A stretch of 64,000 nt of DNA, from the NCBI GenBank assembly GCA_022562395.1, contig JADFPI010000001.1, positions 1,456-65,455 of the forward strand. The letters run 5' to 3'. The position numbers were made by a program, and so were the translations under genes. Under the pieces are notes generated by a model that saw nothing but the letters and a program-made list of their open reading frames with translations, was not told where the DNA came from and searched no databases. The stretch comes from Patescibacteria group bacterium. GTDB lineage: Bacteria; Patescibacteriota; Microgenomatia; UBA8517. Shown in pieces: positions 1 through 64,000 of the stretch (position 1 is the stretch's first letter; every line of letters starts with the position of its first letter).

Positions 1-130
1 TTGATAATCCATATGGAGGATCGGCAAAGATCATATCGAAAGATTCCTTTCTAAATTCGGAAAGTAGTTTTAAAGAATTGCCTAAATAGAGTTTGAAGTT
101 TGGCTTTTCGTAGTAAGACTTAATCCTCAT
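1..130 (-). CDS. DNA methyltransferase, N-terminal fragment (gene runs off window start)
   Basis: Minus-strand ATG at 130-128. Translation MRIKSYYEKPNFKLYLGNSLKLLSEFRKESFDMIFADPPYGLS carries the DPPY motif IV of N6-adenine/N4-cytosine DNA MTases. Not in the ORF track because it is partial. Confidence 0.55.
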   Translation of the reverse strand, partial: MRIKSYYEKPNFKLYLGNSLKLLSEFRKESFDMIFADPPYGLS

Positions 131-331
131 GATCGGGTTTTATTTGGTATATTCATTTGACTATATGTAAGCCTTCTTGTCAAGGGTATTTAAATATATC
201 AAAGTGGGATGCATCCTGAAAGAAGAAATTCTGGCCGTATTATATCAGGTTTTGCGGCAGCAAAAAATGATCGGTGATTAATGATTTGTGGCTAGTCTGT
301 GGATTTTGGAGAGCAAAGGAGAAAAAGATTT

Positions 332-535
332 TTACTTCTTCTTACCCTGAGATTTTCGAATGGGCCAATCCACAATAGTAATTTTCCGTCCCCGAAGTTT
401 GACCACAACCTTTTGCCTCTCGCGCCAGCGGAGTTTGCGCATTATTTCAATCGGTAGGGTCAACCCCAAGCTTCGTCCGCCGCCCATTCTTGTTAGTTTC
501 CTTATATTTTTTTCGCTTAATTTCCTTCTGGCCAT
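332..535 (-). CDS. AbrB/MazE/SpoVT-family small DNA-binding protein (copy 1)
   Basis: 67 aa. RKLTRMGGGRSLGLTLPIEIMRKLRW...KVVVKLRGRKITI fits the swapped-hairpin AbrB/MazE pattern. Duplicated at 1773..1976. Confidence 0.6.
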   Translation of the reverse strand: MARRKLSEKNIRKLTRMGGGRSLGLTLPIEIMRKLRWRERQKVVVKLRGRKITIVDWPIRKSQGKKK

Positions 536-564
536 TTTAACTACTGAGTTAACTACTGAATTAA

Positions 565-584
565 CTACTGAATTAATTCAGTAG
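565..584. promoter_or_regulatory. Perfect 20-bp palindrome CTACTGAATTAATTCAGTAG in the 5' leader of the AbrB-like gene (candidate operator)
   Basis: Exact palindrome, flanked by partial AACTACTGA(A/G)TT tandem units at 539-574. Also found at 1982-2001 and 61545-61564. Confidence 0.6.
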
Positions 585-604
585 CAACTTTCTAATCTGT
601 CCAT

Positions 605-613
605 ATTTTAGCA
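605..613 (-). promoter_or_regulatory. Extended -10 promoter (rc TGCTAAAAT) for AbrB-like copy 1
   Basis: Plus strand reads attttagca; one of seven copies of the motif in the 1-5.4 kb islet. Confidence 0.5.
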
Positions 614-638
614 GAATTGGAGATTAGAGGTTATTTTT

Positions 639-965
639 CTAGGAATTCTGGGCCAAATGGGCCGCGACTTGTGCAACATTAATTGCGTTTACTCCCCAAC
701 GTATTAGATTCCCAATTCTAATAGCTTTTTCGTAAGAAAATGACAACCGGCTACCGGATGCCTTACTCAACGCATATGATCCAATTAACAATGCCGTAAC
801 TCCTGTACTAACTATGGCAGCTGTGTAAAATTCACCACCTTCAGCATATTTGTCTGCGGCAAAGCCTATTTCCTTAAAGCCCAGGCTTGAGTGGGCATAG
901 GTTGAAGTTACAACGTCCACTAAGTTAGCGGCAAAAAAGGAGGTCATTAACGCTTTCTCTTTCAT
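639..965 (-). CDS. hypothetical protein (108 aa)
   Basis: ORF with TGCTAAAAT -10 (979-987) about 14 nt upstream of the ATG and no SD. No recognisable family. Confidence 0.45.
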   Translation of the reverse strand: MKEKALMTSFFAANLVDVVTSTYAHSSLGFKEIGFAADKYAEGGEFYTAAIVSTGVTALLIGSYALSKASGSRLSFSYEKAIRIGNLIRWGVNAINVAQVAAHLAQNS

Positions 966-977
966 AATAATTGGTGG

Positions 978-1051
978 TATTTTAGCACGAAATTAAATTT
1001 TGTGATGTGGATATGAAGTCAAGAGTGTCGAGAGGTCGGACCTCTAAATTG
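978..1051 (-). repeat. Conserved ~74-bp promoter-proximal element (copy a), containing the TGCTAAAAT -10 and an AGAGGTC-G-GACCTCT hairpin
   Basis: About 90% identical to 5337..5411. The hairpin lies at 1031-1045. Confidence 0.7.
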
Positions 1052-1156
1052 TTTCAGATAGAAATAAAATATAATATGTGTTACTATATTAACATCACTA
1101 GGGAGAAACGAACGCTTGACTACGTGTCATGTCGCAACGCCTCCCACTTTTTTTGG

Positions 1157-1690
1157 TTAAATTTTAAGCTTCTCTCTCTCAAATTCTATAAAAGTTTTAT
1201 ATTTATGAAATCGCTTCAATAAAGATGACTCTGATTTTGAATTAGGAATTACGATACGAAGTAACTTTTTCTTTTTCTCTAAGTATTCGTGCAAACAATA
1301 AAAATCGCCGTCTCCTGATACTATTACTGCTCTATCATATTTCGGATACTGAATTGTTGCCGCATGTAAAACCAGCTCTGCGTCAACATTTCCTTTAGGT
1401 TTGCCCAAATTATCCTTGACTGTTGGTTTGAATACCAATTCATAACCGTAAGATTTTAAACGCCCGTAAAGCCTTCGGTTCTGTTTGATATAGCCTATGA
1501 AAAGGAAGGCTTTTTTGACACGAAATTTATCAGCTAAATATATCCTGAATTTTTTGAAATCTAGCTTCCACCCTCTATAAATTAACCTTTTGTTCCTATA
1601 AATATTCTTACTGGTGCCGAGGTTCAAATTTTGGCTATCGATGAAGGCATATATTGCTGGTCGTTTTTTGTTTTTGGAAAGTTTCGCCAT
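1157..1690 (-). CDS. NYN/LabA-like (PIN-related) domain protein, putative RNase
   Basis: IYAFIDSQNL, VDAELVLHAA and VIVSGDGDF motifs typical of NYN/LabA (DUF88). Leaderless with TGCTAAAAT -10 at 1700-1708. The 23-mer cattctggccgtattttagcacg is identical to the one before the protease gene at 5326-5348. Confidence 0.65.
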   Translation of the reverse strand: MAKLSKNKKRPAIYAFIDSQNLNLGTSKNIYRNKRLIYRGWKLDFKKFRIYLADKFRVKKAFLFIGYIKQNRRLYGRLKSYGYELVFKPTVKDNLGKPKGNVDAELVLHAATIQYPKYDRAVIVSGDGDFYCLHEYLEKKKKLLRIVIPNSKSESSLLKRFHKYKTFIEFEREKLKI

Positions 1691-1772
1691 TCTGGCCGTA
1701 TTTTAGCACGCTAAACACTTACGCGTAACGTGGCGAGCCACTTTCTTGAAGCTAAGCAGAGTAAAAAGATTT

Positions 1773-1976
1773 TTACTTCTTCTTGCCCTGAGATTTCCGA
1801 ACGGGCCAATCCACGATAGTAATTTTCTTCCCCCGAAGCCGGACTACCACCTTTTGCCTCTCGCGCCAGCGAAGTTTGCGCATAATTTCAATCGGTAGGG
1901 TTAAGCCGAGGCTTCGTCCGCCGCCCATTCTTGTTAGTTTCCTTATATTTTTTTCGCTTAATTTTCTTCTGGCCAT
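1773..1976 (-). CDS. AbrB/MazE/SpoVT-family small DNA-binding protein (copy 2)
   Basis: 67 aa, 63/67 identical to the 332..535 product. Confidence 0.6.
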   Translation of the reverse strand: MARRKLSEKNIRKLTRMGGGRSLGLTLPIEIMRKLRWRERQKVVVRLRGKKITIVDWPVRKSQGKKK

Positions 1977-1981
1977 TTTAA

Positions 1982-2001
1982 CTACTGAATTAATTCAGTA
2001 G
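1982..2001. promoter_or_regulatory. Palindrome CTACTGAATTAATTCAGTAG (copy 2 operator candidate)
   Basis: Exact palindrome in the leader of 1773..1976, followed by an extra TTAATTCAGTAG half-site. Confidence 0.6.
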
Positions 2002-2058
2002 TTAATTCAGTAGCAATTTTCTAATCTGCCTGTATTTTAGCACAGGCGAAGAATTTGG

Positions 2059-2604
2059 TTATTTTTTGATACTCACTTCAAGTGCGTCGGAGCCGACATC
2101 GTGTGTTGTGCTTTTATATTTCCCGCTTTCGCGCACATATTCCAGGAAGTCGCCCATGTCTTCTTTAAATATTTTTACATTATCCGCAACCACAACCGCT
2201 CCGTTTTGTAAGTTTCCTTCCGCCAGTTTTAAGTAATCCAAATAGTCTTCTTTCGCCGCATCAATGAACATAAAATCAAATGTAGCTGAAAGTGTTGGAA
2301 TCAGCTCTTTTGCGTAGCCTACCTTTATTTCAACTCTATCTTCAAACCCTGCTTTTTTAATATTCTCCCGGGCAATTTCTGCATTTTCCGGATCAACTTC
2401 AATAGTGACTATTTTTGTATTTGCACCAACCGCTTCAGCCATTAGTATTGCAGAATACCCCACATACGTCCCAATCTCTAAAATCCTTTTTGGCTTTTTG
2501 TCTTTAACCACATCCACAAGGACTTTACCTTTTTTAGGTCCGACAAGCATAATATGCCCCTCTGACTCAATTTTTTCTATTACTTTTTTTGCTGCGCTAC
2601 TCAT
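2059..2604 (-). CDS. class I SAM-dependent O-methyltransferase (caffeoyl-CoA OMT / YrrM-TrmR-like family)
   Basis: ILEIGTYVGYSAI is the SAM-binding motif I; FDFMFIDAAKEDY is typical of family-3 O-MTases. A TGCTAAAAT -10 at 2666-2674 leaves an about 60-nt leader. Confidence 0.75.
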   Translation of the reverse strand: MSSAAKKVIEKIESEGHIMLVGPKKGKVLVDVVKDKKPKRILEIGTYVGYSAILMAEAVGANTKIVTIEVDPENAEIARENIKKAGFEDRVEIKVGYAKELIPTLSATFDFMFIDAAKEDYLDYLKLAEGNLQNGAVVVADNVKIFKEDMGDFLEYVRESGKYKSTTHDVGSDALEVSIKK

Positions 2605-2700
2605 ATATTTATTACTTTCTACCGAGCTGGCAAGTTTTTCTTTGTCATACCCAAATTCTGCCCGTATTTTAGCACGGTTTTTAGGCTGAGGCGAAGGCGT

Positions 2701-2982
2701 TTAATTGAGATTTGTAGGTTTGTGTTTTAGCTCAGGAGGAAGAGAAACATTGTGGTGGTAAAGACCCATGAAAATTCTGTCGTAAACATCCGGGTCAATG
2801 CCACCAACCTCATCAACACAAGCTTCTATGTTCTTTTTCTGTTCTACTAAATACCTAGCCGCCTTTTCAACCTCTTCAGGAGAGTGTCTCCCGCGGAAAG
2901 CAATAACCCTCCAGGCTTTTTCACTGTATTGGGAGCCTTTTTTAGCAGTTTCAATCTGCTCTGGCGATAATCTTTCTCTCAT
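2701..2982 (-). CDS. hypothetical protein (93 aa)
   Basis: ORF with TGCTAAAAT -10 (2989-2997) 6 nt before the ATG, so leaderless. Confidence 0.45.
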   Translation of the reverse strand: MRERLSPEQIETAKKGSQYSEKAWRVIAFRGRHSPEEVEKAARYLVEQKKNIEACVDEVGGIDPDVYDRIFMGLYHHNVSLPPELKHKPTNLN

Positions 2983-3133
2983 ATGTATATTTTAGCACGG
3001 AAAGTAAAGCTCGACCGTGGACGAATCTGACAGAAAAATCGAGGGATAATTTACAAGGCAATTGGCCGATTTTTGTGTCTAACTAATATTTAGGCCTTTT
3101 AATGGCAATGATTGTTATCTGCATCTTTCTCTG

Positions 3134-3277
3134 TTACTCAACTGTGTACGGGGGCAACTTATATTTCCCCTTCTCCAGCGCTTTCAAATCCCTGTCGGAC
3201 AGATTAAAAGTTTCTTTCAAATATTTATCCTGCTTCTGCAAAGTAGTAGATTGAACTACTGGCTTTGAATCTTTCAT
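3134..3277 (-). CDS. possible small ORF (47 aa; MKDSKPVVQSTTLQKQDKYLKETFNLSDRDLKALEKGKYKLPPYTVE)
   Basis: Found by manual translation of the minus strand; below the ORF-track size cut-off. No clear SD or promoter. Confidence 0.2.
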   Translation of the reverse strand: MKDSKPVVQSTTLQKQDKYLKETFNLSDRDLKALEKGKYKLPPYTVE

Positions 3278-3350
3278 ATTTTTTAACTATTTAAAAAATC
3301 GGTTAGTTTTTACAGCTTTTCTCAGCAAGGCAAATGGCCGATTATTATGG

Positions 3351-3773
3351 CTAGTGTATCTTTCCGTTAGTGGGAAAGAGTCTTTCGAGTTTGCATTTCT
3401 CTCTATTGCTTAACCCCGGCATTGTTAAATGTATAAAAAATTGTTTCCAGTTTCTTCCGGTAGCTATCAATACTCGTTCGTCGTTTATTATTTTTATTCC
3501 TTCCCACTTATCTTCGTCTTTTGTTATTATCAGCAAATTTTCCCGCCCGTAAATGTTTCTGTAATCCAAACTATATCTTTCTTCTTCTCCGCGGTAGGAT
3601 TCTATTTCCGGTTCGTAAAGCGCGGTTCCGGAAATATCCACTCCTTTCACCTTTCTGTAACTTACAAATAGGACGTTAAAAGGAAAATCATTAAGTTCAG
3701 GCCTATCCTCGATATTTAAATTGTGGGGTATAAACGCGAAACGGTTTTTATATATAAATGTTTCAGCTATCAT
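3351..3773 (-). CDS. hypothetical protein (140 aa) under SAM-I riboswitch control
   Basis: ORF with a strong SD (AGGGAGGTGA) immediately after the riboswitch terminator. No recognisable family. Confidence 0.55.
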   Translation of the reverse strand: MIAETFIYKNRFAFIPHNLNIEDRPELNDFPFNVLFVSYRKVKGVDISGTALYEPEIESYRGEEERYSLDYRNIYGRENLLIITKDEDKWEGIKIINDERVLIATGRNWKQFFIHLTMPGLSNREKCKLERLFPTNGKIH

Positions 3774-3798
3774 TTATATCACCTCCCTTCTAAGTCAC

Positions 3799-3824
3799 GA
3801 AAAAACCTCTCCCGAAAGAGAGGT
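3799..3824 (-). terminator. Intrinsic terminator of the SAM-I riboswitch (GACCUCUC-UUUCGG-GAGAGG + U6)
   Basis: 6-bp GC-rich stem with a 6-nt loop, followed by TTTTTT on the minus strand. Confidence 0.8.
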
Positions 3825-3968
3825 CAAATCTTTGCCAACAAAAAATCGGCCAAATCTTTCCCTTCCGGGCTGGACTTGGCACCGTTTTCCTTCGACTTTA
3901 CTCAGGACCGGTTGCCGGGTGGGTCATTGAGCCAGTACTCTCGCCACCACTCTTGATTTATTGCCTTA
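3799..3968 (-). promoter_or_regulatory. SAM-I (S-box) riboswitch: aptamer (about 3847-3962) plus terminator expression platform
   Basis: Minus-strand RNA matches the S-box consensus. It has AUCAAGAG, then GGUGGCGAGAG-UACUGGCUC (P2 with k-turn-like GA), AAUGACCCACCCGGCAACC, GGUGCCAAGUCC (P3), CCCGGAAGGG (P4 GGAA tetraloop) and GAAAGAUUUGG (P1 3' strand). It is preceded by a TGGTATAAT promoter and followed by a terminator and SD. No ORF lies inside. Confidence 0.85.
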
Positions 3969-3974
3969 CGACTA

Positions 3975-3983
3975 CATTATACC
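3975..3983 (-). promoter_or_regulatory. Extended -10 (rc TGGTATAAT) driving the SAM-I riboswitch transcript
   Basis: Plus strand reads attatacca. The TSS is predicted about 7 nt downstream. Confidence 0.55.
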
Positions 3984-4002
3984 ACACCTTTTTGAGGCTG
4001 AA

Positions 4003-4048
4003 TTTGCCAGAAGTCCTTCGGCAGGCTCAGGATTAAAATCCCTCGGCA
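4003..4048. repeat. Two 21-bp direct repeats (tccttcggcaggctcaggatt / tccctcggcacactcaggatt) separated by aaaa
   Basis: 18/21 identical. They lie between the protease stop and the riboswitch promoter. Confidence 0.6.
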
Positions 4049-4051
4049 CAC

Positions 4052-5329
4052 TCAGGATTGGTCTGCATAGAACCATTCCCAGGAAGGTTCTTCTACCTCC
4101 TTAATCTTGCTTCGATTCATTTTATAAACCCCATCCTCTAAAACTGTCTGCCAGGTACCTTCATAGTAATGATAATCTACTTCTTCGTCATTCCAGTTTT
4201 TTGTTGAAAATTTAACAAAAGCAGTATCGTCGGTATTTTCGTGGGGCTCGGAAATATAAATCTCAACGTCAAGAATATCGGTGAACCTATTTGTCCACTC
4301 CTCAAAATTCGTTTTTTCAAGGTATTTACTAGATAAAAGCGCAAATCCATCCTCCATCCTCCGTGCCTTTAAATAAGTATAAAAAGCTCTAACCGCCTCT
4401 TCCGGGGAAACCGACGGATCTACTTCGATTTTAGTGATTTCGCTGTCGGTAAATTCAGCCGATAGCCCTTCTATCCAATTGGCAGGAATAAATAAAGATA
4501 AACCCGCCAGACCAAGGGTATTCACTCCTACAACTTTACCGCATATATCCACCAGAGGGCCCCCACTCATTCCTTCAACAAGATTTATATCTGTTTGGAT
4601 ATAAGCGGTGCCGGCCGATTTTTGCTCTCTGAACGAGACGTACTCACCTTTTTGGATAGTTGCTTCACCGGCTAAATCTGTTCCCAAGGCGTAACCGGCA
4701 GCAATAAGCTTTTCTCTGTCGTAAAAAACAAGTGGGTCCATCATCTCAAGGACTAAATCCGGATAGTTTTCTTTCGTAAATAAAATGGCAAGGTCATAAT
4801 ATTGGGTACCGGTAATTGTTTCCGGTGTAGCGAAGCTGCCGTCTGAAAAGATTATTTTCGGACTCGGTTCGCCGGCAATGACGTGGAAGTTGGTAAGAAC
4901 CTGATTCTCGGATATAAAAAAGCCCGACCCTTCGGAGTAGCCGCCGACTATCCTTACTACCGAATCTTTAAGTTTTTGGTCCACCCCGTATCCGCACAAG
5001 AATTTAGAGTAGTGTCCGTAGTTTGTTTGGATGTAGTCAACAATGACAAAGAGCGATGCAAAGATATAGATAACCAGTGCCGTTATAAATATCGACTTCA
5101 GAAAGTTTTTCAAACTTCTAAAAGGAAAGGTTATAGTTTCAAAAAATATTTTTATTAATGAAATTAGGGTTTTTATAAAAAACTTAATAATGTAGTAAGT
5201 TGAGTAAGTGATTGTTTTTACTGGGAAAAGATATAGGGGAAAAAGAAGCCGTTTGACGTAATTTTTGAATCTTAAATAAAGCTCGGAGATTCTTTTCTTA
5301 ACGTTTCGCTTAATCCTACCCACCTTCAT
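4052..5329 (-). CDS. membrane-anchored trypsin-like serine protease (S1C/HtrA-like)
   Basis: N-terminal TM segment. Catalytic triad contexts are TNFHVI (His), YDLAIL (Asp) and GMSGGPLV (Ser). Leaderless with TGCTAAAAT at 5339-5347. Confidence 0.8.
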   Translation of the reverse strand: MKVGRIKRNVKKRISELYLRFKNYVKRLLFPLYLFPVKTITYSTYYIIKFFIKTLISLIKIFFETITFPFRSLKNFLKSIFITALVIYIFASLFVIVDYIQTNYGHYSKFLCGYGVDQKLKDSVVRIVGGYSEGSGFFISENQVLTNFHVIAGEPSPKIIFSDGSFATPETITGTQYYDLAILFTKENYPDLVLEMMDPLVFYDREKLIAAGYALGTDLAGEATIQKGEYVSFREQKSAGTAYIQTDINLVEGMSGGPLVDICGKVVGVNTLGLAGLSLFIPANWIEGLSAEFTDSEITKIEVDPSVSPEEAVRAFYTYLKARRMEDGFALLSSKYLEKTNFEEWTNRFTDILDVEIYISEPHENTDDTAFVKFSTKNWNDEEVDYHYYEGTWQTVLEDGVYKMNRSKIKEVEEPSWEWFYADQS

Positions 5330-5336
5330 TCTGGCC

Positions 5337-5411
5337 GTATTTTAGCACGAAATTAGATTTTGTAATGTGGAGATGAAGTCAAGAGTGTCAAGAGGTCGGA
5401 CCTCTACATTG
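5337..5411 (-). repeat. Conserved ~74-bp promoter-proximal element (copy b)
   Basis: About 90% identical to 978..1051. The hairpin agaggtcggacctct lies at 5391-5405. Confidence 0.7.
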
Positions 5412-5433
5412 CCTCACTCTTTCTGTAAGACCG

Positions 5434-5462
5434 TTGACAAAAAGTAAGGAGAATGTTATAAG
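5434..5462 (+). promoter_or_regulatory. sigma70-like promoter TTGACA-N17-TATAAG for vapBC
   Basis: -35 at 5434-5439 and -10 at 5457-5462, 6 nt before the vapB ATG, so leaderless. Confidence 0.6.
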
Positions 5463-5468
5463 TAAGGC

Positions 5469-5726
5469 ATGGCAACGATAATAACCGTTACCAGTAAAGG
5501 ACAAGTGACGCTTCCTAAGAAAATTCGAGAGACCCTTGGTATTAAAAAGGGAGACCGTATTATTGCCAGGACCAAGGGTAAAAAAATAACCCTCGAGCCC
5601 GCAGGACGTGGCATTCTTGATTTTGCTGGAAAACTTGGAAAGCTTAAGGTGCCGAAAGGAAAAACAGTAGATGACCTTATACATGAGGCAACCACAGAAG
5701 TCCTTAGTAAAAATGCTCTCGGGTAA
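5469..5726 (+). CDS. vapB: VapB-like antitoxin (AbrB/SpoVT swapped-hairpin domain)
   Basis: ITVTSKGQVTLPKKIRETLGIKKGDRI motif. Overlaps the downstream PIN gene by 14 nt. Confidence 0.75.
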   Translation: MATIITVTSKGQVTLPKKIRETLGIKKGDRIIARTKGKKITLEPAGRGILDFAGKLGKLKVPKGKTVDDLIHEATTEVLSKNALG

Positions 5727-6120
5727 GATATTTGTCGACACGAACATCTTCATATACCTTCTCTATGAAGTAGATGATAAAAAACATTCTGCGTGTATCG
5801 ATTTACTTAAAAAGGCCAGGGAAGGTGAAGTAAGATTATGGACAACTGAATGGGTTATCGCTGAGCTTATATGGTTTTTACATAGAAGAAAGAAGGTTTG
5901 GAGTGAAATTGAGCTAATAGTAAATAGTATGTTGACTACTAAAGGATTGGAGATAAGAAACAAGAAGTGGCTTTTAGAGATATTGGTACCGTGCAAGAAG
6001 GTAACAGACTTTTTTGATTCTGTAAACATGTCGATTTTATTATCCGAAGGGGTGAATAGAGGCTATTCTTATGACAGGGGGCTTGATAGGTGGAGAAGCT
6101 TCAAAAGGATGGAACCGTAA
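5713..6120 (+). CDS. vapC: VapC toxin (PIN-domain ribonuclease)
   Basis: MLSGKIFVDTNIFIY holds the first PIN Asp; WVIAEL holds the Glu. Start chosen at the internal ATG 5713, since track ORF 5671 overlaps vapB. Confidence 0.75.
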   Translation: MLSGKIFVDTNIFIYLLYEVDDKKHSACIDLLKKAREGEVRLWTTEWVIAELIWFLHRRKKVWSEIELIVNSMLTTKGLEIRNKKWLLEILVPCKKVTDFFDSVNMSILLSEGVNRGYSYDRGLDRWRSFKRMEP

Positions 6121-6250
6121 CTATCTTCAAGTTGTGTCTCTCTTCGTTCGCCACAAGCAAAGCTTGATTCTCGTTGACACTCGCATTCAGCGTTTAATTC
6201 CCTGCACCATTCGGTGCAGGACTAGTCCCATGCCGGATGGTATGGGGCAT

Positions 6251-6275
6251 CCCCAAATTGTTAATTTGGGGTTTT
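6251..6275 (+). terminator. Intrinsic terminator after vapC (CCCCAAATT-gtt-AATTTGGGG + TTTT)
   Basis: 9-bp stem with a 3-nt loop, then a T-run. It follows two further hairpins at 6201-6220 and 6227-6247. Confidence 0.6.
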
Positions 6276-6284
6276 CTTGAATGC

Positions 6285-6293
6285 TGATATAAT
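6285..6293 (+). promoter_or_regulatory. Extended -10 TGATATAAT for the pepE-like gene (leaderless, ATG 6 nt downstream)
   Basis: Sequence tgatataat at 6285-6293; ATG at 6300. Confidence 0.55.
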
Positions 6294-6299
6294 TCAGAC

Positions 6300-6929
6300 A
6301 TGAAACAGCTATTTCTTACTTCCGGTGTCCATGCGGTAGCACACGATATTTCTAAAAAAGTCGACCTTTCTAAAGGCAACAAGCTTGTATTCATTGATAC
6401 CGCTGCAGAGGGTGAAAAGGGAGACAAGCAGTGGCTTAAAAACGACAGGAAAGCACTTGTAGATGCTGGGTTTGAAGTTGCGGACTACTCAATCACAGGT
6501 AAATCAAAGGACGAACTAGAAACTTACCTTCCGAAATTCGACTATATTTATCTCTCGGGCGGTAATACCTCTTACCTTTTACAGCAATCACAAAAGTCGG
6601 GGTTTATTCCTGTAATAAAAGACCTGGTTCTCAAAAAAGGAAAAACATACATTGGCACCAGTGCAGGCTCAATAATTGCCGGCCCGGTGCTACCTGTTTA
6701 TTTACTGGATGACAGCGAGGATATAAAACTAGATGACCCGAAAGGGTATGGTTTTGTTAATTTTACAATTTTGCCGCACTGGGGTTCTGAAGACTTCAAA
6801 AAGATGTATTTAGGGAAAAGATTAGAAACCGTATACAAGGAAGACCAAGTACCGTTACTACTTCTGACGGACAACCAATACGTTCATGTCCGAAACGACC
6901 AAGTGAAGATTGTTGATGTAAACGGTTGA
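6300..6929 (+). CDS. pepE: peptidase S51 (dipeptidase E-like)
   Basis: YIGTSAGS nucleophile-Ser motif and overall PepE-like layout. Confidence 0.65.
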   Translation: MKQLFLTSGVHAVAHDISKKVDLSKGNKLVFIDTAAEGEKGDKQWLKNDRKALVDAGFEVADYSITGKSKDELETYLPKFDYIYLSGGNTSYLLQQSQKSGFIPVIKDLVLKKGKTYIGTSAGSIIAGPVLPVYLLDDSEDIKLDDPKGYGFVNFTILPHWGSEDFKKMYLGKRLETVYKEDQVPLLLLTDNQYVHVRNDQVKIVDVNG

Positions 6930-7071
6930 AGCCCTTCTTCAAAGATTAAAAGTCAAGAAGCTCTTGAGTTACTTTCAGTGTGGTTTCAGGGTGCTCTATC
7001 GTCCCCAACCATTTTAACTGTTCTAAAATCATCCCGTCGGGTGAGGGGTTTCATACAGAGCGAAATATGGG

Positions 7072-7077
7072 TATAAT
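7072..7077 (+). promoter_or_regulatory. -10 TATAAT for alaS (leaderless; ATG at 7087)
   Basis: gggtataat immediately before the CDS. The track's TTG start at 7078 overlaps the -10 and is rejected. Confidence 0.5.
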
Positions 7078-7086
7078 TTGCGCAGG

Positions 7087-8850
7087 ATGAAGGCCAAAAA
7101 TTTGAAGAAAAAATACCTTGATTTTTTTAAAAGTCGGGGGCACGCAGTAATTCCTTCGGCCTCTTTGATTCCAGAGAATGATCCTTCTGTTTTGTTCATT
7201 TCGGCAGGGATGCACCCGTTGGTTCCTTATCTTTTGGGCGAGCCGCACCCGGAAGGCAAAAGGCTGACTAATTTTCAGAGGTGTCTAAGAACCGGTGATA
7301 TTGATGAAGTTGGAGACGCTGCACATCATACCTTTTTCGAGATGCTGGGCAATTGGTCTTTGGGTGATTACTGGAAAAAAGAGGCGATTGAGTGGTCTTA
7401 TGAATTTTTGACCAAAGAACTTTCTTTGAGTTCAAAGAGGCTTTGGATTACCTGTTTTGCAGGAGATAAAGATGCGCCTCGCGACACCGAATCAGCCGAG
7501 GTTTGGAAAAGTTTGGGAGTTCCTGACAAAAGAATATTTTTTTATGGGAAGGAGGAGAATTGGTGGGGGCCGGCAGGAGAAACCGGGCCTTGTGGGCCCG
7601 ACACGGAGATGTTTTATGACACCACCGGTAGTCCACATGCAGGAAATTGTAAGCCCGGCGACAAGTGTGGTCGCTTTTTCGAAATTTGGAACGATGTTTT
7701 CATGCAATACAACAAGACTAAAGAAGGAAAGTATGAACCCCTTGAACAGAAAAATGTCGATACCGGAATGGGAGTTGATCGAACGACTGCGGTTTTATCA
7801 GGGCTCGACGACGATTATAAAGTCACCGACCTCTGGGGAAATATTCTTAAGACAATCGAGGAGTCAACGAAGTCAAAATACAAAGGTAACGAGAAAGCTC
7901 ATCGAGTAATTGCCGACCATGTTCGAGCGGCCACTTTTGTGATTCAAGACGGCGTGGTGCCTTCAAACAAAGAGCGCGGTTATGTTTTAAGAAGACTAAT
8001 AAGAAGGGCGATTCGATACGGACGGATTTTGGGTGTTGATAAACCATTTCTGACAGAAATTTCAAAGTCAGTTATTAAATCTTACCAAGACCAATATCCG
8101 GAACTTGAGGAAAAATCAGGCCAAATAAAAGAGGTGTTGGATGACGAGGAAAATAAGTTTTTCCACACCCTTGCCAAGGGTTTGCGCGAAATCGAAAAAC
8201 TGGGAGAATTGGACGGGAAAAAGGCATTTTTTCTTTACGAAACATTTGGATTTCCCTTGGAGCTTACCGAAGAGATTGCCAGGGACAAGGGGCAAAAAAT
8301 TGATATAGAGGAGTTTGAGGGGCAGTTTGAAAAACATAAAAAGAAATCTCGTAGTGCTTCTGCCGGGATGTTTAAAGGGGGGCTTGCCGATCATTCAAAG
8401 GAGGTAATTAGGCTTCATACTGCAACCCACCTTCTTCATTGGGCCCTGCGGGAAGTCTTAGGCAAAAGTGTTCACCAAGAAGGGAGTAATATTACCAAAG
8501 AGAGGTTAAGATTTGATTTTTCGCACCAACAAAAATTAACTGAAAGTGAAATTAAAAAGGTCGAGAAATTAATTAACGAAAAAATAAAAGAAGATTTACC
8601 CGTTCACAAAAGCGTTGAGGAAAAAGAAAAGGCGTTAAAGTCCGGCGCGCTGGCAAATTTTGCCGAAACTTATCCGGAAAAAGTTTCAGTTTACACCATA
8701 GGGAAAGATTTAAAGAAGAACTGGGTTAGCAAGGAGGTGTGCGGCGGGCCGCACGTAAAGACTACTTCCGAAATTGGGCGTGTTAGAATTAAAAAACAAG
8801 AAAAAATAGGAACGGACCTGATAAGAATATACGCGATTATTGAGAGCTAA
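7087..8850 (+). CDS. alaS: alanyl-tRNA synthetase, short form (catalytic + tRNA-binding + editing core; no C-Ala domain)
   Basis: N-terminal FFKSRGHAVIPSASLIPENDPSVLFISAGMHP class-II AlaRS motifs. Editing motifs HTATHLLHWAL and CGGPHV. The product is only about 588 aa. Confidence 0.85.
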   Translation: MKAKNLKKKYLDFFKSRGHAVIPSASLIPENDPSVLFISAGMHPLVPYLLGEPHPEGKRLTNFQRCLRTGDIDEVGDAAHHTFFEMLGNWSLGDYWKKEAIEWSYEFLTKELSLSSKRLWITCFAGDKDAPRDTESAEVWKSLGVPDKRIFFYGKEENWWGPAGETGPCGPDTEMFYDTTGSPHAGNCKPGDKCGRFFEIWNDVFMQYNKTKEGKYEPLEQKNVDTGMGVDRTTAVLSGLDDDYKVTDLWGNILKTIEESTKSKYKGNEKAHRVIADHVRAATFVIQDGVVPSNKERGYVLRRLIRRAIRYGRILGVDKPFLTEISKSVIKSYQDQYPELEEKSGQIKEVLDDEENKFFHTLAKGLREIEKLGELDGKKAFFLYETFGFPLELTEEIARDKGQKIDIEEFEGQFEKHKKKSRSASAGMFKGGLADHSKEVIRLHTATHLLHWALREVLGKSVHQEGSNITKERLRFDFSHQQKLTESEIKKVEKLINEKIKEDLPVHKSVEEKEKALKSGALANFAETYPEKVSVYTIGKDLKKNWVSKEVCGGPHVKTTSEIGRVRIKKQEKIGTDLIRIYAIIES

Positions 8851-8852
8851 TA

Positions 8853-8976
8853 GTAGAAATTGGTTGTTTGGAAAATGGAAATTAGTAATGGAAATTGGAA
8901 ACTAGAGAATGGATTGAAGCTAATTTCTACTTTCTACTTTCAATTACCAATCTCTAATTTCTAATAACTAATTTCT
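8853..8976. repeat. AT-rich GGAAAT(T)G(G) short tandem repeats in both orientations
   Basis: ggaaaatggaaattagtaatggaaattggaaactagag ... ctaatttctactttctactttcaattaccaatctctaatttctaa. Confidence 0.7.
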
Positions 8977-11220
8977 ATGTCATTAAAGGATTTATTGCCT
9001 AATACAAAAGATAAAGAGAGTAGTGAGCACTTCTGGGCATTGGTTATCGAGCCCGGCTGGGTCCAAGCAGGGATATGGACAATAGAGAAAGATGAGGCAA
9101 GGGTTGTTTCTATGAGTCCGGCCACTGCTTGGGAGGCAGAAGAGGATTTGATAGGAGCTTCTGACACCGCCCTATCGGCCGCAGTTCAGAATTTTGACGA
9201 GGAATTGGGAGAGCCTGAAAAAACTGTTTTTGGAGTTGCTTCTTCTTGGGTTTCCGAGGGCCAGATAAAGAAAGAATACTTGGAAAAAATCAGACAGATA
9301 TGCACCAAGCTTTCTTTGACGCCTTCGGGGTTCGTGGTGCTCCCGGAAGCAATCGCCAATTTTTTGAAGGCTGAAGAGGGCGCGCCGCTAAGCGCAATAG
9401 TGGTTGGCCTTGGGCCGGAAAGTATCGAGGTAGCAGTTTTTAAGCTAGGAAATTTGATAGGAACGGTAGAAGTGGCCAGAAGTGTTTCAATCTCCGACGA
9501 CGTAGCCGAGGGACTTTCTCGCTTTACCCCGGGTGAAACTTTTCCTTCTAGGTTTTTAGTCTATAACGGAAAGAAGGTAGAGTTGGAGGACGCCCGGCAA
9601 GCCTTGCTTAAAACCGACTGGGAGATACTAAAGATTAAATTTTTGCACACTCCCAAAGTTGAACTCATCGACTCTGAAAAGAAAGTTTTAGCGGTTTGTC
9701 TTGCCGGAGCATCAGAACTTGCCGATGTCAACTTGATTGCCAGAGAAGGGGAAGACGAAGAAGCCGTAGAAAATTTGGTTGAGCCCAAAGAAGAAGTTTC
9801 TCCGGAAGAGCTGGGTTTTGTGATAGGCGAGGATATTGCTAAAACTAAGCCCACAAGCGAAGAGGTGAGTGTTCAAGCCCAAGTCCAAAAACAAGTTTCA
9901 AGGCCAGAAAAAGCGGACGTGCCCGAAGCCGGAGAAGTAAAAGAGGCAAAAAAAGAAAAAAAGAAATTTACTGACAGGTTCCTCTTCTTTAAAAAGATTA
10001 ACCCATTTGCTATTTTAAGGGGGGTAAAAAAAGAAATTACGGCCGTTTCTAGAAAAACAGGAAGCTTTGATATTTTAGGTGCAATGACTAAAAGAATGCT
10101 TATCTTTGGGGTAATATTTTTATTTTTGGTTTTGGGTGGCGCTTTTGCTGCTTGGTGGTATTTACCGAAAGCGACGGTTGCAATATTTATTGCTCCCAAA
10201 AAGCTCGAACAGACATTGACCATTTTTGTCGACTCAAGAAACGGCAACCTGGAAGGCAAAGAAAATGTTTTGTCGGGGGAGGCTCTTGAGACAATAGTTT
10301 CTGGAGAAAAAACCAGGCAGGCTTCCGGGACAAAAACGGTCGGCGAGCGGGCCAAAGGAGTTGTCAGTATCCAAAACGGCACAGTAAATGATATCAGTTT
10401 GCCAAGCGGGACTTTTCTTGTTGGGCCAAACGACCTAAGCTTCACCACAGACTCTCAAGTTTTAATCCCGGCGGCTACTTCTCCCAGTAGTCCCGGACAA
10501 GCAGAGACAAACGTGACGGCTTCGGACATTGGGGCGGAATATAACTTGGCAAAGGATGAAAAGTTTAGTGTCGGCAATTTCGCGAAGGCAGAAGTGGATG
10601 CGACCGCTGTTTCTGATTTTAGTGGAGGAACGAGTAAGCAAATAGCGGTTGTTTCGGAAGAAGACCAAACGCAGCTTGAGAATGAGCTAGTCGACGAGCT
10701 TACTGAAAAAGCCTCCAGAGAGCTTCCCGGAAAAATTGCCGAAGGAGAGCTCTTCATTGAAGAGGCATTAAAAAGCGAGATAACAAAGCGCTCCTTTAGC
10801 CATAAGGTTGGCGATGAGACATCTAATGTAAAACTGTCTCTCACAACGGCGGTACTGGGGCTATCGGTGGAACGGGCAGATTTATTACAACTTGCAAAAG
10901 AGATACTTGAGGAGAAAGCTCCAGCCGGCTATGTATTAAGAGAGGAACAGGTGGATGTAAGTTTTAAATTTGTGGGGGAAGAAGAAGGCGTTTATGAATT
11001 GGCGGCGGTGTTCACGGCCAATTTTCTTCCTCAAGTAGATACCGAGGACATAAAGAAAAATATCGTCGGAAAGTATCCAACTATAGCTAGTGATTATTTA
11101 ACGGAGATTGCCGGATTTACCCGCGCTGAAATTTCCATTGTGCCGGAGTTGCCGGGTAGACTCGGAACGTTGCCAAGGATTGGTAAAAATATTAAAATTG
11201 AAATTGCGCCTGAGAGGTAA
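8977..11220 (+). CDS. hypothetical membrane protein (747 aa; N-terminal cytoplasmic domain, one central TM helix, long Glu/Ser/Thr-rich exodomain)
   Basis: Long ORF with TM MLIFGVIFLFLVLGGAFAAWWYL around aa 370. No confident family. The N-terminus faintly resembles the actin/PilM fold (inference, weak). Confidence 0.6.
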   Translation: MSLKDLLPNTKDKESSEHFWALVIEPGWVQAGIWTIEKDEARVVSMSPATAWEAEEDLIGASDTALSAAVQNFDEELGEPEKTVFGVASSWVSEGQIKKEYLEKIRQICTKLSLTPSGFVVLPEAIANFLKAEEGAPLSAIVVGLGPESIEVAVFKLGNLIGTVEVARSVSISDDVAEGLSRFTPGETFPSRFLVYNGKKVELEDARQALLKTDWEILKIKFLHTPKVELIDSEKKVLAVCLAGASELADVNLIAREGEDEEAVENLVEPKEEVSPEELGFVIGEDIAKTKPTSEEVSVQAQVQKQVSRPEKADVPEAGEVKEAKKEKKKFTDRFLFFKKINPFAILRGVKKEITAVSRKTGSFDILGAMTKRMLIFGVIFLFLVLGGAFAAWWYLPKATVAIFIAPKKLEQTLTIFVDSRNGNLEGKENVLSGEALETIVSGEKTRQASGTKTVGERAKGVVSIQNGTVNDISLPSGTFLVGPNDLSFTTDSQVLIPAATSPSSPGQAETNVTASDIGAEYNLAKDEKFSVGNFAKAEVDATAVSDFSGGTSKQIAVVSEEDQTQLENELVDELTEKASRELPGKIAEGELFIEEALKSEITKRSFSHKVGDETSNVKLSLTTAVLGLSVERADLLQLAKEILEEKAPAGYVLREEQVDVSFKFVGEEEGVYELAAVFTANFLPQVDTEDIKKNIVGKYPTIASDYLTEIAGFTRAEISIVPELPGRLGTLPRIGKNIKIEIAPER

Positions 11221-11222
11221 AT

Positions 11223-11930
11223 ATGAAAAAGATGGTTCTTTGGAAAACTGCCAGTCTAGTTTCTTTGATTTTGGGATTTTTTTTATTGGCTTCGGTTGTT
11301 GTTCCCATAATTTCATACGAGAGCGCTTCTCGCGAAAAGTACCCCGATCTCTTGAGCCCTATTGTCGCAAATAAACCCGTCCCCAAGCTTGAGTCCTTTG
11401 ATTATACTCGGGCGAGTAATTGGTTTATTGATGATTTGCCCACGGAAGAATTTATTTCTTCCAATATTTCTTACTATACTTTTTCTATCCCGAAGTTGGG
11501 AATAGAAAATGCCAGGGTCAATATAGGCGGAGAGGATTTGTCAAAGAGCCTTATTCAATATCCCGGAACTGCCCGCCCGGGTAAAGAAGGAAATACTGTA
11601 GTTTTTGGACACTCAATCCTTCCGCAGTTTTTTAATCCAAAAAACTACATTGCAATATTTTCTACATTGCCTGATTTGGAAAAAGGAGACGCAATAAATA
11701 TCGAATATGATGGAATTTCTTATACCTATATAGTTCAGGATATGTTTGAGGTGCTACCGACGGACCTTTATGTATTGGACCAAGGACAGAATGATTCTTA
11801 CCTATCAGTGATAACTTGTGTTCCTCCAGGACACCCTCTTAAGCCAAGAAGATTAGTGGTTAGAGCTAGAATTGTTCCTTTTGAAGCTTCGAGGCTTTCT
11901 CAACAGATAAATGCGGATATTAGGAATTGA
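11223..11930 (+). CDS. sortase (transpeptidase)
   Basis: N-terminal signal-anchor, GNTVVFGHS (His), LSVITCVPPG (TLxTC-type Cys) and RLVVRAR (Arg). Confidence 0.8.
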   Translation: MKKMVLWKTASLVSLILGFFLLASVVVPIISYESASREKYPDLLSPIVANKPVPKLESFDYTRASNWFIDDLPTEEFISSNISYYTFSIPKLGIENARVNIGGEDLSKSLIQYPGTARPGKEGNTVVFGHSILPQFFNPKNYIAIFSTLPDLEKGDAINIEYDGISYTYIVQDMFEVLPTDLYVLDQGQNDSYLSVITCVPPGHPLKPRRLVVRARIVPFEASRLSQQINADIRN

Positions 11931-12291
11931 TTACGGAAAGAAAAAAATTGGATTATCGATAGCGACCTCTCCGATAGCTGAGCCGTATAAGGTTGTCCGT
12001 TTTAAATCAGAAGAGGAGATGTTGGAAAAACTATCAAGGGTGTCAAAGACCCTAAGGGTGGCAAAAATAGTGGTTGGGGTTTCGGAGGGGAAAATGGGAA
12101 AAGAGTCTAGAAGATTTGGCAGTAAAATTGAAGAAAAGCTCAAAATTCCGGTTGTTTTTCAGGATGAGACTTTGACAACCCGAGAGGCCCAAGAACTCTC
12201 ACGAAAAGCAGGACTTAAAAGAAAAAAGAGACGCGGTTTAGAGGATGCCTATTCAGCCACACTAATCCTCCAACGTTATCTTGATAATTAG
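11911..12291 (+). CDS. ruvX: Holliday junction resolvase-like protein YqgF/RuvX
   Basis: ILGIDYGKKKIGLSIA, DETLTTREA and DAYSATLILQRYLD motifs. Confidence 0.8.
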   Translation: MRILGIDYGKKKIGLSIATSPIAEPYKVVRFKSEEEMLEKLSRVSKTLRVAKIVVGVSEGKMGKESRRFGSKIEEKLKIPVVFQDETLTTREAQELSRKAGLKRKKRRGLEDAYSATLILQRYLDN

Positions 12292-12346
12292 AAAATCTTT
12301 ATTTTACTGTTGATACCCTTTACTGTGTTATACTTGGGCTGTCAAT

Positions 12347-12547
12347 ATGTTCAAAAATGTTATCGCGCCGATTCAGGCCTGGCTTTTGAGCCAGGGAAAG
12401 TGTGTGGCCGATGGGCGGTCACTTTCGGAGGGTAAACGTGAGAAAAGGGGCGACGGAACTTTCAAGATTACCCACTCGTGTGGAAGAATATATATGTACG
12501 ACTCCAAAACAAAAAAGTATCGAAGGGCCCTTCTGGAAGAAGTCTAA
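12347..12547 (+). CDS. small hypothetical protein (66 aa)
   Basis: ORF only, with no clear signals. Confidence 0.25.
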   Translation: MFKNVIAPIQAWLLSQGKCVADGRSLSEGKREKRGDGTFKITHSCGRIYMYDSKTKKYRRALLEEV

Positions 12548-12567
12548 TCTGTTAAAATCCTAAAGAA

Positions 12568-13608
12568 ATGAAGAAATTTCCCTTTTTCGTTTTTCTGCTA
12601 ATCATTGTTGCGGTTCTTGTAGGGGTTTTAGGTGCGAGTTGGTGGAAGACCAACATAAAGGCTCCGTCACGCGAAGCTTCAATTGAGAGATTTGTTATTC
12701 CCAAAGGCTATTCTGCTTCCCAAATAGGAAATAGATTGTTTGAGCAGGGATTTATTAAAAATTCTCTGGCTTTCAAGTTTTATGTACAAGTCACCGGAAA
12801 AGCGGAAAAAATTCAAGCAGGTGAATTCACCCTGAGCCAGAACTTTTCATTGATTGAGGTGGTCGAAAGATTAACGGGCGGACCGGAGGAACTTTGGATT
12901 ACAATTCCGGAAGGGTTACGGCGAGAGGAGGTAGTCGAAAGAGTGATAGAAAGCCTGGAATTGGAGCCAGGAAAAGCCACCGTTTTTCGTAAGGAGTTTT
13001 TGGCTGAAACGGATGGTAAAGAGGGATTTTTATTTCCAGATACTTATCTGTTCCCCGGGGACATTGTGGCAAGTGTCGTTGTAGAAAAACTTGAAAGAAC
13101 TCTAGACAATAAAATTAGCGAATTTGCGGGTGCGATCTCTTCAAGCGGATATTCTGAAAAGGAGATTATTACCCTTGCGTCGATTATTGAGAGAGAAACT
13201 AAGACTGATAAAGAAAGGCCGGTTGTTGCCGGAATACTTTTTAATAGGCTTAAAATAGGGATGGCATTGCAAGTAGATGCCACGGTTCAATACGCGGTTG
13301 CAAATGTCAAATGTCAAATGTCCCCGGCCTCGCCAAGCGAAGCGGGGCGGGTAAATGTTAAATGTGGTGACTGGTGGCCGACATTGACGAAACAAGATTT
13401 GAAGATAGATTCACCTTACAATTCGTACAAATTTACCGGCTTACCTCCCGCTCCAATTGCCAATCCCGGAGTTTCTTCAATTCGCGCCGTTATATTCCCT
13501 GAAGATAGTGATTATTTGTATTATATCCACGATTCCGGGGGCAACATTCATTATGCGAAAACGCTAGAAGAACATAATGAGAATGTAAGAAGATATTTGG
13601 GTAAGTAG
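12568..13608 (+). CDS. mltG: endolytic murein transglycosylase MltG/YceG-like
   Basis: N-terminal TM, FVIPKGYSASQIGNRLFEQGFI, LASIIERETK and YNSYKFTGLPPAPIANPG motifs. Contains an in-frame (caaatgt)x3 microrepeat at 13298-13320. Confidence 0.8.
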   Translation: MKKFPFFVFLLIIVAVLVGVLGASWWKTNIKAPSREASIERFVIPKGYSASQIGNRLFEQGFIKNSLAFKFYVQVTGKAEKIQAGEFTLSQNFSLIEVVERLTGGPEELWITIPEGLRREEVVERVIESLELEPGKATVFRKEFLAETDGKEGFLFPDTYLFPGDIVASVVVEKLERTLDNKISEFAGAISSSGYSEKEIITLASIIERETKTDKERPVVAGILFNRLKIGMALQVDATVQYAVANVKCQMSPASPSEAGRVNVKCGDWWPTLTKQDLKIDSPYNSYKFTGLPPAPIANPGVSSIRAVIFPEDSDYLYYIHDSGGNIHYAKTLEEHNENVRRYLGK

Positions 13609-13617
13609 TTTTTCTTC

Positions 13618-13645
13618 TTGACAGGGTCAAAAGTGTGTGTATAAT
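13618..13645 (+). promoter_or_regulatory. Near-consensus sigma70 promoter TTGACA-N16-TATAAT upstream of rpoB
   Basis: -35 at 13618-13623 and -10 at 13640-13645 with an upstream GTGTG. Confidence 0.65.
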
Positions 13646-13675
13646 TTCCCTAGGCGTACGCAACGGTACGCAGAA

Positions 13676-13698
13676 CCCCCGTTTAACGGGGGAATTTT
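13676..13698 (+). promoter_or_regulatory. rpoB leader hairpin CCCCCG-tttaa-CGGGGG + AATTTT (attenuator-like)
   Basis: 6-bp GC stem followed by a U-rich tract, in the 5' UTR. A second hairpin GCGTAC-gcaacg-GTACGC lies at 13654-13671. Confidence 0.5.
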
Positions 13699-13704
13699 CC
13701 GTCT

Positions 13705-16700
13705 TTGACCGCCGAAAGTTTCATCCTAATGGCCCAAGTAAAACGCCGTAATTTTGGAAAAGAAGAAGGTAAGTTGCCTAAGCTGGACCTTTCTGCTGTT
13801 CAGATAGAATCTTGGGAAGGGTTTATAACAGAGGGGATAGCTCAGGAGATTTCCGAAATTACTCCAATAAACGACTTTACTGGAAAAAACTGGCAGCTCA
13901 CCCTTGGTGAGCACATACTTGGCGAACCCTCAATTAGCCCAGGGGTTGCTTCTGAAAAAGGTCTCACTCATTCCTCCCCCCTAAAAGTTAAAACCACCCT
14001 AATAAACAAAAAAACAGGAAAGGAAGTAAGGCAGGAAGTTTTTATGGGAGATCTTCCCCAAATGACCTCTCGCGGAACATTTATAGTAAATGGGGTTGAG
14101 AGAGCCGTGATTAATCAGCTCGTGCGCTCGCCGGGAATTTATTTTTCTGGGGAACTTGATGTCTCCTCAGGCCGAATGCTTTACAAGGCAGAAGTCAGGC
14201 CCCTTCATGGTTCCTGGCTGGAGTTTGAAGTAAACAGAAACGGTGTGATGGCAGCAAGAATAGACAGAAGAAGAAAAGTTACCGCGACCATCCTTCTAAG
14301 AGCGATGGGGATTGAGACAGAAAAAGAGCTAAAGGAGGTTTTTAAAGAGGTAGATAATAATCCTCAGCACAGATATTTGGAAAGTACGCTCGAGAAAGAC
14401 CCGACTGGAAATCGTGAAGAGGCCCTTTTAGAAATTTTTAGAAAGTTAAGACCGGGAGAGCCGGCGGTGCTGGAGAATGCCGAGGAGCTTTTTAATAACT
14501 TGTTCTTTGAGCCAAGGCGCTACAACCTTGGAAAAGTCGGTAGATTCAAAATTAACAAGAGGTTGGGATTGAAGCTCCCTAATGATAAATCAACTTGGGT
14601 TTTGACAAGGCAAGACATTATCGGAACAATTTCCTACCTAATAGGCCTACAAAATGGCGAAGGGAGAGTAGACGACATCGACCATTTAGCCAACAGAAGA
14701 CTAAGGAGGGTTGGTGAACTGGTGGCTACTAATTCTTTCAGGATTGGTCTTTTGAGGCTGGAGAGAAGTGTCAAAGAGAAAATGAGCCTGATTTCGCCGG
14801 ACGACAAGCCAATTCCGGCAAATCTAATAAACGCACGCCCCCTGATTGCTTCCTTGAACGAGTTTTTTCGCTCAAATCAGCTTTCCACAATACTTGACGA
14901 TACCAACCCATTAAGTGAAATAGACAACCTAAGGCGCGTTTCTGTTTTGGGCCCGGGTGGTATCAATCGTGAGCGCGCTTCTTTTTCAATACGCGACGTA
15001 AATTCTTCTCAATACGGAAGAATAGACCCGGTCAGGTCACCGGAGGGACCTAATATTGGTCTGGTTACTTACCTTGCGCTTTATGCACGAGTTAATGAGT
15101 ATGGGTTTTTGGAAACACCTTATAGGAAAGTAAAAAAGGTAAGAAAAGGGAGGAAGATAAAGGCCAAGGTAACCGATGAAATAGAATATCTTGCCGCTGA
15201 TGATGAGGAGGGATATCATATAACACATTCGGGAGTAGGCACAGACGGACATGGGTATATCACCGATAGCAGAGTTGCGTTAAGGTATAAATCAGAGTTT
15301 ATAGAAGGAGCCTCAGAGCTGGTTGACTATATCGATATTAGTCCACGCCAGGTGGTGGGTGCTTCTGCGTCTTTGATTCCTTTCTTGGCCCACGACGAAG
15401 GTAACCGCGCTCTTATGGGCTCGAACATGCAGTGCCAGGCTGTTCCTCTTGTAAAAACAGAATCTCCAATTGTTGGGACTGGAATGGAAGGACCAATTGC
15501 TGAAGGGATGGGAAGAGTTATTAAGGCTAGAAATGCGGGGACGGTGCAAAGCGCTGATGCAAGTCAGGTGGTCGTTAAACTTCACAAAAAGACTTCCGAT
15601 TTTTCCTCAGAAGAGATTGAGGTAAAAGATTCCGGTAAACAGGAGGCATATACGATTACAAAGTTTAAGAAGACTTCGCATTCAACCTGTTATAACCAAA
15701 GGGTTTTGGTCAAAGAAGGACAGAAGATAAAAGCAGGAGATATTTTGGCAGACGGACCGGCAATGGAAGAGGGAGAACTTGCTTTGGGCCAAAACTTACT
15801 AGTTGCCTATTGTTCATTCGAAGGATACGGTTTTGAGGACGCTATTTTGATTTCGGATAGGCTGGTTAAAGAGGACCTGATGACTTCAATTCACATCGAG
15901 GAATATGAGGCAGACATTGTTGATACAAAGCTTGGGCCAGAAGAACTTACTCGCGACATTCCAAATGTGGCGGAGAGTGATTTGGTAAATCTGGCAGAGG
16001 ACGGAATTGTAGTAGTCGGGGCAGAAGTTGGGCCAAACGACATCTTGGTCGGAAAAATTGCGCCCAAAGGGGAAACCGAGCTGACGGCAGAAGAGAGACT
16101 TTTGAGGGCAATTTTTGGCGAAAAGGCGCGTGAAGTTCGCGATACGTCTTTGCGTGTCCCCCATGGCCAAAAGGGAATTGTTGTCGACGTTCAAATACTA
16201 GACCGGGAAAAGGGAGACGAGCTTGGCCCGGGTGTTCTTAAAAGAGTAATAGTGCGTGTTGCCCAGATGAGGAAAATAACGGTAGGAGACAAGGTTGCAG
16301 GAAGACATGGAAACAAGGGGGTTATTGCCAAAATTATGCCGGTTGCCGACATGCCACATCTTGAAGACGGAACGCCAATTGACGTTATTATCTCCCCCCT
16401 GTCAGTTCTTGCTCGAATGAATTTAGGTCAGCTTTTAGAGTGTCACCTTGGTTGGGCCTTAAGCAAAAGGGGCGAGCGTGCCCAAGTTCCTGTGTTTGAG
16501 AAAGTGACCGAGGACATAATCACAAAAGAGCTAAAGGATTCTGGCCTTCCTGTTTCCGGAAAGGCCCAGCTTTATGATGGAAGAACGGGTGAGGCATTTA
16601 AAGAAGATACCGTTGTCGGAATTGGCTACATAATGAAGCTGATACATATGGTTGAGGATAAAACTCACGCTCGTTCTACCGGACCATATTCTTTGGTCAC

Positions 16701-17040
16701 CCAACAGCCATTGGGTGGAAAGGCCCAGATGGGGGGACAGCGTTTAGGAGAAATGGAGGTTTGGGCTCTTGAGGCTCACAGAGCTGCTTACACGTTGCAA
16801 GAGATGTTAACTATTAAAAGTGACGATGTGCTTGGTCGAGATAGAGCCTTTGAGGCGATTGTCAAAGGAGTTGAAATTCCCGAAGCAACGGTACCTGAGA
16901 GCTTTAAAGTTTTAGTTCGTGAACTTAACTCCCTGGGTCTTTCTATTGAAGCAAAGGGGACAGTAGCCGTTAAAGAGGAGGAAAAACCAAAGGACGATGA
17001 AGCAGAAAAACTTGCTCAAGCATCGGGGGCCAAAAATTAA
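13705..17040 (+). CDS. rpoB: DNA-directed RNA polymerase subunit beta
   Basis: 1111-aa ORF with canonical beta-subunit regions. The true start may be the internal MAQVKRR at 13729. Confidence 0.95.
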   Translation: MTAESFILMAQVKRRNFGKEEGKLPKLDLSAVQIESWEGFITEGIAQEISEITPINDFTGKNWQLTLGEHILGEPSISPGVASEKGLTHSSPLKVKTTLINKKTGKEVRQEVFMGDLPQMTSRGTFIVNGVERAVINQLVRSPGIYFSGELDVSSGRMLYKAEVRPLHGSWLEFEVNRNGVMAARIDRRRKVTATILLRAMGIETEKELKEVFKEVDNNPQHRYLESTLEKDPTGNREEALLEIFRKLRPGEPAVLENAEELFNNLFFEPRRYNLGKVGRFKINKRLGLKLPNDKSTWVLTRQDIIGTISYLIGLQNGEGRVDDIDHLANRRLRRVGELVATNSFRIGLLRLERSVKEKMSLISPDDKPIPANLINARPLIASLNEFFRSNQLSTILDDTNPLSEIDNLRRVSVLGPGGINRERASFSIRDVNSSQYGRIDPVRSPEGPNIGLVTYLALYARVNEYGFLETPYRKVKKVRKGRKIKAKVTDEIEYLAADDEEGYHITHSGVGTDGHGYITDSRVALRYKSEFIEGASELVDYIDISPRQVVGASASLIPFLAHDEGNRALMGSNMQCQAVPLVKTESPIVGTGMEGPIAEGMGRVIKARNAGTVQSADASQVVVKLHKKTSDFSSEEIEVKDSGKQEAYTITKFKKTSHSTCYNQRVLVKEGQKIKAGDILADGPAMEEGELALGQNLLVAYCSFEGYGFEDAILISDRLVKEDLMTSIHIEEYEADIVDTKLGPEELTRDIPNVAESDLVNLAEDGIVVVGAEVGPNDILVGKIAPKGETELTAEERLLRAIFGEKAREVRDTSLRVPHGQKGIVVDVQILDREKGDELGPGVLKRVIVRVAQMRKITVGDKVAGRHGNKGVIAKIMPVADMPHLEDGTPIDVIISPLSVLARMNLGQLLECHLGWALSKRGERAQVPVFEKVTEDIITKELKDSGLPVSGKAQLYDGRTGEAFKEDTVVGIGYIMKLIHMVEDKTHARSTGPYSLVTQQPLGGKAQMGGQRLGEMEVWALEAHRAAYTLQEMLTIKSDDVLGRDRAFEAIVKGVEIPEATVPESFKVLVRELNSLGLSIEAKGTVAVKEEEKPKDDEAEKLAQASGAKN

Positions 17041-17164
17041 GGTAACCGATGAGTTGTTGATGCCGACTGGACCGATGGAAATAGAGGAGGCCAAAGCTTA
17101 AACTCGAAGCACGAAAGATATCAGAAATTGGCTGTTAGAAATATGAATTTAGGATTTTAAAACT

Positions 17165-20100
17165 ATGGAGCCTTTAACAAACGTCAGAAATCTAAGTGAC
17201 TTTAAGAGTTTGGTTATTCGTCTTGCATCACCCGAGGAGATAAGGGAATGGTCGAGGGGTGAGGTTACCAAGCCCGAAACGATAAATTACAGAACCTTAA
17301 AGCCTGAAAAGGACGGACTTTTTGACGAGCGCATTTTCGGACCAACAAAAGATTGGGAGTGCTACTGTGGAAAATATAAAAGAATTCGCTTCAAGGGAGT
17401 TGTTTGTGACAAGTGTGGAGTCGAGGTTACTCAAAGCAGAGTTAGAAGGGAGAGAATGGGACATATAAACCTTGCTTCTCCTGTGGTGCACGTTTGGTTT
17501 TTTAAGGGCGCCCCTTCAAAGATCTCTCTCCTTTTAGGGGTTCCGCCCCGTGCAGTTGAGCAGGTAATTTATTTTGCCAAATATTTAATCACAAAAGTAG
17601 ACGATAAAAAGAGGAAAGAGGCGATGGGAGCATTAGAAAAAGTAAGAAGCGAGCGCGAGAATGAAATCAAGGGCACATTTAAGGAGCGAAGGAAGCTTCT
17701 TGCCAAAGAAGTAAAAGAAGCTAAAGAGAAAGTTAGGAAAAAGATTAAAGATAAAGAACAGGCAACTCTTGCTGTTAACGAAATAGATTTGGACGACAGG
17801 AAGAAAGAAACAGCCCTTTTAGAAGAAGAGAAGCAGGTTCAAGAGCAAACGGACAAACTTTTTAGTAATTTAGCCTCTCTGGCTAGAAGCATTAAGCCCC
17901 TGAGTATTCTAAGCGAAGAGGAGTACGACCAACTGGAGAATTACTCAGCCGCCGATTTTATGGAAGTTAAGATGGGTGCCGAGGCTGTTCTTTCGGCAAT
18001 TGAAAAAATTAATTTAGAGGAGCTTGTCGCCAATCTTCGAGAAGAAATTGAAGGATTAAGAGGAAAGGGAGCTCGTTATGTAAAGCTGGTCAAAAGACTT
18101 AAGCTGGCGGATGGCCTGCGGCGGGCAAAGATAGACGCCTCCTGGGTTGTTCTTAAAGTATTGCCGGTACTGCCCCCGGACCTTCGCCCAATGGTTCAGC
18201 TTTCTGGAGGCCGATTTGCCACCAGCGATTTAAACGATTTATACCGAAGGGTAATTAATAGGAATAACAGGTTAAAACACTTGATTGAATTGGGAGCACC
18301 CGAGATTATTTTGAGAAACGAAAAGAGAATGCTCCAGGAATCGGTGGATTCTCTGATAGACGCGTCTCAAAGGAAGGCCACCAGAAGGGGAAGGGGAAGG
18401 CAAGTTTTGCGCTCACTTTCCGATATGTTAAAGGGCAAGCAAGGTCGCTTTCGTCAGAACTTATTGGGAAAAAGGGTCGATTATTCGGGCCGTTCAGTCA
18501 TTATAGTTGGTCCTGAACTAAAGCTTTCAGAGTGTGGATTGCCCAAGGAAATGGCCCTTGAGATGTTTAAGCCTTTTGTTCTTCGCGAGATGATTGCAAG
18601 GGGTCTTGCACCTAACGTTAAAAGCGCAAAAAACATGCTTGAAAGAAGACCCCCTGAAGTTTTTGATATTTTGGAAGAAATTACCGAAAATCACCCAGTT
18701 CTACTGAACCGCGCGCCAACTCTTCACAAGCTAAGCATCCAGGCATTTTACCCCGTATTGATTGAGGGTAGCGCAATTAGGCTTCACCCGGCGGTTTGCT
18801 CCGGTTTTAATGCGGACTTTGACGGAGACCAGATGGCTGTTCATGTTCCTCTTTCCAGAAGGGCAATCGAGGAGGCCAAAGAGCTTATGCTTCCTGACAA
18901 AAACCTTCTTAGGCCAGCTGATGGTTCTCCGATAACAACTCCTGCCAGCAAAGAAATGGCATTAGGAGTCTATTATTTGACAAGTATTGACCCAAGGCTA
19001 AAGGAAAATGACTCCATATTTTCAGATGAACAAGAAGCAATTTTTTCTCATCAGGTGGGGAAGATTGAGCTGAGACAAAAGATGGTAGTTAGGATAAAAG
19101 GAAAGCTTATTACTACCACAATTGGGCGGATTATGTTCAACGAGGTGTTGCCGGCGAACTTTGACTACGTAAACGAAGCCGTTACCTCAACGGTGATAAA
19201 AGAGCTTTTCTCAAAAGCTTATGCTGGCGTTGAAGGTGAAAAGGTTGTCGAAATGGTGGACGCGATTAAAACCCTCGGGTTTTATGGAGGGACAATCTCG
19301 GGCCTTTCGTTTGGAGTTCTGGACATAAAGATTCTACCGGAGAAGGAAGAAATGCTTGAAGAAGCAGAGAAAAAAGTAACCGAAATTGAGAAGAATTACT
19401 CCCAGGGACTGATAACGATAGAGGAAAAAAGGCGTTTAGCTCAGGAGGTTTGGATAAACGTTACAGAGGATTTGGCCGAAAAAACGTGGGAATCCTTTGA
19501 ACCTACAAGCCCAATACGTGTTGTCATTGACGCGAAGGTTGGTCGTGCCTCGCGCGACCAAGTAAAACAGCTTGCCGCAATTAGAGGTTTGGTTGTTGAC
19601 CCCTTGGGAAAAATTGTAGAGTTGCCGATAAAAAGTAACTTTCGTGAGGGGCTATCTGTCTTTGAGTACGTAACTTCATCGCGTGGTTCAAGAAAAGGAT
19701 TGACTGATACGGCTATAAAAACAGCAGACGCCGGATATTTGACCAGAAGACTGGTAGATGTTGCCCATGATGCGATAGTTAGGCTCGAAGATTGCGGCAC
19801 AAATGAGGCAATTGTTATAACGAGGAATACCCGTCCCAAGTCCTTTACCTCAAGGATTAGGGGAAGAATTGCCGCCGAAGATGTGCTGGTTCCAAAAGCA
19901 AAAAAGAAGTTGGTATTAAAAGGTGAATTAATAAGCGAAGAGAAAGCTGAACAAATCGACAAAAAGGAGGTTGAAAAGGTTTCGATACGCTCCCCTCTTA
20001 CCTGTGGGGCAAGATACGGAATTTGTGTAGCCTGTTATGGATGGGATTTATCCGACAAGAAGATGGTTAACGTAGGCACGCCTGTTGGAGTTATTGCAGC

Positions 20101-20896
20101 CCAGTCGATTGGAGAGCCGGGAACCCAGTTGACACTTAGAACAAAACACGCGGCTGGGGCGGTTGGAGTCGACGTTACCCAGGGGTTACCCCGGGTGGAG
20201 GAGCTTTTTGAGGCCAGAACTCCCAAGATTCTCTCTCATCTTTCCGAGATTCCCGGAAAAGTAAAAGTAACAGAAACAGAGGCAGGTTGGAAAGTGAAGG
20301 TGACAAACTCCCAAACAAAGCCCGTCGAGGAGAGAGAGTATCTTATACCAAAAACTCAAGAAGTGACGGTAGAGGATAAGCAGTTAATTAGTGCCGGGAC
20401 TCAACTTGCATCAGGCTCCCTAGATATAAAAGAGGTTTTATCACTAAAGGGGCTGAGAGAAGCACAGGAGTATTTGGTTAATGAGGTTCAAAAAGTTTAT
20501 GAGAGTCAAGGTATCCCAATAGACGACAGGCACTTTGAGGTAATTATCAGAAAAATGAGTGATGAGGTAAGAATTGTAACTCCGGGTGATACCCCACTTT
20601 TGCCAGGAGAGCTAGTTGATAAAGCCTTGTTCGAAGAAGAGAACGAAAAGGTTCTAGCTGCAGGTGGTGAACCAGCCTCAGCTCAGCAGATAGTGCTCGG
20701 TATTACAAGAAGGGCACTTTATACGGCAAGCTGGCTGTCGGCTGCTTCATTTGAACAAACTACTGACGTTTTGACAGAGGCAGCTCTTCTTGCAAGAGAA
20801 GATAGGCTTTTAGGTCTTAAGGAAAATGTGATTATTGGAAGACTAATACCAGTTACTCCGGAGCGTGCTGTCTTGCAGCAAGGTCTGAAGTCATAG
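17165..20896 (+). CDS. rpoC: DNA-directed RNA polymerase subunit beta'
   Basis: 1243 aa with the zinc-binding [23 protein letters not shown] and the NADFDGD active site. Confidence 0.95.
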
Positions 20897-20978
20897 TAAA
20901 ATACGAGCTTGTAAGTCAAAATTCAAAATATTGAATTATAATTTAAGTTTTGAGTTTTTACGTTTTAAGTTAATTATC

Positions 20979-21464
20979 ATGCCTACTGTATCACAATTAG
21001 TAAGACATGGCAGGAAAAAGCCAGTAAAAAAGGTGAAAAAAGCTGCCTTGAGGCGCTGGTTTTCTGCAAAAGACAGAAAGTTTGGAGAATACACCTCTCC
21101 CTTTAAGCGGGGGGTGGTACTTTCCGTAAGAACGATGACTCCCAAAAAGCCGAATTCTGCACTAAGAAAAGTAGCCCGAGTGAGACTTTCCAACAAACAA
21201 GAGGTAACGGTTTATATTCCCGGAGAAGGACACGAGTTGGCCGAGCACTCCATTGTTCTTGTTCGCGGAGGAAGAGTCAAAGATTTACCGGGGGTGAAGT
21301 ATCAGGTAGTCCGTGGAACATACGACACCGCGGGTGTTGTAGGAAGAAAGACCTCAAGAAGCCGTTACGGGACGAAGAAAGGTGGGGTTATAGCTCCCGC
21401 TTCCACGCCAACTGAAGTAGAAAAATCTGATGAGACACCCGAAACTAAATCAACCACGACCTAA
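20979..21464 (+). CDS. rpsL: 30S ribosomal protein S12 with a ~30-aa C-terminal extension
   Basis: Starts [14 protein letters not shown]. Track ORF 20931 begins upstream with no SD and is rejected. Carries a C-terminal [22 protein letters not shown] tail. Confidence 0.9.
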
Positions 21465-21485
21465 TTAACAGATTAACATTTATTT

Positions 21486-21965
21486 ATGCCAAGAAGAGGA
21501 TCAGTTAGAAAAAGAAAAGAAAGCGGCGACCCAATTTACAAAAACAGGCTGGTCGCCAAACTTATAAATAGAAGTATGCGCGACGGTAAAAAAAGCGTCA
21601 TCCAGAAACAAGTCTACAAGGCGCTTGATTTGGTTAAGGAAAAGGAAAAAGACGACCCGATAAAAATTTTTTCCCGGGCGCTTGATAATATCAAGCCAAC
21701 GATGGAGGTTAGACCGAGGCGAGTCGGAGGAGCCGCTTATCAAGTTCCAATGCCTGTAAGAGGCTCAAGGCGCGAATCTCTGGCAATCCGTTGGCTCATT
21801 TTTGCAGCTCGTGCCCTGCCAAATTCTGAATATCACACGTATGCTGAAAAGTTAGCCTTCGAGATTATGGAGGCTGCAAAAAAGGAAGGCGGGGCAGTTA
21901 AAAGGCGCCGAGATATGGAGCGTATGGCAGAGGCCAATAGAGCGTTTGCTCACTTTCGCTGGTAA
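21486..21965 (+). CDS. rpsG: 30S ribosomal protein S7
   Basis: MPRRGSVRKRK...LVAKLINRSMRDGKKS. Confidence 0.95.
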   Translation: MPRRGSVRKRKESGDPIYKNRLVAKLINRSMRDGKKSVIQKQVYKALDLVKEKEKDDPIKIFSRALDNIKPTMEVRPRRVGGAAYQVPMPVRGSRRESLAIRWLIFAARALPNSEYHTYAEKLAFEIMEAAKKEGGAVKRRRDMERMAEANRAFAHFRW

Positions 21966-21968
21966 GGC

Positions 21969-22154
21969 TCAAATGCTCTTTTTTGGTCCTTCCTCTATTT
22001 CCACATCGCCCGATATCTCAACTTTCTTGAAGTGTTGGCCGTAGTGGGTACAATCTTTTGTTTGGCAGACGTGCGCCCCTGCGTCGTGCTCCTCTTGGCT
22101 TACCTCTGCCTTACAAGTACCCGCACAAACGTACTTGACTTTCTTTTCTTCCAA
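21969..22154 (-). CDS. small Cys-rich protein (about 61 aa; CxxxC...CxxxxC, putative zinc ribbon) antisense within the str operon
   Basis: TTG start at 22154, preceded by a perfect SD AGGAGG (22164-22169) and an extended -10 TGGTATAAT (22182-22190). Product MEEKKVKYVCAGTCKAEVSQEEHDAGAHVCQTKDCTHYGQHF.... Track ORF 21969..22202 extends upstream of the SD. Confidence 0.55.
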   Translation of the reverse strand: MEEKKVKYVCAGTCKAEVSQEEHDAGAHVCQTKDCTHYGQHFKKVEISGDVEIEEGPKKSI

Positions 22155-22181
22155 AAAATTCACCTCCTTAACTTGATAGAA

Positions 22182-22190
22182 ATTATACCA
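22182..22190 (-). promoter_or_regulatory. Extended -10 (rc TGGTATAAT) for the small Cys-rich gene
   Basis: Plus strand reads attatacca. Confidence 0.55.
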
Positions 22191-22307
22191 GACTATCCGC
22201 AAGCGCCTGTATTCTCGCCCACTTCAGGTCGTAAGCGTGTGTTGATTTAATACTTATTGACTGGTAAAATCCTTCAAGGAAGCGAGAGGCCGCGTACCAT
22301 GCGGTTA

Positions 22308-22332
22308 CACGGTAAGCTTCCGTGTTTTTTTT
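22308..22332 (+). terminator. Intrinsic terminator-like hairpin CACGG-taagctt-CCGTG + T8, 34 nt upstream of fusA
   Basis: 5-bp stem followed by eight T. Confidence 0.6.
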
Positions 22333-22365
22333 GTTAAGATAAGAAAGTTAATTAACTTAAATACA

Positions 22366-24528
22366 ATGCCTGCACAACAACATAAGAAAAAATCGGCCAT
22401 GGTTATGACGACCACCAAGGACCGTGATGTCCCCATGGAGTTAATCCGAAATATTGGGATTATTGCCCATATTGATGCAGGAAAAACAACCACCACCGAG
22501 CGGATTCTTTTTGAAACCGGAAAAACTTACAAGCTCGGCTCGGTTGACGAAGGAACGACGGTAACTGATTGGATGGAGCAGGAGCGAGAGCGAGGAATTA
22601 CCATAGTATCGGCCGCGATTACTACTTTTTGGGAGCTTAAAAAGGGTGGGGTAGTAAATAAAGGTCGTTATCGAGTAAATATTATTGATACTCCAGGACA
22701 CATTGATTTTACGGCCGAGGTTGAGAGAAGTTTAAGGGTTTTAGATGGAGCCATCATGGTTTTTGACGGACGTACCGGAGTAGAAAGTCAGTCCGAAACC
22801 GTTTGGAGGCAGGCCGACCGCTACGGTGTTCCTCGTATGTGTATTTTAAATAAACTGAATCTTATTGGCGCAGACTTCGAAGGAAGTATTGCTTCAATTA
22901 AAGAGAGATTGGGCGCAAACGCGGCCCCAATTCAAGTCCCAATAGGCTTGGAACATGGTCTTCGCGGGGTTGTCGACTTAGTAACCATGAAAGCCTACAC
23001 CTACAAAGGGATTGAGGATAATAAATTACGCGAAGTTGAAATTCCCCAAGAAGTTATGGCGACTTCAAAAAAATACCGACAAGAGCTAATTGAAAAAGCG
23101 TCTGAGTACGACGATGTTGCCCTGGCGAAATATTTAGAAGGGAAGGAGCCGACAGAGATTGAACTTAAGCGGGCGATAAGAGTAGGGGTAATATCGGGTA
23201 AATTCTTCCCAGTTTTAGGTGGAGATAATCGGACCGTCTTTGTTCAACTTTTACTCGACGCCGTAGTAGAGTATCTTCCGTCGCCCATTGATTTACCGGC
23301 AGCAGAAGGTGAAAATCCAAAAACCGGCAAGAAGGAGACTCGTGAGCCTAAAAACGACGCCCCTTTTTCGGCACTATCTTTTAAGGTTGTTACCGACCCG
23401 CATGTCGGACGACTCGTTTATTTAAGAATTTATTCTGGCAAGCTCAAATCCGGAGAGAAGGTTTACAATGCAACGAAACAAAGAACCGAAAGAGTCGGGA
23501 AACTTGTACTTCTCCACGCCGACCAGAGAGAGCTACTCGACGAGGCATATGCAGGAGAGATAGTTGCCGCCGTTGGAATAAAGGACACGACAACAGGCGA
23601 TACTGTTTGCGACATTAACTACCCGATTTTATTCGAGTCGATTAGATTTCCTGAGCCGGTTATCTCTTTGGCGATAGAGCCGGCTACCAAAGCAGACCAA
23701 GAGAAAATGGGCCTAGCCTTGAAGAAACTCTCTGACGAGGATCCGACCTTTAAGATTAAGTCGGACCAAGAAACAGGACAAACTATAATCTCCGGAATGG
23801 GAGAACTGCAGCTCGAGATTTTGGTCGACAGGATGAAGCGAGAGTTTGGTGTTACGGCAAGAACTGGAAAGCCCCAAGTAGCCTACAAAGAAACAATTAA
23901 AAAGATATCAACCGGTGAGGGTAAGTATATCAGACAAACCGGAGGCAGAGGACAGTACGGCCATTGTTTTTTAAGAATTGAGCCTTTGGGCCGTGGAGAA
24001 GGATACAAGTTTGAATCAGAAATTAAAGGTGCAGCAATTCCATCTGAGTTTATTCCCTCGATTGAAAAAGGAGTCCGCGGAAAGATGGAAAAGGGTATTT
24101 TGGCGGGATATCCGATGACGGATATGAAAGTTATTGTTTATAACGGAACATTTCATGAAGTTGACTCCTCCGACATTGCCTTCAAAATCGCCGGCTCGCT
24201 TGCATTAAGTGAGGCTGCCAAGGGAGCGGACATGGTTCTTTTGGAGCCAATCATGAAGGTTGAGGCGACCACGCCGGAGGAGTTCATGGGAGATATTATC
24301 GGAAACCTATCAGCAAAAAGAGCCCAAATCCAGGGCACAGAAAAGAAAGGTAATTTGATTATAATTTTAGCCCTTGCGCCTTTGGCCGAACTTGCCGGTT
24401 ACGCTACTAAAATTCGCTCAATTTCCCAGGGAAGAGCCTCTTTCTATATGGAGCCTAGTCACTACGAGGAAGTGCCTAGTAACATCGCCGAAAAATTAAT
24501 AGAAAGTAAAGGTGACGATAGAAATTAA
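22366..24528 (+). CDS. fusA: elongation factor G
   Basis: AHIDAGKTTTTE G1 motif, DTPGH and a full domain layout. Confidence 0.95.
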   Translation: MPAQQHKKKSAMVMTTTKDRDVPMELIRNIGIIAHIDAGKTTTTERILFETGKTYKLGSVDEGTTVTDWMEQERERGITIVSAAITTFWELKKGGVVNKGRYRVNIIDTPGHIDFTAEVERSLRVLDGAIMVFDGRTGVESQSETVWRQADRYGVPRMCILNKLNLIGADFEGSIASIKERLGANAAPIQVPIGLEHGLRGVVDLVTMKAYTYKGIEDNKLREVEIPQEVMATSKKYRQELIEKASEYDDVALAKYLEGKEPTEIELKRAIRVGVISGKFFPVLGGDNRTVFVQLLLDAVVEYLPSPIDLPAAEGENPKTGKKETREPKNDAPFSALSFKVVTDPHVGRLVYLRIYSGKLKSGEKVYNATKQRTERVGKLVLLHADQRELLDEAYAGEIVAAVGIKDTTTGDTVCDINYPILFESIRFPEPVISLAIEPATKADQEKMGLALKKLSDEDPTFKIKSDQETGQTIISGMGELQLEILVDRMKREFGVTARTGKPQVAYKETIKKISTGEGKYIRQTGGRGQYGHCFLRIEPLGRGEGYKFESEIKGAAIPSEFIPSIEKGVRGKMEKGILAGYPMTDMKVIVYNGTFHEVDSSDIAFKIAGSLALSEAAKGADMVLLEPIMKVEATTPEEFMGDIIGNLSAKRAQIQGTEKKGNLIIILALAPLAELAGYATKIRSISQGRASFYMEPSHYEEVPSNIAEKLIESKGDDRN

Positions 24529-24538
24529 GTTTTGCTTA

Positions 24539-24568
24539 TTGACAGTTTAATTCGTGCCTAGATATAAT
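24539..24568 (+). promoter_or_regulatory. Consensus promoter TTGACA-N17-(A)TATAAT for tuf
   Basis: -35 at 24539-24544 and -10 at 24563-24568. Confidence 0.65.
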
Positions 24569-24576
24569 ACGAACAT

Positions 24577-24593
24577 ACCGCGTCTGGCGCGGT
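24577..24593 (+). promoter_or_regulatory. tuf leader hairpin ACCGCG-tctgg-CGCGGT followed by a T-rich tract
   Basis: 6-bp stem in the 5' UTR. Confidence 0.4.
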
Positions 24594-24634
24594 TTAGTTT
24601 GTGATTAGGTATTGTTAAGTAATATAATAAAAAT

Positions 24635-25837
<1,203 letters not shown>

Positions 25838-25885
25838 ATATTTAATTTACACCCTAATTTGGGGAAAGTTGCACTTTAAGGGAAT

Positions 25886-26194
25886 ATGCCGCAAGGACGT
25901 CTTCGAATAAAGCTAAAATCTTATGACCACCGCGTCATAGACGAGGCGGCGGCTAAGATATTGGATACAGCAATTGCAACCGGTGCAAAAATTGTTGGTC
26001 CGGTTCCCCTTCCCACTAAGCGCACCGTCATTCCTGTTCAAAAATCTCCCTTTACAGACAAAGACGCTCGAGAGCATTTTGAGATTTTGGTTCACAAGAG
26101 GCTAATTGATCTCATTGACCCTTCCGAGCGAACAATAGATTCCCTCTCGAACCTCGACCTCCCGGCAGGTGTCTCGATTGAGATAAAAATGTAA
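25886..26194 (+). CDS. rpsJ: 30S ribosomal protein S10
   Basis: RLRIKLKSYDHRVIDEAAAKI. Confidence 0.95.
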   Translation: MPQGRLRIKLKSYDHRVIDEAAAKILDTAIATGAKIVGPVPLPTKRTVIPVQKSPFTDKDAREHFEILVHKRLIDLIDPSERTIDSLSNLDLPAGVSIEIKM

Positions 26195-26198
26195 AATC

Positions 26199-26227
26199 TT
26201 GCCCCTTTGTGCTTCATTTGGTATACT
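26199..26227 (+). promoter_or_regulatory. Candidate promoter TTGCCC-N17-TATACT right after rpsJ
   Basis: -35-like at 26199-26204 and -10-like at 26222-26227. Weak. Confidence 0.3.
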
Positions 26228-26292
26228 TTGCCTAACGTGGAGTGGTTCGTCGTAAATAGCCACGATTAGTTTTTTAGGATGTGCCAATTCGA

Positions 26293-26314
26293 GGCGCCTC
26301 CGGCGCCTTTTTTT
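26293..26314 (+). terminator. Intrinsic terminator GGCGCC-tcc-GGCGCC + T7 between rpsJ and rplC
   Basis: Perfect 6-bp GC stem with a 3-nt loop, then TTTTTTT. Confidence 0.7.
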
Positions 26315-26409
26315 GTGCTCGGATTTTCTAAGCACAACCATGGAGAGAGCGAAGCGAACGACAGGGTCTTTGTAATCGCCGAGATTCTATCGCTACGCTC
26401 CAGAATATT

Positions 26410-27186
26410 ATGCTAAATACACTTTTAGGAACAAAGGGACAAATGGGACAAGCCTTCATCGAAGGCGATAGAATTCCTGTTACAAAAATATCTGCGGGAC
26501 CCTGTGTTGTTACCCAAATTAAAAAGGAGGGAAAGGATGGATATTGGGCAGTGCAACTTGGATATGGAGCGAAGAAGATTGGCAAGGTTACCAAGCCAAT
26601 GCAAGGACACCTGAAAGGCGCCACTGAAGGAAAAATGGCGCCTCGTTTTTTGCGCGAGGCCAGGTTAAGCGAAAAGCCGGAATTTAAAGTCGGAGACAAG
26701 GTAGAAGTCTCCGATATTTTTTCTGTCGGAGACAAGGTCGCCGTAACCGGAGTTTCCAAGGGCAAGGGCTTTGCGGGGGTAGTAAAGCGTTGGGGTTTTA
26801 AAGGAGGCCCTAAAACTCACGGGCAATCTGACCGTCCGAGGTCAGCTGGCTCTATTGGCCAAGGGACAACTCCAGGTCGAGTATGGAAGGGCAAAAAAAT
26901 GCCTGGCCGAATGGGTAATCTAAGGAAAACTATTAGCGGCTTGCAAATTACCTCTATTGACCTTGAAACAGGCGAGATTTCTGTTTCGGGCCCCGTACCC
27001 GGAACCTACGGCAGCTTATTGGTTATTAAAAAACTTTCTTCCGGGAAACTTGAGGAGCTTCTTAAAGGAACACAAAAGAGGGTTGTAGAAGGCAAAGAGG
27101 AAGAAGGTGTTGGGGAAGAAGGAGAGCTTAAAGAAGAAAAGAAGGAAAGAGAGAACGAAGGAGAGAAAGGAGTAAAAAATGATTAG
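26410..27186 (+). CDS. rplC: 50S ribosomal protein L3 with a Glu/Lys-rich C-terminal extension
   Basis: L3 core motifs plus a tail EGKEEEGVGEEGELKEEKKERENEGEKGVKND. Confidence 0.93.
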   Translation: MLNTLLGTKGQMGQAFIEGDRIPVTKISAGPCVVTQIKKEGKDGYWAVQLGYGAKKIGKVTKPMQGHLKGATEGKMAPRFLREARLSEKPEFKVGDKVEVSDIFSVGDKVAVTGVSKGKGFAGVVKRWGFKGGPKTHGQSDRPRSAGSIGQGTTPGRVWKGKKMPGRMGNLRKTISGLQITSIDLETGEISVSGPVPGTYGSLLVIKKLSSGKLEELLKGTQKRVVEGKEEEGVGEEGELKEEKKERENEGEKGVKND

Positions 27187-27847
27187 AGTAAATTTGTACA
27201 CCGCGAAAGGTATAAAAAAATCTAGTATTAACTTGCCAAAGAAGTTTAGCGAGAAAGAGAATTTTGTCCTTTTGGCTCAAGCTCTTAGAGTATATGAAGC
27301 CAGAAAGCACCCGGGCTTATCCAAAGTAAAATCCAGGGGTGAGGTTTCTTTGACAACTAGAAAATTGTACCGCCAAAAAGGTACCGGTCGAGCTAGGCAC
27401 GGTGCGCGCTCAGCCCCAATTTTTGTAGGCGGTGGTGTTGCCCACGGGCCAAAAGGGGTCAAAAGAGAACTTTCTCTTCCAAAAAAAATGCGCCAAAAAG
27501 CGCTCAATATTGCGCTAAGCCTGAAAGCCCAAAATGGCGAGGTCGTTGCGGTGAGCGGACTCGATACTTTGAAAAAGACAAAAGAGGCTAAAAAACTGAT
27601 CGATAGCCTGCTTGCCAAAGAAAAAAAAGAAGGGAAAAAGACAACCTTTGTCTTGTCAGAAGCAAGTAAAAACGCGTCCTTGGCGCTAAGGAATATCAAG
27701 GGTGTTGCGATAGTTGATTTTAAAAGCCTCAACGCTTACCAGGTTTATTTTGGCGGAGTTTTAGTGGTTGATAAAAAAGCAATCGCAAAAACACAAAAAG
27801 GCAAACACAGAAACTCAAAACGGACGCAAGGATACAAAAACCCTTAG
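27179..27847 (+). CDS. rplD: 50S ribosomal protein L4
   Basis: Family match and synteny. Confidence 0.93.
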   Translation: MIRVNLYTAKGIKKSSINLPKKFSEKENFVLLAQALRVYEARKHPGLSKVKSRGEVSLTTRKLYRQKGTGRARHGARSAPIFVGGGVAHGPKGVKRELSLPKKMRQKALNIALSLKAQNGEVVAVSGLDTLKKTKEAKKLIDSLLAKEKKEGKKTTFVLSEASKNASLALRNIKGVAIVDFKSLNAYQVYFGGVLVVDKKAIAKTQKGKHRNSKRTQGYKNP

Positions 27848-27878
27848 TGCTTTAGTGTGAATTTGGTGATTTAGTGAT

Positions 27879-28166
27879 ATGAAATTGTTACCGCTACTGA
27901 CAGAAAAAAGCTTAAATGAAGCCAAGAAAGGCAACTATACTTTTTGGGTAGATATGGGTATGAATAAGGCCCAAATCAAAAAAGCCGTAGAAGAAATTTT
28001 TGGCGTAAACGTTGGTCGGGTGCGGACAATGAATTATAAAGGACGACGCGAAAAAGATTCTAAAGGGAGAATTCGTAGGATTTCTCCAAGAAAAAAAGCA
28101 ATGGTGACCGTTGGCGAAAAAGAAAAAATCGATTTGTTTGAGACAGAAACTAAAAAGAAAAAATAA
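27879..28166 (+). CDS. rplW: 50S ribosomal protein L23
   Basis: Family match and synteny. Confidence 0.93.
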   Translation: MKLLPLLTEKSLNEAKKGNYTFWVDMGMNKAQIKKAVEEIFGVNVGRVRTMNYKGRREKDSKGRIRRISPRKKAMVTVGEKEKIDLFETETKKKK

Positions 28167-28243
28167 GCGAAGCTTGCGACTACGTTTACAGCAACGCTGT
28201 ACGGCTTCGTTGTAAAGCAAAGCTTGTTTTTCGTAAACTCAAA

Positions 28244-28996
28244 ATGAAAAGTTTGACGACAATTTTACCTAAAAAAGCAGGCCGTTCTGGCGGCAAGATT
28301 ACCGTTCGGCACAGAGGAGGTAGGAGAAAGAGAAGGTTGAGAGAAGTTGACTTTAAAAGAGGCAAGAGAGACGTTTGGGGAAGGGTTGAGCAGATTGAGT
28401 ATTCGCCAAATAGAAATGCAGAGCTTGCTCTGATTCTTTATGAAGACGGTGAGCGACGCTACATCTTGGCACCGGACACTCTAAAATTAGGACAAAAAAT
28501 TATTGCTTCTGAAAAAGCGCCGCTAGAAATTGGCAACGCCTTACCTCTTTCCAAAATACCGGTAGGTACAACAGTTCATAATATCGAAATAATGCCGGGT
28601 AAGGGAGGCCAGATTGTTAAGAGTGCAGGGGCAGCAGCAGTTATAAAAAGCAAAGAAGACGGATTTGTGGTCGTTCGTTTGCCTTCGAGCGAACTAAGGA
28701 GGTTTAGGCCTGAGTGTTTTGTAACCCTTGGTCAAGTGGGAAGAGTTGAGGCAAGAACACAAAAACTGGGAAAAGCCGGTAGAAAAAGAAGAATGGGTAT
28801 TAGGCCCACGGTTCGTGGAGTAGCAATGCATCCGGGAGCTCATCCTCACGGAGGAGGAGAGGGAAGAAGTGGAGTTGGCCTTAAATATCCTAAAACAGTT
28901 TATGGTAAACCTGCCGTAGGAAAAACTAGGAAGAAAGGCAAATACTCTGATAAGTTAGTTGTTAAAGCAAGAAAGAAAGGCCCACATGTGGGATAA
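28244..28996 (+). CDS. rplB: 50S ribosomal protein L2
   Basis: GRRKRRLREVDFKR...MHPGAHPHGGGEG. Confidence 0.95.
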   Translation: MKSLTTILPKKAGRSGGKITVRHRGGRRKRRLREVDFKRGKRDVWGRVEQIEYSPNRNAELALILYEDGERRYILAPDTLKLGQKIIASEKAPLEIGNALPLSKIPVGTTVHNIEIMPGKGGQIVKSAGAAAVIKSKEDGFVVVRLPSSELRRFRPECFVTLGQVGRVEARTQKLGKAGRKRRMGIRPTVRGVAMHPGAHPHGGGEGRSGVGLKYPKTVYGKPAVGKTRKKGKYSDKLVVKARKKGPHVG

Positions 28997-29023
28997 GCCT
29001 GAGCTAAGCTCATGAAATTCCAA

Positions 29024-29122
29024 ATTCCAAATGGCAAATTCCAAATGGTTCGACAAGCTCACCATCCTGAGCAAAGTCGAAGGACAAATTCAAATAACCA
29101 AAGTCCAAAATTACAAATCAAT
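29024..29122. repeat. CAAATTCCAAATGG-type tandem repeats (rc of GGAAATT family) between rplB and rpsS
   Basis: gaaattccaaattccaaatggcaaattccaaatgg, then degenerate caaattcaaataaccaaagtccaaaattacaaatcaa. Confidence 0.7.
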
Positions 29123-29145
29123 ATATTTGAGACAGTAAAAAGAGA

Positions 29146-29427
29146 ATGAGTAGAAGCAGCAAAAAAGGTCCCTATGTTGACGAGCGCCTTCTAAAGAGGG
29201 TAAAAGCAGGTATGGGAGAAAAAGGCAAGCCGATAAAGACTTGGGCGAGAAATAGCCAGATCCCACCGGAGTTTGTAGGAAAATATTTTGCCGTCCACAA
29301 CGGCAAAATATTCATTGAGGTTTTTGTTACCGAGGACATGGTTGGTCACAGACTGGGGGAATTTGCGCCGACTAGGACGTTTCGTGGACACGGACAAGTG
29401 GTCAAAAGGATAATCGAAAAGACATAA
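29146..29427 (+). CDS. rpsS: 30S ribosomal protein S19
   Basis: Family match. Confidence 0.95.
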
Positions 29428-29478
29428 GGAGGAAATAAGAACCTGCGCTGCGCGCAGAGCCTTGTTTCCATACCGCGT

Positions 29479-29979
29479 ATGGAAATAAAAGCGATACAGA
29501 AGTTTGTTAGAATGTCGCCTAGAAAACTAAGGCTAGTGGCTTCTTTAGTTAATAAATTGCCGCCGACAAAGGCAGTTGAAACACTACCCCACACGGGTAA
29601 AAGAGCAGCCGAGCCTCTTGCCAAAGTCATTCAGTCGGCTATATCAAATGCCAAAAATAAAGGTGTTTCAGAGAGCGATTTAGTTTTTAAGGAAATTCAA
29701 ATAAACGATGGACCGAGACTGAAAAGGGGAAGGCCGGTCGGGCATGGACGTTTCCATCCCTACAAGAAAAGAATGAGCCATATCCGTGTTGTCTTAATGA
29801 CTAAAGAGCCCGAAGCGATAAAGGAAGCCAGAAAGAAAATTGAAAAGAAGGCAGAAATAGAGAAAGAAAAGGAAAAAATAGAGTTAAAGTCAAAATCAGA
29901 ACCCAAGAAACCTAAAAAAGGAGTTAAAATTTTGAAAAAGTTGGCCGGCAAGATTACAAAAAGAAAGGAGGAAAACTAG
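29479..29979 (+). CDS. rplV: 50S ribosomal protein L22 with a K/E-rich C-terminal extension
   Basis: Family match plus an extension. Confidence 0.93.
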   Translation: MEIKAIQKFVRMSPRKLRLVASLVNKLPPTKAVETLPHTGKRAAEPLAKVIQSAISNAKNKGVSESDLVFKEIQINDGPRLKRGRPVGHGRFHPYKKRMSHIRVVLMTKEPEAIKEARKKIEKKAEIEKEKEKIELKSKSEPKKPKKGVKILKKLAGKITKRKEEN

Positions 29980-30012
29980 ACGCTAAACACTAAGCGCTAG
30001 ACCCTAGTTAAT

Positions 30013-30672
30013 ATGGGACAAAAAGTAAATCCAGTAGGTTTTAGAGTAGGGATATTCCTTCCTTGGAAGTCACGTTGGTTTGCAGACGACGGGTCTTACA
30101 AAGATTTGCTTTTAGAAGATATTAAGATTCGAAAAGCGCTTATGCAAAAACTGAAACTTGCTGGAATAACCGACGTAGAAATCGAGAGACTGCCAAAAAA
30201 TATGGCCATAACGATGACCGTTTCCAGACCGGGAGTAGTGATTGGCAGAGGTGGAAGTGGAATCGAGGATGTTAAAAAGTTTGTTTTGGACATTATTCAA
30301 AAAACGCGCGGTTTAAAACAAAAGGAACTGAAGGATTTAAAAATAGACTTAAGGGTAAATGAGCTGAAAAACCCCGAGCTTTCGGCTCAGCTTGTGGCGG
30401 TAAGAATTGCATCAGAGTTTGAGCGCAGACTCCCCCACAGAAGAGTAATTGCCTGGGCAATAGAGCGAGTTATGCAGGCAGGAGCAAAGGGAATTAAAGT
30501 GGTTTTGTCCGGAAGAATTGCCGGCGCAGAAATTGCAAGAACAGAAAAATATCACAAAGGTTCTGTCCCAACTCAGGTTTTAAGAGCAGAGATCGATTAT
30601 GCACAAGTTCCGGCTCTTCTTAAAAGAGGATACGTGGGTATTAAAGTTTGGATACACAAGGAGAAAGAGTAA
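30013..30672 (+). CDS. rpsC: 30S ribosomal protein S3
   Basis: KH domain and S3 C-terminal motifs. Confidence 0.95.
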   Translation: MGQKVNPVGFRVGIFLPWKSRWFADDGSYKDLLLEDIKIRKALMQKLKLAGITDVEIERLPKNMAITMTVSRPGVVIGRGGSGIEDVKKFVLDIIQKTRGLKQKELKDLKIDLRVNELKNPELSAQLVAVRIASEFERRLPHRRVIAWAIERVMQAGAKGIKVVLSGRIAGAEIARTEKYHKGSVPTQVLRAEIDYAQVPALLKRGYVGIKVWIHKEKE

Positions 30673-30678
30673 AAGACC

Positions 30679-31089
30679 ATGTTACAGCCAAAAAAGCAAA
30701 AGTATAGAAAATCATTTCGCGGAAGAAGAAAGGGCAGGTCACATCGAGGAGCCACTGTGGCGTTTGGAGAATACGGATTAAAGGCATTAGGACGTGGTTG
30801 GCTCACCGGAGCACAAATAGAAGCTGCGCGCCGGGCGATAACCAGAAGTATAAAAAGGGGCGGGAAGGTTTGGATAAGAGTTTTTCCGGATAAGCCTGTT
30901 ACGGCAAGGCCGTCTGGACAGAGAATGGGAGGAGGAAAAGGCGAAGTAGAAAAGTTTGTATTTACAGTGACTCCCGGACGCGTGCTGTTTGAAATTGCAG
31001 GAGTCGCCGAAGAATTGGTCAAGGAGGCTTTTGGGAAGGCTGCTACAAAGCTTCCCTTCAAAACAAAAATTGTTAGTAGAGAAGGTTAG
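30679..31089 (+). CDS. rplP: 50S ribosomal protein L16
   Basis: Family match. Confidence 0.95.
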
Positions 31090-31092
31090 TCT

Positions 31093-31350
31093 ATGAAAAA
31101 AAACGATTTAAATTCATTAAGGGCGAAAACTGTTGCCGAGCTTAGAAAAGAGGCAGCCAAGAGGCAAGTCGAGTTATCGAGCTTTTATGCCAAGATAAAA
31201 GCAGGGCAGGAGAAAAATTTGAAAAGGGCTAAAAACGCAAGACGCGACCTCGCCCAGATATTGACATTGATTCGCCAAAAAGAATTATTAGAACAAAGGG
31301 CAGAGAACAAAGAACACAGGAAGAGAGAGGAGACTGAAAAGAGCCCATGA
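31093..31350 (+). CDS. rpmC: 50S ribosomal protein L29
   Basis: Family match. Confidence 0.9.
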   Translation: MKKNDLNSLRAKTVAELRKEAAKRQVELSSFYAKIKAGQEKNLKRAKNARRDLAQILTLIRQKELLEQRAENKEHRKREETEKSP

Positions 31351-31619
31351 AAGTTTTTATCGGTAAAGTAGTCAGTAAAAAGATGGATAAAACAGCCACC
31401 GTAATGGTTGAAAGAGTGGTTGTGCACCCAATTTATCTCAAAAGATACAAAAGAACTAAAAAATATCAGATACACGATGAATTAGGGACAAATGTTGGAG
31501 ACAAAGTTAAGTTTTCTGCTAGTAAACCTTACAGCAAATTAAAAAGGTGGAAGATAGTTGAGATAGTAAAGGTCGATAAGAAACTGACTAAAAGTGGGAA
31601 GAAAAGGAGCAAAAAGTGA
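31347..31619 (+). CDS. rpsQ: 30S ribosomal protein S17
   Basis: Family match. Confidence 0.93.
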   Translation: MKVFIGKVVSKKMDKTATVMVERVVVHPIYLKRYKRTKKYQIHDELGTNVGDKVKFSASKPYSKLKRWKIVEIVKVDKKLTKSGKKRSKK

Positions 31620-31981
31620 TTCAACTAAGAAGTGTGCTAAAGCCAGCAGATAACTCAGGAGCAAAAAAGCTTTTGGTCATCGGTATTTCTACTAAGATCG
31701 GCAAGAAAGCAAGTATTGGAGACGTTGTCACTTGTGTAGTACGTGGGTCAGACCCCGCGGGAGTGGTAGAGAACAAAGAAAAAGTAAAGGCTCTAATTGT
31801 TAGAACAAAAAAGGAAATTAGACGCAAGGATGGTAGTTATGTAAGATTTGACGACAACGCGGCAGTTGTTATTAATAAACAGGGCTTGCCGCGCGGGACC
31901 AGGATTCTTGGGCCGGTGGCTAGGGAAGTCAAAGAGGCTGGTTATAACAAAATTGCGTCGCTTGCTCGTGAAGTTGTTTAA
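31616..31981 (+). CDS. rplN: 50S ribosomal protein L14
   Basis: Family match. Confidence 0.95.
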   Translation: MIQLRSVLKPADNSGAKKLLVIGISTKIGKKASIGDVVTCVVRGSDPAGVVENKEKVKALIVRTKKEIRRKDGSYVRFDDNAAVVINKQGLPRGTRILGPVAREVKEAGYNKIASLAREVV

Positions 31982-31986
31982 AAAAT

Positions 31987-32307
31987 ATGCACAAATTTAA
32001 AGTTGGCGATACGGTAAAAGTAACCTTGGGCAAAGACAGGGATCGTGAAGGAAAGATTGAAAAAATTTTTCCCCAAAAAGACTCGGTTTTAATTCATGGA
32101 ATCAATATTTATAAAAAGCATGTAAAAGGAATTCAAGGCAAAAAGGGAGGAATTTATGATATACCAAGACCTTTATCTTTTGCCAAGATTACCCTTGTTT
32201 GTCCAAAGTGTAAAAAGGCAACAAGAGTAGGTTTTAGGATGACGGGTAAAGAAAAGTCAAGAGTTTGTAAAAAATGCGGAAGAGAAATTGATACGAGAAA
32301 GAAGTGA
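31987..32307 (+). CDS. rplX: 50S ribosomal protein L24, C4 zinc-ribbon variant
   Basis: KOW motif KVGDTVKVTLGKDRDREGKI. The C-terminus LVCPKCKKATRVGFRMTGKEKSRVCKKCGRE (CxxC...CxxC) aligns to the normally Cys-free L24 tail. Confidence 0.9.
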   Translation: MHKFKVGDTVKVTLGKDRDREGKIEKIFPQKDSVLIHGINIYKKHVKGIQGKKGGIYDIPRPLSFAKITLVCPKCKKATRVGFRMTGKEKSRVCKKCGREIDTRKK

Positions 32308-32333
32308 GAAGTGCAAGGTGAGAAGCTAGATTT

Positions 32334-32894
32334 TTGAACATGAGTAGATTAAAGGAAAAGTACGAAAAAGAAATCGCCCCTAAGCTTGCCAAAGAGCTTG
32401 GGATCGAAAATGTTAACGACGTTCCTAAAGTTACCAAGATAGTTGTTAATTCAGGTATTGGCGAAATAGCAAAAGACAAGGGAGCAATTGAGGATTATGC
32501 TAAAGAACTCTCGGTTATTTTGGGACAAAGGCCTGCCATCCGGCAAGCCAAGGTGTCAGAAGCAGGATTTAACTTAAGGGCCGGGATGCCGGTCGGGTTG
32601 AAGGTGACCCTAAGAGGAAAACGTATGTATGAATTTCTAGACAGGCTTATTTCAATAACTCTGCCACGATTAAGAGATTTCAGAGGTTTGTCTTTGAAAA
32701 GCTTTGACAAAGGCGGTAATTATACGATTGGAATATCAGACCATACCGTTTTTCCAGAGCTTGACTTGGGCAAGGTGGGCAAGCCAAGAGGTTTTGAAAT
32801 AACAATTGTAACCAAAAGCAGAAACCCAAAGGAATCTAAAAGATTGCTGGAGCTTATGGGAATGCCGTTTGAGAAACACGAAAACACAAAATGA
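32334..32894 (+). CDS. rplE: 50S ribosomal protein L5
   Basis: Family match. Confidence 0.95.
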   Translation: MNMSRLKEKYEKEIAPKLAKELGIENVNDVPKVTKIVVNSGIGEIAKDKGAIEDYAKELSVILGQRPAIRQAKVSEAGFNLRAGMPVGLKVTLRGKRMYEFLDRLISITLPRLRDFRGLSLKSFDKGGNYTIGISDHTVFPELDLGKVGKPRGFEITIVTKSRNPKESKRLLELMGMPFEKHENTK

Positions 32895-32925
32895 ACACAG
32901 GAGACAACTTAATGTTTTTAGATTA

Positions 32926-32946
32926 CAAATTTGCGAAGCAAATTTG
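32926..32946 (+). promoter_or_regulatory. Hairpin CAAATTTGC-gaa-GCAAATTTG in the rplE-rpsN gap
   Basis: 9-bp perfect stem with no U-run. Confidence 0.35.
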
Positions 32947-33019
32947 AGAGGAGTTGTCGGCTGAAAGCTGAAGGTTCCGAGGTTGACGAGGAACGGAAAG
33001 CCTAAGCCGAACAAGGACG

Positions 33020-33205
33020 ATGGCTAGGAAAGCAAAAGTAGTAAGAGAAAAGAAAAAACTAAGGTACAAAACACGCTATATGAATAGATGCCAACTCTGT
33101 GGGAGGCCGCGTGGTTACATGAGGCGTTTTGGATTGTGTAGGCTTTGTTTTAGGGAACACGCGCATAGGGCAGAAATCCCCGGTGTAAAAAAGGCGAGTT
33201 GGTAA
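33020..33205 (+). CDS. rpsN: 30S ribosomal protein S14, zinc-binding (Z) type
   Basis: 61 aa with [23 protein letters not shown]. Confidence 0.93.
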
Positions 33206-33212
33206 CCTTACT

Positions 33213-33239
33213 CGCACTTTCTTTGGGAAAGAAAGTGCG
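33213..33239 (+). promoter_or_regulatory. Strong hairpin CGCACTTTCTTT-ggg-AAAGAAAGTGCG immediately upstream of rpsH
   Basis: 12-bp perfect stem with a 3-nt loop and no U-run. It lies 23 nt before the rpsH ATG. Confidence 0.45.
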
Positions 33240-33262
33240 GCAAAGAAAAGAGAAGGAAAGTT

Positions 33263-33700
33263 ATGGTAAAGGAAAAATCTAAAAAACAAAAAGGTAGGCA
33301 AAAGACTACCAAAAGAATTGGAAGCTTAGGCTATCCGGTAGGTGATTTTTTGATTAGAGTTAAAAATGCAGCTCTTGCGTACAACAAAGAAATTGAAGTT
33401 GACAAGACAAAATATATCGAGGCGGTAGCAAAGGTTCTAAAAGAGGAAGGCTTTGTTGACGAAGTAAAGGTATCCGGAGAAAAACTTAAAGTCAGACTTG
33501 CATATCAAAAAAAAGAGCCGGTCATGTTAGGCTTGAAGCTTATATCTAAACCAGGCCTGAGAATTTACTCGGATGTTAAAGCGATTGAGAATAGAAAGGG
33601 ACCGTCTGTTTTGATTATTTCTACCCCGAGGGGGGTGGTGTCTACTCGCCGAGCCCTGAAGCTACGTGTCGGCGGAGAAGTTATCGCAAAAATATGGTAA
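33263..33700 (+). CDS. rpsH: 30S ribosomal protein S8 (with a ~20-aa basic N-terminal extension)
   Basis: Family match from YPVGDFLIRVKNAAL onward. Confidence 0.92.
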   Translation: MVKEKSKKQKGRQKTTKRIGSLGYPVGDFLIRVKNAALAYNKEIEVDKTKYIEAVAKVLKEEGFVDEVKVSGEKLKVRLAYQKKEPVMLGLKLISKPGLRIYSDVKAIENRKGPSVLIISTPRGVVSTRRALKLRVGGEVIAKIW

Positions 33701-33724
33701 CCGAAAAGAAAGTACGAGTAGGTT

Positions 33725-34276
33725 ATGAGCAGAATAGGTAAACAACCAATAGAATTGCCCTCCGGCGTTAGCGTCGAGGTTTCTGGTAAGGTAGTTTTCG
33801 TCAGAGGACCCAAAGGGTCCTTAGATAAAAAGTTGCCGGATGGAATTGAAGTTGTGGTTAAAAACTCCGAAGTTAAAGTGGAAAAGAAAAAAAATACTTT
33901 AAAAACCAAAGCTTTACACGGGACGCTTCGGGCGTTAATTAATAACATGGTACGAGGAGTATCCGAGGGTTGGACTAAGGAACTTGAGTTAGTTGGTACG
34001 GGTTATCGAGCAGAAGCCGTCGGTCCCGACCTCGTTCTTAATGTCGGCTATTCTCATTCTGTAAAAATCCAAGCTCCTGAGGGAATATTTTTCAAAGTGC
34101 AAAAGACAGAAATAATAATTGAGGGGGTCGATAAAGAATTAGTTGGTCAAATTGCTGCAAAAATCAGGGCAGTTAGACCACCCGAACCCTACAAAGGCAA
34201 AGGAATAAAGTATAAAGATGAGGTTATTAGAAGAAAGCCGGGCAAGGCTGCAAAAGGAGAAGGGGCAACAGTATGA
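33725..34276 (+). CDS. rplF: 50S ribosomal protein L6
   Basis: Family match. Confidence 0.95.
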
Positions 34277-34638
34277 ACAAAACTAAGTCTAAGGGTGGAA
34301 GAGTGGCAAGGAGAAAACAAAGGACTCGCGCCAAAATTAAAGGTACGGCGGAGCGTCCCAGGCTTTCTGTTTTTCGCTCAAATAAACACGTTTATGCCCA
34401 GCTTATCGACGATACCAGGGGTGTTGTCTTACTCTCAGTTTCCGATAAAAAACTTGCAGAAAATAAAAAAGAGGGAAAGAAAAAGAAAGAGGTAGCCCAG
34501 ATGATTGGCGAGGCTATTGCCGAGAAGGCAAAAAAGAAAAAAATCAAAAAAGTCGTTTTTGATAGGGGTGCCTATAAGTATCACGGAAGGGTTGAGGCAG
34601 TTGCAGAGGGCGCTAGGAGAGGAGGGCTGAAATTTTAA
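34273..34638 (+). CDS. rplR: 50S ribosomal protein L18
   Basis: Family match. Confidence 0.93.
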
Positions 34639-35120
34639 TGTATCAGAGACAAAACGATCAGTTAAAAGAATATCAGGAAACGGTTGTTTCCATAAATAGA
34701 GTTTCCAAAAAGACAAAAGGTGGAAACCGAATGAGGTTTACGGCCTTGGTTGTGGTTGGTGATAAAAAGGGAAAGGTGGGGATTGCTCTTGCTAAGGCAC
34801 CGGACGTTCGTGGGGCAATTACCAAAGCATTCTATACCGCAAAAAGAAAGATGGTCAAAATTTCTCTAAGGGGCGGGACGATTCCATGCTCCGTCACCGA
34901 GAAGTACTCTGCGGCAAGGGTTTTGTTAAAACCCGCTCCTGCCGGAACGGGAATTATCGCAGGGGGCCCGATGCGAGTTGTCTTGGAAGCGGTAGGGGTA
35001 AGAGACGCTGTCGGAAAAATTTTGGGAACTAAAAATAAAATCTCAAATGTTTACGCGACCCTGAACGCTTTAAAGACAATAACCAAAATCGCCGAAAGAA
35101 AGGAAAGAAGGGAGAGATAA
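34638..35120 (+). CDS. rpsE: 30S ribosomal protein S5
   Basis: Family match. It is followed directly by rplO with no rpmD (L30) between them. Confidence 0.95.
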   Translation: MYQRQNDQLKEYQETVVSINRVSKKTKGGNRMRFTALVVVGDKKGKVGIALAKAPDVRGAITKAFYTAKRKMVKISLRGGTIPCSVTEKYSAARVLLKPAPAGTGIIAGGPMRVVLEAVGVRDAVGKILGTKNKISNVYATLNALKTITKIAERKERRER

Positions 35121-35594
35121 ATGCAAAAGAGTTTACCAAAGACTACGACAAAAAGAAAAAAAAGAGTGGGTAGAGGATATGGTAGTGGTCGAGGAGGACA
35201 TACGGCAGGGCGCGGGCAAAAGGGTCAGAAATCGAGGACTAAGTTGGGCGTACTCTTCGAAGGGACAAAGATGAAGAAGTCTTTTATAAAAAGGCTTCCT
35301 TTAAGGCGCGGCAAGGGAAAGTTTAAAGCCAGGCAAAAACCCCTAATCGTCAAGCTTTCTTATTTGAATCTTTTACCAAACGGTGCAAAAGTTAATATAG
35401 AAACATTATCCAAAAATGGCATAGTTAAAGAGGCCGACGCAAAGGAAGCGGGTGTAAAAATTTTGGGCGGCGGGGATTTAAAGAAGAAGCTAATTGTGGA
35501 ATTGCCTATTTCCAAGTCCGCTGCAAAAAAAGTCGAAAAAGTCGGGGGTAAAGTGGTCAAAGAAAGCACTAAGTCAAGAAAGAAAAAAGCATAA
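35121..35594 (+). CDS. rplO: 50S ribosomal protein L15
   Basis: Family match. Confidence 0.95.
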   Translation: MQKSLPKTTTKRKKRVGRGYGSGRGGHTAGRGQKGQKSRTKLGVLFEGTKMKKSFIKRLPLRRGKGKFKARQKPLIVKLSYLNLLPNGAKVNIETLSKNGIVKEADAKEAGVKILGGGDLKKKLIVELPISKSAAKKVEKVGGKVVKESTKSRKKKA

Positions 35595-35597
35595 AAT

Positions 35598-36878
35598 ATG
35601 TTAACTTCAATAACTCAATTTTTCTCACGAGTTGCAAAGTCACCCGATATTATGAGAAAACTGGGAATTACGGCGGTAATACTTTTGGTTTTTAGAATTG
35701 TTGCTCACATCCCGGCAGCCGGAATTGACAGGGGCTCTCTTCAAGCACTTTTCCAAGGAAGCCCCTTGCTTTCCATGCTGGATATGTTTTCGGGGGGTAC
35801 TCTTGCCAACTTTTCGATTATGGCACTAGGGCTTGGGCCTTATATTAACGCCTCAATTATTTTTCAGCTTTTAACTTTTGTAGTTCCTTCTTTGGAGGAG
35901 CTTTCAAAAGAAGGAGAATTCGGCCGGGAAAGGATTAATCAATATACTAGATTTTTGACAGTTCCGCTGGCTTCGCTTCAAGCTTTTGGGATGTATACCC
36001 TTCTTAAAGGACAGGGCGTAATAGGTTCTATTCCGCCACTTTCGCTTTTGGCGCTTGTTCTAACTATGACTGCAGGGACAATCTTTGCCGTTTGGTTGGG
36101 TGAGCTAATCACAGAGTATGGAATAAGTAATGGCATCTCTTTTCTGATATTTGCGGGAATTGTTGCCCGCCTTCCTGTTACCCTCGGTCAGTCGATCAGT
36201 ATAATAAACCCCCAAGACCTCTTGAAGGTAGCTATGTTTTTAGTTTTGGCAGTCGTAATCATGGGGCTTATTGTTTTCATGAACGAGGCGACTCGACAGA
36301 TTCCTATAAACTATGCAAGACGAGCCAGGGGGGGGGCTGGTTCTTCTTCGTATCTTCCGTTAAGGCTCAATCAGGCTGGAGTAATTCCTATTATCTTTGC
36401 ATTGTCCTTAGTGCTTCTTCCTTCACTCGTGAGCCAGTATTTAGCCGGAGTAGGTAATCCGAATATAGCCCTCCTTGCAACAAAACTTGCCACCTCTTTT
36501 AATCCGCAGTCTTTTGTCTATAATGTAGTCTATTTTCTCTTGGTTTTTGGCTTCACCTATTTTTATACAGCCATTGTTTTTAACCCAGAAAAAATCGCCG
36601 AGAATTTGCAAAAAAATGGAGGTTTTATTCCCGGTATTCGACCCGGGAGTCAGACAACCAAGTATGTATCGCATGTTCTTAACAGAATTACGCTAGTTGG
36701 GGCTGCATTTTTAGGTCTCATTGCAATCCTTCCGTCTTTTTTCCAAAATACAATTGGGGTTGCCAATTTGGCCATAGGAGGAACCGGAATTTTAATTGTT
36801 GTGTCGGTTGTATTAGAAATAACTCGTGAACTCGAAGCCAAACTTGTTATGGGGAGGTATGAGGGATTATTGAGATGA
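35598..36878 (+). CDS. secY: preprotein translocase subunit SecY
   Basis: 10 TM segments and SecY motifs. Confidence 0.95.
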
Positions 36879-37513
36879 ATATAATAATATTAGGCCCATC
36901 TGGTTCTGGTAAGGGAACTCAGGCAAAACTGATCTGCAAGGAGTTGGGACTGAACTGTGTTTCAATGGGGGCGATATTAAGAAATGCGGCAAAAAATCGG
37001 CCCGATATTAATGAGCGGATTAACAAAAAAGGAGAACTAGTTCCAGATGAGATAACTTTTAGCGTGTTAAAGGATTATCTTGAGGGGAGGAAAATTTTTG
37101 ACGGTATTTTATTCGACGGTTATCCACGGTCTGTTAAGCAATATAATCTTTTGAAATCTTGGATTGGGAAGAGAGGCGGCCGACTTGATCTGGCGCTGCT
37201 TTTACAAATAAGCGACGAAGAGTCTGTAAGAAGACTTTCTGCTCGAAGAATAGATAAGAAGACCGGCGAAATCTATAATTTAATTACCGAGCCTCCACCC
37301 CAAAGCGTACTTTCAGCCAACCTTATTCAAAGGGATGACGACAAGCCAGAGGCTATTAGAAAACGCCTTCAGTGGTATAAAGACATGACTAATCCCTTGA
37401 CAAGAGTGTTAAAAGAAGAAGGGATTTTGATAGAGATTGACGGCGAGCGGCCTGTAAAAACTATTTTTGAAGACACAATGAGGAAACTCAAAGCAAAAGA
37501 TGGCAAAAAGTAA
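36875..37513 (+). CDS. adk: adenylate kinase
   Basis: [11 protein letters not shown]-loop. Confidence 0.93.
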
Positions 37514-38264
37514 AATAAAAGTAAAGACCAAAAGAGAGATAGAAATTATGAAAGAAGGAGGTAAAAAACTGTCAAACATTAAAACAAAATTATCCAAAGC
37601 GATAAAGGGAGAAACAGACGCTGCAGAAATTGAGAAGATGGCAAATAAGTTAATAGAAGAAGCTGGAGGTAAGCCTTCTTTCAAAATGGTAGCAGGTTAT
37701 TCTTGGGCAACTTGTATTAATGTAAATGAGGGAGTTGTCCACGGAATTCCTAAAAAGGAAACAATTTTTTCAAAAGGAGACATTGTAAGTGTTGATGTAG
37801 GAATGTTTTATAAAGGATTTCATACCGATACCTCATTTACCGTTGGAATTTCGCCAAGCAAAGAGACGACTTTTTTTCTTATGTCTGGTAAAAAAGCTTT
37901 GGAGGCTGCTATAAAACAAGCAGACCTGGGAAGTCGGGTTTTTGATATATCAAAAGCAATACAGGTTAGTATTGAAAACTCTGGTTTTACGCCGGTTCGA
38001 GCACTGGTGGGTCACGGAATAGGTAGGGATTTGCACGAGGAGCCACAAATTCCTTGTTTTGTAAAGGGAGCGCGAAACCGCTCGCCCCTCTTGCCAGAAG
38101 GGGCAGTTTTAGCAATTGAGGTTATGTATACCAAGGGAACACCCAGCGTAACCGTTGTCGATGACGGATGGACAATTGAAACCTCTGATGGTAAAATGGC
38201 AGGGCTTTTTGAAGAGACCGTAGCTGTAACAGGCAACGGTCCTTTAGTTTTGACGACCAACTAG
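37500..38264 (+). CDS. map: methionine aminopeptidase type I
   Basis: Family match. Confidence 0.92.
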   Translation: MAKSKIKVKTKREIEIMKEGGKKLSNIKTKLSKAIKGETDAAEIEKMANKLIEEAGGKPSFKMVAGYSWATCINVNEGVVHGIPKKETIFSKGDIVSVDVGMFYKGFHTDTSFTVGISPSKETTFFLMSGKKALEAAIKQADLGSRVFDISKAIQVSIENSGFTPVRALVGHGIGRDLHEEPQIPCFVKGARNRSPLLPEGAVLAIEVMYTKGTPSVTVVDDGWTIETSDGKMAGLFEETVAVTGNGPLVLTTN

Positions 38265-38282
38265 TTTCTTTTCTGAATATCT

Positions 38283-38504
38283 ATGGTGAAAAATACAAAA
38301 AAGACAGAAAATTTTGACGGCGAAGTAACCGAAGCTTTGCCAAATACCATGTTTAGAGTAACCCTGAAAGATGGGAGAAAAATTTTGGCAATCTTAAAGG
38401 GAAGATTAAGGCGTCGATATGTACGAGTTTTTCCCGGAGACAAGGTTAAGGTTGAAATGACGCCGTATGATAAGGAGAGAGGAAGGATAATATATAAGTA
38501 TTAA
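38283..38504 (+). CDS. infA: translation initiation factor IF-1
   Basis: Family match. Confidence 0.93.
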   Translation: MVKNTKKTENFDGEVTEALPNTMFRVTLKDGRKILAILKGRLRRRYVRVFPGDKVKVEMTPYDKERGRIIYKY

Positions 38505-38522
38505 AAATACTAAATCTCAAGC

Positions 38523-38641
38523 GCCAAATTTCAAACAAATTCAAATGTCTAAAGCACAAAACTTAAAACAAACGAACCAGAATACATTTAAAATTTGAAT
38601 TTAGATATTGTTTGGAAATTGAAAATTGGAAATTGGTAATT
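38523..38641. repeat. GGAAATTG tandem repeats and a conserved 21-mer ttagatattgtttggaaattg upstream of rpmJ
   Basis: ggaaattgaaaattggaaattgg at 38614-38641. The 21-mer recurs at 42563-42583. Confidence 0.7.
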
Positions 38642-38655
38642 TAAGCGTAGCGCAT

Positions 38656-38769
38656 ATGAAGGTTCAATCGTCTATTAAAAAACGTTGTAAAAACTGCAAA
38701 ATTGTCAGAAGGCGTGGGGTAATTTACGTTATTTGTAATAACCCGCGCCATAAGCAAAGACAAGGATGA
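38656..38769 (+). CDS. rpmJ: 50S ribosomal protein L36 (C3H zinc ribbon)
   Basis: Manual translation gives [37 protein letters not shown]. It is below the ORF-track size cut-off. Confidence 0.9.
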
Positions 38770-38859
38770 TATTAGAGTAGAAGAACAGGAGAGTGGGAGA
38801 GCAGGAATCAATTTTATACTCTTCCACTCTTTTACTCTCTTGCTCTAAGCAAAGCGAAT

Positions 38860-39264
38860 ATGGCAAGAATCGCTGGAGTCGAACTAAACGATAACTTTAG
38901 GATAGATTACGCCCTAACTCAAATTAAGGGAATAGGGTGGTCATTGTCCAAGGACCTTTTGGAGAAATTGAAGATAGACGAATCAAAAAGAGTTTCTGAG
39001 CTCACATCAGAGGAACGTGCAAATATTGCCAGTAAAGTTGAGGAGCAGACAATTGAGGGAGAGCTGGCCAGGATAGTTAGGGGGAATATTTCGAGACTGC
39101 AGGCAATCGGTTCATATAGAGGATTAAGACATTCTAGGGGCTTGCCGGTAAGGGGACAGAGAACTCGAACAAACGCTAGAACCAAAAGAGGTAAAAGAAG
39201 AACAGTCGGTGCTTTCAAAAAAGAAGCACTTGTAAAAATGAAACAAACAAAAGAGGTAAAATAA
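38860..39264 (+). CDS. rpsM: 30S ribosomal protein S13
   Basis: Family match. Confidence 0.95.
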   Translation: MARIAGVELNDNFRIDYALTQIKGIGWSLSKDLLEKLKIDESKRVSELTSEERANIASKVEEQTIEGELARIVRGNISRLQAIGSYRGLRHSRGLPVRGQRTRTNARTKRGKRRTVGAFKKEALVKMKQTKEVK

Positions 39265-39265
39265 T

Positions 39266-39631
39266 ATGGCTGCTAAAAAAAAGACAAAGAAGGGACGAGC
39301 CTATATTTCGGCGTCATTTAACAATACTTTGGTGACAATTACCGATACTGAAGGAAATACTTTGACGTGGGGCTCAGCCGGTGCAGGTGGATTTAAAGGA
39401 ACAAGAAAATCTACCCCTTATGCTGCCACGAGCGCCGTCGATAAAGTAATTAGGCGTGCAAAGGACGAGCATGGGGTAGAAGAAGTTGAGATTTACATAA
39501 AGGGGCCGGGTCCGGGAAGAGACGCTGCTTTGAGAGCAATAAAAGGTTCGGGAGTTAAGATTTCAATGATTGCGGATGTTACTCCGATACCGTTCAATGG
39601 CCCAAGACAGAAGAAGAAAAGGAGAGTATAG
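39266..39631 (+). CDS. rpsK: 30S ribosomal protein S11
   Basis: Family match. Confidence 0.95.
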   Translation: MAAKKKTKKGRAYISASFNNTLVTITDTEGNTLTWGSAGAGGFKGTRKSTPYAATSAVDKVIRRAKDEHGVEEVEIYIKGPGPGRDAALRAIKGSGVKISMIADVTPIPFNGPRQKKKRRV

Positions 39632-39720
39632 GTTTAATGTTCAATTATCAATTATCAATTATTAAACAACACAAGGGAATTAATCTTTTTGGAAATTGGA
39701 AATTGGAAATTGGAAATTGG
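39632..39720. repeat. Tandem heptamers (CAATTAT)x3, then (GGAAATT)x4, between rpsK and rpsD
   Basis: caattatcaattatcaattat at 39643-39663. ggaaattggaaattggaaattggaaattgg at 39691-39720. Confidence 0.8.
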
Positions 39721-39736
39721 AGCGAAGGCGACTAAT

Positions 39737-40336
39737 ATGGCTAGATACACTGGACCAAAAGATAGACTGTCAAGACGCGAGGGTTTTGACCTTTTTGGCA
39801 AAGGGGCAAAACTGACTCGCTTAACCGTTCCGCCCGGGGTTCACGGACCAAAAGGTACCAGAAGGCGTTCGGAATATGGAAGGCAGTTGAGAGAAAAACA
39901 AAAAGCAAAAAGATTTTATGGGTTGATGGAGAGGCAGTTTAGAAGATACGTAAGTCAGGCCTTAAAAGCAAAAGGAAACACAGGGGAGAAGCTTATGAAT
40001 CTTTTAGAAAAAAGGCTAGACAACATTGTTTATAGACTTGGTTTTGCTCCGACAAGGCCTGCGGCAAGACAACTTGTGTCACACAAACACGTTTTGGTAG
40101 ATGGAAAGAAAGTAAATATACCTTCCTGTCAGGTCAAACCAGGACAGATAATAAGTTTAACTAAAACCGCTATGGAGATGCCGACTGTTAAGAAGCTTTT
40201 GAGTATTAAGAACCCAAAGGTGCCGGAATGGCTCGAAAGAAAAGCAGCTGTCGGGAAAGTTAAAAGAGAGCCTAAAAGAGAAGACATAATTGAGCCGATT
40301 GTAGAACAGGATATAGTAGAATTCTACTCTCGTTAA
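39737..40336 (+). CDS. rpsD: 30S ribosomal protein S4
   Basis: Starts MARYTGPKDRLSRREG. Track ORF 39689 begins inside the GGAAATT repeat and is rejected. Confidence 0.93.
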   Translation: MARYTGPKDRLSRREGFDLFGKGAKLTRLTVPPGVHGPKGTRRRSEYGRQLREKQKAKRFYGLMERQFRRYVSQALKAKGNTGEKLMNLLEKRLDNIVYRLGFAPTRPAARQLVSHKHVLVDGKKVNIPSCQVKPGQIISLTKTAMEMPTVKKLLSIKNPKVPEWLERKAAVGKVKREPKREDIIEPIVEQDIVEFYSR

Positions 40337-40466
40337 AAGTAGAAAATAACCAATTTCTAATTTCTAAACAATTTAAAAATGAAAAAATGTTTGAATGAAA
40401 TAAAAGTTGAAATTTCGAATTTTGAGATTAATTATTGTTTGGGATTTGAGTATTGTTATTTAGTAT

Positions 40467-40497
40467 TTCCCCGCCCAAATATGGAAATTTTTGGCGG
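40467..40497 (+). promoter_or_regulatory. Hairpin CCCCGCC-(17 nt)-GGCGGGG immediately upstream of the rpoA SD
   Basis: 7-bp GC stem. Confidence 0.35.
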
Positions 40498-40517
40498 GGC
40501 GCGGGGAGGTGAATTAT

Positions 40518-41426
40518 ATGAATGAGCCGTTATTTGAGACTAAACAAAAGAAAAAAGGTGATTATGCTAGGTTTGTGATTTCTCCCCTTGAACAAGGGTA
40601 CGGGTCCACGCTGGGAAATGCTTTAAGACGCGTTTTATTAACCAGCTTGCCGGGAGCTGCAGTAACTGGTGTAAAGATATCTGGTGTTAAACATCAGTTT
40701 TCAACTCTTTCAGGAGTTAAGGAAGACATTGTAGAGTTTTTACTTAATCTTAAAAAAGTAAGGTTTACCTATGATGGTGAAAAGAGTGTTAAAGCCTCTC
40801 TTTCGGTCAATGGCGCAGGGGACGTTAAGGCCAAGGAGATTAAGGTTCCAGCGACCGTAAAGATTGCCAACCCCGAGTTAGTACTGGCCACTCTTAGTAG
40901 AGGAGCAAAGTTAGACGCACAGATTGAAATAGAATCAGGTGCTGGATATTCGCTAGCAGAGGATAGAGAAAAACAAGGAATTGGATACATTCCTTTGGAT
41001 GCTTCATTCTCGCCCATTACCAGAGTCAATTATAAAATCGAAGAGACTCGTGTCGGAAGGTTGACAAACTATGACAAATTGATTTTGGAAATTTGGACAG
41101 ACGGAACAATAGCGCCCAAAGATGCACTTATTAAAGCCGCCAAAACTTTGGTTCCTTATCTAAATCAAATAATTTCTCCTAAAAAAGTCAAGAAAAAGGA
41201 AGAGAAGAAAGATGACGGCCTTGGACAGGTCGGGAAGCTTTCGGTAGAAGAGATTGGCTTACCCACGAGAGTGGCAAACGCTTTGGTTAAAGCGGGATAT
41301 GATTCTGTTGAGGACTTGGCTAAAGCAAAGAGAGAAGATTTTGTGAAGGTGAGGAACTTAGGAGAAAAGTCAATAAAAATTATTACACTTGCTCTTAAGG
41401 AGAAAGGAGTAGATTTTAAGGAGTAA
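40518..41426 (+). CDS. rpoA: DNA-directed RNA polymerase subunit alpha
   Basis: Family match. Start chosen at MNEPLF after the SD GGGGAGGTGA. Confidence 0.93.
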   Translation: MNEPLFETKQKKKGDYARFVISPLEQGYGSTLGNALRRVLLTSLPGAAVTGVKISGVKHQFSTLSGVKEDIVEFLLNLKKVRFTYDGEKSVKASLSVNGAGDVKAKEIKVPATVKIANPELVLATLSRGAKLDAQIEIESGAGYSLAEDREKQGIGYIPLDASFSPITRVNYKIEETRVGRLTNYDKLILEIWTDGTIAPKDALIKAAKTLVPYLNQIISPKKVKKKEEKKDDGLGQVGKLSVEEIGLPTRVANALVKAGYDSVEDLAKAKREDFVKVRNLGEKSIKIITLALKEKGVDFKE

Positions 41427-41430
41427 TATT

Positions 41431-41889
41431 ATGCGGAAAAGAGTGTATGGGCGAAAACTATCAAGAGGAGGTGGGGCAAGAAAGGCACTTTTTAGGGGGC
41501 TTATTTCTGCCATTGTTGCCAATGGGAAGATAAAAACAACAAAGGCTAAGGCAAAAGCAATCCAGGGGCAAATAGACAGACTAATAAATATTTCCAAAAA
41601 GGACACTGTTTCTACAAGGAGAAAAGTCTTGGCATTACTAGGTAACGATAGAGAAACATCTCAAAAAATATTCGAATATATTTCAAAGGCTTTCCCTAAT
41701 AGGAAAAGCGGCTATACTAGGTTGATTCCACTTCCGGTAAGACGCGGAGACGCAGCAGAAATGGTCAGGATGGAGTGGGTGAAAGAGATAGAGATAAGTA
41801 AGCAGCCTAAGTCTAAGAAAGAAAAAGAAAAGATTGAAAAGTCTACAAAGAGCAAGAAGTTAAGAAGTAAAATTTTTAGGAAAAAATAG
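41431..41889 (+). CDS. rplQ: 50S ribosomal protein L17 (K/E-rich C-terminal extension)
   Basis: Family match. Confidence 0.93.
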   Translation: MRKRVYGRKLSRGGGARKALFRGLISAIVANGKIKTTKAKAKAIQGQIDRLINISKKDTVSTRRKVLALLGNDRETSQKIFEYISKAFPNRKSGYTRLIPLPVRRGDAAEMVRMEWVKEIEISKQPKSKKEKEKIEKSTKSKKLRSKIFRKK

Positions 41890-41896
41890 CTTAGAC

Positions 41897-41925
41897 TTCA
41901 ACTTAGACTAAACTCTATTTATAAT
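41897..41925 (+). promoter_or_regulatory. Promoter TTCAAC-N17-TATAAT for rplM-rpsI
   Basis: -35 at 41897-41902 and -10 at 41920-41925. Confidence 0.45.
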
Positions 41926-42045
41926 CGTTGGCAGAACACCCCGATTTAATCGGGGCTGAATGCCAAAAACGATTACAAAATTCCGAGGCAGAATTTAAAA
42001 AAAATTAGCAATGAGCCCGCCAACTCATGTAAACTTGAAAAAATA

Positions 42046-42066
42046 CCGAGGGCTAAAAGCCCTCGG
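42046..42066 (+). promoter_or_regulatory. Hairpin CCGAGGGC-taaaa-GCCCTCGG 6 nt upstream of the rplM ATG
   Basis: 8-bp GC stem, sitting where the SD would be. Confidence 0.45.
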
Positions 42067-42072
42067 AAGTTT

Positions 42073-42501
42073 ATGAAAACTTTTCAACCAAAAGCAAAAG
42101 ATATAAAAAGGCAGTGGCATCTTATTGATATAAAAGGTGCTGTGCTAGGAAGAACTGCAAGCAAAATTTCTACTCTTTTGATGGGTAAAAATAAGGTAAA
42201 TTATGCGCCCCATATGGACATGGGAGATTATGTAGTTGTTGTAAACGCAAAGGACGTTAGAGTAACGGGAAAGAAGGAAAGCCAAAAGGTATATTATAGA
42301 CATTCTGGTTACCCCGGCGGCTTTAAAGAGATTGCTTTTTCAAAATTAAAAAAAAAGCATCCCGAAAAAATAATTGAACTTGCCGTAAAAAGAATGCTTC
42401 CCACTAACAGATTAAAGGATAAAAGAATGAGCAGGCTTAAGGTTTTTGCCGATAGTAATAATCCATATAAGGATAAATTTAAAAATCCAAGCACCAAATA
42501 G
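42073..42501 (+). CDS. rplM: 50S ribosomal protein L13
   Basis: Family match. Confidence 0.95.
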   Translation: MKTFQPKAKDIKRQWHLIDIKGAVLGRTASKISTLLMGKNKVNYAPHMDMGDYVVVVNAKDVRVTGKKESQKVYYRHSGYPGGFKEIAFSKLKKKHPEKIIELAVKRMLPTNRLKDKRMSRLKVFADSNNPYKDKFKNPSTK

Positions 42502-42507
42502 CAAATA

Positions 42508-42606
42508 AATCCAAAATCCAAATGTCAAAATCCAAAATGTTTTGAACATTCGGAAATTTGAACTTAGATATTGTTTGGAAATTGGAAATTGAGAATTGGA
42601 AATTCT
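42508..42606. repeat. AAATCCAAAAT-type and GGAAATTG tandem repeats plus the 21-mer ttagatattgtttggaaattg upstream of rpsI
   Basis: ggaaattggaaattgagaattggaaattc at 42577-42605. Confidence 0.7.
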
Positions 42607-42625
42607 CGACCAAAAGGAGAGTAAA

Positions 42626-43036
42626 GTGGTGAGAAAAAAGAAGAAAAATTACACTTATAGTGTAGGCCGAAGAAGAACGGCTTCTGCTCGTGTGCGCCTT
42701 TTCAGAGGAAAAGGCGAAAATATTGTTAACGATAAGCCGTTTGGGAAATATTTTCCCGGTACTGTTAATAAAATAGCCTGGGAAAGACCTTTCAAAATAA
42801 CCGATACAGAAGGAAAGTATTATGTAACAGTGAAAGTTGTCGGCGGCGGTAAAAACGGGCAACTTGGTGCAGTGGTGCATGGGGTGGCAAGGACCTTGGC
42901 CAAAGTCGACAAGGAAAAATTCAGACATCCTCTTAAAAAAGCGGGCCTTCTAACTCGCGACGCCAGGATTCGCGAGCGCCGTAAAGTCGGCACCGGCGGT
43001 AAAGCAAGAAGAAAGAAGCAATCTCCGAAGAGGTAG
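42626..43036 (+). CDS. rpsI: 30S ribosomal protein S9
   Basis: Family match. GTG start chosen 6 nt after the SD AAGGAG; track ORF 42596 begins inside the repeat and is rejected. Confidence 0.9.
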   Translation: MVRKKKKNYTYSVGRRRTASARVRLFRGKGENIVNDKPFGKYFPGTVNKIAWERPFKITDTEGKYYVTVKVVGGGKNGQLGAVVHGVARTLAKVDKEKFRHPLKKAGLLTRDARIRERRKVGTGGKARRKKQSPKR

Positions 43037-43038
43037 CG

Positions 43039-44706
43039 TTATTCCTCTATCCTCGACCAAAAGATATACACTTCGGATTCGTCGGGGCGCAAAACCCGGC
43101 GAAGGATTTCGACATCTTCTCTGTCTTTTAAATTACTTTCCGTTGCACATCCTTCTGCGTCAACAACCAGTAATCTTTTTACTTCCGGTTTTTCGAAAGC
43201 GTCGCGTGAGGGACAGCGCTGGCCGGTAAAAACGAAATTCTCATGCGTCCAGACCCCCTGTTCTCGCGCAATGGCGTCTTGGTTAAAAATCCTAGGGTCA
43301 CGGCCGGTGAAAAAGGCAATCCAAGGGTAGGGGTCGTCCGGAATATTTGTCAAAATAATTTTGTCATAGTTATCTTGCACCTCATTTAATAAAAGTGCCA
43401 ATTCTTTTGCACCAACATTTCTATAGAGGGGAAGGTGAATCTTGTTGTGGACGAAATACATGTGCAAGAAAAATATTAAGTTAAAAGTTAAAAGTAAAAA
43501 TGCAAAAATCACGACACTTTTTCCTTTTTTAGTTAAGCTGTGAAGAAACCCGATTCCGTAAGCAGCGATAATGCTTATAAATGGGAGCATGAATAAAGCT
43601 CGGTGGAGGTTGGGCGCATCTTCCGTTGTCATGGCAGCAGGAATTGGGGCAAGCAGTAGAAGCAAAAGGGGTAAAGCGCTGTTTTTTCGTTGTGCTATTG
43701 TGACTAATCCTAAGACGAAAAGTAGTGCCCCGACATAGGTCAAAAGCCCCACCCCGACTGTTTGGTAGCGGGTTGGTTTTGGAGTCGTATCTTCTAAGAA
43801 AAAATTGGAGCTGAAATATTTTGCATATTCATTAATAAAATGCCTTGCGTAAACCGAGGGTTTGTTGTGAAACAAGCGGGCGATAAATACTTTGTTTGGC
43901 CCTTCTTCAAAAGGCATTCTTGAAAGTTCATACTGTACGTCTAAATCAGAAAATATTGACACTTGAGAAAAGCGACCCCGGGCCTCTTTGTTTTGAATAA
44001 AGAGAAGAGTAATTATAAATAGTACTCCGAGTACTCCCAAAATGACTTTCTTAATTTTTGTTTTTGAAATTATTTTCCATGAATAGAGAATTATTGCCGC
44101 TATAAAGATTGGAGCTAGCACTCTTACCGTGTGATAAAAGAAATAACTTGTGGCTACAAGCGCTATTGAAGCTAGAGCATGTTTTAGTTTCTGCTCATTT
44201 AGTAATCTCAAAAAAAAGTAAAGCCCAAAAAGTGCCAGAAAAAGTGCAACTACTACTTCGCTCGTTGCCCGACTGACGGAAATGTGCCAGGGAGAAACAG
44301 CCAGTAGCGCGCCTGCTGTAACGGCTAATGGCCAATGGTTAATGTTTGACTTTTTCTTTTTAGCTAACTCCTTAACAAAAAGATAAAGGGGAATGACAGT
44401 CAGGGCTCCGAAAAGGGCAGATGGGAAACGGACGGCGAACTCGTTAGTTCCAAAAACGGCAATCGAGGGAATAGTTAAATAAAAAATTCCAGTTGGCCGG
44501 AAGTCCCCGAAGGTGTTGTAGTAAAGAGCAAATTTATTTCCGCGGTCGTCCTTTCCAGTTTTCAAAATCGAGTATGCATTCCAGCCCACCCTAACTTCGT
44601 CTGCATGAAAGCCAAAAGGAAAGGTTGAGAGGCGATAGGTTCTTAGAAAAAAGGCAAGAAGAAAAACCAGCAAAAGAATTTTTACCTGACGACTAAGCTT
44701 AAACAT
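43039..44706 (-). CDS. GT39/GT83-type (PMT/ArnT-family) integral-membrane glycosyltransferase
   Basis: About 12 TM helices, a first-loop DE motif in FHADEVRVGWNAYSIL, and a C-terminal soluble domain. Confidence 0.75.
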   Translation of the reverse strand: MFKLSRQVKILLLVFLLAFFLRTYRLSTFPFGFHADEVRVGWNAYSILKTGKDDRGNKFALYYNTFGDFRPTGIFYLTIPSIAVFGTNEFAVRFPSALFGALTVIPLYLFVKELAKKKKSNINHWPLAVTAGALLAVSPWHISVSRATSEVVVALFLALFGLYFFLRLLNEQKLKHALASIALVATSYFFYHTVRVLAPIFIAAIILYSWKIISKTKIKKVILGVLGVLFIITLLFIQNKEARGRFSQVSIFSDLDVQYELSRMPFEEGPNKVFIARLFHNKPSVYARHFINEYAKYFSSNFFLEDTTPKPTRYQTVGVGLLTYVGALLFVLGLVTIAQRKNSALPLLLLLLAPIPAAMTTEDAPNLHRALFMLPFISIIAAYGIGFLHSLTKKGKSVVIFAFLLLTFNLIFFLHMYFVHNKIHLPLYRNVGAKELALLLNEVQDNYDKIILTNIPDDPYPWIAFFTGRDPRIFNQDAIAREQGVWTHENFVFTGQRCPSRDAFEKPEVKRLLVVDAEGCATESNLKDREDVEILRRVLRPDESEVYIFWSRIEE

Positions 44707-44749
44707 TTGTCTAGGCCATTTTAATCTATTGAAAAAGTTTTTACACCTT

Positions 44750-44778
44750 TTTGACGATAAGTCTTCTGGGTGCGATAC
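44750..44778 (+). promoter_or_regulatory. Promoter TTGACG-N17-GATACT for the dockerin-enzyme operon
   Basis: -35 at 44750-44755 and -10 at 44773-44778. The GTG start of the first gene lies 11 nt downstream. Confidence 0.45.
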
Positions 44779-44788
44779 TTAAGATAAA

Positions 44789-46498
44789 GTGAGAAAGATA
44801 GCTTTACTTTTCTTCTTGACTGGCGTTTTTGCTATTGGCGCCCTACGTGCCGAGGTGGTTTATGGCGCGGGAAAGGGCTCTTTGACCAACCTTGGAGGGA
44901 TGTGGGGTTGGACTGGGACGAACGAGGCGTTTGTACCGCAGCTAGTTATGTACGCTGACGTGCCGCGTTACTACAATAATCCTGGAAAGATTGATGCAGA
45001 TATTCAGACATTCATCAAAGGACACGGCTTCAGTGGTTTCCATGTAGGAGTCGCTTGCCGCTGGTTTGATTTGAATGAGAAGGATTGTCGCAATATTTCA
45101 GGAAGTAACCCCTTGCCAGACCAGAGGACAATTGATGCCTTAAAAATGCTTATTCAAAAAACTCATGCGGCTGGTGGTATGGTCCACATTTGGATGTGGG
45201 GGGACGCAGAACGCGGGCAAAATCCTTCAGTCAGAAGCGATTGGGGCGGTCTTATGGGGAGTGTTGACAAGCGCCTTCAGGACAAAATTGCCCAGGAATT
45301 GGGGTCGCTGGACGGTTGGAGCATGGGCTACGGGTTTGACCTTGATGAATGGGTAGGGGCAAGTAAGTTAAAGCAGTGGCGGGATTATCTCCAAGGGAGA
45401 CTTCCGAAGTTTCATTTTCTCGGCGGTCGACCGGCAGGACCTAATTCTGGCACAAACCACTCGGCTTTTGTTTCTTGGAATAAGCCGATGGACTACTCAA
45501 GTTACGAACATCACCGACCAACTTACAACGTCTATGTCGCCGCGCTTAGCGCGGTCTCCGGACAGCCGGTGATGTCCGAAGATCGCTTCCGCGTCCGTAG
45601 TGGCGGTCGTTCTAAAGACTACAATTTGGACGATACACGACGAGGCCTTTGGACTTCTACACTGGCGGGGGGAGTTGCAAACATCTGGGGGTACCTGAAA
45701 GACGGCGGCTCCCATGATGCCGGCTCGGCGCCTTATCCAAATAAAAACCAGATCAAAACTTATTCGCGCTTTTTTGAGGACAGGTTTAAAAAAGATATGA
45801 GTAGGTGTGGCAGTTTAACAAGTGGAGGTGCAAGGTGTTTGAAACGTTCAAATAACCGGGATTATGTTTTTTATAGAGAGAGTACTTCGTCCATCCAGAT
45901 GGATTTATCGGGAATGAGCGGTTCACAACCTGCCGTAGCCGTTGATACTAAAAAGACATATGGCGAGATTGACCTAGGTGCATTACAAGCAAAAAACCAG
46001 ACCTGGAATGCGCCGTATTCTTCCGACTGGGCCATTGCAGTCGGAAGTTTTGGTGGTGTCGTTCCTCCACCCTCGCTCACGCCTACTCCGACCGGGCAAG
46101 TTTCACCAACTCCTCCTTCTGATGGTTGGATTTTCTGTGTAAATGAACACGGATTCTGCTCATTCTCCGGAACCAAAGAGGTTAGGTACGGTGCTAACGG
46201 TTTCTATCGCTATCTAGTTTTGTCAAACGGTACCGACTGCACTAATGCGGTTTTTGGCGATCCAATTAAGGGAGTATTTAAGCAATGCCACTACAGGGAT
46301 GTTACTACCGTTTCGCCTTCTCCTATACCTAAACAAGGGGATATTGATAATGATGGAGATGTTGATATATTCGATTACAATATCCTTATTGAAAACTTTG
46401 GCAGCACTAATTGCGGTAATGTAGCCGACATTAACGGAGACTGTAAAGTAGATATTTTTGACTACAACATATTAGTTGAAAACTTCGGTGCGACTTAG
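44789..46498 (+). CDS. secreted protein with a C-terminal dockerin-like module (N-terminal putative glycoside-hydrolase-like domain + Cys-rich beta domain)
   Basis: Signal peptide MRKIALLFFLTGVFAIGALRA. The C-terminus is GDIDNDGDVDIFDYNILIENFG...CGNVADINGDCKVDIFDYNILVENFG, two EF-hand-like Ca loops. Confidence 0.75.
   Translation: MRKIALLFFLTGVFAIGALRAEVVYGAGKGSLTNLGGMWGWTGTNEAFVPQLVMYADVPRYYNNPGKIDADIQTFIKGHGFSGFHVGVACRWFDLNEKDCRNISGSNPLPDQRTIDALKMLIQKTHAAGGMVHIWMWGDAERGQNPSVRSDWGGLMGSVDKRLQDKIAQELGSLDGWSMGYGFDLDEWVGASKLKQWRDYLQGRLPKFHFLGGRPAGPNSGTNHSAFVSWNKPMDYSSYEHHRPTYNVYVAALSAVSGQPVMSEDRFRVRSGGRSKDYNLDDTRRGLWTSTLAGGVANIWGYLKDGGSHDAGSAPYPNKNQIKTYSRFFEDRFKKDMSRCGSLTSGGARCLKRSNNRDYVFYRESTSSIQMDLSGMSGSQPAVAVDTKKTYGEIDLGALQAKNQTWNAPYSSDWAIAVGSFGGVVPPPSLTPTPTGQVSPTPPSDGWIFCVNEHGFCSFSGTKEVRYGANGFYRYLVLSNGTDCTNAVFGDPIKGVFKQCHYRDVTTVSPSPIPKQGDIDNDGDVDIFDYNILIENFGSTNCGNVADINGDCKVDIFDYNILVENFGAT
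46334..46495 (+). repeat. dockerin-like module 1 (approximate bounds)
   Basis: DxDxDGDVDIFDYNxLxENFG x2 with a CGN...GxC pair. Confidence 0.75.
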
Positions 46499-46535
46499 AG
46501 ATGAAATCTTTTAAATTTGCTACCATGTAGGTGGC

Positions 46536-48023
46536 ATGAAGAGGTATTTGTTTTTCTTTCCCCTTCCATTTTTTTTGCTTGCATTTGCTTCTTATGTTCA
46601 GGCGCAGACGATTTGCAAGGTTGGCAATGCGACGGGGAATGATACTGCCAAAATTCAGGCTGCAATTAACTCCTGTGCTGGGGGTGGTGAGGTAAAGTTA
46701 AGTTCGGGCAAAACTTATACTGCGGGGACAATTGTGCTTAAAAGCGGCGTTACGCTGAATTTAAACGGCGCGATACTTGAAACCAGTGCAAAGGAAAGTG
46801 ATTTTCAAAGCATTAGTAACGATACGACCCGGATTACATTTGTGGGAGCTGATAAGGGTACCGCCAATGTGGTCATCGTGGGGCCAGGGATGATAAAAAA
46901 ATCATCCCAATCGGATTTCGAGATTGCCTTTTTGCGTTTTGTGGGAAATACCAATCTCACGTTGAAAAATTTTGAAGTGAACTCTTTATCCGCGCCTCCA
47001 ACCGCGGGGGGATTTCACATTACGCTTGATGATAGCGACGGCGTATTGCTCGATGAGATTACTGTACGAGGCAGGCGAGGAGGGGGACAGGTGTGGGGAA
47101 ATGATGGCATTGATGTTCGCTCTCGCAATGTCACAATTAGGAATTGTGATGTGAATACGCACGATGACGGGATTGTAATTGCAACCCCAGAGAAGTACCC
47201 GAAAGGTGTAAGTAACGTTACGGTGGAAAATTGCCGTGTCTCAAGCGATTCTTCCGCTCTTAAGTTTGGGACCGGCACCCACCATGATATTAACAATGTC
47301 ACATTTGACAAGATAACGATTTACGATGGAGCGGGGATCCGTTTTTCCGTATATGATGGTGCAGAATTGAGTAATGTAATATTTTCGAATATTACATACG
47401 AATCGAATATGAATTATCTTTTTGCGTGTGGCGGGGGCGCGAGTGGCCTCGGAATCATGAAAGATTGCGCAGGCCCTGTTGATCGTGACGGCGATGGTAT
47501 TAAAGAGACAGCCGGAGGGTATATTCGTGACATTGTGTTTGAAGATTTTGACATTTTTGATATAGGTAGCAGGAATGCTCACGGTGAGGCATCGCTTAAT
47601 ACTATGGACCGCGTGACGTTTAAAAATATCCGTTTTCATTCCGGATCCGGTTCTCCGCCTCTCGCTCGCTTTCGAAATATCTGTGGGTTGTCCATTTCGA
47701 ATATTACTTACCCCCACCCTACGATTGCCAATCCGCAAAATGATCTGAATATAGAAGTAAGCGTTACGAACGTCCGCTATGACGGCGGTGCCCCCGTCTG
47801 CGGTGGTGCTCTGCCCACTTCGACTTCTACGCCCACAAAAGAGCCGTCTCCGATGCCAACCGGTGGAGATTTAGACTCCGACGGTGATGTAGATATTTTT
47901 GATTACAACGCTCTAGTTGAGAATTTTGGAGCTAGTGTCTGCGGGAATATCGCCGACATTGACGGGAACTGTAAAGTAGATATTTTTGACTACAATATTC
48001 TGGTAGAGAATTTCGGGCGATAA
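46536..48023 (+). CDS. secreted right-handed beta-helix glycoside hydrolase/lyase (GH28-like motifs) with a C-terminal dockerin-like module
   Basis: Signal peptide; GNDGIDVRSRNVTIRNCDVNTHDDGIVIA resembles the GH28 NTDG/DD motifs; ST-rich linker; dockerin. Confidence 0.7.
   Translation: MKRYLFFFPLPFFLLAFASYVQAQTICKVGNATGNDTAKIQAAINSCAGGGEVKLSSGKTYTAGTIVLKSGVTLNLNGAILETSAKESDFQSISNDTTRITFVGADKGTANVVIVGPGMIKKSSQSDFEIAFLRFVGNTNLTLKNFEVNSLSAPPTAGGFHITLDDSDGVLLDEITVRGRRGGGQVWGNDGIDVRSRNVTIRNCDVNTHDDGIVIATPEKYPKGVSNVTVENCRVSSDSSALKFGTGTHHDINNVTFDKITIYDGAGIRFSVYDGAELSNVIFSNITYESNMNYLFACGGGASGLGIMKDCAGPVDRDGDGIKETAGGYIRDIVFEDFDIFDIGSRNAHGEASLNTMDRVTFKNIRFHSGSGSPPLARFRNICGLSISNITYPHPTIANPQNDLNIEVSVTNVRYDGGAPVCGGALPTSTSTPTKEPSPMPTGGDLDSDGDVDIFDYNALVENFGASVCGNIADIDGNCKVDIFDYNILVENFGR
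47862..48020 (+). repeat. dockerin-like module 2 (approx.)
   Basis: GGDLDSDGDVDIFDYNALVENFGASVCGNIADIDGNCKVDIFDYNILVENFG. Confidence 0.75.
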
Positions 48024-48053
48024 TTAATTACTCTCACATTTTCTTCTGATAGA

Positions 48054-49508
48054 ATGGGTTCAGTGCCTATTAACCTCAAACCCTTCTTTATTATTGTTAT
48101 TGGTGGCCTGCTATTTATATTCATTTCTTTATTTAAAACTTATAGCTTTACTTATGCAGCTACCCCGGAGCTTAAATGGAGCGAAGGTTTTGAAGGAAGC
48201 AAGACCGGGGGTACTCATAGTAGCGGTTGTGGAAATCAAGAATATATTAAAGGGAACCCCGGACTGGCTCATTCTGGTGGGGGAGTTCACATGTCCGAAG
48301 CTACTCAAGATCCGTGTAGTTCCGCGATTCGCTATTACCCAACTTGGGATGGCAACATCCCGCTTCCAGTTCTGGTGATGTTTTGGATGAAAACAGATGT
48401 TCCGGGTTACCCGGGAATATCAAAAACCCAAGCTTATAAAATCATTGGTGGGGATAGATTCAGCCCTTTGACGGTTAAAGAGCGGACCGATAAGGGGAAA
48501 AGTTATCAGTGCGTCGCCAGTGTTTGCAATGGTGGCTTTCGTGCAGGTAAATCTTGCTCAAAAAATGGTGAATGTCCCAATAATGCCCTTCTAATGACTA
48601 CTCACATTCGCAGTGATGGGACCTTTGATATTGGCCACGTTCTAATGACCTTCCGCTCCACCAGTATCAAAGCTCCAATTAATGAGTGGTTTTTGCACAG
48701 TGCCTATATTGAAAATGTTGGTAGTGGTTCAAACTTAAAAACTTGGGTGACTATTTATATGAATGAAAAGGAAGTCTCCCGTGGTTACACTTACGAAACA
48801 GAAAATAAACCTTGGACCGGAGCAGCCAAGCATTGGCACATGGGTTGGTATGGTGACCGAAATGGCAATAGTGGACCTTTTAAAATCTACAACGACGATA
48901 TGAAATTTTACGATGTATCGAGCCAGAATGAGGCTGAATCGATTATTGCCAATGAGATTGGTGGAAGCCCGCCGCCGACCTCGCCACCCGGTACGCCAAC
49001 GCCGACGAAAAAACCGACATCTACTCCAGGTGTACCAACGCCTACTCCAACAACTCCGTCCGACCCAAGTGCTAAGTTTAAGATTGGTGATCGAGTCGAA
49101 ACAACGGAAACGGCCAATGTCAGAGAAAGTCCAGGAGAAGGATTAATTGGTACTCAACCTCCTGGTGTTTCCGGAACAGTCGTTGGTGGTCCAGGATTGG
49201 GTGTAGGAGGTGATCATTGGTGGTGGGTGATTGACTACGACACAGGGACTGACGGCTGGAGCCGAGAAGACCTGCTCAAAAAAATAGCGTCAGCTCCATC
49301 TCCTACACTAACTTCAACGCGGACGCCTACACCTTCCCCGAGTATTCCCGGAGATTTGGATAACGACAACGATGTAGATATTTTCGACTACAATACACTT
49401 TTAGAGAATTTTGGAAATACAAACTGCGGAAATGTAGCCGACATCGACGGAAATTGCAAAGTAGATATCTTTGACTACAATATCCTTTTGGAGAACTTTG
49501 GTTTATGA
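48054..49508 (+). CDS. secreted jelly-roll (ConA-like) domain protein + SH3b-like domain + C-terminal dockerin-like module
   Basis: Signal-anchor; PT-rich linkers; SH3b-like KFKIGDRVETTETANVRESPGEGLIGTQPPGVSGTVVGGP...WWWVIDYDTGTDGWSREDLL; dockerin. Confidence 0.7.
   Translation: MGSVPINLKPFFIIVIGGLLFIFISLFKTYSFTYAATPELKWSEGFEGSKTGGTHSSGCGNQEYIKGNPGLAHSGGGVHMSEATQDPCSSAIRYYPTWDGNIPLPVLVMFWMKTDVPGYPGISKTQAYKIIGGDRFSPLTVKERTDKGKSYQCVASVCNGGFRAGKSCSKNGECPNNALLMTTHIRSDGTFDIGHVLMTFRSTSIKAPINEWFLHSAYIENVGSGSNLKTWVTIYMNEKEVSRGYTYETENKPWTGAAKHWHMGWYGDRNGNSGPFKIYNDDMKFYDVSSQNEAESIIANEIGGSPPPTSPPGTPTPTKKPTSTPGVPTPTPTTPSDPSAKFKIGDRVETTETANVRESPGEGLIGTQPPGVSGTVVGGPGLGVGGDHWWWVIDYDTGTDGWSREDLLKKIASAPSPTLTSTRTPTPSPSIPGDLDNDNDVDIFDYNTLLENFGNTNCGNVADIDGNCKVDIFDYNILLENFGL
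49350..49505 (+). repeat. dockerin-like module 3 (approx.)
   Basis: PGDLDNDNDVDIFDYNTLLENFGNTNCGNVADIDGNCKVDIFDYNILLENFG. Confidence 0.75.
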
Positions 49509-50887
49509 CAAAAGTACGTTTACTATTGGCAGTTTTGGCTTTTCTAACCAGTGCTTTTATTAGTCTCTCTGCTCCGGCAGGATCGTTAGCCGCAAAACTT
49601 ATTTTCAATAGCGGTTTTGAAGCGGATTCTCAGATTACAGGGGGATACGCGGATATATCAGGCACAGATCGTTCTGTTTCGTCTCCCAATAATTGGGATA
49701 ATGCCTGGGATTTTCATTTCAATTACAACGGGGGTAACGGTAGCACAAGGAAGGCTGAGATCGTAGACGATCCAGCAGGAGGGAATAACAAAGTACTTCG
49801 TTTATGGTTGAGGGATGCATATGGTGGCTCGGTACGCTCAACTTCGCGAATCCGACGGCTAGGCAGGACGGAGTGGTTCAGCCGAAGGAGAGTCTATGTA
49901 GACCCGGATTTCTTGTTACTCTCGAATTATACAGGATCCTCAAGGGTCATGTTTGAGGAGATCAAAGTTACACAAACCAAGACGAGTCCAAGCTTTCGCA
50001 TTACCGCGGCCTGGGGTGATATAGCCCGAGGGGTGTCTTGGGATATTGAGGCCGAAGACTTGAGAGCTTCTGGTCCAGCATTTTGGACTTGTACGTCAAG
50101 AACTAGCGTTCCAATCGGCGAGTGGTTTACGCTTGAGACATATTACAGGGCGGGAGACGCGAAAAACGGCCGCTATGTCCTTACCTTCCAAAGGGACGGC
50201 GGGTCTAAACAGACGATTTGTGACGTAACCAACTGGACGTATCATCCCGACATGGGGCCATCCTCTCCATGGACCTACAATCCCATGAAACTCTATATGT
50301 CTCGAGGAGATGACGTGGATTGGATTCGAAACAACGGCGGGGTAGCGCAACTCTATTTTGACGACTGGGAGGTGTGGTCTACAATGCCGGATGGAGAAAT
50401 CCCACCTTTAACTTCAACTTTAAAACCGACCCCTACTATTAGTAAGATCCCCGGAGGAAAATTTAAAGTAGGCGATCGGGTGGAAGTGACTGTTACAGCC
50501 AATGTGAAGTTGACCGCAGGACAAGGATTAAGAGGTACTCAGCCTCCGGGTGCAAGGGGAACCGTCCTTGGCGGACCCGAGATTGGGATAGGAGGTCAGA
50601 ATTGGTGGTGGGAGATTGATTATGATTCTTGGCCTGATGGTTGGAGCCGAGAAGATTTACTTGAAAAGGTTGGTGGTCCAACCTCAACGCCGACACCAAC
50701 TCCTGCAAAAGTTCCAGTTCCTGGCGATATAGATGGCGATGGTGATGTTGATATTTTTGACTACAACATTCTTGTCGCAGAGTTTGGAAGTACAGATTGC
50801 GGCAGAGTGGCAGATATTAATGGCGATTGTAAAGTTGATATTTTTGACTACAATTCTCTGGTTGAAAATTTTGGGAGAACAGTATGA
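49505..50887 (+). CDS. secreted polysaccharide-lyase/glycanase-like jelly-roll protein (PL7-like YYRAG motif) + SH3b-like domain + dockerin-like module
   Basis: Signal peptide. RTEWFSRRRVY and YYRAGDAKNGRYVLTFQ resemble the PL7 RxELR / YFKAG motifs (weak). SH3b-like KFKVGDRVEVTVTANVKLTAGQGLRG...; dockerin. Confidence 0.65.
   Translation: MTKVRLLLAVLAFLTSAFISLSAPAGSLAAKLIFNSGFEADSQITGGYADISGTDRSVSSPNNWDNAWDFHFNYNGGNGSTRKAEIVDDPAGGNNKVLRLWLRDAYGGSVRSTSRIRRLGRTEWFSRRRVYVDPDFLLLSNYTGSSRVMFEEIKVTQTKTSPSFRITAAWGDIARGVSWDIEAEDLRASGPAFWTCTSRTSVPIGEWFTLETYYRAGDAKNGRYVLTFQRDGGSKQTICDVTNWTYHPDMGPSSPWTYNPMKLYMSRGDDVDWIRNNGGVAQLYFDDWEVWSTMPDGEIPPLTSTLKPTPTISKIPGGKFKVGDRVEVTVTANVKLTAGQGLRGTQPPGARGTVLGGPEIGIGGQNWWWEIDYDSWPDGWSREDLLEKVGGPTSTPTPTPAKVPVPGDIDGDGDVDIFDYNILVAEFGSTDCGRVADINGDCKVDIFDYNSLVENFGRTV
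50723..50884 (+). repeat. dockerin-like module 4 (approx.)
   Basis: PGDIDGDGDVDIFDYNILVAEFGSTDCGRVADINGDCKVDIFDYNSLVENFG. Confidence 0.75.
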
Positions 50888-52357
50888 GGAAACTTTTTTT
50901 CGCCTCCTTCTTAACTATATTTATCCTTGCACTTCACTTAAATAAAGTAGACGCACAGACTGTATGTAATGTCGGCAGTGCGACTGGCAATGATACCCAA
51001 AAAATTCAAAATGCTATTGATTCCTGTGCTGGGGGTGGCGAGGCAAAGTTAAGTTCGGGCGAGACTTATACTGCGGGGACAATTGTGCTTAAAAGTGGAG
51101 TAACGCTCAATTTAAATAGCTCAACCATTCAGGCCTCTGATAACGAGAATGACTTTATTTCTTGTAAAGAGGGAAGCACTCGAAATTTTTTCATATGCAC
51201 GAGGGCCAAAACGGACAGTGTGGTCATTACTGGACCGGGGGCTTTAACTAAGACTCCGGGGAGCAAGGTTGACCATTCAATGGTGGAATTTTGGAACTCG
51301 AGCAACTTAACCGTAAGGAACTTAACTATTGATACTACCATGGCAGACAAAACGGTTAGTGGTTTTCACCTGAACACCGCTGCCAGCAATAATATTTTGT
51401 TTGAGAGCATTACTGTGCGCGGTGGTCGGGCAGGAGGACAGGTATGGGGCAACGATGGTATCCACCTCCAGGGTTCACAGAACGTTACTGTCAGAAATTG
51501 CGATATTAGTACCCACGATGACGGAATTCCTATCCCCGCTTCATCAGGTGAAGGGGCGCGGAACGTGTTAGTTGAGGATTGTGTTGTATCAAGCGACTCT
51601 AGCGCACTTAAGTTCGGTACGGGCTCCAGTGATAAATGGGACGGTATAACATTCAGGAACATAACGATAAAGAACACTAACGTTGCAATTGGCTTTGCTG
51701 TTTATGATGGAGGTGAGGTAAGCAATGTAATCTACGACAATATAACTGTTGAGTCAGATGTAAAAGTATTGTTTGCCTGCGGCGGCGGCGCTGCAGGCTT
51801 AGGTGGCATGAAAGACTGTGCCGGGCCGGTGGATAGGGACGGAGACGGAGTTAAAGAGACTCCCGGGGGATATATTCATGATGTAACTTTTCAAAACTTC
51901 GAAATCTTCGGCGGCGGCAGTTCGACATCGCACGGTGAAGCTTCGCTAAATACAATGGATAGAGTGACTTTGAAAAATATTAATTTCCACGAAGGTTCTG
52001 GAACGGCCCCGCTGGCATGGTTCAGGGATATATGTGGGCTTTCAATTTCTGGTTTCACCTCGCACTTAACAGGCGACCCGACTAAGGATATGCAAATTGA
52101 TTCGAAGTGTTACCAATTTAAGGCTGGATGGCGGTACGCCAAACTGTGGGGGTGCCGGTTCTACTCCCACTCCTACTTCCAAACCTCCTCTTACAGGAGA
52201 TTTAGACGGCGATAACGATGTTGATATTTTTGACTACAATATCCTTGTTACAAATTTCGGACAGGCTGGGGAAAACCTAGCAGACATTGATGGTAACGGC
52301 GATGTAGATGTCTTTGACTACAACATACTTCTTGAGAATTTTGGTAAGATACCGTAG
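50884..52357 (+). pseudogene. second GH28-like beta-helix + dockerin gene, split by a +1 frameshift near 52104-52110 (track ORFs 50884..52215 and 52097..52357)
   Basis: Paralog of 46536..48023. Frame 1 ends DMQIDSKCYQ.... Frame 2 continues SVTNLRLDGGTPNCGG...dockerin, matching the paralog's SVTNVRYDGGAPVCGG. This is a real pseudogene or a homopolymer error. Confidence 0.6.
52199..52354 (+). repeat. dockerin-like module 5 (lacks the Cys pair: QAGENLADIDGNGDVDVFDYNILLENFG)
   Basis: GDLDGDNDVDIFDYNILVTNFG...ADIDGNGDVDVFDYNILLENFG. Confidence 0.7.
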
Positions 52358-52464
52358 AACGGTTTGTCCATCAGGAATCATCCTCTTGCCACAAAATACT
52401 TTTCCATCATTCGTTTATCTTGAGAAAGAGGTGTTTAAGAGTGTAGAGTCTAAGAGAGGGCAAA

Positions 52465-54480
52465 ATGAAATTTAGCCGTAATTTACTTCCTTTTTTTCTT
52501 GCCGTCTTTTTCCTATCGAGCCTCTTTCCTTTTAGAGCACTAGCCCAGACCGGAGGAGTAGGAGCTGATGGCAAAACCTTTGAAGAGCGCAAAAAAGACT
52601 GGCTTAACTTTGTTCCACAGCCAAGCTCTGAGATGGACATGACGACGCGTCGACGCTACCTTTTTAGTTGGCTAGAGAAGGGTATATATAACAATGTTGT
52701 TTCCGAGTCAATTCAAGACTTTGTCGGTGGTTATTGGCTGGGTGGTATCAGGGCCCAGGGTGGATATGCGGTTATGATATTAAAAAAATATGGCCAGAAG
52801 GGTTCAGGGCTAATTAGCTCAAATGACGAGAGCAAAATCAAGAACAGGTATAGGCGCTCGATAGAAAACAGCGGTTTTTTCGGACATCTCAATCCAAACA
52901 AGCAGGTATATGCAATGGTTGGGACATATCTTTATACACATTACTACGAGAATAGCTTGCAGTTTCCAGTTTACGGTTACCCCACGTCCCAAGACCCAAG
53001 CAATTTACCCTCCTACTACCAAGATCAGTGGCCGACCTTTTCCTATGGCGGGCGTACCTACAAGTTCGGAAGCGGACCATACAATGCCCAGCAACTTTCA
53101 AGGGACTGGTTGCTGTGGGCTTTTGATAAATGGTATGTTGGCAAATCTCCTTCTAAGGGGCCTCGTGAGTTTGATTCCATCGACTATGCTCGAGCCTTTC
53201 CTGGCGCGACTGCTTTGCTTTGGAGTCTTGCACCCAACTCTGACCAAGCAATTAAGACTCGTGCCAAGATGGCGACGGACCTGCTTCTTCTTGACTCGGT
53301 TCTCGATTTCTCGGCCAATTCATGGGGTGGAACTATGAGCCGCGCAGATTACTACTGGATGGGTCGCTCTCCAATTTTTCCAATGCACATCTATTGGGGA
53401 ATGGGAGAAGACACCGACAGGTTTGACGTGCGTGTTCTCTACCAGGTTGGGTATGTCCCTCCTGATGTAATAATTGACGCTGGGGTTCTAACCGACGAGG
53501 CTGATAACTATTGGTACTGGCACACAGAACATCAGGCTAATGGGTTACTTAATCAGTGGGAGTTTGGCAAATGGAACTTTGTTACCAAAAATTACAATAT
53601 TGGCTCGAATGTAGGATGGGGAAAGAGGGGTTGGCAGGTTAATGTAAAAGGTCCTGGAAGAAAAGCGTTTATCAGATTATGGGTTAATCAGGATGACACA
53701 GAGCCTGTGTCAACCAGCGAAGGCAGCCATATGGGCAACAAAGGGAGGCAGTTTCGTAATGCAATTTTTGCAGATGTTGGCTCTCAACCCTTTTTGTGGG
53801 AAAAAAGAGTTAAGACTGATTGGGACAAAGATGAAATTGATAGCGGGATACAATGCTCAAATGTCGCCTCAAGCACCTGGCGCTGTAGCGGTAGCGGATG
53901 GATTTTTAGAAAGAAAGATAAATCCATGGTGGCCATTTCTCTTGGCGCAAAAACCGCCTCAGCCGAGGTGGCAACAGAAGGTGTAGAGTATTCTAATTGG
54001 AATGCTTTCAAAGGCGCAGTAAGGGCAAACGCTTCTTTAACAACAGGCTCTTACACGACATCTCAAGGTTCAACTATTGGTAAAGAGGACTATTGTGGCC
54101 TAAATGCACCCGGAGATTGCCAGTTTCCCTTTGAGCGAATGAACACACAAGACTTTCGAGGAAATAAGATTGTTGAATGGCTCGCTGGTGACAAAATGAG
54201 AGTTTCTCTTCGTGGTAAAACTTGCACTTACGACTTTAGTAAATGGACTTATTCAGGAAGCTGTGGGGAGAAAGTCCCTGGCCCAACAGATACTCCAACT
54301 CCTACGCCATCCAAAGTAGAAGGCGACCTTGATGGTGACGGTGATGTTGATATTTTTGATTACAACTTTTTGATTGAGAACTTTGGCGATGCTAAGTGTG
54401 GTAATGAAGCAGATATAGACGGAAATTGCAAGGTAGACATATTTGATTACAATATTCTGGTAGAGAATTTCGGTAAATGA
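52465..54480 (+). CDS. secreted protein of unknown function (about 600-aa N-terminal domain) with a C-terminal dockerin-like module
   Basis: Signal peptide, PT linker and dockerin EGDLDGDGDVDIFDYNFLIENFGDAKCGNEADIDGNCKVDIFDYNILVENFG. Confidence 0.7.
   Translation: MKFSRNLLPFFLAVFFLSSLFPFRALAQTGGVGADGKTFEERKKDWLNFVPQPSSEMDMTTRRRYLFSWLEKGIYNNVVSESIQDFVGGYWLGGIRAQGGYAVMILKKYGQKGSGLISSNDESKIKNRYRRSIENSGFFGHLNPNKQVYAMVGTYLYTHYYENSLQFPVYGYPTSQDPSNLPSYYQDQWPTFSYGGRTYKFGSGPYNAQQLSRDWLLWAFDKWYVGKSPSKGPREFDSIDYARAFPGATALLWSLAPNSDQAIKTRAKMATDLLLLDSVLDFSANSWGGTMSRADYYWMGRSPIFPMHIYWGMGEDTDRFDVRVLYQVGYVPPDVIIDAGVLTDEADNYWYWHTEHQANGLLNQWEFGKWNFVTKNYNIGSNVGWGKRGWQVNVKGPGRKAFIRLWVNQDDTEPVSTSEGSHMGNKGRQFRNAIFADVGSQPFLWEKRVKTDWDKDEIDSGIQCSNVASSTWRCSGSGWIFRKKDKSMVAISLGAKTASAEVATEGVEYSNWNAFKGAVRANASLTTGSYTTSQGSTIGKEDYCGLNAPGDCQFPFERMNTQDFRGNKIVEWLAGDKMRVSLRGKTCTYDFSKWTYSGSCGEKVPGPTDTPTPTPSKVEGDLDGDGDVDIFDYNFLIENFGDAKCGNEADIDGNCKVDIFDYNILVENFGK
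54322..54477 (+). repeat. dockerin-like module 6 (approx.)
   Basis: See the CDS. Confidence 0.75.
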
Positions 54481-54560
54481 TTATGGCCCTAATTCATAGC
54501 TTGCCCTGAGCTTGTCGAAGGGTTGAAAACTTTGGTAAAAATTAGCCGTTACTTTAACAG

Positions 54561-54592
54561 TTGACAAAACTAGCGCTTTTCATGACTATAAA
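54561..54592 (+). promoter_or_regulatory. Candidate promoter (TTGACA ... CTATAAAT) for the cohesin operon
   Basis: TTGACA at 54561-54566. The -10 is either GACTAT with a 17-nt spacer or TATAAA with a 20-nt spacer. Confidence 0.35.
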
Positions 54593-54634
54593 TACAGTTA
54601 TCTTATTTGGATTTGCAGTCTTAAAGATATTCGT

Positions 54635-54676
54635 ACCCGCCTGCAAAAGCTATCGCTTAAGCGATTGCGGGCAGGT
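54635..54676. promoter_or_regulatory. Nested inverted repeat with a perfect 14-bp palindrome ATCGCTTAAGCGAT (operator-like) upstream of the cohesin operon
   Basis: Palindrome at 54652-54665, flanked by imperfect arms ACCCGCCTGCAA / TTGCGGGCAGGT. Confidence 0.5.
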
Positions 54677-54776
54677 ATACCCAAAATGTTATTTTTAAAA
54701 CTGTAAACTAAAGTATTTTGAGTATATAGGGGTTGAGGAGACCTCAAATTTCGCATACAATTAAAAAGGACGATTA

Positions 54777-55991
54777 ATGCCAGACACAAGTTCAAATTCG
54801 GGGGAGGGTTTATCAAGATTGCTTTCTAGTAAAAAAGACTTATCCCCATTGGTTTTGGTTTTTATTCTTCTTCTCGGTATAGTAGTCGGAGTTTTTTTGA
54901 TTCAGTTCAGGCAAGAGCTTCGAAGGCGCGCAGCGGTAGCCGGAGTGGATTTCTCGCTTGTTCCCAGTAAAACCACCGTTTCTCCAAATGAGAAGTTTAC
55001 GGTAGATATTGTGATGAATACTAACGAATTTAGCGTCTCGGCTACAGAAATCCACGTTGCCTTTGACGCAAATTATCTTGAGGCTGAAAGTATTCAAGAA
55101 AGCGGCTTTTTGCCGGTTGTTTTGCCGCCTGGGCCACAAGTTGGCAGTGGTACGGCCTCAATTATTTTAGGAAGCTTGCCTTCTGACCCAAAGAAGGGAA
55201 CTGGTACGGTAGCCACGATTAATTTCAAGGCGCTTAAAGCATCAGGTGGGCCAACCGAGATTCGCTTTGATTCAGGCACTCAAACTGCCGCACTTGGAAA
55301 TGCCGGGGATGTAACCAGAAATCTCAGCCCAACCAGCGTAACTGTTCAAGGTGTGGTTGCTCCAACTCCGACGAAAACGCCAACGCCGACAAAGAAACCA
55401 ACAGCAACTCCTACGTCCAAACCTGCGCCGACTTCTACTCCCACTCCCAAAGCAACGGCTACTCCAACTCCTTTGCCAACTCCGACTCCTCTACCGAGCC
55501 CAACACCGGGTAAAGCAAACCTTGAGTTTAAAGTGAAATTCCAGGGAATTTCCTCTCAAAAATCGGCTAGGCTAGTAAGAGTGATGTTAATGCAAGGGGG
55601 AAGTGAAGTGTATAGGTTTGACGACGTTAGTGTAACCGCTGACCAATCTGGAGTTTACCTGGGTTCAGTTGGAAATATCACGCCAGGTACATACGACGTT
55701 TATATTAAAGGCCCGATTCATCTGCAAAAGAGATTTACCAGTATTTCCATCTCATCGGGTTCAAATAGCCAAGATTGGTCTGGAGTGACTCTTAAAGCGG
55801 GCGACTTTGACGCCAATAACGTTTTGAACATTATCGACATTGCGGGCATGTTGGCGGAGTACACTGCACTTTCTGTCCCTGCCAATCAGTCAAATCAAAA
55901 GTTCGACATCGACGCAAATGGTGTTATAAATATTATTGACGTAGCTTTGGTTTTGACAAACTATACAGCGTTGGAGGTACCAGGAGACTAA
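54777..55991 (+). CDS. membrane-anchored adaptor scaffoldin-like protein: N-terminal TM, cohesin-like domain, PT linker, beta-sandwich domain, C-terminal dockerin of a second sequence type
   Basis: TM LVLVFILLLGIVVGVFLI. Cohesin-like FSLVPSKTTVSPNEKFTVDIVMNTNEFSVSATEIHVAFDANYLE...GTVATINFKALKASGGPTEIRFD. (TPTP)n linker. Dockerin DFDANNVLNIIDIAGML...DIDANGVINIIDVALVLTNY. Confidence 0.7.
   Translation: MPDTSSNSGEGLSRLLSSKKDLSPLVLVFILLLGIVVGVFLIQFRQELRRRAAVAGVDFSLVPSKTTVSPNEKFTVDIVMNTNEFSVSATEIHVAFDANYLEAESIQESGFLPVVLPPGPQVGSGTASIILGSLPSDPKKGTGTVATINFKALKASGGPTEIRFDSGTQTAALGNAGDVTRNLSPTSVTVQGVVAPTPTKTPTPTKKPTATPTSKPAPTSTPTPKATATPTPLPTPTPLPSPTPGKANLEFKVKFQGISSQKSARLVRVMLMQGGSEVYRFDDVSVTADQSGVYLGSVGNITPGTYDVYIKGPIHLQKRFTSISISSGSNSQDWSGVTLKAGDFDANNVLNIIDIAGMLAEYTALSVPANQSNQKFDIDANGVINIIDVALVLTNYTALEVPGD
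54939..55347 (+). repeat. cohesin-like domain 1 (approx.)
   Basis: See the CDS. Confidence 0.6.
55800..55988 (+). repeat. type-2 dockerin-like module (DxDANxVxNIIDxAxxL x2)
   Basis: Its sequence differs from the six enzyme dockerins. Confidence 0.65.
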
Positions 55992-56597
55992 ATGAAAAAC
56001 CTGTCCCAAAAAAATAGGTTGCTGCTTGCTTTCGTAATTGGAGGTGTAGGGATATTAATTGGAGTTTCCTTGGGCAATTATTTTGTAAAGGGAAGAGGCC
56101 CGAGTCCAACGCCCGAGGTTACAACAGCGCCTTCAAAAAGTAGGGCAACCCTTTCTTTCTATCCCGAGGAAACAGAGGTTGACGTGGGTGATGAATTTAG
56201 CGTTGAGATTAGGCTAAATGCTGAAGGCTTAGTTCTTTCCGGATTAGCGGTAAGGATGGTTTACGAATACGAGGGCGATTTGCCGCTTGAGCCCCAGGAT
56301 GTAAAGATGAGAGTCAATCCAGCGCTAGCTGGAATGGATTGGGTGTTTCCAGTAAATACGATAGAGGTTGATGAGAGGAACAAAAGAGTCGTCGCAGAGC
56401 TGGCCGCAGTCAATTTAAACCCCGGAGGATATCCGGCCGAAGGCTCAGTCACTTTTGCGACTATTGATTTTAATGCTGAAAGCTCAAGCAGTAACGACTT
56501 GGCCTTTACTTTTGACGCTGAAAACACGAAATTACTTACCAAAGATGGACGAGAGGTGGAGATAGAACTAGTCGAGAGGCTGTACAGCGTAGATTAA
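55992..56597 (+). CDS. membrane-anchored cohesin-like domain protein (201 aa)
   Basis: N-terminal TM LLLAFVIGGVGILIGVSL. Cohesin-like LSFYPEETEVDVGDEFSVEIRLNAEGLVLSGLAVRMVYEYEGDL...GSVTFATIDFNAESS. Its start abuts the stop of the previous gene. Confidence 0.65.
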   Translation: MKNLSQKNRLLLAFVIGGVGILIGVSLGNYFVKGRGPSPTPEVTTAPSKSRATLSFYPEETEVDVGDEFSVEIRLNAEGLVLSGLAVRMVYEYEGDLPLEPQDVKMRVNPALAGMDWVFPVNTIEVDERNKRVVAELAAVNLNPGGYPAEGSVTFATIDFNAESSSSNDLAFTFDAENTKLLTKDGREVEIELVERLYSVD

Positions 56598-56646
56598 AAT
56601 TACGCAGTTGACGGGTCGCAACATTCGTCTCTATGATTAAAATACT

Positions 56647-57558
56647 ATGGCAGTAAAACCAACCGTTAAAACAATTCTTGCAATTTTGGTAATTTTAGTG
56701 CTGGTAATAAGCATTCCAGTTGCCGTGTTTTTGATAAGACAGCGGCAGGAGATTAGGGAGAAAGCTGCAGTTCCCACTGGACAGGCAACCGTATCCCTAT
56801 CACCGACGAGTGCAACTTACGATGTTGGGCAGTCGTTTAGTGTTAGCGTTTCTTTTAATACGGCAAATATAGCGATATCAGCAGTCGCGGTCAGGCTAAC
56901 TTATCCCTACTCTGGAACAACACCGGAACTTACAGCCTCCGATATTCAAATAAATCCGTCACTATTGGCGACAGGAAGCTGGAGCTGTCCGGTTAAAACG
57001 ATTACCCCTTCAAGCGGAACGGTTCAAATAGATATAGCCTGTGTAAACACCGATATTAATGGATATACCTCGGCAACCGATACACAACTGGCGTCATTTA
57101 GCGTGGTTGCCAACCAAGTTCCAGCAACCAACCCAACCACTTTGAGGTTCGACCCGAATTTGAGTGTTATTACCCAAAAATCAGACGGGCAAGACGTCCT
57201 TTTGATTCCCACAAGCACTGGTTCTTATACAATTTCCGGAGGTGCAGGTCCAACTCCAACCCCAACTCCAACTCCAACGCCCACCCCGACAAGTGGTATA
57301 GGCGGTGGGGCAACCGCAACTCCAACCCCCACTCTCACAGAAGACGAGCAAGATTTGACACCAACCCCCACTCCTAGCCCAACCCCTACGGGAGGCACTG
57401 GCGGTGGGGCAACCGCAACACCAACCCCCACTCCGACAGAAATTGAGGAGCTTCTAGACTCGGGGGTATCAACGCCTACTTTACTGGCCGCATTTGTAGG
57501 ATTTTTGCTGCTTCTTGTTAGCGCTGGAACCTTCTCAGTGGTATTTTTGAGAAAGTAG
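56647..57558 (+). CDS. cohesin-like domain protein with an N-terminal TM, a (PTPT)n linker and a C-terminal hydrophobic anchor
   Basis: TM ILAILVILVLVISIPVAVFLI. Cohesin-like VSLSPTSATYDVGQSFSVSVSFNTANIAISAVAVRLTYPY...TQLASFSVVANQV. GPTPTPTPTPTPTPTSG linkers. C-terminal LLAAFVGFLLLLVSAGTFSVVFLRK. Confidence 0.65.
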   Translation: MAVKPTVKTILAILVILVLVISIPVAVFLIRQRQEIREKAAVPTGQATVSLSPTSATYDVGQSFSVSVSFNTANIAISAVAVRLTYPYSGTTPELTASDIQINPSLLATGSWSCPVKTITPSSGTVQIDIACVNTDINGYTSATDTQLASFSVVANQVPATNPTTLRFDPNLSVITQKSDGQDVLLIPTSTGSYTISGGAGPTPTPTPTPTPTPTSGIGGGATATPTPTLTEDEQDLTPTPTPSPTPTGGTGGGATATPTPTPTEIEELLDSGVSTPTLLAAFVGFLLLLVSAGTFSVVFLRK

Positions 57559-57753
57559 TTTAGGAGTTATTTTTCTCCATTTGCTTTTGAGCTTTTTCTT
57601 TTTGTTTTTCTATTTTTTCGTCTTCCTCTTACATTATATACCTAGTTTCACTCTAGTTTGCATTAAAAATAGCTGTTATAGGTATATACGAATACCTTAT
57701 TTTTGCAAATTCAAGTAAGATGAGTATACCCATTGGTACAGGCAAAATTTTTA

Positions 57754-58473
57754 CTAAGAGAATACTAATAATTTTATCCCTATTAGGAAAAGAAAAATTG
57801 AAATCACCAGTCTAAATTTTTCTTGCGGAATTTTTCCGACCGTTCTTTTTGCCAATCCGGCTCCCACAAGGGAAATGGGAATTGAGAAAAGAAGCGCAAG
57901 TAAAAGTTGTCTTGGAAAGGTAGTTCCACTAGAAATATAAGTGGTGATTCGTGTTGTGTCTATTATTAAGGCAATTGCCCCGGAGGTAAATATGTACGTT
58001 GTTTTAGGCAAGTCAAAAGCGGAAAGAAAGGCTCCTCTGATTGCGCCCCCTATTCCAAAAACTCCGGCGAAGAATCCTGATAAAACTCCGCCTGATACAG
58101 CGGTAGATAAATTTTGTGCAAGTTTGAAAGCTGGTTTTAGGGCTAGAAATACTACGTAAGAAATCAAAAAAACTCCGAGAATTCGCGACAGGATAGCCTC
58201 GGGAGCTGTCAAGACTATCGATGCCCCAAGATAGCTTGCGATAATTCCAGGAATGCCGAATCCGAGAATAATTTTCCAATTGACAGCCTTTTTAAAAAGA
58301 ATTATTTTCCAAATGTCGTTGAACCAATGGATTATGCCGACGAACAGAAGTGCTTGCGGTAGGGGGAAAAATATGACAATGACTGGGAGCATGATAGTTG
58401 ATGAGCCAAAACCGGTGAGGGTTCCCACAAAAGCAGCAACGATTGTCAAAAGGGCAATCAATGCTATTTCCAT
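57754..58473 (-). CDS. TauE/SafE-family (DUF81) anion exporter
   Basis: Seven to eight TM segments and a duplicated GxGGG-type motif. Confidence 0.7.
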   Translation of the reverse strand: MEIALIALLTIVAAFVGTLTGFGSSTIMLPVIVIFFPLPQALLFVGIIHWFNDIWKIILFKKAVNWKIILGFGIPGIIASYLGASIVLTAPEAILSRILGVFLISYVVFLALKPAFKLAQNLSTAVSGGVLSGFFAGVFGIGGAIRGAFLSAFDLPKTTYIFTSGAIALIIDTTRITTYISSGTTFPRQLLLALLFSIPISLVGAGLAKRTVGKIPQEKFRLVISIFLFLIGIKLLVFS

Positions 58474-58612
58474 TAATTAAGAATATCACGACCATAATTT
58501 TTACTGCGATGATTGTCGAAGAAAAGCAGTAAGGTGAGTGGAGAAAAGTAGCGTTTAGCTTGGGGAAATTCTATCTTCATAAGTTTTACTCGGCTCTGAA
58601 AGAAAGAGTAGC

Positions 58613-60421
58613 TTAGATTTTCCCCAGGTTCTTTGCGAGGGCGTTTGTTTCCTTGAGAAGAGTTTCAACTTCGGCGATGCCCTTTTCCCAGAAGTCTTTT
58701 TTTGAAATATCGATGCCAAGCTTTTTGAAACTGTCCTTAGGGGATTCGGACAGCCCCACCGAAAGGAATTCTTTTACAGCACCTATAAATTTGGAATCTT
58801 TTTTGACTTCGGCTTGCATGGTTTTTGAGATTAGTAGGCCTCCGGCATAGGAGTAAACGTAGAAGAAAAAGCGAATATGTTGCCAGTGTACCCACCAGTT
58901 TTCAGAGCCAGGGGATTGCAGCACGTAAGGGCCCATGTACGAATCCATATGTTTCTGAAACGTTTTGCCGATTTCTTCCTTGCTTAGATAACCCCTCTCT
59001 CGAAAAGTTTTATGCAACTCGGTTTCAAAGTTATAAAGGGCGATCTGCCTAAAGATTGTTTTTACGTCTTCGTCGAGTTTATTGACCATTAAAGCAAGCC
59101 TGGTTTCCTTGTCAGCCCTTTTTAACAATTCTTGAAATACAAAGTCTTCCATAAATGTACTCGCAACTTCTGCCGTTGACCTGGGTGTGCCAAAATTGAG
59201 CGCGTTTTGTTTTCTGCGAATGAGCTCAAAGTTTATTCCGTGTCCGAGTTCGTGTGCAAAAGTTAGAACGTCTTTGAGCATGTTTGTCCAATTGAGAAGT
59301 AAAAAGGTCGGCTGGGACAAGAGTGTGTAGGCTGTAAAAGCTCCACTACGCTTTCCACTTCTAGGGTAAACGTCGACTCTGCCCTCATTTACAAAGTCTG
59401 AGAAGAGATTGCTGAAATCTTTATCTAGGTTTTTGTATACGCTTTCAATTATTGAAACGGCGTCTTTATAAGAATATTTCGCTTCGATTTTGCCGTATTC
59501 AACGAGCCTTTCGTGATACTCCAACTTTTTAACTCCTAGAAGTTTTGCTTTGAGCTTGTAATGATGCATTGCTACGTCAAAGTGTGAAGATACAGAGCTC
59601 ACTAGTGTGTCGACAGTGTCGGTGTCGACGTCGTCTGAAATGTGGCGATCAGTATCTGCTCTTTCGTAATTACGCAATCCGTCGTCTATTTTTTTGTTTT
59701 GCAGTACGGCGTTTAACTCATGCTCTGCTGTATCGGTATGACTTGCTAAAATGTCGTTGAATGCATTAGCGGCAGAATTCCGAACTCTTTTGTTCCTAGA
59801 ACCCATTAACCCCAGGATGTCAGAGAAACTCTTCTTGTCCTTTCTCCTTTTTTCATTTAATATCATCCTTTCTTCCTTAGACAAAAATCCAGAAGTCATT
59901 TTTGTCCAGTTGTCGTGAGCCACGGGGGATTTTAGATTCATTATTTTTTCTTCTGGCTCGGTGAGTAGGTGTTTCGCCTGCAAAAACAGTCTCTCCAAAA
60001 AGTGTTTATAGGGCATTAGTGGTTTGTAGTTTAAAAACTGGCTTTGTTGACGGGGATCGATCTTCGCAAGCCTTAACTCGAAAAATTGAATTTGATTTTG
60101 CATTTTTTTAACAAATTCTATTGATTTATTGTATTTGGCTTTGAGTTTTGGAGCGTTTTGGTCTTGTGAGGTTTTTAGCGAGTAATAGTAGTGTTCGCCG
60201 CCTTTGGGATCAAAATTTTTTCTCCAATCTTCGTATTCGCTTAGCGCTGCAAGTAATACTTTTGGTTTTTTAAGGTAATCGTCTCTGTTCTTCCACTTCT
60301 TTACAAACTGGCTAGTTTTCTTCTCGGTTATCTTTCTGAGTTTTTGGATTTCTGTGTCATTCTCTGATTTGAATAAAAGAGTTAGGTCCCAGGAGGTTCT
60401 ATTAGCTTTTAGTTTTGCCAT
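58613..60421 (-). CDS. pepF: oligoendopeptidase F (M3B family)
   Basis: HELGHGINFE HExxH zinc site and an overall M3B layout. Confidence 0.85.
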   Translation of the reverse strand: MAKLKANRTSWDLTLLFKSENDTEIQKLRKITEKKTSQFVKKWKNRDDYLKKPKVLLAALSEYEDWRKNFDPKGGEHYYYSLKTSQDQNAPKLKAKYNKSIEFVKKMQNQIQFFELRLAKIDPRQQSQFLNYKPLMPYKHFLERLFLQAKHLLTEPEEKIMNLKSPVAHDNWTKMTSGFLSKEERMILNEKRRKDKKSFSDILGLMGSRNKRVRNSAANAFNDILASHTDTAEHELNAVLQNKKIDDGLRNYERADTDRHISDDVDTDTVDTLVSSVSSHFDVAMHHYKLKAKLLGVKKLEYHERLVEYGKIEAKYSYKDAVSIIESVYKNLDKDFSNLFSDFVNEGRVDVYPRSGKRSGAFTAYTLLSQPTFLLLNWTNMLKDVLTFAHELGHGINFELIRRKQNALNFGTPRSTAEVASTFMEDFVFQELLKRADKETRLALMVNKLDEDVKTIFRQIALYNFETELHKTFRERGYLSKEEIGKTFQKHMDSYMGPYVLQSPGSENWWVHWQHIRFFFYVYSYAGGLLISKTMQAEVKKDSKFIGAVKEFLSVGLSESPKDSFKKLGIDISKKDFWEKGIAEVETLLKETNALAKNLGKI

Positions 60422-60708
60422 GTAGGGATTTTAACATAAAAAGAGCCCGGTAGAAGACATCTCTCCAGACAGTTATAAGTTTTCATAGATCTATTTACAT
60501 TCAACTCTACACGCGCGATCGCCTACAAATAGTTGAGGCTATTTGAGAGAAAGAAATTATTTTTATTGGGAGAACCGTATTTATCAATTTCTTGAAGTGC
60601 AACCTTTTCAGCTTTTTAAGCAACCTCTTTATATCTTTTAACTTCAAATATTGTCGTGAATGTCCGAAAGTACTGTAACCTTCATGCTAAAGTCTATTAT
60701 GCCGAAAC

Positions 60709-60736
60709 TTGACAATCTTTATCAGAACATTATAAT
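60709..60736 (+). promoter_or_regulatory. Consensus promoter TTGACA-N16-TATAAT for the relB/yafQ-like pair (leaderless; ATG 9 nt after the -10)
   Basis: -35 at 60709-60714 and -10 at 60731-60736. Confidence 0.65.
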
Positions 60737-60745
60737 TATATTGCT

Positions 60746-61033
60746 ATGCAGAAGGTGATTGTACAGGTTCCAATGACTAAAAAATTAAGAGACGCCGCAA
60801 CTCGCGCTGCGAAAGATTCAGGTTTCTCGTCTTTACAGGAAGTAATTCGTTTGTTTACCACCAAGCTTGCCAAGAAGCAGGTTTCGATTGATATTTCTGG
60901 AGTGGAATATTTGACTCCCCAGGAAGATGCTATTTTGGAAAAGAGGTATAAAGAATTTCTAGCCGAGAAGAAGAAGGGTAAAACTTATAAAGCAACCTCT
61001 GCCAAGGAGATGATAAGGCAACTGACTTCTTAA
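60746..61033 (+). CDS. RelB/DinJ-like antitoxin (putative)
   Basis: 95-aa basic protein immediately upstream of a RelE/YafQ-family toxin; assigned by gene context. Confidence 0.5.
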   Translation: MQKVIVQVPMTKKLRDAATRAAKDSGFSSLQEVIRLFTTKLAKKQVSIDISGVEYLTPQEDAILEKRYKEFLAEKKKGKTYKATSAKEMIRQLTS

Positions 61034-61036
61034 TAG

Positions 61037-61312
61037 ATGGCCACAATCGAATACGACAGGAGGTTTAAGAAGCACTTCAAAACAAGAATTTTTCTCAATA
61101 GAAAACTTGCAAAAAGATATGAAGAACGACTGGATTTATTTTTGAAAGATAGACGTAATTCCATATTAAATGACCATAAGCTTGTTGGGAGGCTAGAAGG
61201 CACGAAAGCTTTTAATATTACCGGGGATATTAGAGTTATTTATGTCGAAGCATGAGACACAAGCTATGCTTATGTCGAAGTAGACAAGAACCACTTTATT
61301 TTTCTAGATATC
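61037..61312 (+). pseudogene. RelE/YafQ-family toxin interrupted by an in-frame 30-bp tandem duplication carrying a TGA stop (track ORF 61037..61255)
   Basis: HKLVGRLEGTKAFNITGDIRVIYVEA then stop. Removing 61251-61280 restores ...VIYVEVDKNHFIFLDIGTHPQIYGM, the expected RelE/YafQ C-terminus. The duplicated ttatgtcgaag is visible at 61240-61250 and 61270-61280. Confidence 0.6.
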
Positions 61313-61396
61313 GGCACCCATCCTCAAATTTATGGTATGTAGCTAGGGGGGAATTTCGCTTCAATTTAAACACAGGGTTTGGTAAAATACAACAAG

Positions 61397-61467
61397 CGGG
61401 GAGTAGTTTAGTGGTAGAATGTGCGCATGGGGTGCGTGCGGCCCGAGTTCGATTCTCGGCTCCCCGA
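61397..61467 (+). tRNA. tRNA-Pro (anticodon GGG)
   Basis: Manual fold gives acceptor CGGGGAG/CTCCCCG, anticodon loop AT-GGG-GT with U33 and G37, T-arm CCGAG-TTCGATT-CTCGG, discriminator A and no encoded CCA. The D-stem is weak (GU pairs). Confidence 0.65.
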
Positions 61468-61489
61468 CACTATAGGATTTTGATATTCC

Positions 61490-61773
61490 AGTTGTTGACT
61501 TAGGGTTATCTTTGATGACAATAATGATTTCACTTTGTAAATTTGCTACTGAATTAATTCAGTAGTTAAGACAACTGCATCAAGCCGAATTCCCCCCGCC
61601 AGCAACTGCGTAGCTTTGAGCGGGGGGCGGGTGAGGCGTAGTCTCCGATAAAATCGGGGTAGCAATGCGGCGTCTAGAAGCCTCTCGGCAAAGCCGAGTT
61701 AATCCTTCAGGATATTGAAGAAGTCCCGAGCCTCTGTGCTCGGGGAGGCTTCACTTCAGTAGTTAAAATGGCC
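61490..61773 (+). repeat. Degenerate third AbrB-like cassette on the plus strand: promoter, palindrome (61545-61564), a ~190-bp hairpin-rich insert (61565-61754), then ttcagtagttaaaATGGCCAGCCCCGACTAA (5-codon remnant)
   Basis: Matches the 5' leader and first codons of copies 1 and 2. The ttcagtagttaa on each side of the insert looks like a 12-bp duplication. Confidence 0.6.
61565..61754. mobile_element. ~190-bp hairpin-rich insertion (MITE-like or structured ncRNA candidate)
   Basis: Stems CCCCCCGC/GCGGGGGG, CCGAT-aaa-ATCGG, CTCGGC-aaa-GCCGAG, CTTCA-ggatat-TGAAG and CCCGAGC-ctctgt-GCTCGGG. Flanked by a ttcagtagttaa direct repeat. No ORF. Confidence 0.4.
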
Positions 61774-61781
61774 AGCCCCGA

Positions 61782-62423
61782 CTAAATTATCTTGTGCTCA
61801 ACTAAGAAATCTCTGACAATCTCAAAAATTTTCTTATGACCTTCAGTGTTTGGATGTATACCGTCAAAAAGTAATGTGTCTACTTTTGCTTGAGACGTTT
61901 TCCTTAAATTAACATAGTCTAAATTTTTCTCATTACAGACAGATTTAATTATATTATTAAACTCAGAGATTGATGTGTTTTTGTAAGATAATTCTTTGTC
62001 CCATGGCACGGGATTAACCCTTTTTTCATCGACACGAGTTAATCCCAGAAAAATTATTACATTTGTAAACTTTTTTGCAAGTGAAACAAGTTTAATTAGA
62101 TTTTTTTGAAATTCATTCGGTGTAAATCTTGCATTACCGCCGGGGTATTTTACAGCAGAATCGTTTGTTCCTAGTTGGAAGATAATTATCAGCTTTCCTC
62201 CCTCCCAGGCCCGAGGTTTGGTCTCAACCTCAAAGTGCTCTAATAATGTTTCAGCTGTCTCGCCGGCTACACCAAGGTTATAAACCGTAAAAGTTTCCTT
62301 AAGCCACCAGTTTTGCCTGGTATACTTTTTGTCTACAAAGTTTCTTAATTTATTGACCCATCCGCTTTCTTTGTCCCAGCGACCGTAAGCAACACTGTCT
62401 CCAAAAACCAGGATATTCGCCAT
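61782..62423 (-). CDS. SGNH/GDSL-family hydrolase
   Basis: VFGDS (block I Ser), GTND and DGIHPN (block V Asp-His). Confidence 0.75.
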   Translation of the reverse strand: MANILVFGDSVAYGRWDKESGWVNKLRNFVDKKYTRQNWWLKETFTVYNLGVAGETAETLLEHFEVETKPRAWEGGKLIIIFQLGTNDSAVKYPGGNARFTPNEFQKNLIKLVSLAKKFTNVIIFLGLTRVDEKRVNPVPWDKELSYKNTSISEFNNIIKSVCNEKNLDYVNLRKTSQAKVDTLLFDGIHPNTEGHKKIFEIVRDFLVEHKII

Positions 62424-62567
62424 GAAGAAATTTTACCACAACCTTGAGCGAAATTGAGGTTATTAAAAGCTTCAAGAATACCCCGATTCAGTCGGGGATG
62501 AATTGAAGCTGTAACAATATCTTCCTTTACGACGAAGACGTACAGCTTTGCTGTAGAGGGGAAGATG

Positions 62568-63077
62568 TTATTTTTTAGCTTTGTTTTTATACCACTTTTG
62601 TAAATCTTTTATAGCTTCGTTTGCGCTTTTGAAGGACATTTTAGGGACTTTGTCTATGGGAAACCAGACCAGCTCACTTACGTCATCTTCGGCCTTCATT
62701 TCCCCGCCCTTTATTTCTGCCAAATAGTAGAGATTAAGAGTTTCATAGACTATTCCTTCATACTCGTAGCTATCCGTGTAAATTCCAAGTAAATTGCCAA
62801 GCTTTATGTCAAGCCCGGTTTCTTCTTTTGTTTCTCTCGCAGCAGCGGCTGGAGGGGATTCTCCTTCATTTAAAAATCCCCCTATTGAGTCCCACCTGCC
62901 TTTTTTGGGCTCTCTGGCTCTTTTGGCAATAAGCACTTTGCCACCTTTTATGAGTAAGACTGATACTCCGGGATAAGAACGCGCAAAAACCTTTCTTTTA
63001 CAAGATAAGCATTGATAACTCTCTCCGCTGTAGGAAAGCTTTCCCTTGCAATAAGGACAGTATTTGTACGCTAGCAT
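62568..63077 (-). CDS. NUDIX hydrolase with an N-terminal C4 zinc ribbon
   Basis: Nudix box GGFLNEGESPPAAAARETKEETGL. CPYC...CLSC ribbon. Start moved to the internal ATG (MLAYKYCPYC) so as not to overlap recA; the track ORF ends at 63140. Confidence 0.7.
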   Translation of the reverse strand: MLAYKYCPYCKGKLSYSGESYQCLSCKRKVFARSYPGVSVLLIKGGKVLIAKRAREPKKGRWDSIGGFLNEGESPPAAAARETKEETGLDIKLGNLLGIYTDSYEYEGIVYETLNLYYLAEIKGGEMKAEDDVSELVWFPIDKVPKMSFKSANEAIKDLQKWYKNKAKK

Positions 63078-63133
63078 TATCGGGATAGATGTATCTTGTA
63101 TTTTACCAGAGAGTGTGATACAAATTTGGCGAG

Positions 63134-64000
63134 ATGGCAAGAAAGAAGAAAAAGGAAGTTAAGAAACCAGAGCCTCAAAAAGATGCATCAGCTAAACTTC
63201 AAGCAATAAAACTTGCCATGGAACAGATTGAAAAGCAGTACGGCAAGGGTTCTATTATGCGCCTTGGAGCAAAAACTGACGGGAGACTTAAGATTAGCGT
63301 TATCCCCACTGGGTCAATTGCGCTTGATTTGGCTTTGGGGGTTGGGGGATTGCCTCGAGGGCGTATTGTTGAAATTTATGGGCCGGAAGCCTCGGGAAAG
63401 ACTACTCTGGCGCTGTCAGTTATCGCCGAGGCTCAAAAAGCTGGGGGGCAAGCAGCCTTTGTAGATGCTGAGCACGCAGTTGACGCTACTTGGGCAGAGA
63501 TTGTTGGAGTTAATTTAGACGACCTTCTTTTATCTCAACCTGACACAGGAGAGCAAGCTTTGGAGATAACGGAGACGCTGATTCGTTCCGGTGCACTAGA
63601 TGTAATTGTTGTCGACTCGGTTGCGGCACTTGTCCCACGGGCTGAGCTTGAAGGTGAAATGGGAGATGCGGTTATGGGAATGCAGGCGAGGCTTATGAGT
63701 CAGGCATTGAGAAAGTTAACTGGTGCAATTTCAAAGTCTAGGACTATTCTGGTATTTACTAATCAAATAAGGATGAAAATTGGAGTGATGTTTGGAAATC
63801 CGGAAACTACTTCGGGAGGACTGGCTCTTAAGTTTTATTCTTCGGTCAGGCTTGATGTCAGGCGAATAGAGATATTAAAAGATGGAGAGGTCGCAATCGG
63901 CTCAAGACACAGAGTGCGAGTTGTTAAGAATAAGGTTGCGCCTCCTTTGAGGGTTGCGGAGCTTGACATTATGGCCGATGAGGGAATTTCAAAGGCAGGG
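63134..64000 (+). CDS. recA: recombinase RecA, 5' partial (runs off window end)
   Basis: Manual translation gives [45 protein letters not shown]...[17 protein letters not shown]...[19 protein letters not shown]. Absent from the ORF track because there is no stop within the window. Confidence 0.9.

What the first reader, a model, noticed from the sequence alone, without database searches (positions are those of the whole stretch)
60709..61312. RelB/YafQ-like toxin-antitoxin pair with the toxin knocked out by a 30-bp in-frame tandem duplication that introduces TGA
Deleting 61251-61280 yields a full-length RelE/YafQ C-terminus (VIYVEVDKNHFIFLDIGTHPQIYGM). The duplicated unit ttatgtcgaag is evident on both sides. 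An in-frame insertion carrying a stop is a tidy inactivation; the antitoxin and promoter remain intact.
Basis: seen in the sequence. Interest (0 to 1): 0.5.

Follow-up and report, generated by a model that had tools for sequence, protein, structure and literature searches.

The report
Toxin gene broken by templated insertion
A small toxin-antitoxin gene pair in an uncultured Patescibacteria bacterium has its toxin gene switched off by a real 30-base insertion carrying a stop codon; this is an ordinary kind of gene decay, with the twist that the inserted bases were copied from an unrelated DNA sequence rather than duplicated locally.

Summary
Window 60746-61033 encodes a DinJ-like antitoxin. 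Window 61037-61255 encodes the first 72 codons of a YafQ/RelE-family toxin and ends at an in-frame TGA. Removing 30 bases recreates, base for base, the intact 91-codon allele seen in six metagenome contigs of the same species. The insertion allele, always with TGA, occurs in eight further assemblies, so it is not an assembly artefact. All 48 homologues lack the insert, so it is derived. The truncated product lacks strand beta4 and the invariant G-T-H...Y motif, which aligns with E. coli YafQ H87 and F91. It should therefore be inactive.

The "30-bp tandem duplication" reading is wrong. Only 11 bases (TTATGTCGAAG) are duplicated. The other 19 have no local source. Together with flanking bases they form a 34-base exact match to the cca-recJ intergenic region of another Microgenomates-like species. 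This points to a microhomology-templated insertion (template switch or SPDIR-like). No donor was found in the window's own genome.

Verdict: a new member of a known kind (dinJ-yafQ module with a null toxin allele segregating in nature). Interest is low to moderate.

The parts
60709..60736 (+). Sigma-70-type promoter of the operon: TTGACA, 16 nt, TATAAT. The antitoxin ATG follows 9 nt after the -10 hexamer, so the mRNA is probably leaderless.
   Evidence: The consensus scan gives 12 of 12 matches. The sequence is identical in L001-L011. The hexamers, the spacing and the ATG distance are kept in the diverged L012/L013 and in the orthologous loci L016/L017.
60746..61033 (+). DinJ-like (ribbon-helix-helix type) antitoxin gene, 95 aa, intact.
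   Evidence: ORF. It has 50 homologues of 89-106 aa, some of which JGI names 'antitoxin component of RelBE/YafQ-DinJ'. The family profile hits E. coli DinJ 4ML0/4Q2U at E = 0.007-0.008 over nearly full length. The AF2 model has pLDDT 84.6. The top Foldseek hit is V. cholerae DinJ 9lew. There is no Pfam or NCBIfam hit.
61037..61255 (+). Truncated YafQ/RelE-family toxin ORF: 72 codons plus TGA. It starts 3 nt after the antitoxin stop codon.
   Evidence: It scores PF15738 25.0 bits (cut-off 30) and TIGR02385 26.9 bits (cut-off 27.9).
61240..61250 (+). First copy of the 11-nt junction repeat TTATGTCGAAG. This is native coding sequence (codons for Y-V-E).
   Evidence: It is present once in the intact alleles L001-L006. 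The orthologue in another species has TTATGTTGAGG.
61251..61280 (+). The 30-nt insertion: 19 foreign nt (CATGAGACACAAGCTATGC) plus the second copy of the 11-mer. Because of the repeat, its boundaries can equally be drawn anywhere from 61240-61269 to 61251-61280.
   Evidence: It is absent from L001-L006 and from all 48 homologues. Window 61240-61273 is 100% identical to L019 1121-1154 and L022 3139-3172, and the same sequence is in L023.
61253..61255 (+). Premature in-frame TGA stop, codon 73.
   Evidence: It is TGA in all nine insertion-allele assemblies. TGA ends 15 of 56 long ORFs, and ORFs of 1118 and 1248 aa are uninterrupted under table 11.
61256..61342 (+). Untranslated in-frame remnant of the toxin: strand beta4 and the G-T-H-P-Q-I-Y-G-M C-terminus, ending at TAG 61340-61342.
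   Evidence: It carries the invariant G83-T84-H85 and Y89 of the family. It has the highest density of variable positions in the locus, 8 in 62 nt.

Best explanation
This is a chromosomal dinJ-yafQ-type type II toxin-antitoxin operon in an uncultured Patescibacteria (Microgenomates/Woesebacteria-like) bacterium.

How the intact module works. This is inferred from the family and not shown here. A consensus promoter drives a probably leaderless mRNA. The 95-aa DinJ-like antitoxin neutralises the 91-aa YafQ-like ribosome-dependent mRNA endonuclease. It most likely also represses its own promoter.

What this strain carries. The toxin gene has a 30-nt in-frame insertion inside beta-strand 3 that brings a TGA. 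Translation stops after 72 residues. The product lacks strand beta4 and the invariant G-T-H...Y C-terminus, which aligns with E. coli YafQ H87 (the general acid, indispensable for cleavage) and F91. It is therefore a null toxin allele next to an intact antitoxin.

Population status. The allele is real and segregates in natural populations alongside the intact allele.

Origin of the insertion. It is not a local duplication. It was copied from an ectopic template that contains TTATGTCGAAG-CATGAGACACAAGCTATGC-TTAT. Entry used the 11-nt microhomology with the toxin's own Y-V-E codons. Return used the TTAT, plus a looser AGnTAT..TTAT match, just upstream. This fits replication template switching or short-patch double illegitimate recombination. 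Such a template exists in the cca-recJ intergenic region of another Microgenomates-like species. Whether the donor was a copy in the same genome or foreign DNA is unknown.
For: Toxin identity:
- The repaired and natural intact forms pass the PF15738 and TIGR02385 cut-offs.
- The AF2 model of the intact allele has pLDDT 92.8.
- Its best PDB matches are E. coli YafQ 4mmj (TM 0.80, E = 5.6e-7) and V. cholerae YafQ 9lew_B (TM 0.82).

Antitoxin identity:
- Searches support a DinJ-like antitoxin.

Loss of function:
- The insertion lies in strand E65-73.
- The product lacks E76-84 and H85/Y89.
- For E. coli YafQ, the H87A variant gives no mRNA cleavage, and the H87A and F91A variants restore growth (PMC4652777, read).

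TGA is a stop here:
-. The apparent Trp allele P0014 is a table-4 gene-calling artefact, and its DNA has TGA.

Real allele:
- Nine assemblies carry the insertion and six lack it.
- All contigs are 98.3-99.8% identical to the window over several kb.
- All insertion alleles share T61177 and A61190.

Derived state:
- All 48 homologues at 41-98% identity are 55-91 aa (the full-length ones 86-91 aa), and none of the 24 I aligned with the window has the 10-codon insert.

Templated origin:
- A 19-mer seed search returned L019 and L022, where the match extends to 34 nt. The 15 extra bases have a chance probability of about 1e-9 per hit.
- The same 45-nt sequence is in L023.
- There the 15-mer ACAAGCTATGCTTAT is directly repeated 30 nt apart, which explains the 30-nt length of the insertion.
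- An 11-nt chance match between a 45-nt donor and a 1-Mb genome is expected about 17 times.
- SPDIR gives microindels of 3 to about 100 bp at microhomologies, from intra- or extragenomic single strands (bioRxiv 10.1101/2023.11.22.568220).
Against: - No activity, toxicity or expression data exist for either allele.
- The antitoxin assignment rests on marginal statistics (E = 0.007; Foldseek E = 0.096), and no curated family model hits it.
- YafQ H63 aligns with N60 in this protein (S in the consensus of its homologues), so the catalytic set is only partly conserved.
- No donor sequence was found in the 64-kb window. The rest of this genome could not be searched.
- The only known carrier of the donor-like sequence is a different species. 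A relative of that species with 77% RecJ identity lacks it, so the direction of transfer is inferred, not shown.
- The return jump rests on only 4 exact bases if the donor looked like L019.
- Low-level read-through of TGA cannot be excluded.
Confidence: 0.8

Rival explanations
1. The 30-bp insertion is an assembly artefact, which is the refutation proposed by the first reader.
For: Several insertion-allele contigs end close to the locus (L009, L010, L011, L013, L014, L015). This shows assembly trouble nearby.
Against: The same insertion, with the same junctions, is in eight further assemblies from different studies and record-naming schemes (k141_, METAG-scaffold_, Logan). It is linked to specific SNPs at 61177 and 61190. 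It has accumulated its own secondary mutations: a 3-bp deletion in L007 and L009, and GTC>ATT in L011. Contig breaks are expected where two alleles coexist.
Confidence: 0.02
2. It began as a perfect 30-bp tandem duplication. The duplicate then diverged by point mutation, one of which created the TGA.
For: There is an 11-nt perfect repeat at exactly 30-nt spacing. In register, the protein segments TGDIRVIYVE and A*DTSYAYVE share D, Y, V and E (read).
Against: It would need about 11 substitutions in 19 nt, while the adjacent 11 nt and the rest of the locus differ by under 2% between strains. TRF finds no repeat. The 19 nt plus flanks match an unrelated locus exactly over 34 nt, which divergence cannot produce.
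Confidence: 0.03
3. The toxin is not dead. TGA is recoded or read through, giving a 101-aa toxin with a lengthened beta-hairpin, possibly at a low, tolerated dose.
For: The insertion is in frame. All secondary changes downstream of the stop keep the frame: a 3-bp deletion, V>I and G/D. TGA is the leakiest stop codon in bacteria (own knowledge). One database protein (P0014) shows W at this position.
Against: P0014's W comes from translating short contigs with table 4. TGA terminates 15 of 56 long ORFs, and very long ORFs are unbroken under table 11. The read-through form scores below the Pfam cut-off (29.4 vs 30). No homologue tolerates an insert there. The 3' remnant is the most variable stretch of the locus. 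The contrast with the 5' part is only suggestive, at p = 0.03-0.07.
Confidence: 0.05
4. The insertion is a reversible on/off allele. Because it is flanked by 11-nt direct repeats, slippage can delete it precisely, and some 'intact' alleles (for example L005) are revertants.
For: L005 is intact yet carries the insertion haplotype T61177/A61190/G61284. Deletion between short direct repeats is a well-known slippage event (own knowledge). Both alleles occur within one study series, LIUR22.
Against: L005 is equally well explained as the ancestral background on which the insertion arose. No sample shows both states on one haplotype. L011 has mutated the second repeat copy, which would hinder reversion.
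Confidence: 0.08
5. The insert is the footprint of a small mobile element, with the 11-mer as a target-site duplication.
For: It has the form direct repeat, foreign segment, direct repeat. The same sequence sits in a second, unrelated locus. There are short inverted termini, AAGCAT...ATGCTT (read).
Against: In the second locus the repeat and insert partition differently (15 + 15 + 15 rather than 11 + 19 + 11), which no element with fixed ends would give. Only one other locus was found in the metagenome scan, and none in viral contigs, phages or plasmids. Folding is not better than shuffles, with z of -1.25 to -1.5.
Confidence: 0.03

Closest known systems
E. coli DinJ-YafQ type II toxin-antitoxin system (PDB 4ML0, 4Q2U, 4MMJ)
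   Same: The gene order is antitoxin then toxin, with a 3-nt gap. The toxin fold matches (TM 0.80). Equivalents of YafQ H50, D67, H87 and F91 are conserved (H47, D64, H85, Y89). The antitoxin profile's best PDB hit is DinJ.
   Different: Toxin identity is only about 21-23%. YafQ H63 is replaced by N60 here (S in the consensus of its homologues). The antitoxin hits no curated DinJ/RelB model. In this window the toxin is truncated at residue 72, so it cannot work like YafQ.
H. pylori YafQ-family toxins HP0892/HP0894 (PDB 4NRN, 2OTR, 1Z8M, 4LTT)
   Same: They are the best sequence-level PDB matches of the intact allele (E = 0.02-0.8, full length) and strong fold matches. They are also chromosomal or ICE-borne small RNase toxins (PMC7584586, listed).
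   Different: They are distant in sequence and come from a different phylum. No equivalent insertion allele has been described for them, to my knowledge.
[quoted passage not shown] 2016, as cited in bioRxiv 10.1101/2023.11.22.568220)
   Same: A short heterologous segment (19-23 nt, within the 3 to about 100 bp range) is inserted at (extended) microhomologies. The donor sequence is identifiable elsewhere. The outcome is a clustered change that creates a stop codon.
   Different: Here both crossover points fall in the same 11-mer of the recipient, so the result is a pure insertion with a junction repeat rather than a substitution. Replication template switching fits at least as well. The donor has only been seen in another species, and nothing was measured experimentally.
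Degenerate toxin-antitoxin loci with an inactivated toxin and a retained antitoxin (general phenomenon; own knowledge)
   Same: The toxin is lost while the antitoxin and promoter are kept. The toxin gene shows more than one independent truncation in the population (the insertion allele here, and Q87* in L004).
   Different: Here both the functional-looking and null alleles are documented side by side in one species, and the mutational mechanism can be traced.

Membership tests
YafQ/RelE toxin family (PF15738, TIGR02385) | Profile score above the curated cut-off | tested here: not met
   The window's actual 72-aa ORF scores 25.0 bits against a cut-off of 30, and 26.9 against 27.9. The repaired or natural intact allele passes, at 37.5 and 35.1 bits. 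The gene is a member by descent; its product in this strain is a fragment.
YafQ/RelE toxin family (PF15738, TIGR02385) | Microbial-RNase (RelE/YoeB) fold: N-terminal helices packed on a four-stranded sheet | tested here: met
   This applies to the intact allele P0001. The AF2 model has pLDDT 92.8. Foldseek gives E. coli YafQ at TM 0.80 and E = 5.6e-7, with 26 PDB hits at E <= 0.001, all YafQ-, RelE- or YoeB-type toxins (one entry is annotated YoeB/ParE). The truncated product lacks one strand and the C-terminal helix.
YafQ/RelE toxin family (PF15738, TIGR02385) | Catalytic residues equivalent to YafQ H50, H63, D67, H87 and F91 | tested here: inconclusive
   In the intact allele, H47, D64, H85 and Y89 are present and invariant or nearly so in the family, while H63 aligns with N60 (S in the family consensus) (residue roles from PMC4652777). 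In the window allele, H85 and Y89 lie after the stop codon.
YafQ/RelE toxin family (PF15738, TIGR02385) | Ribosome-dependent mRNA cleavage and growth arrest, neutralised by the partner antitoxin | not testable with these tools
   This needs expression and cleavage assays.
DinJ/RelB ribbon-helix-helix antitoxins | Match to a curated DinJ/RelB family model | tested here: not met
   There is no Pfam or NCBIfam hit at E <= 1 other than unrelated sub-threshold families.
DinJ/RelB ribbon-helix-helix antitoxins | Sequence or fold similarity to solved DinJ: an N-terminal strand-helix-helix followed by C-terminal toxin-wrapping helices | tested here: inconclusive
   A 40-sequence profile hits E. coli DinJ at E = 0.007 over residues 7-90. 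The model shows helices at 12-24, 30-42, 58-76 and 86-94 with an extended N-terminus. The top Foldseek hit is V. cholerae DinJ, probability 0.94 but E = 0.096 and TM 0.46.
DinJ/RelB ribbon-helix-helix antitoxins | Encoded immediately upstream of, and co-transcribed with, a RelE/YafQ-type toxin | tested here: met
   There is a 3-nt gap between the genes. The same pairing is seen in the orthologous loci L016 and L017 in a different genomic context. Co-transcription itself is inferred.
   TRF finds no array. Only 11 of the 30 nt are repeated. The other 19 nt match an ectopic locus.
Templated microindel (template switch / SPDIR) | The inserted bases are identical to a sequence elsewhere that also carries the junction microhomology | tested here: met
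   A 34-nt exact match includes the 11-mer, the 19-mer and the TTAT in L019, L022 and L023. The extension beyond the seed has a chance probability of about 1e-9.
Templated microindel (template switch / SPDIR) | The donor was present in the same cell (same genome, or DNA taken up) | not testable with these tools
   The window has no second copy. This species is not in the genome collection scanned.

The most novel reading that the evidence does not exclude
The 30-nt insert was copied from DNA of a different Microgenomates-like species taken up from the environment, that is, an extragenomic SPDIR-type event in a bacterium that lives by scavenging DNA. Because it is bracketed by 11-nt repeats, it can also be lost precisely. 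The toxin gene would then behave as a reversible on/off allele in the population.
Probability: 0.12. Interest if true: 0.5.

Novelty: new member of a known kind. Interest (0 to 1): 0.22.

Why it matters
As a toxin-antitoxin locus it adds little. dinJ-yafQ modules are well understood, and dead toxins beside live antitoxins are common.

Its modest value lies in three points:

1. It is a clean natural example, with both alleles documented in wild populations, of how a toxin gene is lost in a reduced-genome Patescibacteria lineage.
2. The lesion can be traced to a templated, microhomology-mediated insertion. This class of mutation has mostly been characterised in laboratory selections.
3. It is a cautionary case for annotation. 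A gene caller that switched to genetic code 4 on short contigs turned the stop into Trp and hid the pseudogene.

Tried and rejected
- **Local source of the 19 nt.** There is no copy in the window within 3 mismatches on either strand. Nearby inverted 7-mers are at chance level (my estimate is about 0.6 expected), so I dropped a quasi-palindrome template switch.
- **Recoding of TGA.** Rejected on stop-codon usage and unbroken long ORFs.
- **A sense (Trp) version of the insertion allele, P0014.** This is a table-4 translation artefact.
- **Structured RNA or DNA element.** Rfam finds only the tRNA. Folding energies are not better than shuffles.
- **Mobile or viral source.** There are no hits in viral contigs, phages or plasmids.
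- **L020 and L021.** Their 23- and 21-nt matches lie in long ORFs with non-homologous contexts, and the number of hits is about what chance predicts for a 19-mer in a collection of this size. I treated them as chance.
- **Operator-like motif AAGCTATGCTT as a regulon motif in the window.** Not enriched: 3 matches at <= 1 mismatch against 1.6 expected.
- **Finding this species' own recJ upstream region or any intragenomic donor.**
  - The genome-collection scan returned only a distant Doudnabacteria relative.
  - The RecJ cluster look-up gave no locus tags of this MAG.
  - The ENA contig of the donor-like species, L025, comes from a different sample and is rearranged.
  - The question stays unresolved.
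- **ORF 61252-61503 (83 aa), created by the ATG inside the insert.** It runs through the tRNA gene and is spurious.

Full report
**What is in the sequence**

Window 60746-61033 is a 95-codon ORF. Three bases after its stop codon, a second ORF starts at 61037. It runs 72 codons to a TGA at 61253-61255, and the same frame then continues open to TAG at 61340-61342. The 11-mer TTATGTCGAAG occurs at 61240-61250 and again at 61270-61280. These are its only two occurrences in 64 kb, where 0.05 are expected. A perfect consensus promoter (TTGACA, 16 nt, TATAAT) lies at 60709-60736. The antitoxin ATG follows only 9 nt after the -10 hexamer, so the mRNA is probably leaderless. The hexamers, their spacing and the ATG distance are kept in diverged strains (L012, L013) and in the orthologous operon of another species (L016, L017).

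**What the genes are**

*Toxin.*
- The 72-aa product scores below the curated cut-offs of PF15738 YafQ_toxin (25.0 vs 30 bits) and TIGR02385 RelE/StbE (26.9 vs 27.9).
- The version with 30 nt removed passes both, aligned end to end (37.5 and 35.1 bits). A read-through version scores worse, at 29.4 bits.
- An AlphaFold model of the natural intact allele is confident (pLDDT 92.8).
- Its best PDB matches are E. coli YafQ (4mmj, TM 0.80, E = 5.6e-7), V. cholerae YafQ and H. pylori HP0894, followed by RelE/YoeB toxins.

*Antitoxin.*
- It hits no Pfam or NCBIfam family.
- It has 50 homologues of 89-106 aa (most 95-96) in Patescibacteria, Microgenomates and Woesebacteria.
- A profile of 40 of them finds E. 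coli DinJ as best PDB hit, nearly full length, at E = 0.007.
- Its model (pLDDT 84.6) has V. cholerae DinJ as top Foldseek hit, with probability 0.94 but E = 0.096.
- "DinJ-like" is therefore reasonable but only weakly supported. "RelB" is no better supported.

*Organism.* It is an NCBI MAG labelled "Patescibacteria group bacterium". The antitoxin is MCH7729959.1, locus tag IID21_00350, on a 67-kb contig.

**Is the insertion real, and is it derived?**

Exact-protein look-ups returned the same locus from many metagenome assemblies. All are 98.3-99.8% identical to the window over several kb, so they belong to one species.

- Six contigs (L001-L006) lack the 30 nt and encode a 91-aa toxin (86 aa in L004).
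- Their sequence is exactly what one gets by deleting 61251-61280, apart from a G/D polymorphism at codon 73.
- Eight contigs (L007, L009-L015) plus the window carry the insertion, always with TGA.
- These come from several studies and three record-naming schemes.
- All insertion alleles share T61177 and A61190.
- They have picked up their own later changes: a 3-bp deletion in L007 and L009, GTC>ATT in the second repeat copy of L011, and G/A at 61284.
- This excludes an assembly artefact.

All 48 toxin homologues found (41-98% identity) are 55-91 aa, and the full-length ones are 86-91 aa. None of the 24 that I aligned with the window has the 10-codon insert. The insertion is therefore the derived state.

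One database protein, P0014, appeared to show the insert with Trp instead of stop. Its contigs have TGA, and the Trp comes from gene calling with genetic code 4 on short contigs. TGA is a normal stop in this genome. It ends 15 of 56 long ORFs, and ORFs of 1118 and 1248 aa are unbroken under table 11.

**Consequence for the toxin**

In the model, the insertion point (after E71, or equivalently before Y69) lies inside strand beta3, residues 65-73. The truncated product lacks strand beta4 (76-84) and the C-terminal G83-T84-H85...Y89. G83, T84, H85 and Y89 are invariant in the 44-sequence alignment A3, where H85 and Y89 align with E. coli YafQ H87 and F91. For E. coli YafQ, the H87A variant gives no mRNA cleavage at all, and the H87A and F91A variants abolish toxicity (PMC4652777). 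I infer that the window allele is a null toxin; this was not tested.

After the TGA, the in-frame remainder has no ATG, GTG or TTG codon until the final Met codon, so no usable restart exists (read).

Among insertion alleles, the stretch after the stop has collected 3-4 mutational events in 87 nt, against 1 in 216 nt before it. This is only suggestive, at p = 0.03-0.07. Across all contigs the 3' remnant is the most variable stretch of the locus.

A second, independent truncation exists on the intact background: Q87* in L004. This fits recurrent loss of this toxin.

**How the insertion arose**

It is not a 30-bp tandem duplication.
- Tandem Repeats Finder finds nothing.
- Only 11 nt are repeated.
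- The other 19 nt have no relative in the window.

A scan of public metagenome contigs for the 19-mer returned four loci. Two of them, L020 and L021, are 21-23-nt matches inside unrelated long ORFs. That number of hits is about what chance predicts for a 19-mer in a collection of that size.

The other two, L019 and L022, are contigs of one species. A third contig of that species, L023, was found later. All three carry ACAAGCTATGC-TTATGTCGAAG-CATGAGAC-ACAAGCTATGC-TTAT. This includes a 34-nt exact match to window 61240-61273. The 15 bases beyond the seed have a chance probability of about 1e-9.

There the sequence sits in the 80-nt divergent intergenic region between a cca-like gene and recJ of a Woesebacteria-like bacterium. 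The 15-mer ACAAGCTATGCTTAT is directly repeated at 30-nt spacing. A relative with 77% RecJ identity has an unrelated intergenic region.

The simplest account is as follows.
1. A nascent strand ending in the toxin's native ...TTATGTCGAAG paired with the same 11-mer in such an ectopic template.
2. It copied CATGAGACACAAGCTATGCTTAT.
3. It then re-paired through TTAT, plus a looser AGnTAT..TTAT match, just upstream in the toxin gene.
4. It re-copied GTCGAAG.

This gives exactly the observed sequence, and it explains the 30-nt length as the spacing of the donor's own repeat.

An 11-nt chance match between a 45-nt donor and a 1-Mb genome is expected about 17 times, so no special targeting is needed. 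The event resembles replication template switching or short-patch double illegitimate recombination. The latter makes 3 to about 100 bp microindels from intra- or extragenomic single strands at microhomologies (bioRxiv 10.1101/2023.11.22.568220).

What is not shown:
- that a donor existed in the same cell;
- the direction of transfer;
- whether the donor was intragenomic.

No copy was found in viral contigs, phages or plasmids. The segment has no notable fold and no Rfam match.

**Rivals**

| Rival | Status |
|---|---|
| Assembly artefact | Excluded by the independent assemblies and linked SNPs |
| Diverged tandem duplication | Excluded by the 34-nt ectopic match |
| TGA read-through or recoding | Unlikely, though a trace of read-through cannot be excluded |
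| Mobile element with target-site duplication | Does not fit: the two loci partition repeat and insert differently (11+19+11 vs 15+15+15) |
| Reversible allele | Stays open as a minority view |

On the last rival, the 11-nt repeats could mediate precise loss, and L005 is intact on the insertion haplotype. L005 is equally well explained as the ancestral background.

**Comparison and verdict**

The locus works like, and by descent belongs to, the dinJ-yafQ class of type II toxin-antitoxin modules. The toxin product of this particular strain fails the family cut-offs because it is a fragment. Orthologous pairs sit in a different genomic context in another species, next to the rplC operon (L016, L017). 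This is as expected for mobile TA modules.

A dead toxin beside a live antitoxin is a common outcome. The traceable, templated origin of the lesion and the coexistence of both alleles in nature are neat but not surprising.

- Novelty: new member of a known kind.
- Interest: about 0.2.

Noticed in passing
L019 1110-1154; L022 3128-3172; L023 69-113: The cca-recJ divergent intergenic region of a Woesebacteria-like species holds two copies of ACAAGCTATGCTTAT 30 nt apart. Each contains the small dyad AAGC-TAT-GCTT, so they may be operator-like sites. This is the only other known home of the sequence inserted in the toxin gene.
   Followed up: partly
L004 2709-2969 (window equivalent 61324-61330): A strain with the uninterrupted toxin allele has three clustered base changes. 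One turns Gln87 into TAA, giving an 86-aa toxin without the last five residues, including the Tyr equivalent to YafQ F91. This is a second, independent truncation of the same gene.
   Followed up: partly
L014 490-690 and L015 340-540 (protein P0014): The public gene call for these short contigs translates the premature TGA as Trp (genetic code 4) and starts at an internal TTG. This hides the pseudogene and creates a fictitious 66-aa protein.
   Followed up: yes
window 61592-61627; L010 around 2990-3030: A GC-rich inverted repeat (CCCCCCGC, 20-nt loop, GCGGGGGG) lies downstream of tRNA-Pro. In L010 the loop is present in the opposite orientation. This is either a real hairpin-loop inversion polymorphism or an assembly ambiguity.
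   Followed up: no
window 61469 onward; L009 3335-3395: Contig L009 diverges completely from all other strains immediately after the 3' end of tRNA-Pro(GGG) (61397-61468). This suggests a strain-variable region or an integration site at the tRNA.
   Followed up: no
L014 1-195: The first third of the antitoxin gene and everything upstream is replaced by unrelated, more GC-rich sequence. This is either a chimeric assembly or a rearrangement that removes the antitoxin N-terminus and promoter.
   Followed up: no
window 60746-61033 (antitoxin) in L011, L012, L013, L014: Insertion-allele contigs that were retrieved independently of the antitoxin sequence carry non-synonymous antitoxin changes: T11S in L012 and L013, A83V in L011, A83S in L014. 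The intact-toxin contigs show none, but they were retrieved by exact antitoxin identity, so the comparison is biased.
   Followed up: partly
window about 62568-63158; L001-L007 NUDIX gene calls: The NUDIX hydrolase gene downstream is called as 122 aa in some strains (L001, L005, L006) and 169 aa in others (L002-L004, L007). This may be another polymorphic truncation in the neighbourhood.
   Followed up: no
L016 2737-3276; L017 1558-2124: The orthologous antitoxin-toxin pair (toxin 76% identical) of another species sits next to the rplC-rplD-rplW-rplB ribosomal protein operon rather than between pepF and tRNA-Pro. The module has therefore moved between genomic contexts. Its promoter keeps TTGACA, 16 nt, TATAAT and the ATG 9 nt downstream.
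   Followed up: partly
L025 3001-4146: In one ENA contig of the donor-like species, recJ is called as only 381 aa (DHHA1 and OB domains) directly after a glutamate dehydrogenase gene. The recJ 5' part, the 45-nt motif and the cca-like gene are absent there. This is either a rearrangement or a chimeric contig.
   Followed up: no

Follow-up and report, generated by a model that had tools for sequence, protein, structure and literature searches.

A 185-bp GC-rich hairpin block within a decayed AbrB-like leader downstream of tRNA-Pro(GGG) in a Patescibacteria bacterium: a candidate lineage-specific modular repeat

Introduction

The BOX elements of Streptococcus pneumoniae are modular boxA-boxB-boxC intergenic repeats present in about a hundred copies, and the RNA hairpins of REP elements shield upstream mRNA from 3' exonucleases and pause transcription. 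Here we describe E1, a hairpin-rich block in a 64-kb stretch of DNA from a Patescibacteria bacterium (the whole of that stretch is referred to below as the window), together with two related elements, E2 and E3. All three resemble BOX elements in being short, non-coding and intergenic, in reusing hairpin modules in varying number and order, and in having no transposase attached; they are also probably co-transcribed with neighbouring genes. The likeness is one to the general description of BOX; E1 has no sequence similarity to it, copies here are few, one domain of E1 (D3) is unique and the phylum is a different one. REP/BIME and ERIC elements offer a second comparison, in that imperfect or perfect palindromes of the E1 type, GC-rich relative to the spacer, likewise lie in spacers within or after operons. 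E1 is, however, made of five different hairpins rather than of one 35-bp unit (REP) or a single long palindrome of 127 bp (ERIC), and no gene for a REP-associated tyrosine transposase (RAYT) is in view. MITEs of the IS630/Tc1-mariner type (RUP, Correia-like) are non-autonomous insertions of 100-200 bp with filled and empty sites, a description that E2 approaches through its TA junctions and weak inverted ends, whereas E1 has neither terminal inverted repeats nor a TA duplication, the 12-mer at its flanks is native, and no parent IS was found.

The DNA around E1 invites comparison with a different class of system. A palindrome and direct repeats placed between promoter and start codon form the classic layout of autorepression, and the AbrB-like cassettes described below share with the autoregulated AbrB/MazE/SpoVT genes both this layout and a small protein of swapped-hairpin type. 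The cassettes differ in that their protein is 65-80% conserved across Patescibacteria classes, unlike typical antitoxins, and in that the presumed operator lies in the transcribed leader. A full-text literature search returned nothing on MITEs in Patescibacteria and nothing on AbrB in Patescibacteria.

Results

Intact AbrB-like cassettes

The window carries two intact AbrB-like cassettes near its start.

332-625, minus strand: AbrB-like copy 1 with its leader (CDS 332-535, 67 aa); the leader holds the TGCTAAAAT promoter, the palindrome and two further tandem units
1773-2040, minus strand: AbrB-like copy 2 with its leader (CDS 1773-1976, 67 aa), followed by an NYN-domain gene at 1157-1690

Read on its own strand, an intact leader runs from the TGCTAAAAT promoter through a spacer of ~19 nt to a palindrome with the halves GCTACTGAATT and AATTCAGTAGT, and on through one or two more copies of the 12-bp unit AATTCAGTAGTT to AAAATGGCC. 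The palindrome occurs three times in the window against zero copies expected, and the 12-mer TTCAGTAGTTAA, with up to one mismatch allowed, has eight window matches against 0.41 expected, all but one of them within three leaders (those of the two intact cassettes and of the third locus described below). The palindrome is presumed to be the operator to which the AbrB-like protein would bind.

The family assignment of the protein draws on several matches. Both window copies match Pfam PF04014 (MazE/AbrB/SpoVT) at E values from 4e-5 to 9e-5, with scores of 22.8-23.8 bits that fall slightly short of the 24.7-bit cutoff, while many of their homologues carry both a precomputed PF04014 annotation and NCBI's family name. 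A 35-sequence profile of the protein gave weak matches, and the top Foldseek matches of its AlphaFold (AF2) model (pLDDT 66) were AbrB-N, MazE and SpoVT, again weak (E 0.4-1.5); an exact-protein look-up of copy 1 returned no record. Homologues at E<=1e-5 number 595 and come, typically at 65-80% identity, from Jorgensenbacteria, Falkowbacteria, Woesebacteria and other Patescibacteria, and on these identities the conservation of the protein is far above that of an ordinary antitoxin. A possible toxin-like neighbour (NYN) is found only at copy 2.

Exact matches to the 20-nt core of the palindrome were found in 40 metagenome contigs, in five of which the core lies directly upstream of AbrB-like genes. 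In some of the others the core separates convergent tRNA genes and has a T-run to either side (three contigs), adjoins a tRNA (two), precedes a tRNA promoter (one), lies in a 16S-tRNA-Ile spacer (one) or adjoins a common structured-looking sequence (three).

A decayed third cassette downstream of tRNA-Pro(GGG)

The third copy of the palindrome lies in the following arrangement.

61380-61388, plus strand: TGGTAAAAT, putative extended -10 promoter of tRNA-Pro, read from the sequence
61397-61468, plus strand: tRNA-Pro(GGG), called by ARAGORN and by Rfam (RF00005, 54.3 bits)
61495-61500 and 61517-61525, plus strand: promoter-like site of the decayed cassette, with -35 TTGACT and -10 GACAAT/AATAAT (consensus scan, 9/12)
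61545-61566, no strand assigned: the 22-bp palindrome, presumed operator, recognized from sequence repeats
61558-61569, plus strand: first 12-bp unit TTCAGTAGTTAA, overlapping the right arm of the palindrome
61570-61754, no strand assigned: E1, a 185-bp GC-rich hairpin block between two operator units, delimited by GC content, fold and leader reconstruction
61755-61766, plus strand: second 12-bp unit TTCAGTAGTTAA, which could pair with 61546-61553 and so close the whole block in RNA
61768-61775, plus strand: AbrB-like start remnant ATGGCCAG, the same as in copies 1 and 2, with AA between the second unit and ATGGCCAG

An earlier note on this DNA had proposed a tRNA-Pro(GGG) gene with a degenerate third AbrB-like cassette downstream of it, and the tRNA calls and exact leader matches agree with both parts of that proposal. 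Two exact stretches are common to the third locus and the leaders of copies 1 and 2, one of 27 nt that spans the palindrome and a unit, the other of 20-21 nt (TTCAGTAGTTAAAATGGCCAG). The likeness ends at 61775, with the first 8 nt of the CDS retained; the remnant ORF ATGGCCAGCCCCGACTAA at 61768-61785 on the plus strand has five codons and a stop, is unrelated in sequence beyond ATGGCCAG, and overlaps the stop codon (61782-61784) of the convergent SGNH-hydrolase gene. Judged from these stretches, the interpretation of the locus as a decayed AbrB-like cassette that kept its operator and CDS start and lost its CDS is supported. The leader had also been described as the same as that of copies 1 and 2, which holds for the palindrome, the units and ATGGCCAG and fails for the promoter, since upstream of the palindrome only ~14/26 nt are identical (TGACAATAAT vs TGCTAAAAT). 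The promoter-like site found there is placed, with respect to the palindrome, as TGCTAAAAT is in the intact cassettes, and we treat it as a putative promoter only. The putative tRNA promoter TGGTAAAAT and the 5' end of the mature tRNA-Pro are 8 nt apart, and a promoter of this TGnTAAAAT type is also present upstream of AbrB-like copies 1 and 2, the NYN gene and the SGNH gene.

E1 interrupts a leader with probably native tandem units

AbrB-like homologues with identities of 90-94% led to contigs from related species, whose intact leaders read GCTACTGAATT AATTCAGTAGTT AATTCAGTAGTT AAAATGGCC. Deletion of 61570-61754 from the window yields TTGCTACTGAATTAATTCAGTAGTTAATTCAGTAGTTAAAATGGCCAG, which is identical at 48/48 positions to the intact leader of L085/L086, a related species. 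Tandem AATTCAGTAGTT units are present in the intact leaders of window copy 1, L085/L086 and L084, and the leader of copy 2 has a single unit, with the palindrome directly before AAAATGG. On this alignment of leaders, E1 proves to be an insertion relative to the intact leaders, and the 12-mers that flank it are best taken as native tandem operator units; because the reconstructed leader is identical to that of L085/L086 throughout, no duplication is needed to account for them. The earlier note had offered a target-site duplication as one explanation of the 12-bp repeat, to be given up if native tandem units explained it, and such units are what the intact leaders contain. The flanking repeat is thus no evidence for transposition.

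Composition and predicted fold of E1

The same note had placed a hairpin-rich element of ~190 bp within the leader, and a block of this kind is indeed present, with a length of 185 bp, five perfect stems (8, 7, 6, 7 and 8 bp) and a strong fold on both strands. Its G+C content is 58%, against 43% for the window, and its minimum free energy (MFE) is -80 kcal/mol on the plus strand (z = -4.1) and -77 kcal/mol on the minus strand (z = -4.4), with no shuffled sequence folding as well. Three modules can be delimited.

61584-61637, no strand assigned: module H1, with an outer stem GCC/GGC, an internal loop, an 8-bp stem CCCCCCGC/GCGGGGGG and a 20-nt loop CAGCAACTGCGTAGCTTTGA
61643-61659, no strand assigned: module H2, CTCCGAT-AAA-ATCGGGG (CTCCGATAAAATCGGGG), like the hairpin of E3 and a hairpin at 62481
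61677-61752, no strand assigned: domain D3, a predicted four-way junction of three hairpins, with GAAGCCTC/GAGGCTTC as the closing stem

The predicted plus-strand fold consists of a three-way domain (H1, whose 8-bp stem arms are 61592-61599 and 61620-61627, and H2), the four-way junction D3, and an optional 9-bp closing stem in which the left half of the palindrome pairs with the distal 12-bp unit; a 236-nt plus-strand transcript that includes this stem has a predicted energy of -93 kcal/mol (z = -5.1). D3, which makes up 40% of E1, comprises the hairpins CTCGGC/GCCGAG, TCC/GGA (or the alternative CTTCAG/TTGAAG) and CCCGAGC/GCTCGGG. The ends of E1 carry no terminal inverted repeats: GACAACTGCATC at one end agrees by eye with the reverse complement of GGAGGCTTCAC at the other in 3/8 terminal positions, an inverted-repeat search found nothing joining the two ends, and the hairpins nearest those ends are not related to each other. 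No intrinsic terminator was detected on either strand of the locus, and no minus-strand hairpin is followed by a T-run. E1 starts 27 nt past the SGNH stop on the minus strand.

Related hairpin elements

Two of the three modules have counterparts in hairpin elements in other spacers.

L089 1708-1901: E2, a 194-bp hairpin-rich insertion between ABC_tran (ABC transporter) and HU, containing an H1-type hairpin
41916-42072 of the window, no strand assigned: E3, a hairpin element that fills the 183-nt rplQ-rplM spacer
62470-62566 of the window, no strand assigned: a two-hairpin insertion of ~97 nt between NUDIX and SGNH, absent from L089

A covariance model of E1 built on its MFE fold had a sole match in ~0.56 Mb of related loci, an H1-type hairpin at 1853-1884 of L089, a close relative that was reached through its NUDIX homologues and is 85-90% identical at the nucleotide level. 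With model R1 this hairpin scored 16.5 bits (E 0.028 over 89 kb). It reads CCCCGC-TAGCAAATGCGTAGTTTTGG-GCGGGG, as against CCCCCCGC-CAGCAACTGCGTAGCTTTGA-GCGGGGGG in H1; the two are identical at 28/32 positions (15/20 in the loop) and alike in their outer stem and internal loop layout. The same search found no counterpart of D3. The site of E2 is filled in L089 and empty in the window species, with TA at both junctions, and the ends of E2 form a weak inverted pair (TAAAC.../...CGATTA) that is absent from E1. E3 (41922-42054) is 77% identical to E2 over 150 nt, and rplQ and rplM (L17/L13) abut without a spacer in the relative L090. In place of H1, E3 carries CCCCGATTTAATCGGGG (hairpin at 41939-41955), which on the minus strand is identical to H2 of E1 at 16/19 positions. 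The insertion at 62470-62566, ~700 bp from E1, has GTTATT at both junctions and contains, at 62481-62497, CCCCGATTCAGTCGGGG, which resembles H2 and has an outer stem and a GAAYA/NUGAA internal loop.

Hairpins of the form CCCCG...CGGGG occur at six window sites, at least four of them in spacers (41939, 61594, 62481 and 13677 upstream of rpoB). In module makeup E1 is H1+H2+D3, while E2 and E3 are M1, M2 and H1-type hairpins; the middle module M2 folds differently in E2 and E3 in single-sequence MFE predictions, which suggests that M2 is under no structural constraint. At least three hairpin-element insertions set close relatives apart, and E1 has two modules in common with them. The comparison of these hairpins shows that H1 and H2 have homologues in elements whose sites are filled in one relative and empty in another. 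The MITE-like character that the earlier note considered for E1 stands for these two recurring modules and falls for the block as a whole, which is unique in the DNA searched and lacks terminal inverted repeats.

Searches for known RNAs, further copies and integration signatures

An Rfam check of the block returned no family at threshold, nor did Rfam match any of the related hairpin elements; a permissive search (E<=10) within E1 gave only CRISPR-DR29, at the last hairpin, with 19 bits against a threshold of 39. BLAST found no second full-length E1 in the 64-kb window or in ~0.67 Mb of related loci, and against plasmid and phage collections it gave chance matches of 25-30 nt only. The D3 loop-and-junction pattern had no match in JGI metagenomes, and in viral contigs none was found with two E1 patterns, the leader/start junction, the E1/E2 H1 consensus or a palindrome-free E2/E3 end.

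Several further candidates were set aside. A tRNA-like RNA or tmRNA is out because ARAGORN and Rfam are negative for E1, a riboswitch or ribozyme because Rfam is negative, and a solitary CRISPR repeat on the subthreshold score given above. Inverted flanks of 8-9 nt, as in a retron msr-msd RNA, are present, but no RT gene lies within 10 kb on either side. An IS200/IS605 derivative (PATE, TnpB guide RNA) is discounted because the end hairpins are unlike, no TnpB-size ORF is nearby and HEARO gives no match. The longest ORFs inside the block, of 17 and 39 aa, speak against a small peptide gene, and a DNA-uptake sequence is out because within the 64 kb the motif is confined to the AbrB leaders.

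The earlier suggestion of tRNA-directed integration found no backing. There is no attL/attR-like repeat of the tRNA-Pro 3' end in the window, where 11-mers of the tRNA recur only at three distant places, 8745, 49258 and 50643, on the opposite strand, and no integrase was found near the locus. A GTDB scan with the 26-mer from the tRNA 3' end yielded 29 loci, of which the true relatives L015, L028 and L039 have no palindrome or element downstream; nothing comparable follows the tRNA in L089 either.

Distribution among relatives

E1 is retained in 11 further contigs from three studies (ten ENA contigs that belong to this species, plus L095 from another study). Across the 12 copies each contig has at most three small differences: a change in the length of a G-run that preserves the H1 stem; a C>T change at 61637 that converts a predicted G-C pair to G.U on the plus strand and loses the pair on the minus strand; a single-base deletion in one contig; and, in L095, a G>T change at 61658 that breaks a U.G pair. 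Divergence from L095 is 0.42% for E1 with its leader, 0.47% for SGNH and 2.6% for NUDIX, the range over SGNH, spacer and E1 being 0.4-0.7%.

The gene order in L089 is TauE, tRNA-Pro, NUDIX2, NUDIX, recA, whereas in the window it is TauE, pepF, antitoxin, yafQ, inverted tRNA-Pro, relic leader with E1, SGNH, NUDIX, recA. At the matching locus L089 has no palindrome, E1, SGNH, TA pair or pepF. Its tRNA-Pro is 97% identical to that of the window and has the opposite orientation relative to NUDIX/recA; tRNA-Pro also adjoins recA in L015 and L039. From the comparison of gene order in the window and L089, we conclude that the 58.5-62.5-kb block is recent and species-specific. The nearest homologues of SGNH, at most 49% identical, are in DPANN archaea, and their loci contain no tRNA and no E1-like element.

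Discussion

We lean towards taking E1 as a modular, BOX/REP/MITE-like hairpin repeat that is specific to the lineage and is lodged in a decayed AbrB-like leader, and thus probably ordinary, junk-like DNA rather than a new RNA gene. E1 would belong to a loose modular family of non-coding, GC-rich stem-loop blocks that insert into the intergenic spacers of this lineage, and would have arrived by the same insertion process as E2, E3 and the 62470 element, landing precisely at the boundary of two native 12-bp tandem units in the operator of an AbrB/MazE-family leader. The rearrangement that brought the SGNH-hydrolase gene alongside would then have truncated the AbrB-like gene beyond codon 3. E1 itself would have no sequence-specific RNA function, and its effect, if any, would be physical and passive, through stable hairpins in transcripts of both strands. 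The plus-strand transcripts could come from read-through from the strong tRNA-Pro promoter or from the relic promoter, and those of the minus strand from the SGNH 3' UTR; by analogy with REP and BOX, the hairpins could make transcription pause, or stop 3' exonucleases, between the convergent units.

This reading is supported by the restored leader, by the likeness of H1 and H2 to hairpins of E2, E3 and the 62470 insertion, by the filled and empty sites of those elements, by the differing M2 folds and by the recent origin of the surrounding block, as well as by the want of an Rfam family, by the missing terminator and by the equal folding of both strands, and the perfect stems of E1 are as in young palindromic repeats. 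We place it only a little above even, because E1 is unique in the searched DNA, D3 has no relative, the ends are unlike those of E2 and E3, and the BLAST search for further copies covered the window and related loci. Three observations count against it: the near-invariance of E1 in 11 contigs also fits purifying selection (SGNH is equally invariant), a promoter-like site lies directly upstream of E1, and the whole locus is missing from L089, the nearest relative, which therefore offers no orthologous empty site.

The main rival holds that E1 is a stand-alone structured sRNA of ~190-230 nt, closed by pairing of 61546-61553 with 61755-61762 and made on the plus strand under the relic AbrB-type promoter, with the AbrB-like paralogues acting in trans on the flanking operator units to repress it; we judge this unlikely, though it is the best of the alternatives. 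A TTGACT/GACAAT promoter-like site does lie ~45 nt upstream of E1, but it lacks the TGnTAAAAT form of the working promoters, and with no terminator the transcription would run antisense into SGNH. Operator sequences stand on both sides of E1, and the 236-nt transcript with its closing stem folds well, yet the minus strand of E1 folds as well as the plus strand. The natural variants divide, in that 61637 C>T retains a predicted pair as G.U on the plus strand only, whereas the only other substitution, 61658 G>T, costs L095 a pair. The GC island of E1 resembles that of the adjoining tRNA, and in metagenomes the palindrome adjoins tRNA genes, an rRNA-tRNA spacer and other structured-looking sequence; against this, H1 and H2 are common to elements in unrelated spacers, no Rfam family and, by covariance model, no homologue in the ~0.56 Mb of related DNA was found, and the locus is missing from the closest relative.

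A bolder form of the sRNA proposal, which we consider a long shot, would make E1 a lineage-specific structured RNA gated by a Patescibacteria-wide regulator of the AbrB family, one member of a stable-RNA regulon in reduced genomes. If so, the 22-bp palindrome would mark the regulator's own gene together with stable-RNA loci (convergent tRNAs, the 16S-tRNA-Ile spacer, a tRNA promoter and other unannotated structured sequence).

It is improbable that E1 is instead a true MITE of transposon origin whose entry into a one-unit leader like that of copy 2 duplicated TTCAGTAGTTAA as a 12-bp target. Exact 12-bp direct repeats do abut E1 and a one-unit leader exists, with the palindrome directly before AAAATGG, but native two-unit leaders match the reconstructed site at every position, E1 lacks terminal inverted repeats, there is no transposase in the vicinity, and a second copy is not known. 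Related insertions also have short junction repeats (TA at E2, GTTATT at 62470/62566), though repeats of 2, 6 and 12 bp are ill-fitting for one transposase. Just as improbable is a minus-strand 3' UTR or end structure of the NUDIX-SGNH transcript, brought in with a horizontally acquired SGNH and with the palindrome as its final terminator hairpin: the 27-nt distance from the SGNH stop, the DPANN homologues of SGNH, the lower divergence of SGNH, spacer and E1 than of NUDIX from L095, and the T-run-flanked palindromes between convergent tRNA genes elsewhere, which resemble two-way terminators, are set against minus-strand hairpins with no T-run after them, an E1 embedded in AbrB-leader rather than SGNH-linked sequence, and SGNH homologue loci without anything similar.

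Taken as a modular hairpin repeat, E1 is a further example of an already known kind of element. If that is right, GC-rich, strongly folding islands in AT-rich Patescibacteria can be insertion-prone hairpin repeats and not RNA genes, a point mainly of annotation value, and direct repeats at the flanks of an insert need not be scars of transposition but can belong to the native operator. The comparison also documents three or four filled and empty insertion sites of small repeats, which are little described in Patescibacteria. Possibly weightier is the very conserved AbrB-like protein with its equally conserved palindrome, which recurs beside tRNA and rRNA genes across metagenomes. The palindrome may serve as the operator of a wider regulon or as a two-way terminator that is conserved, and its recurrence could reflect a global regulator, or a terminator signal, of a simple kind in these minimal organisms.

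A species-specific block carrying SGNH and an interrupted yafQ

Relative to the corresponding regions of two relatives, L089 and L090, where the order is TauE, tRNA-Pro, NUDIX, the window contains an extra ~4 kb (58490-62567) that holds pepF, an antitoxin gene paired with yafQ, tRNA-Pro in inverted orientation, the relic AbrB leader and a gene for an SGNH hydrolase, the last taking the place of a second NUDIX gene. The closest SGNH homologues (at most 49% identity) come from DPANN archaea. SGNH together with E1, the GC-rich hairpin block within the relic leader, diverges by 0.4-0.5% from L095, a contig from another study that also carries E1, whereas NUDIX diverges by 2.6%; this lower divergence suggests that SGNH and E1 were recently acquired or have been swept. 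Within the same block the yafQ toxin gene is interrupted at 61246-61275 by a 30-bp insertion lying between 11-bp direct repeats TTATGTCGAAG, which introduces a premature stop and leaves a product of 72 aa. The gene is intact at 91 aa in strain contigs L001-L004, L008 and others, and several assemblies end at the insertion point.

Several genes (NYN, SGNH, ABC_tran) have TGnTAAAAT (or TATACT) promoters 6-10 nt ahead of the ATG, and the same promoter form stands 8 nt ahead of the mature 5' end of tRNA-Pro; promoters of this kind were located at window positions 1690-1720, 62424-62450 and 61380-61396 and at 1640-1665 of L089. Spacing this short implies that the NYN, SGNH and ABC_tran transcripts would be leaderless or nearly so.

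Further hairpin elements and a SAM riboswitch

The following hairpin features lie outside E1.

Hairpin elements and CCCCG...CGGGG hairpins (window coordinates unless stated)
41916-42072: E3, a ~160-190-bp hairpin element filling the rplQ-rplM spacer
L089 1708-1901: E2, a 77%-identical copy of E3, between ABC_tran and HU
62470-62566: segment of two hairpin modules (~97 nt) in the interval from the NUDIX stop to the SGNH promoter
13322-13347: CCCCG...CGGGG hairpin among tandem AAATGTC repeats
13677-13691: CCCCG...CGGGG hairpin just upstream of rpoB, CCCCCGTTTAACGGGGG then AATTTT
40469-40499: CCCCG...CGGGG hairpin across the predicted TTG start of rpoA (40491), its 5' arm and loop falling in the spacer

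The E2 site is empty in the species of the window and filled in L089, where both junctions read TA. The ends of E2 and E3 are weakly inverted (TATAATCGTTGG... and ...CGGAAGTTTATA), and E3 abuts the rplM start codon, providing GGAAG 5 nt upstream of it. The two-module segment is not present in L089, which has a single GTTATT; in the window this hexamer occurs at either junction.

A SAM riboswitch (RF00162, scoring 48.9 bits where the threshold is 44.4) was found at 3849-3962 (- strand), on the same strand as, and downstream of, a 425-aa ORF at 4052-5329.

The AbrB/MazE-like protein and its palindrome

The 67-aa AbrB/MazE-like protein (332-535 and 1773-1976, - strand) has 595 homologues at E<=1e-5 and retains 65-80% identity between several Patescibacteria classes, a conservation that is unusually high for a supposed antitoxin. 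Its gene neighbourhoods vary widely in related species, with MOSC, LexA-like S24 peptidase, FtsK and NYN adjoining.

The exact 20-nt core of the palindrome in the AbrB-like leaders, CTACTGAATTAATTCAGTAG, occurs in 40 metagenome contigs (L044-L083) from many habitats; it is extended to TTG...CAA in 16 of the 40, and in 19 the hairpin is followed, on one strand or both, by four or more consecutive Ts.

Palindrome copies and contexts
Window: 61545-61566, 564-585, 1981-2002
Upstream of AbrB-like genes: five contigs
Between convergent tRNA genes: L047, L058, L078
Adjoining a tRNA: L066, L083
Upstream of a tRNA promoter: L056
Within the spacer between 16S and tRNA-Ile: L059

Three unrelated contigs (L046 3415-3600; L050 4148-4400; L064, left of 1268) share a conserved, structured-looking sequence adjoining the palindrome, laid out as CATGCCTGCCCCGTATA...[variable-length insert]...TATCGGGGT(T/A)TTTAT.TA.TA(C/T)GG.ACAG. 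It gave no Rfam match at gathering thresholds and is a possible unannotated RNA, one arm of which varies. The palindrome itself may serve a phylum-wide regulator as its operator, or else be a conserved two-way terminator.
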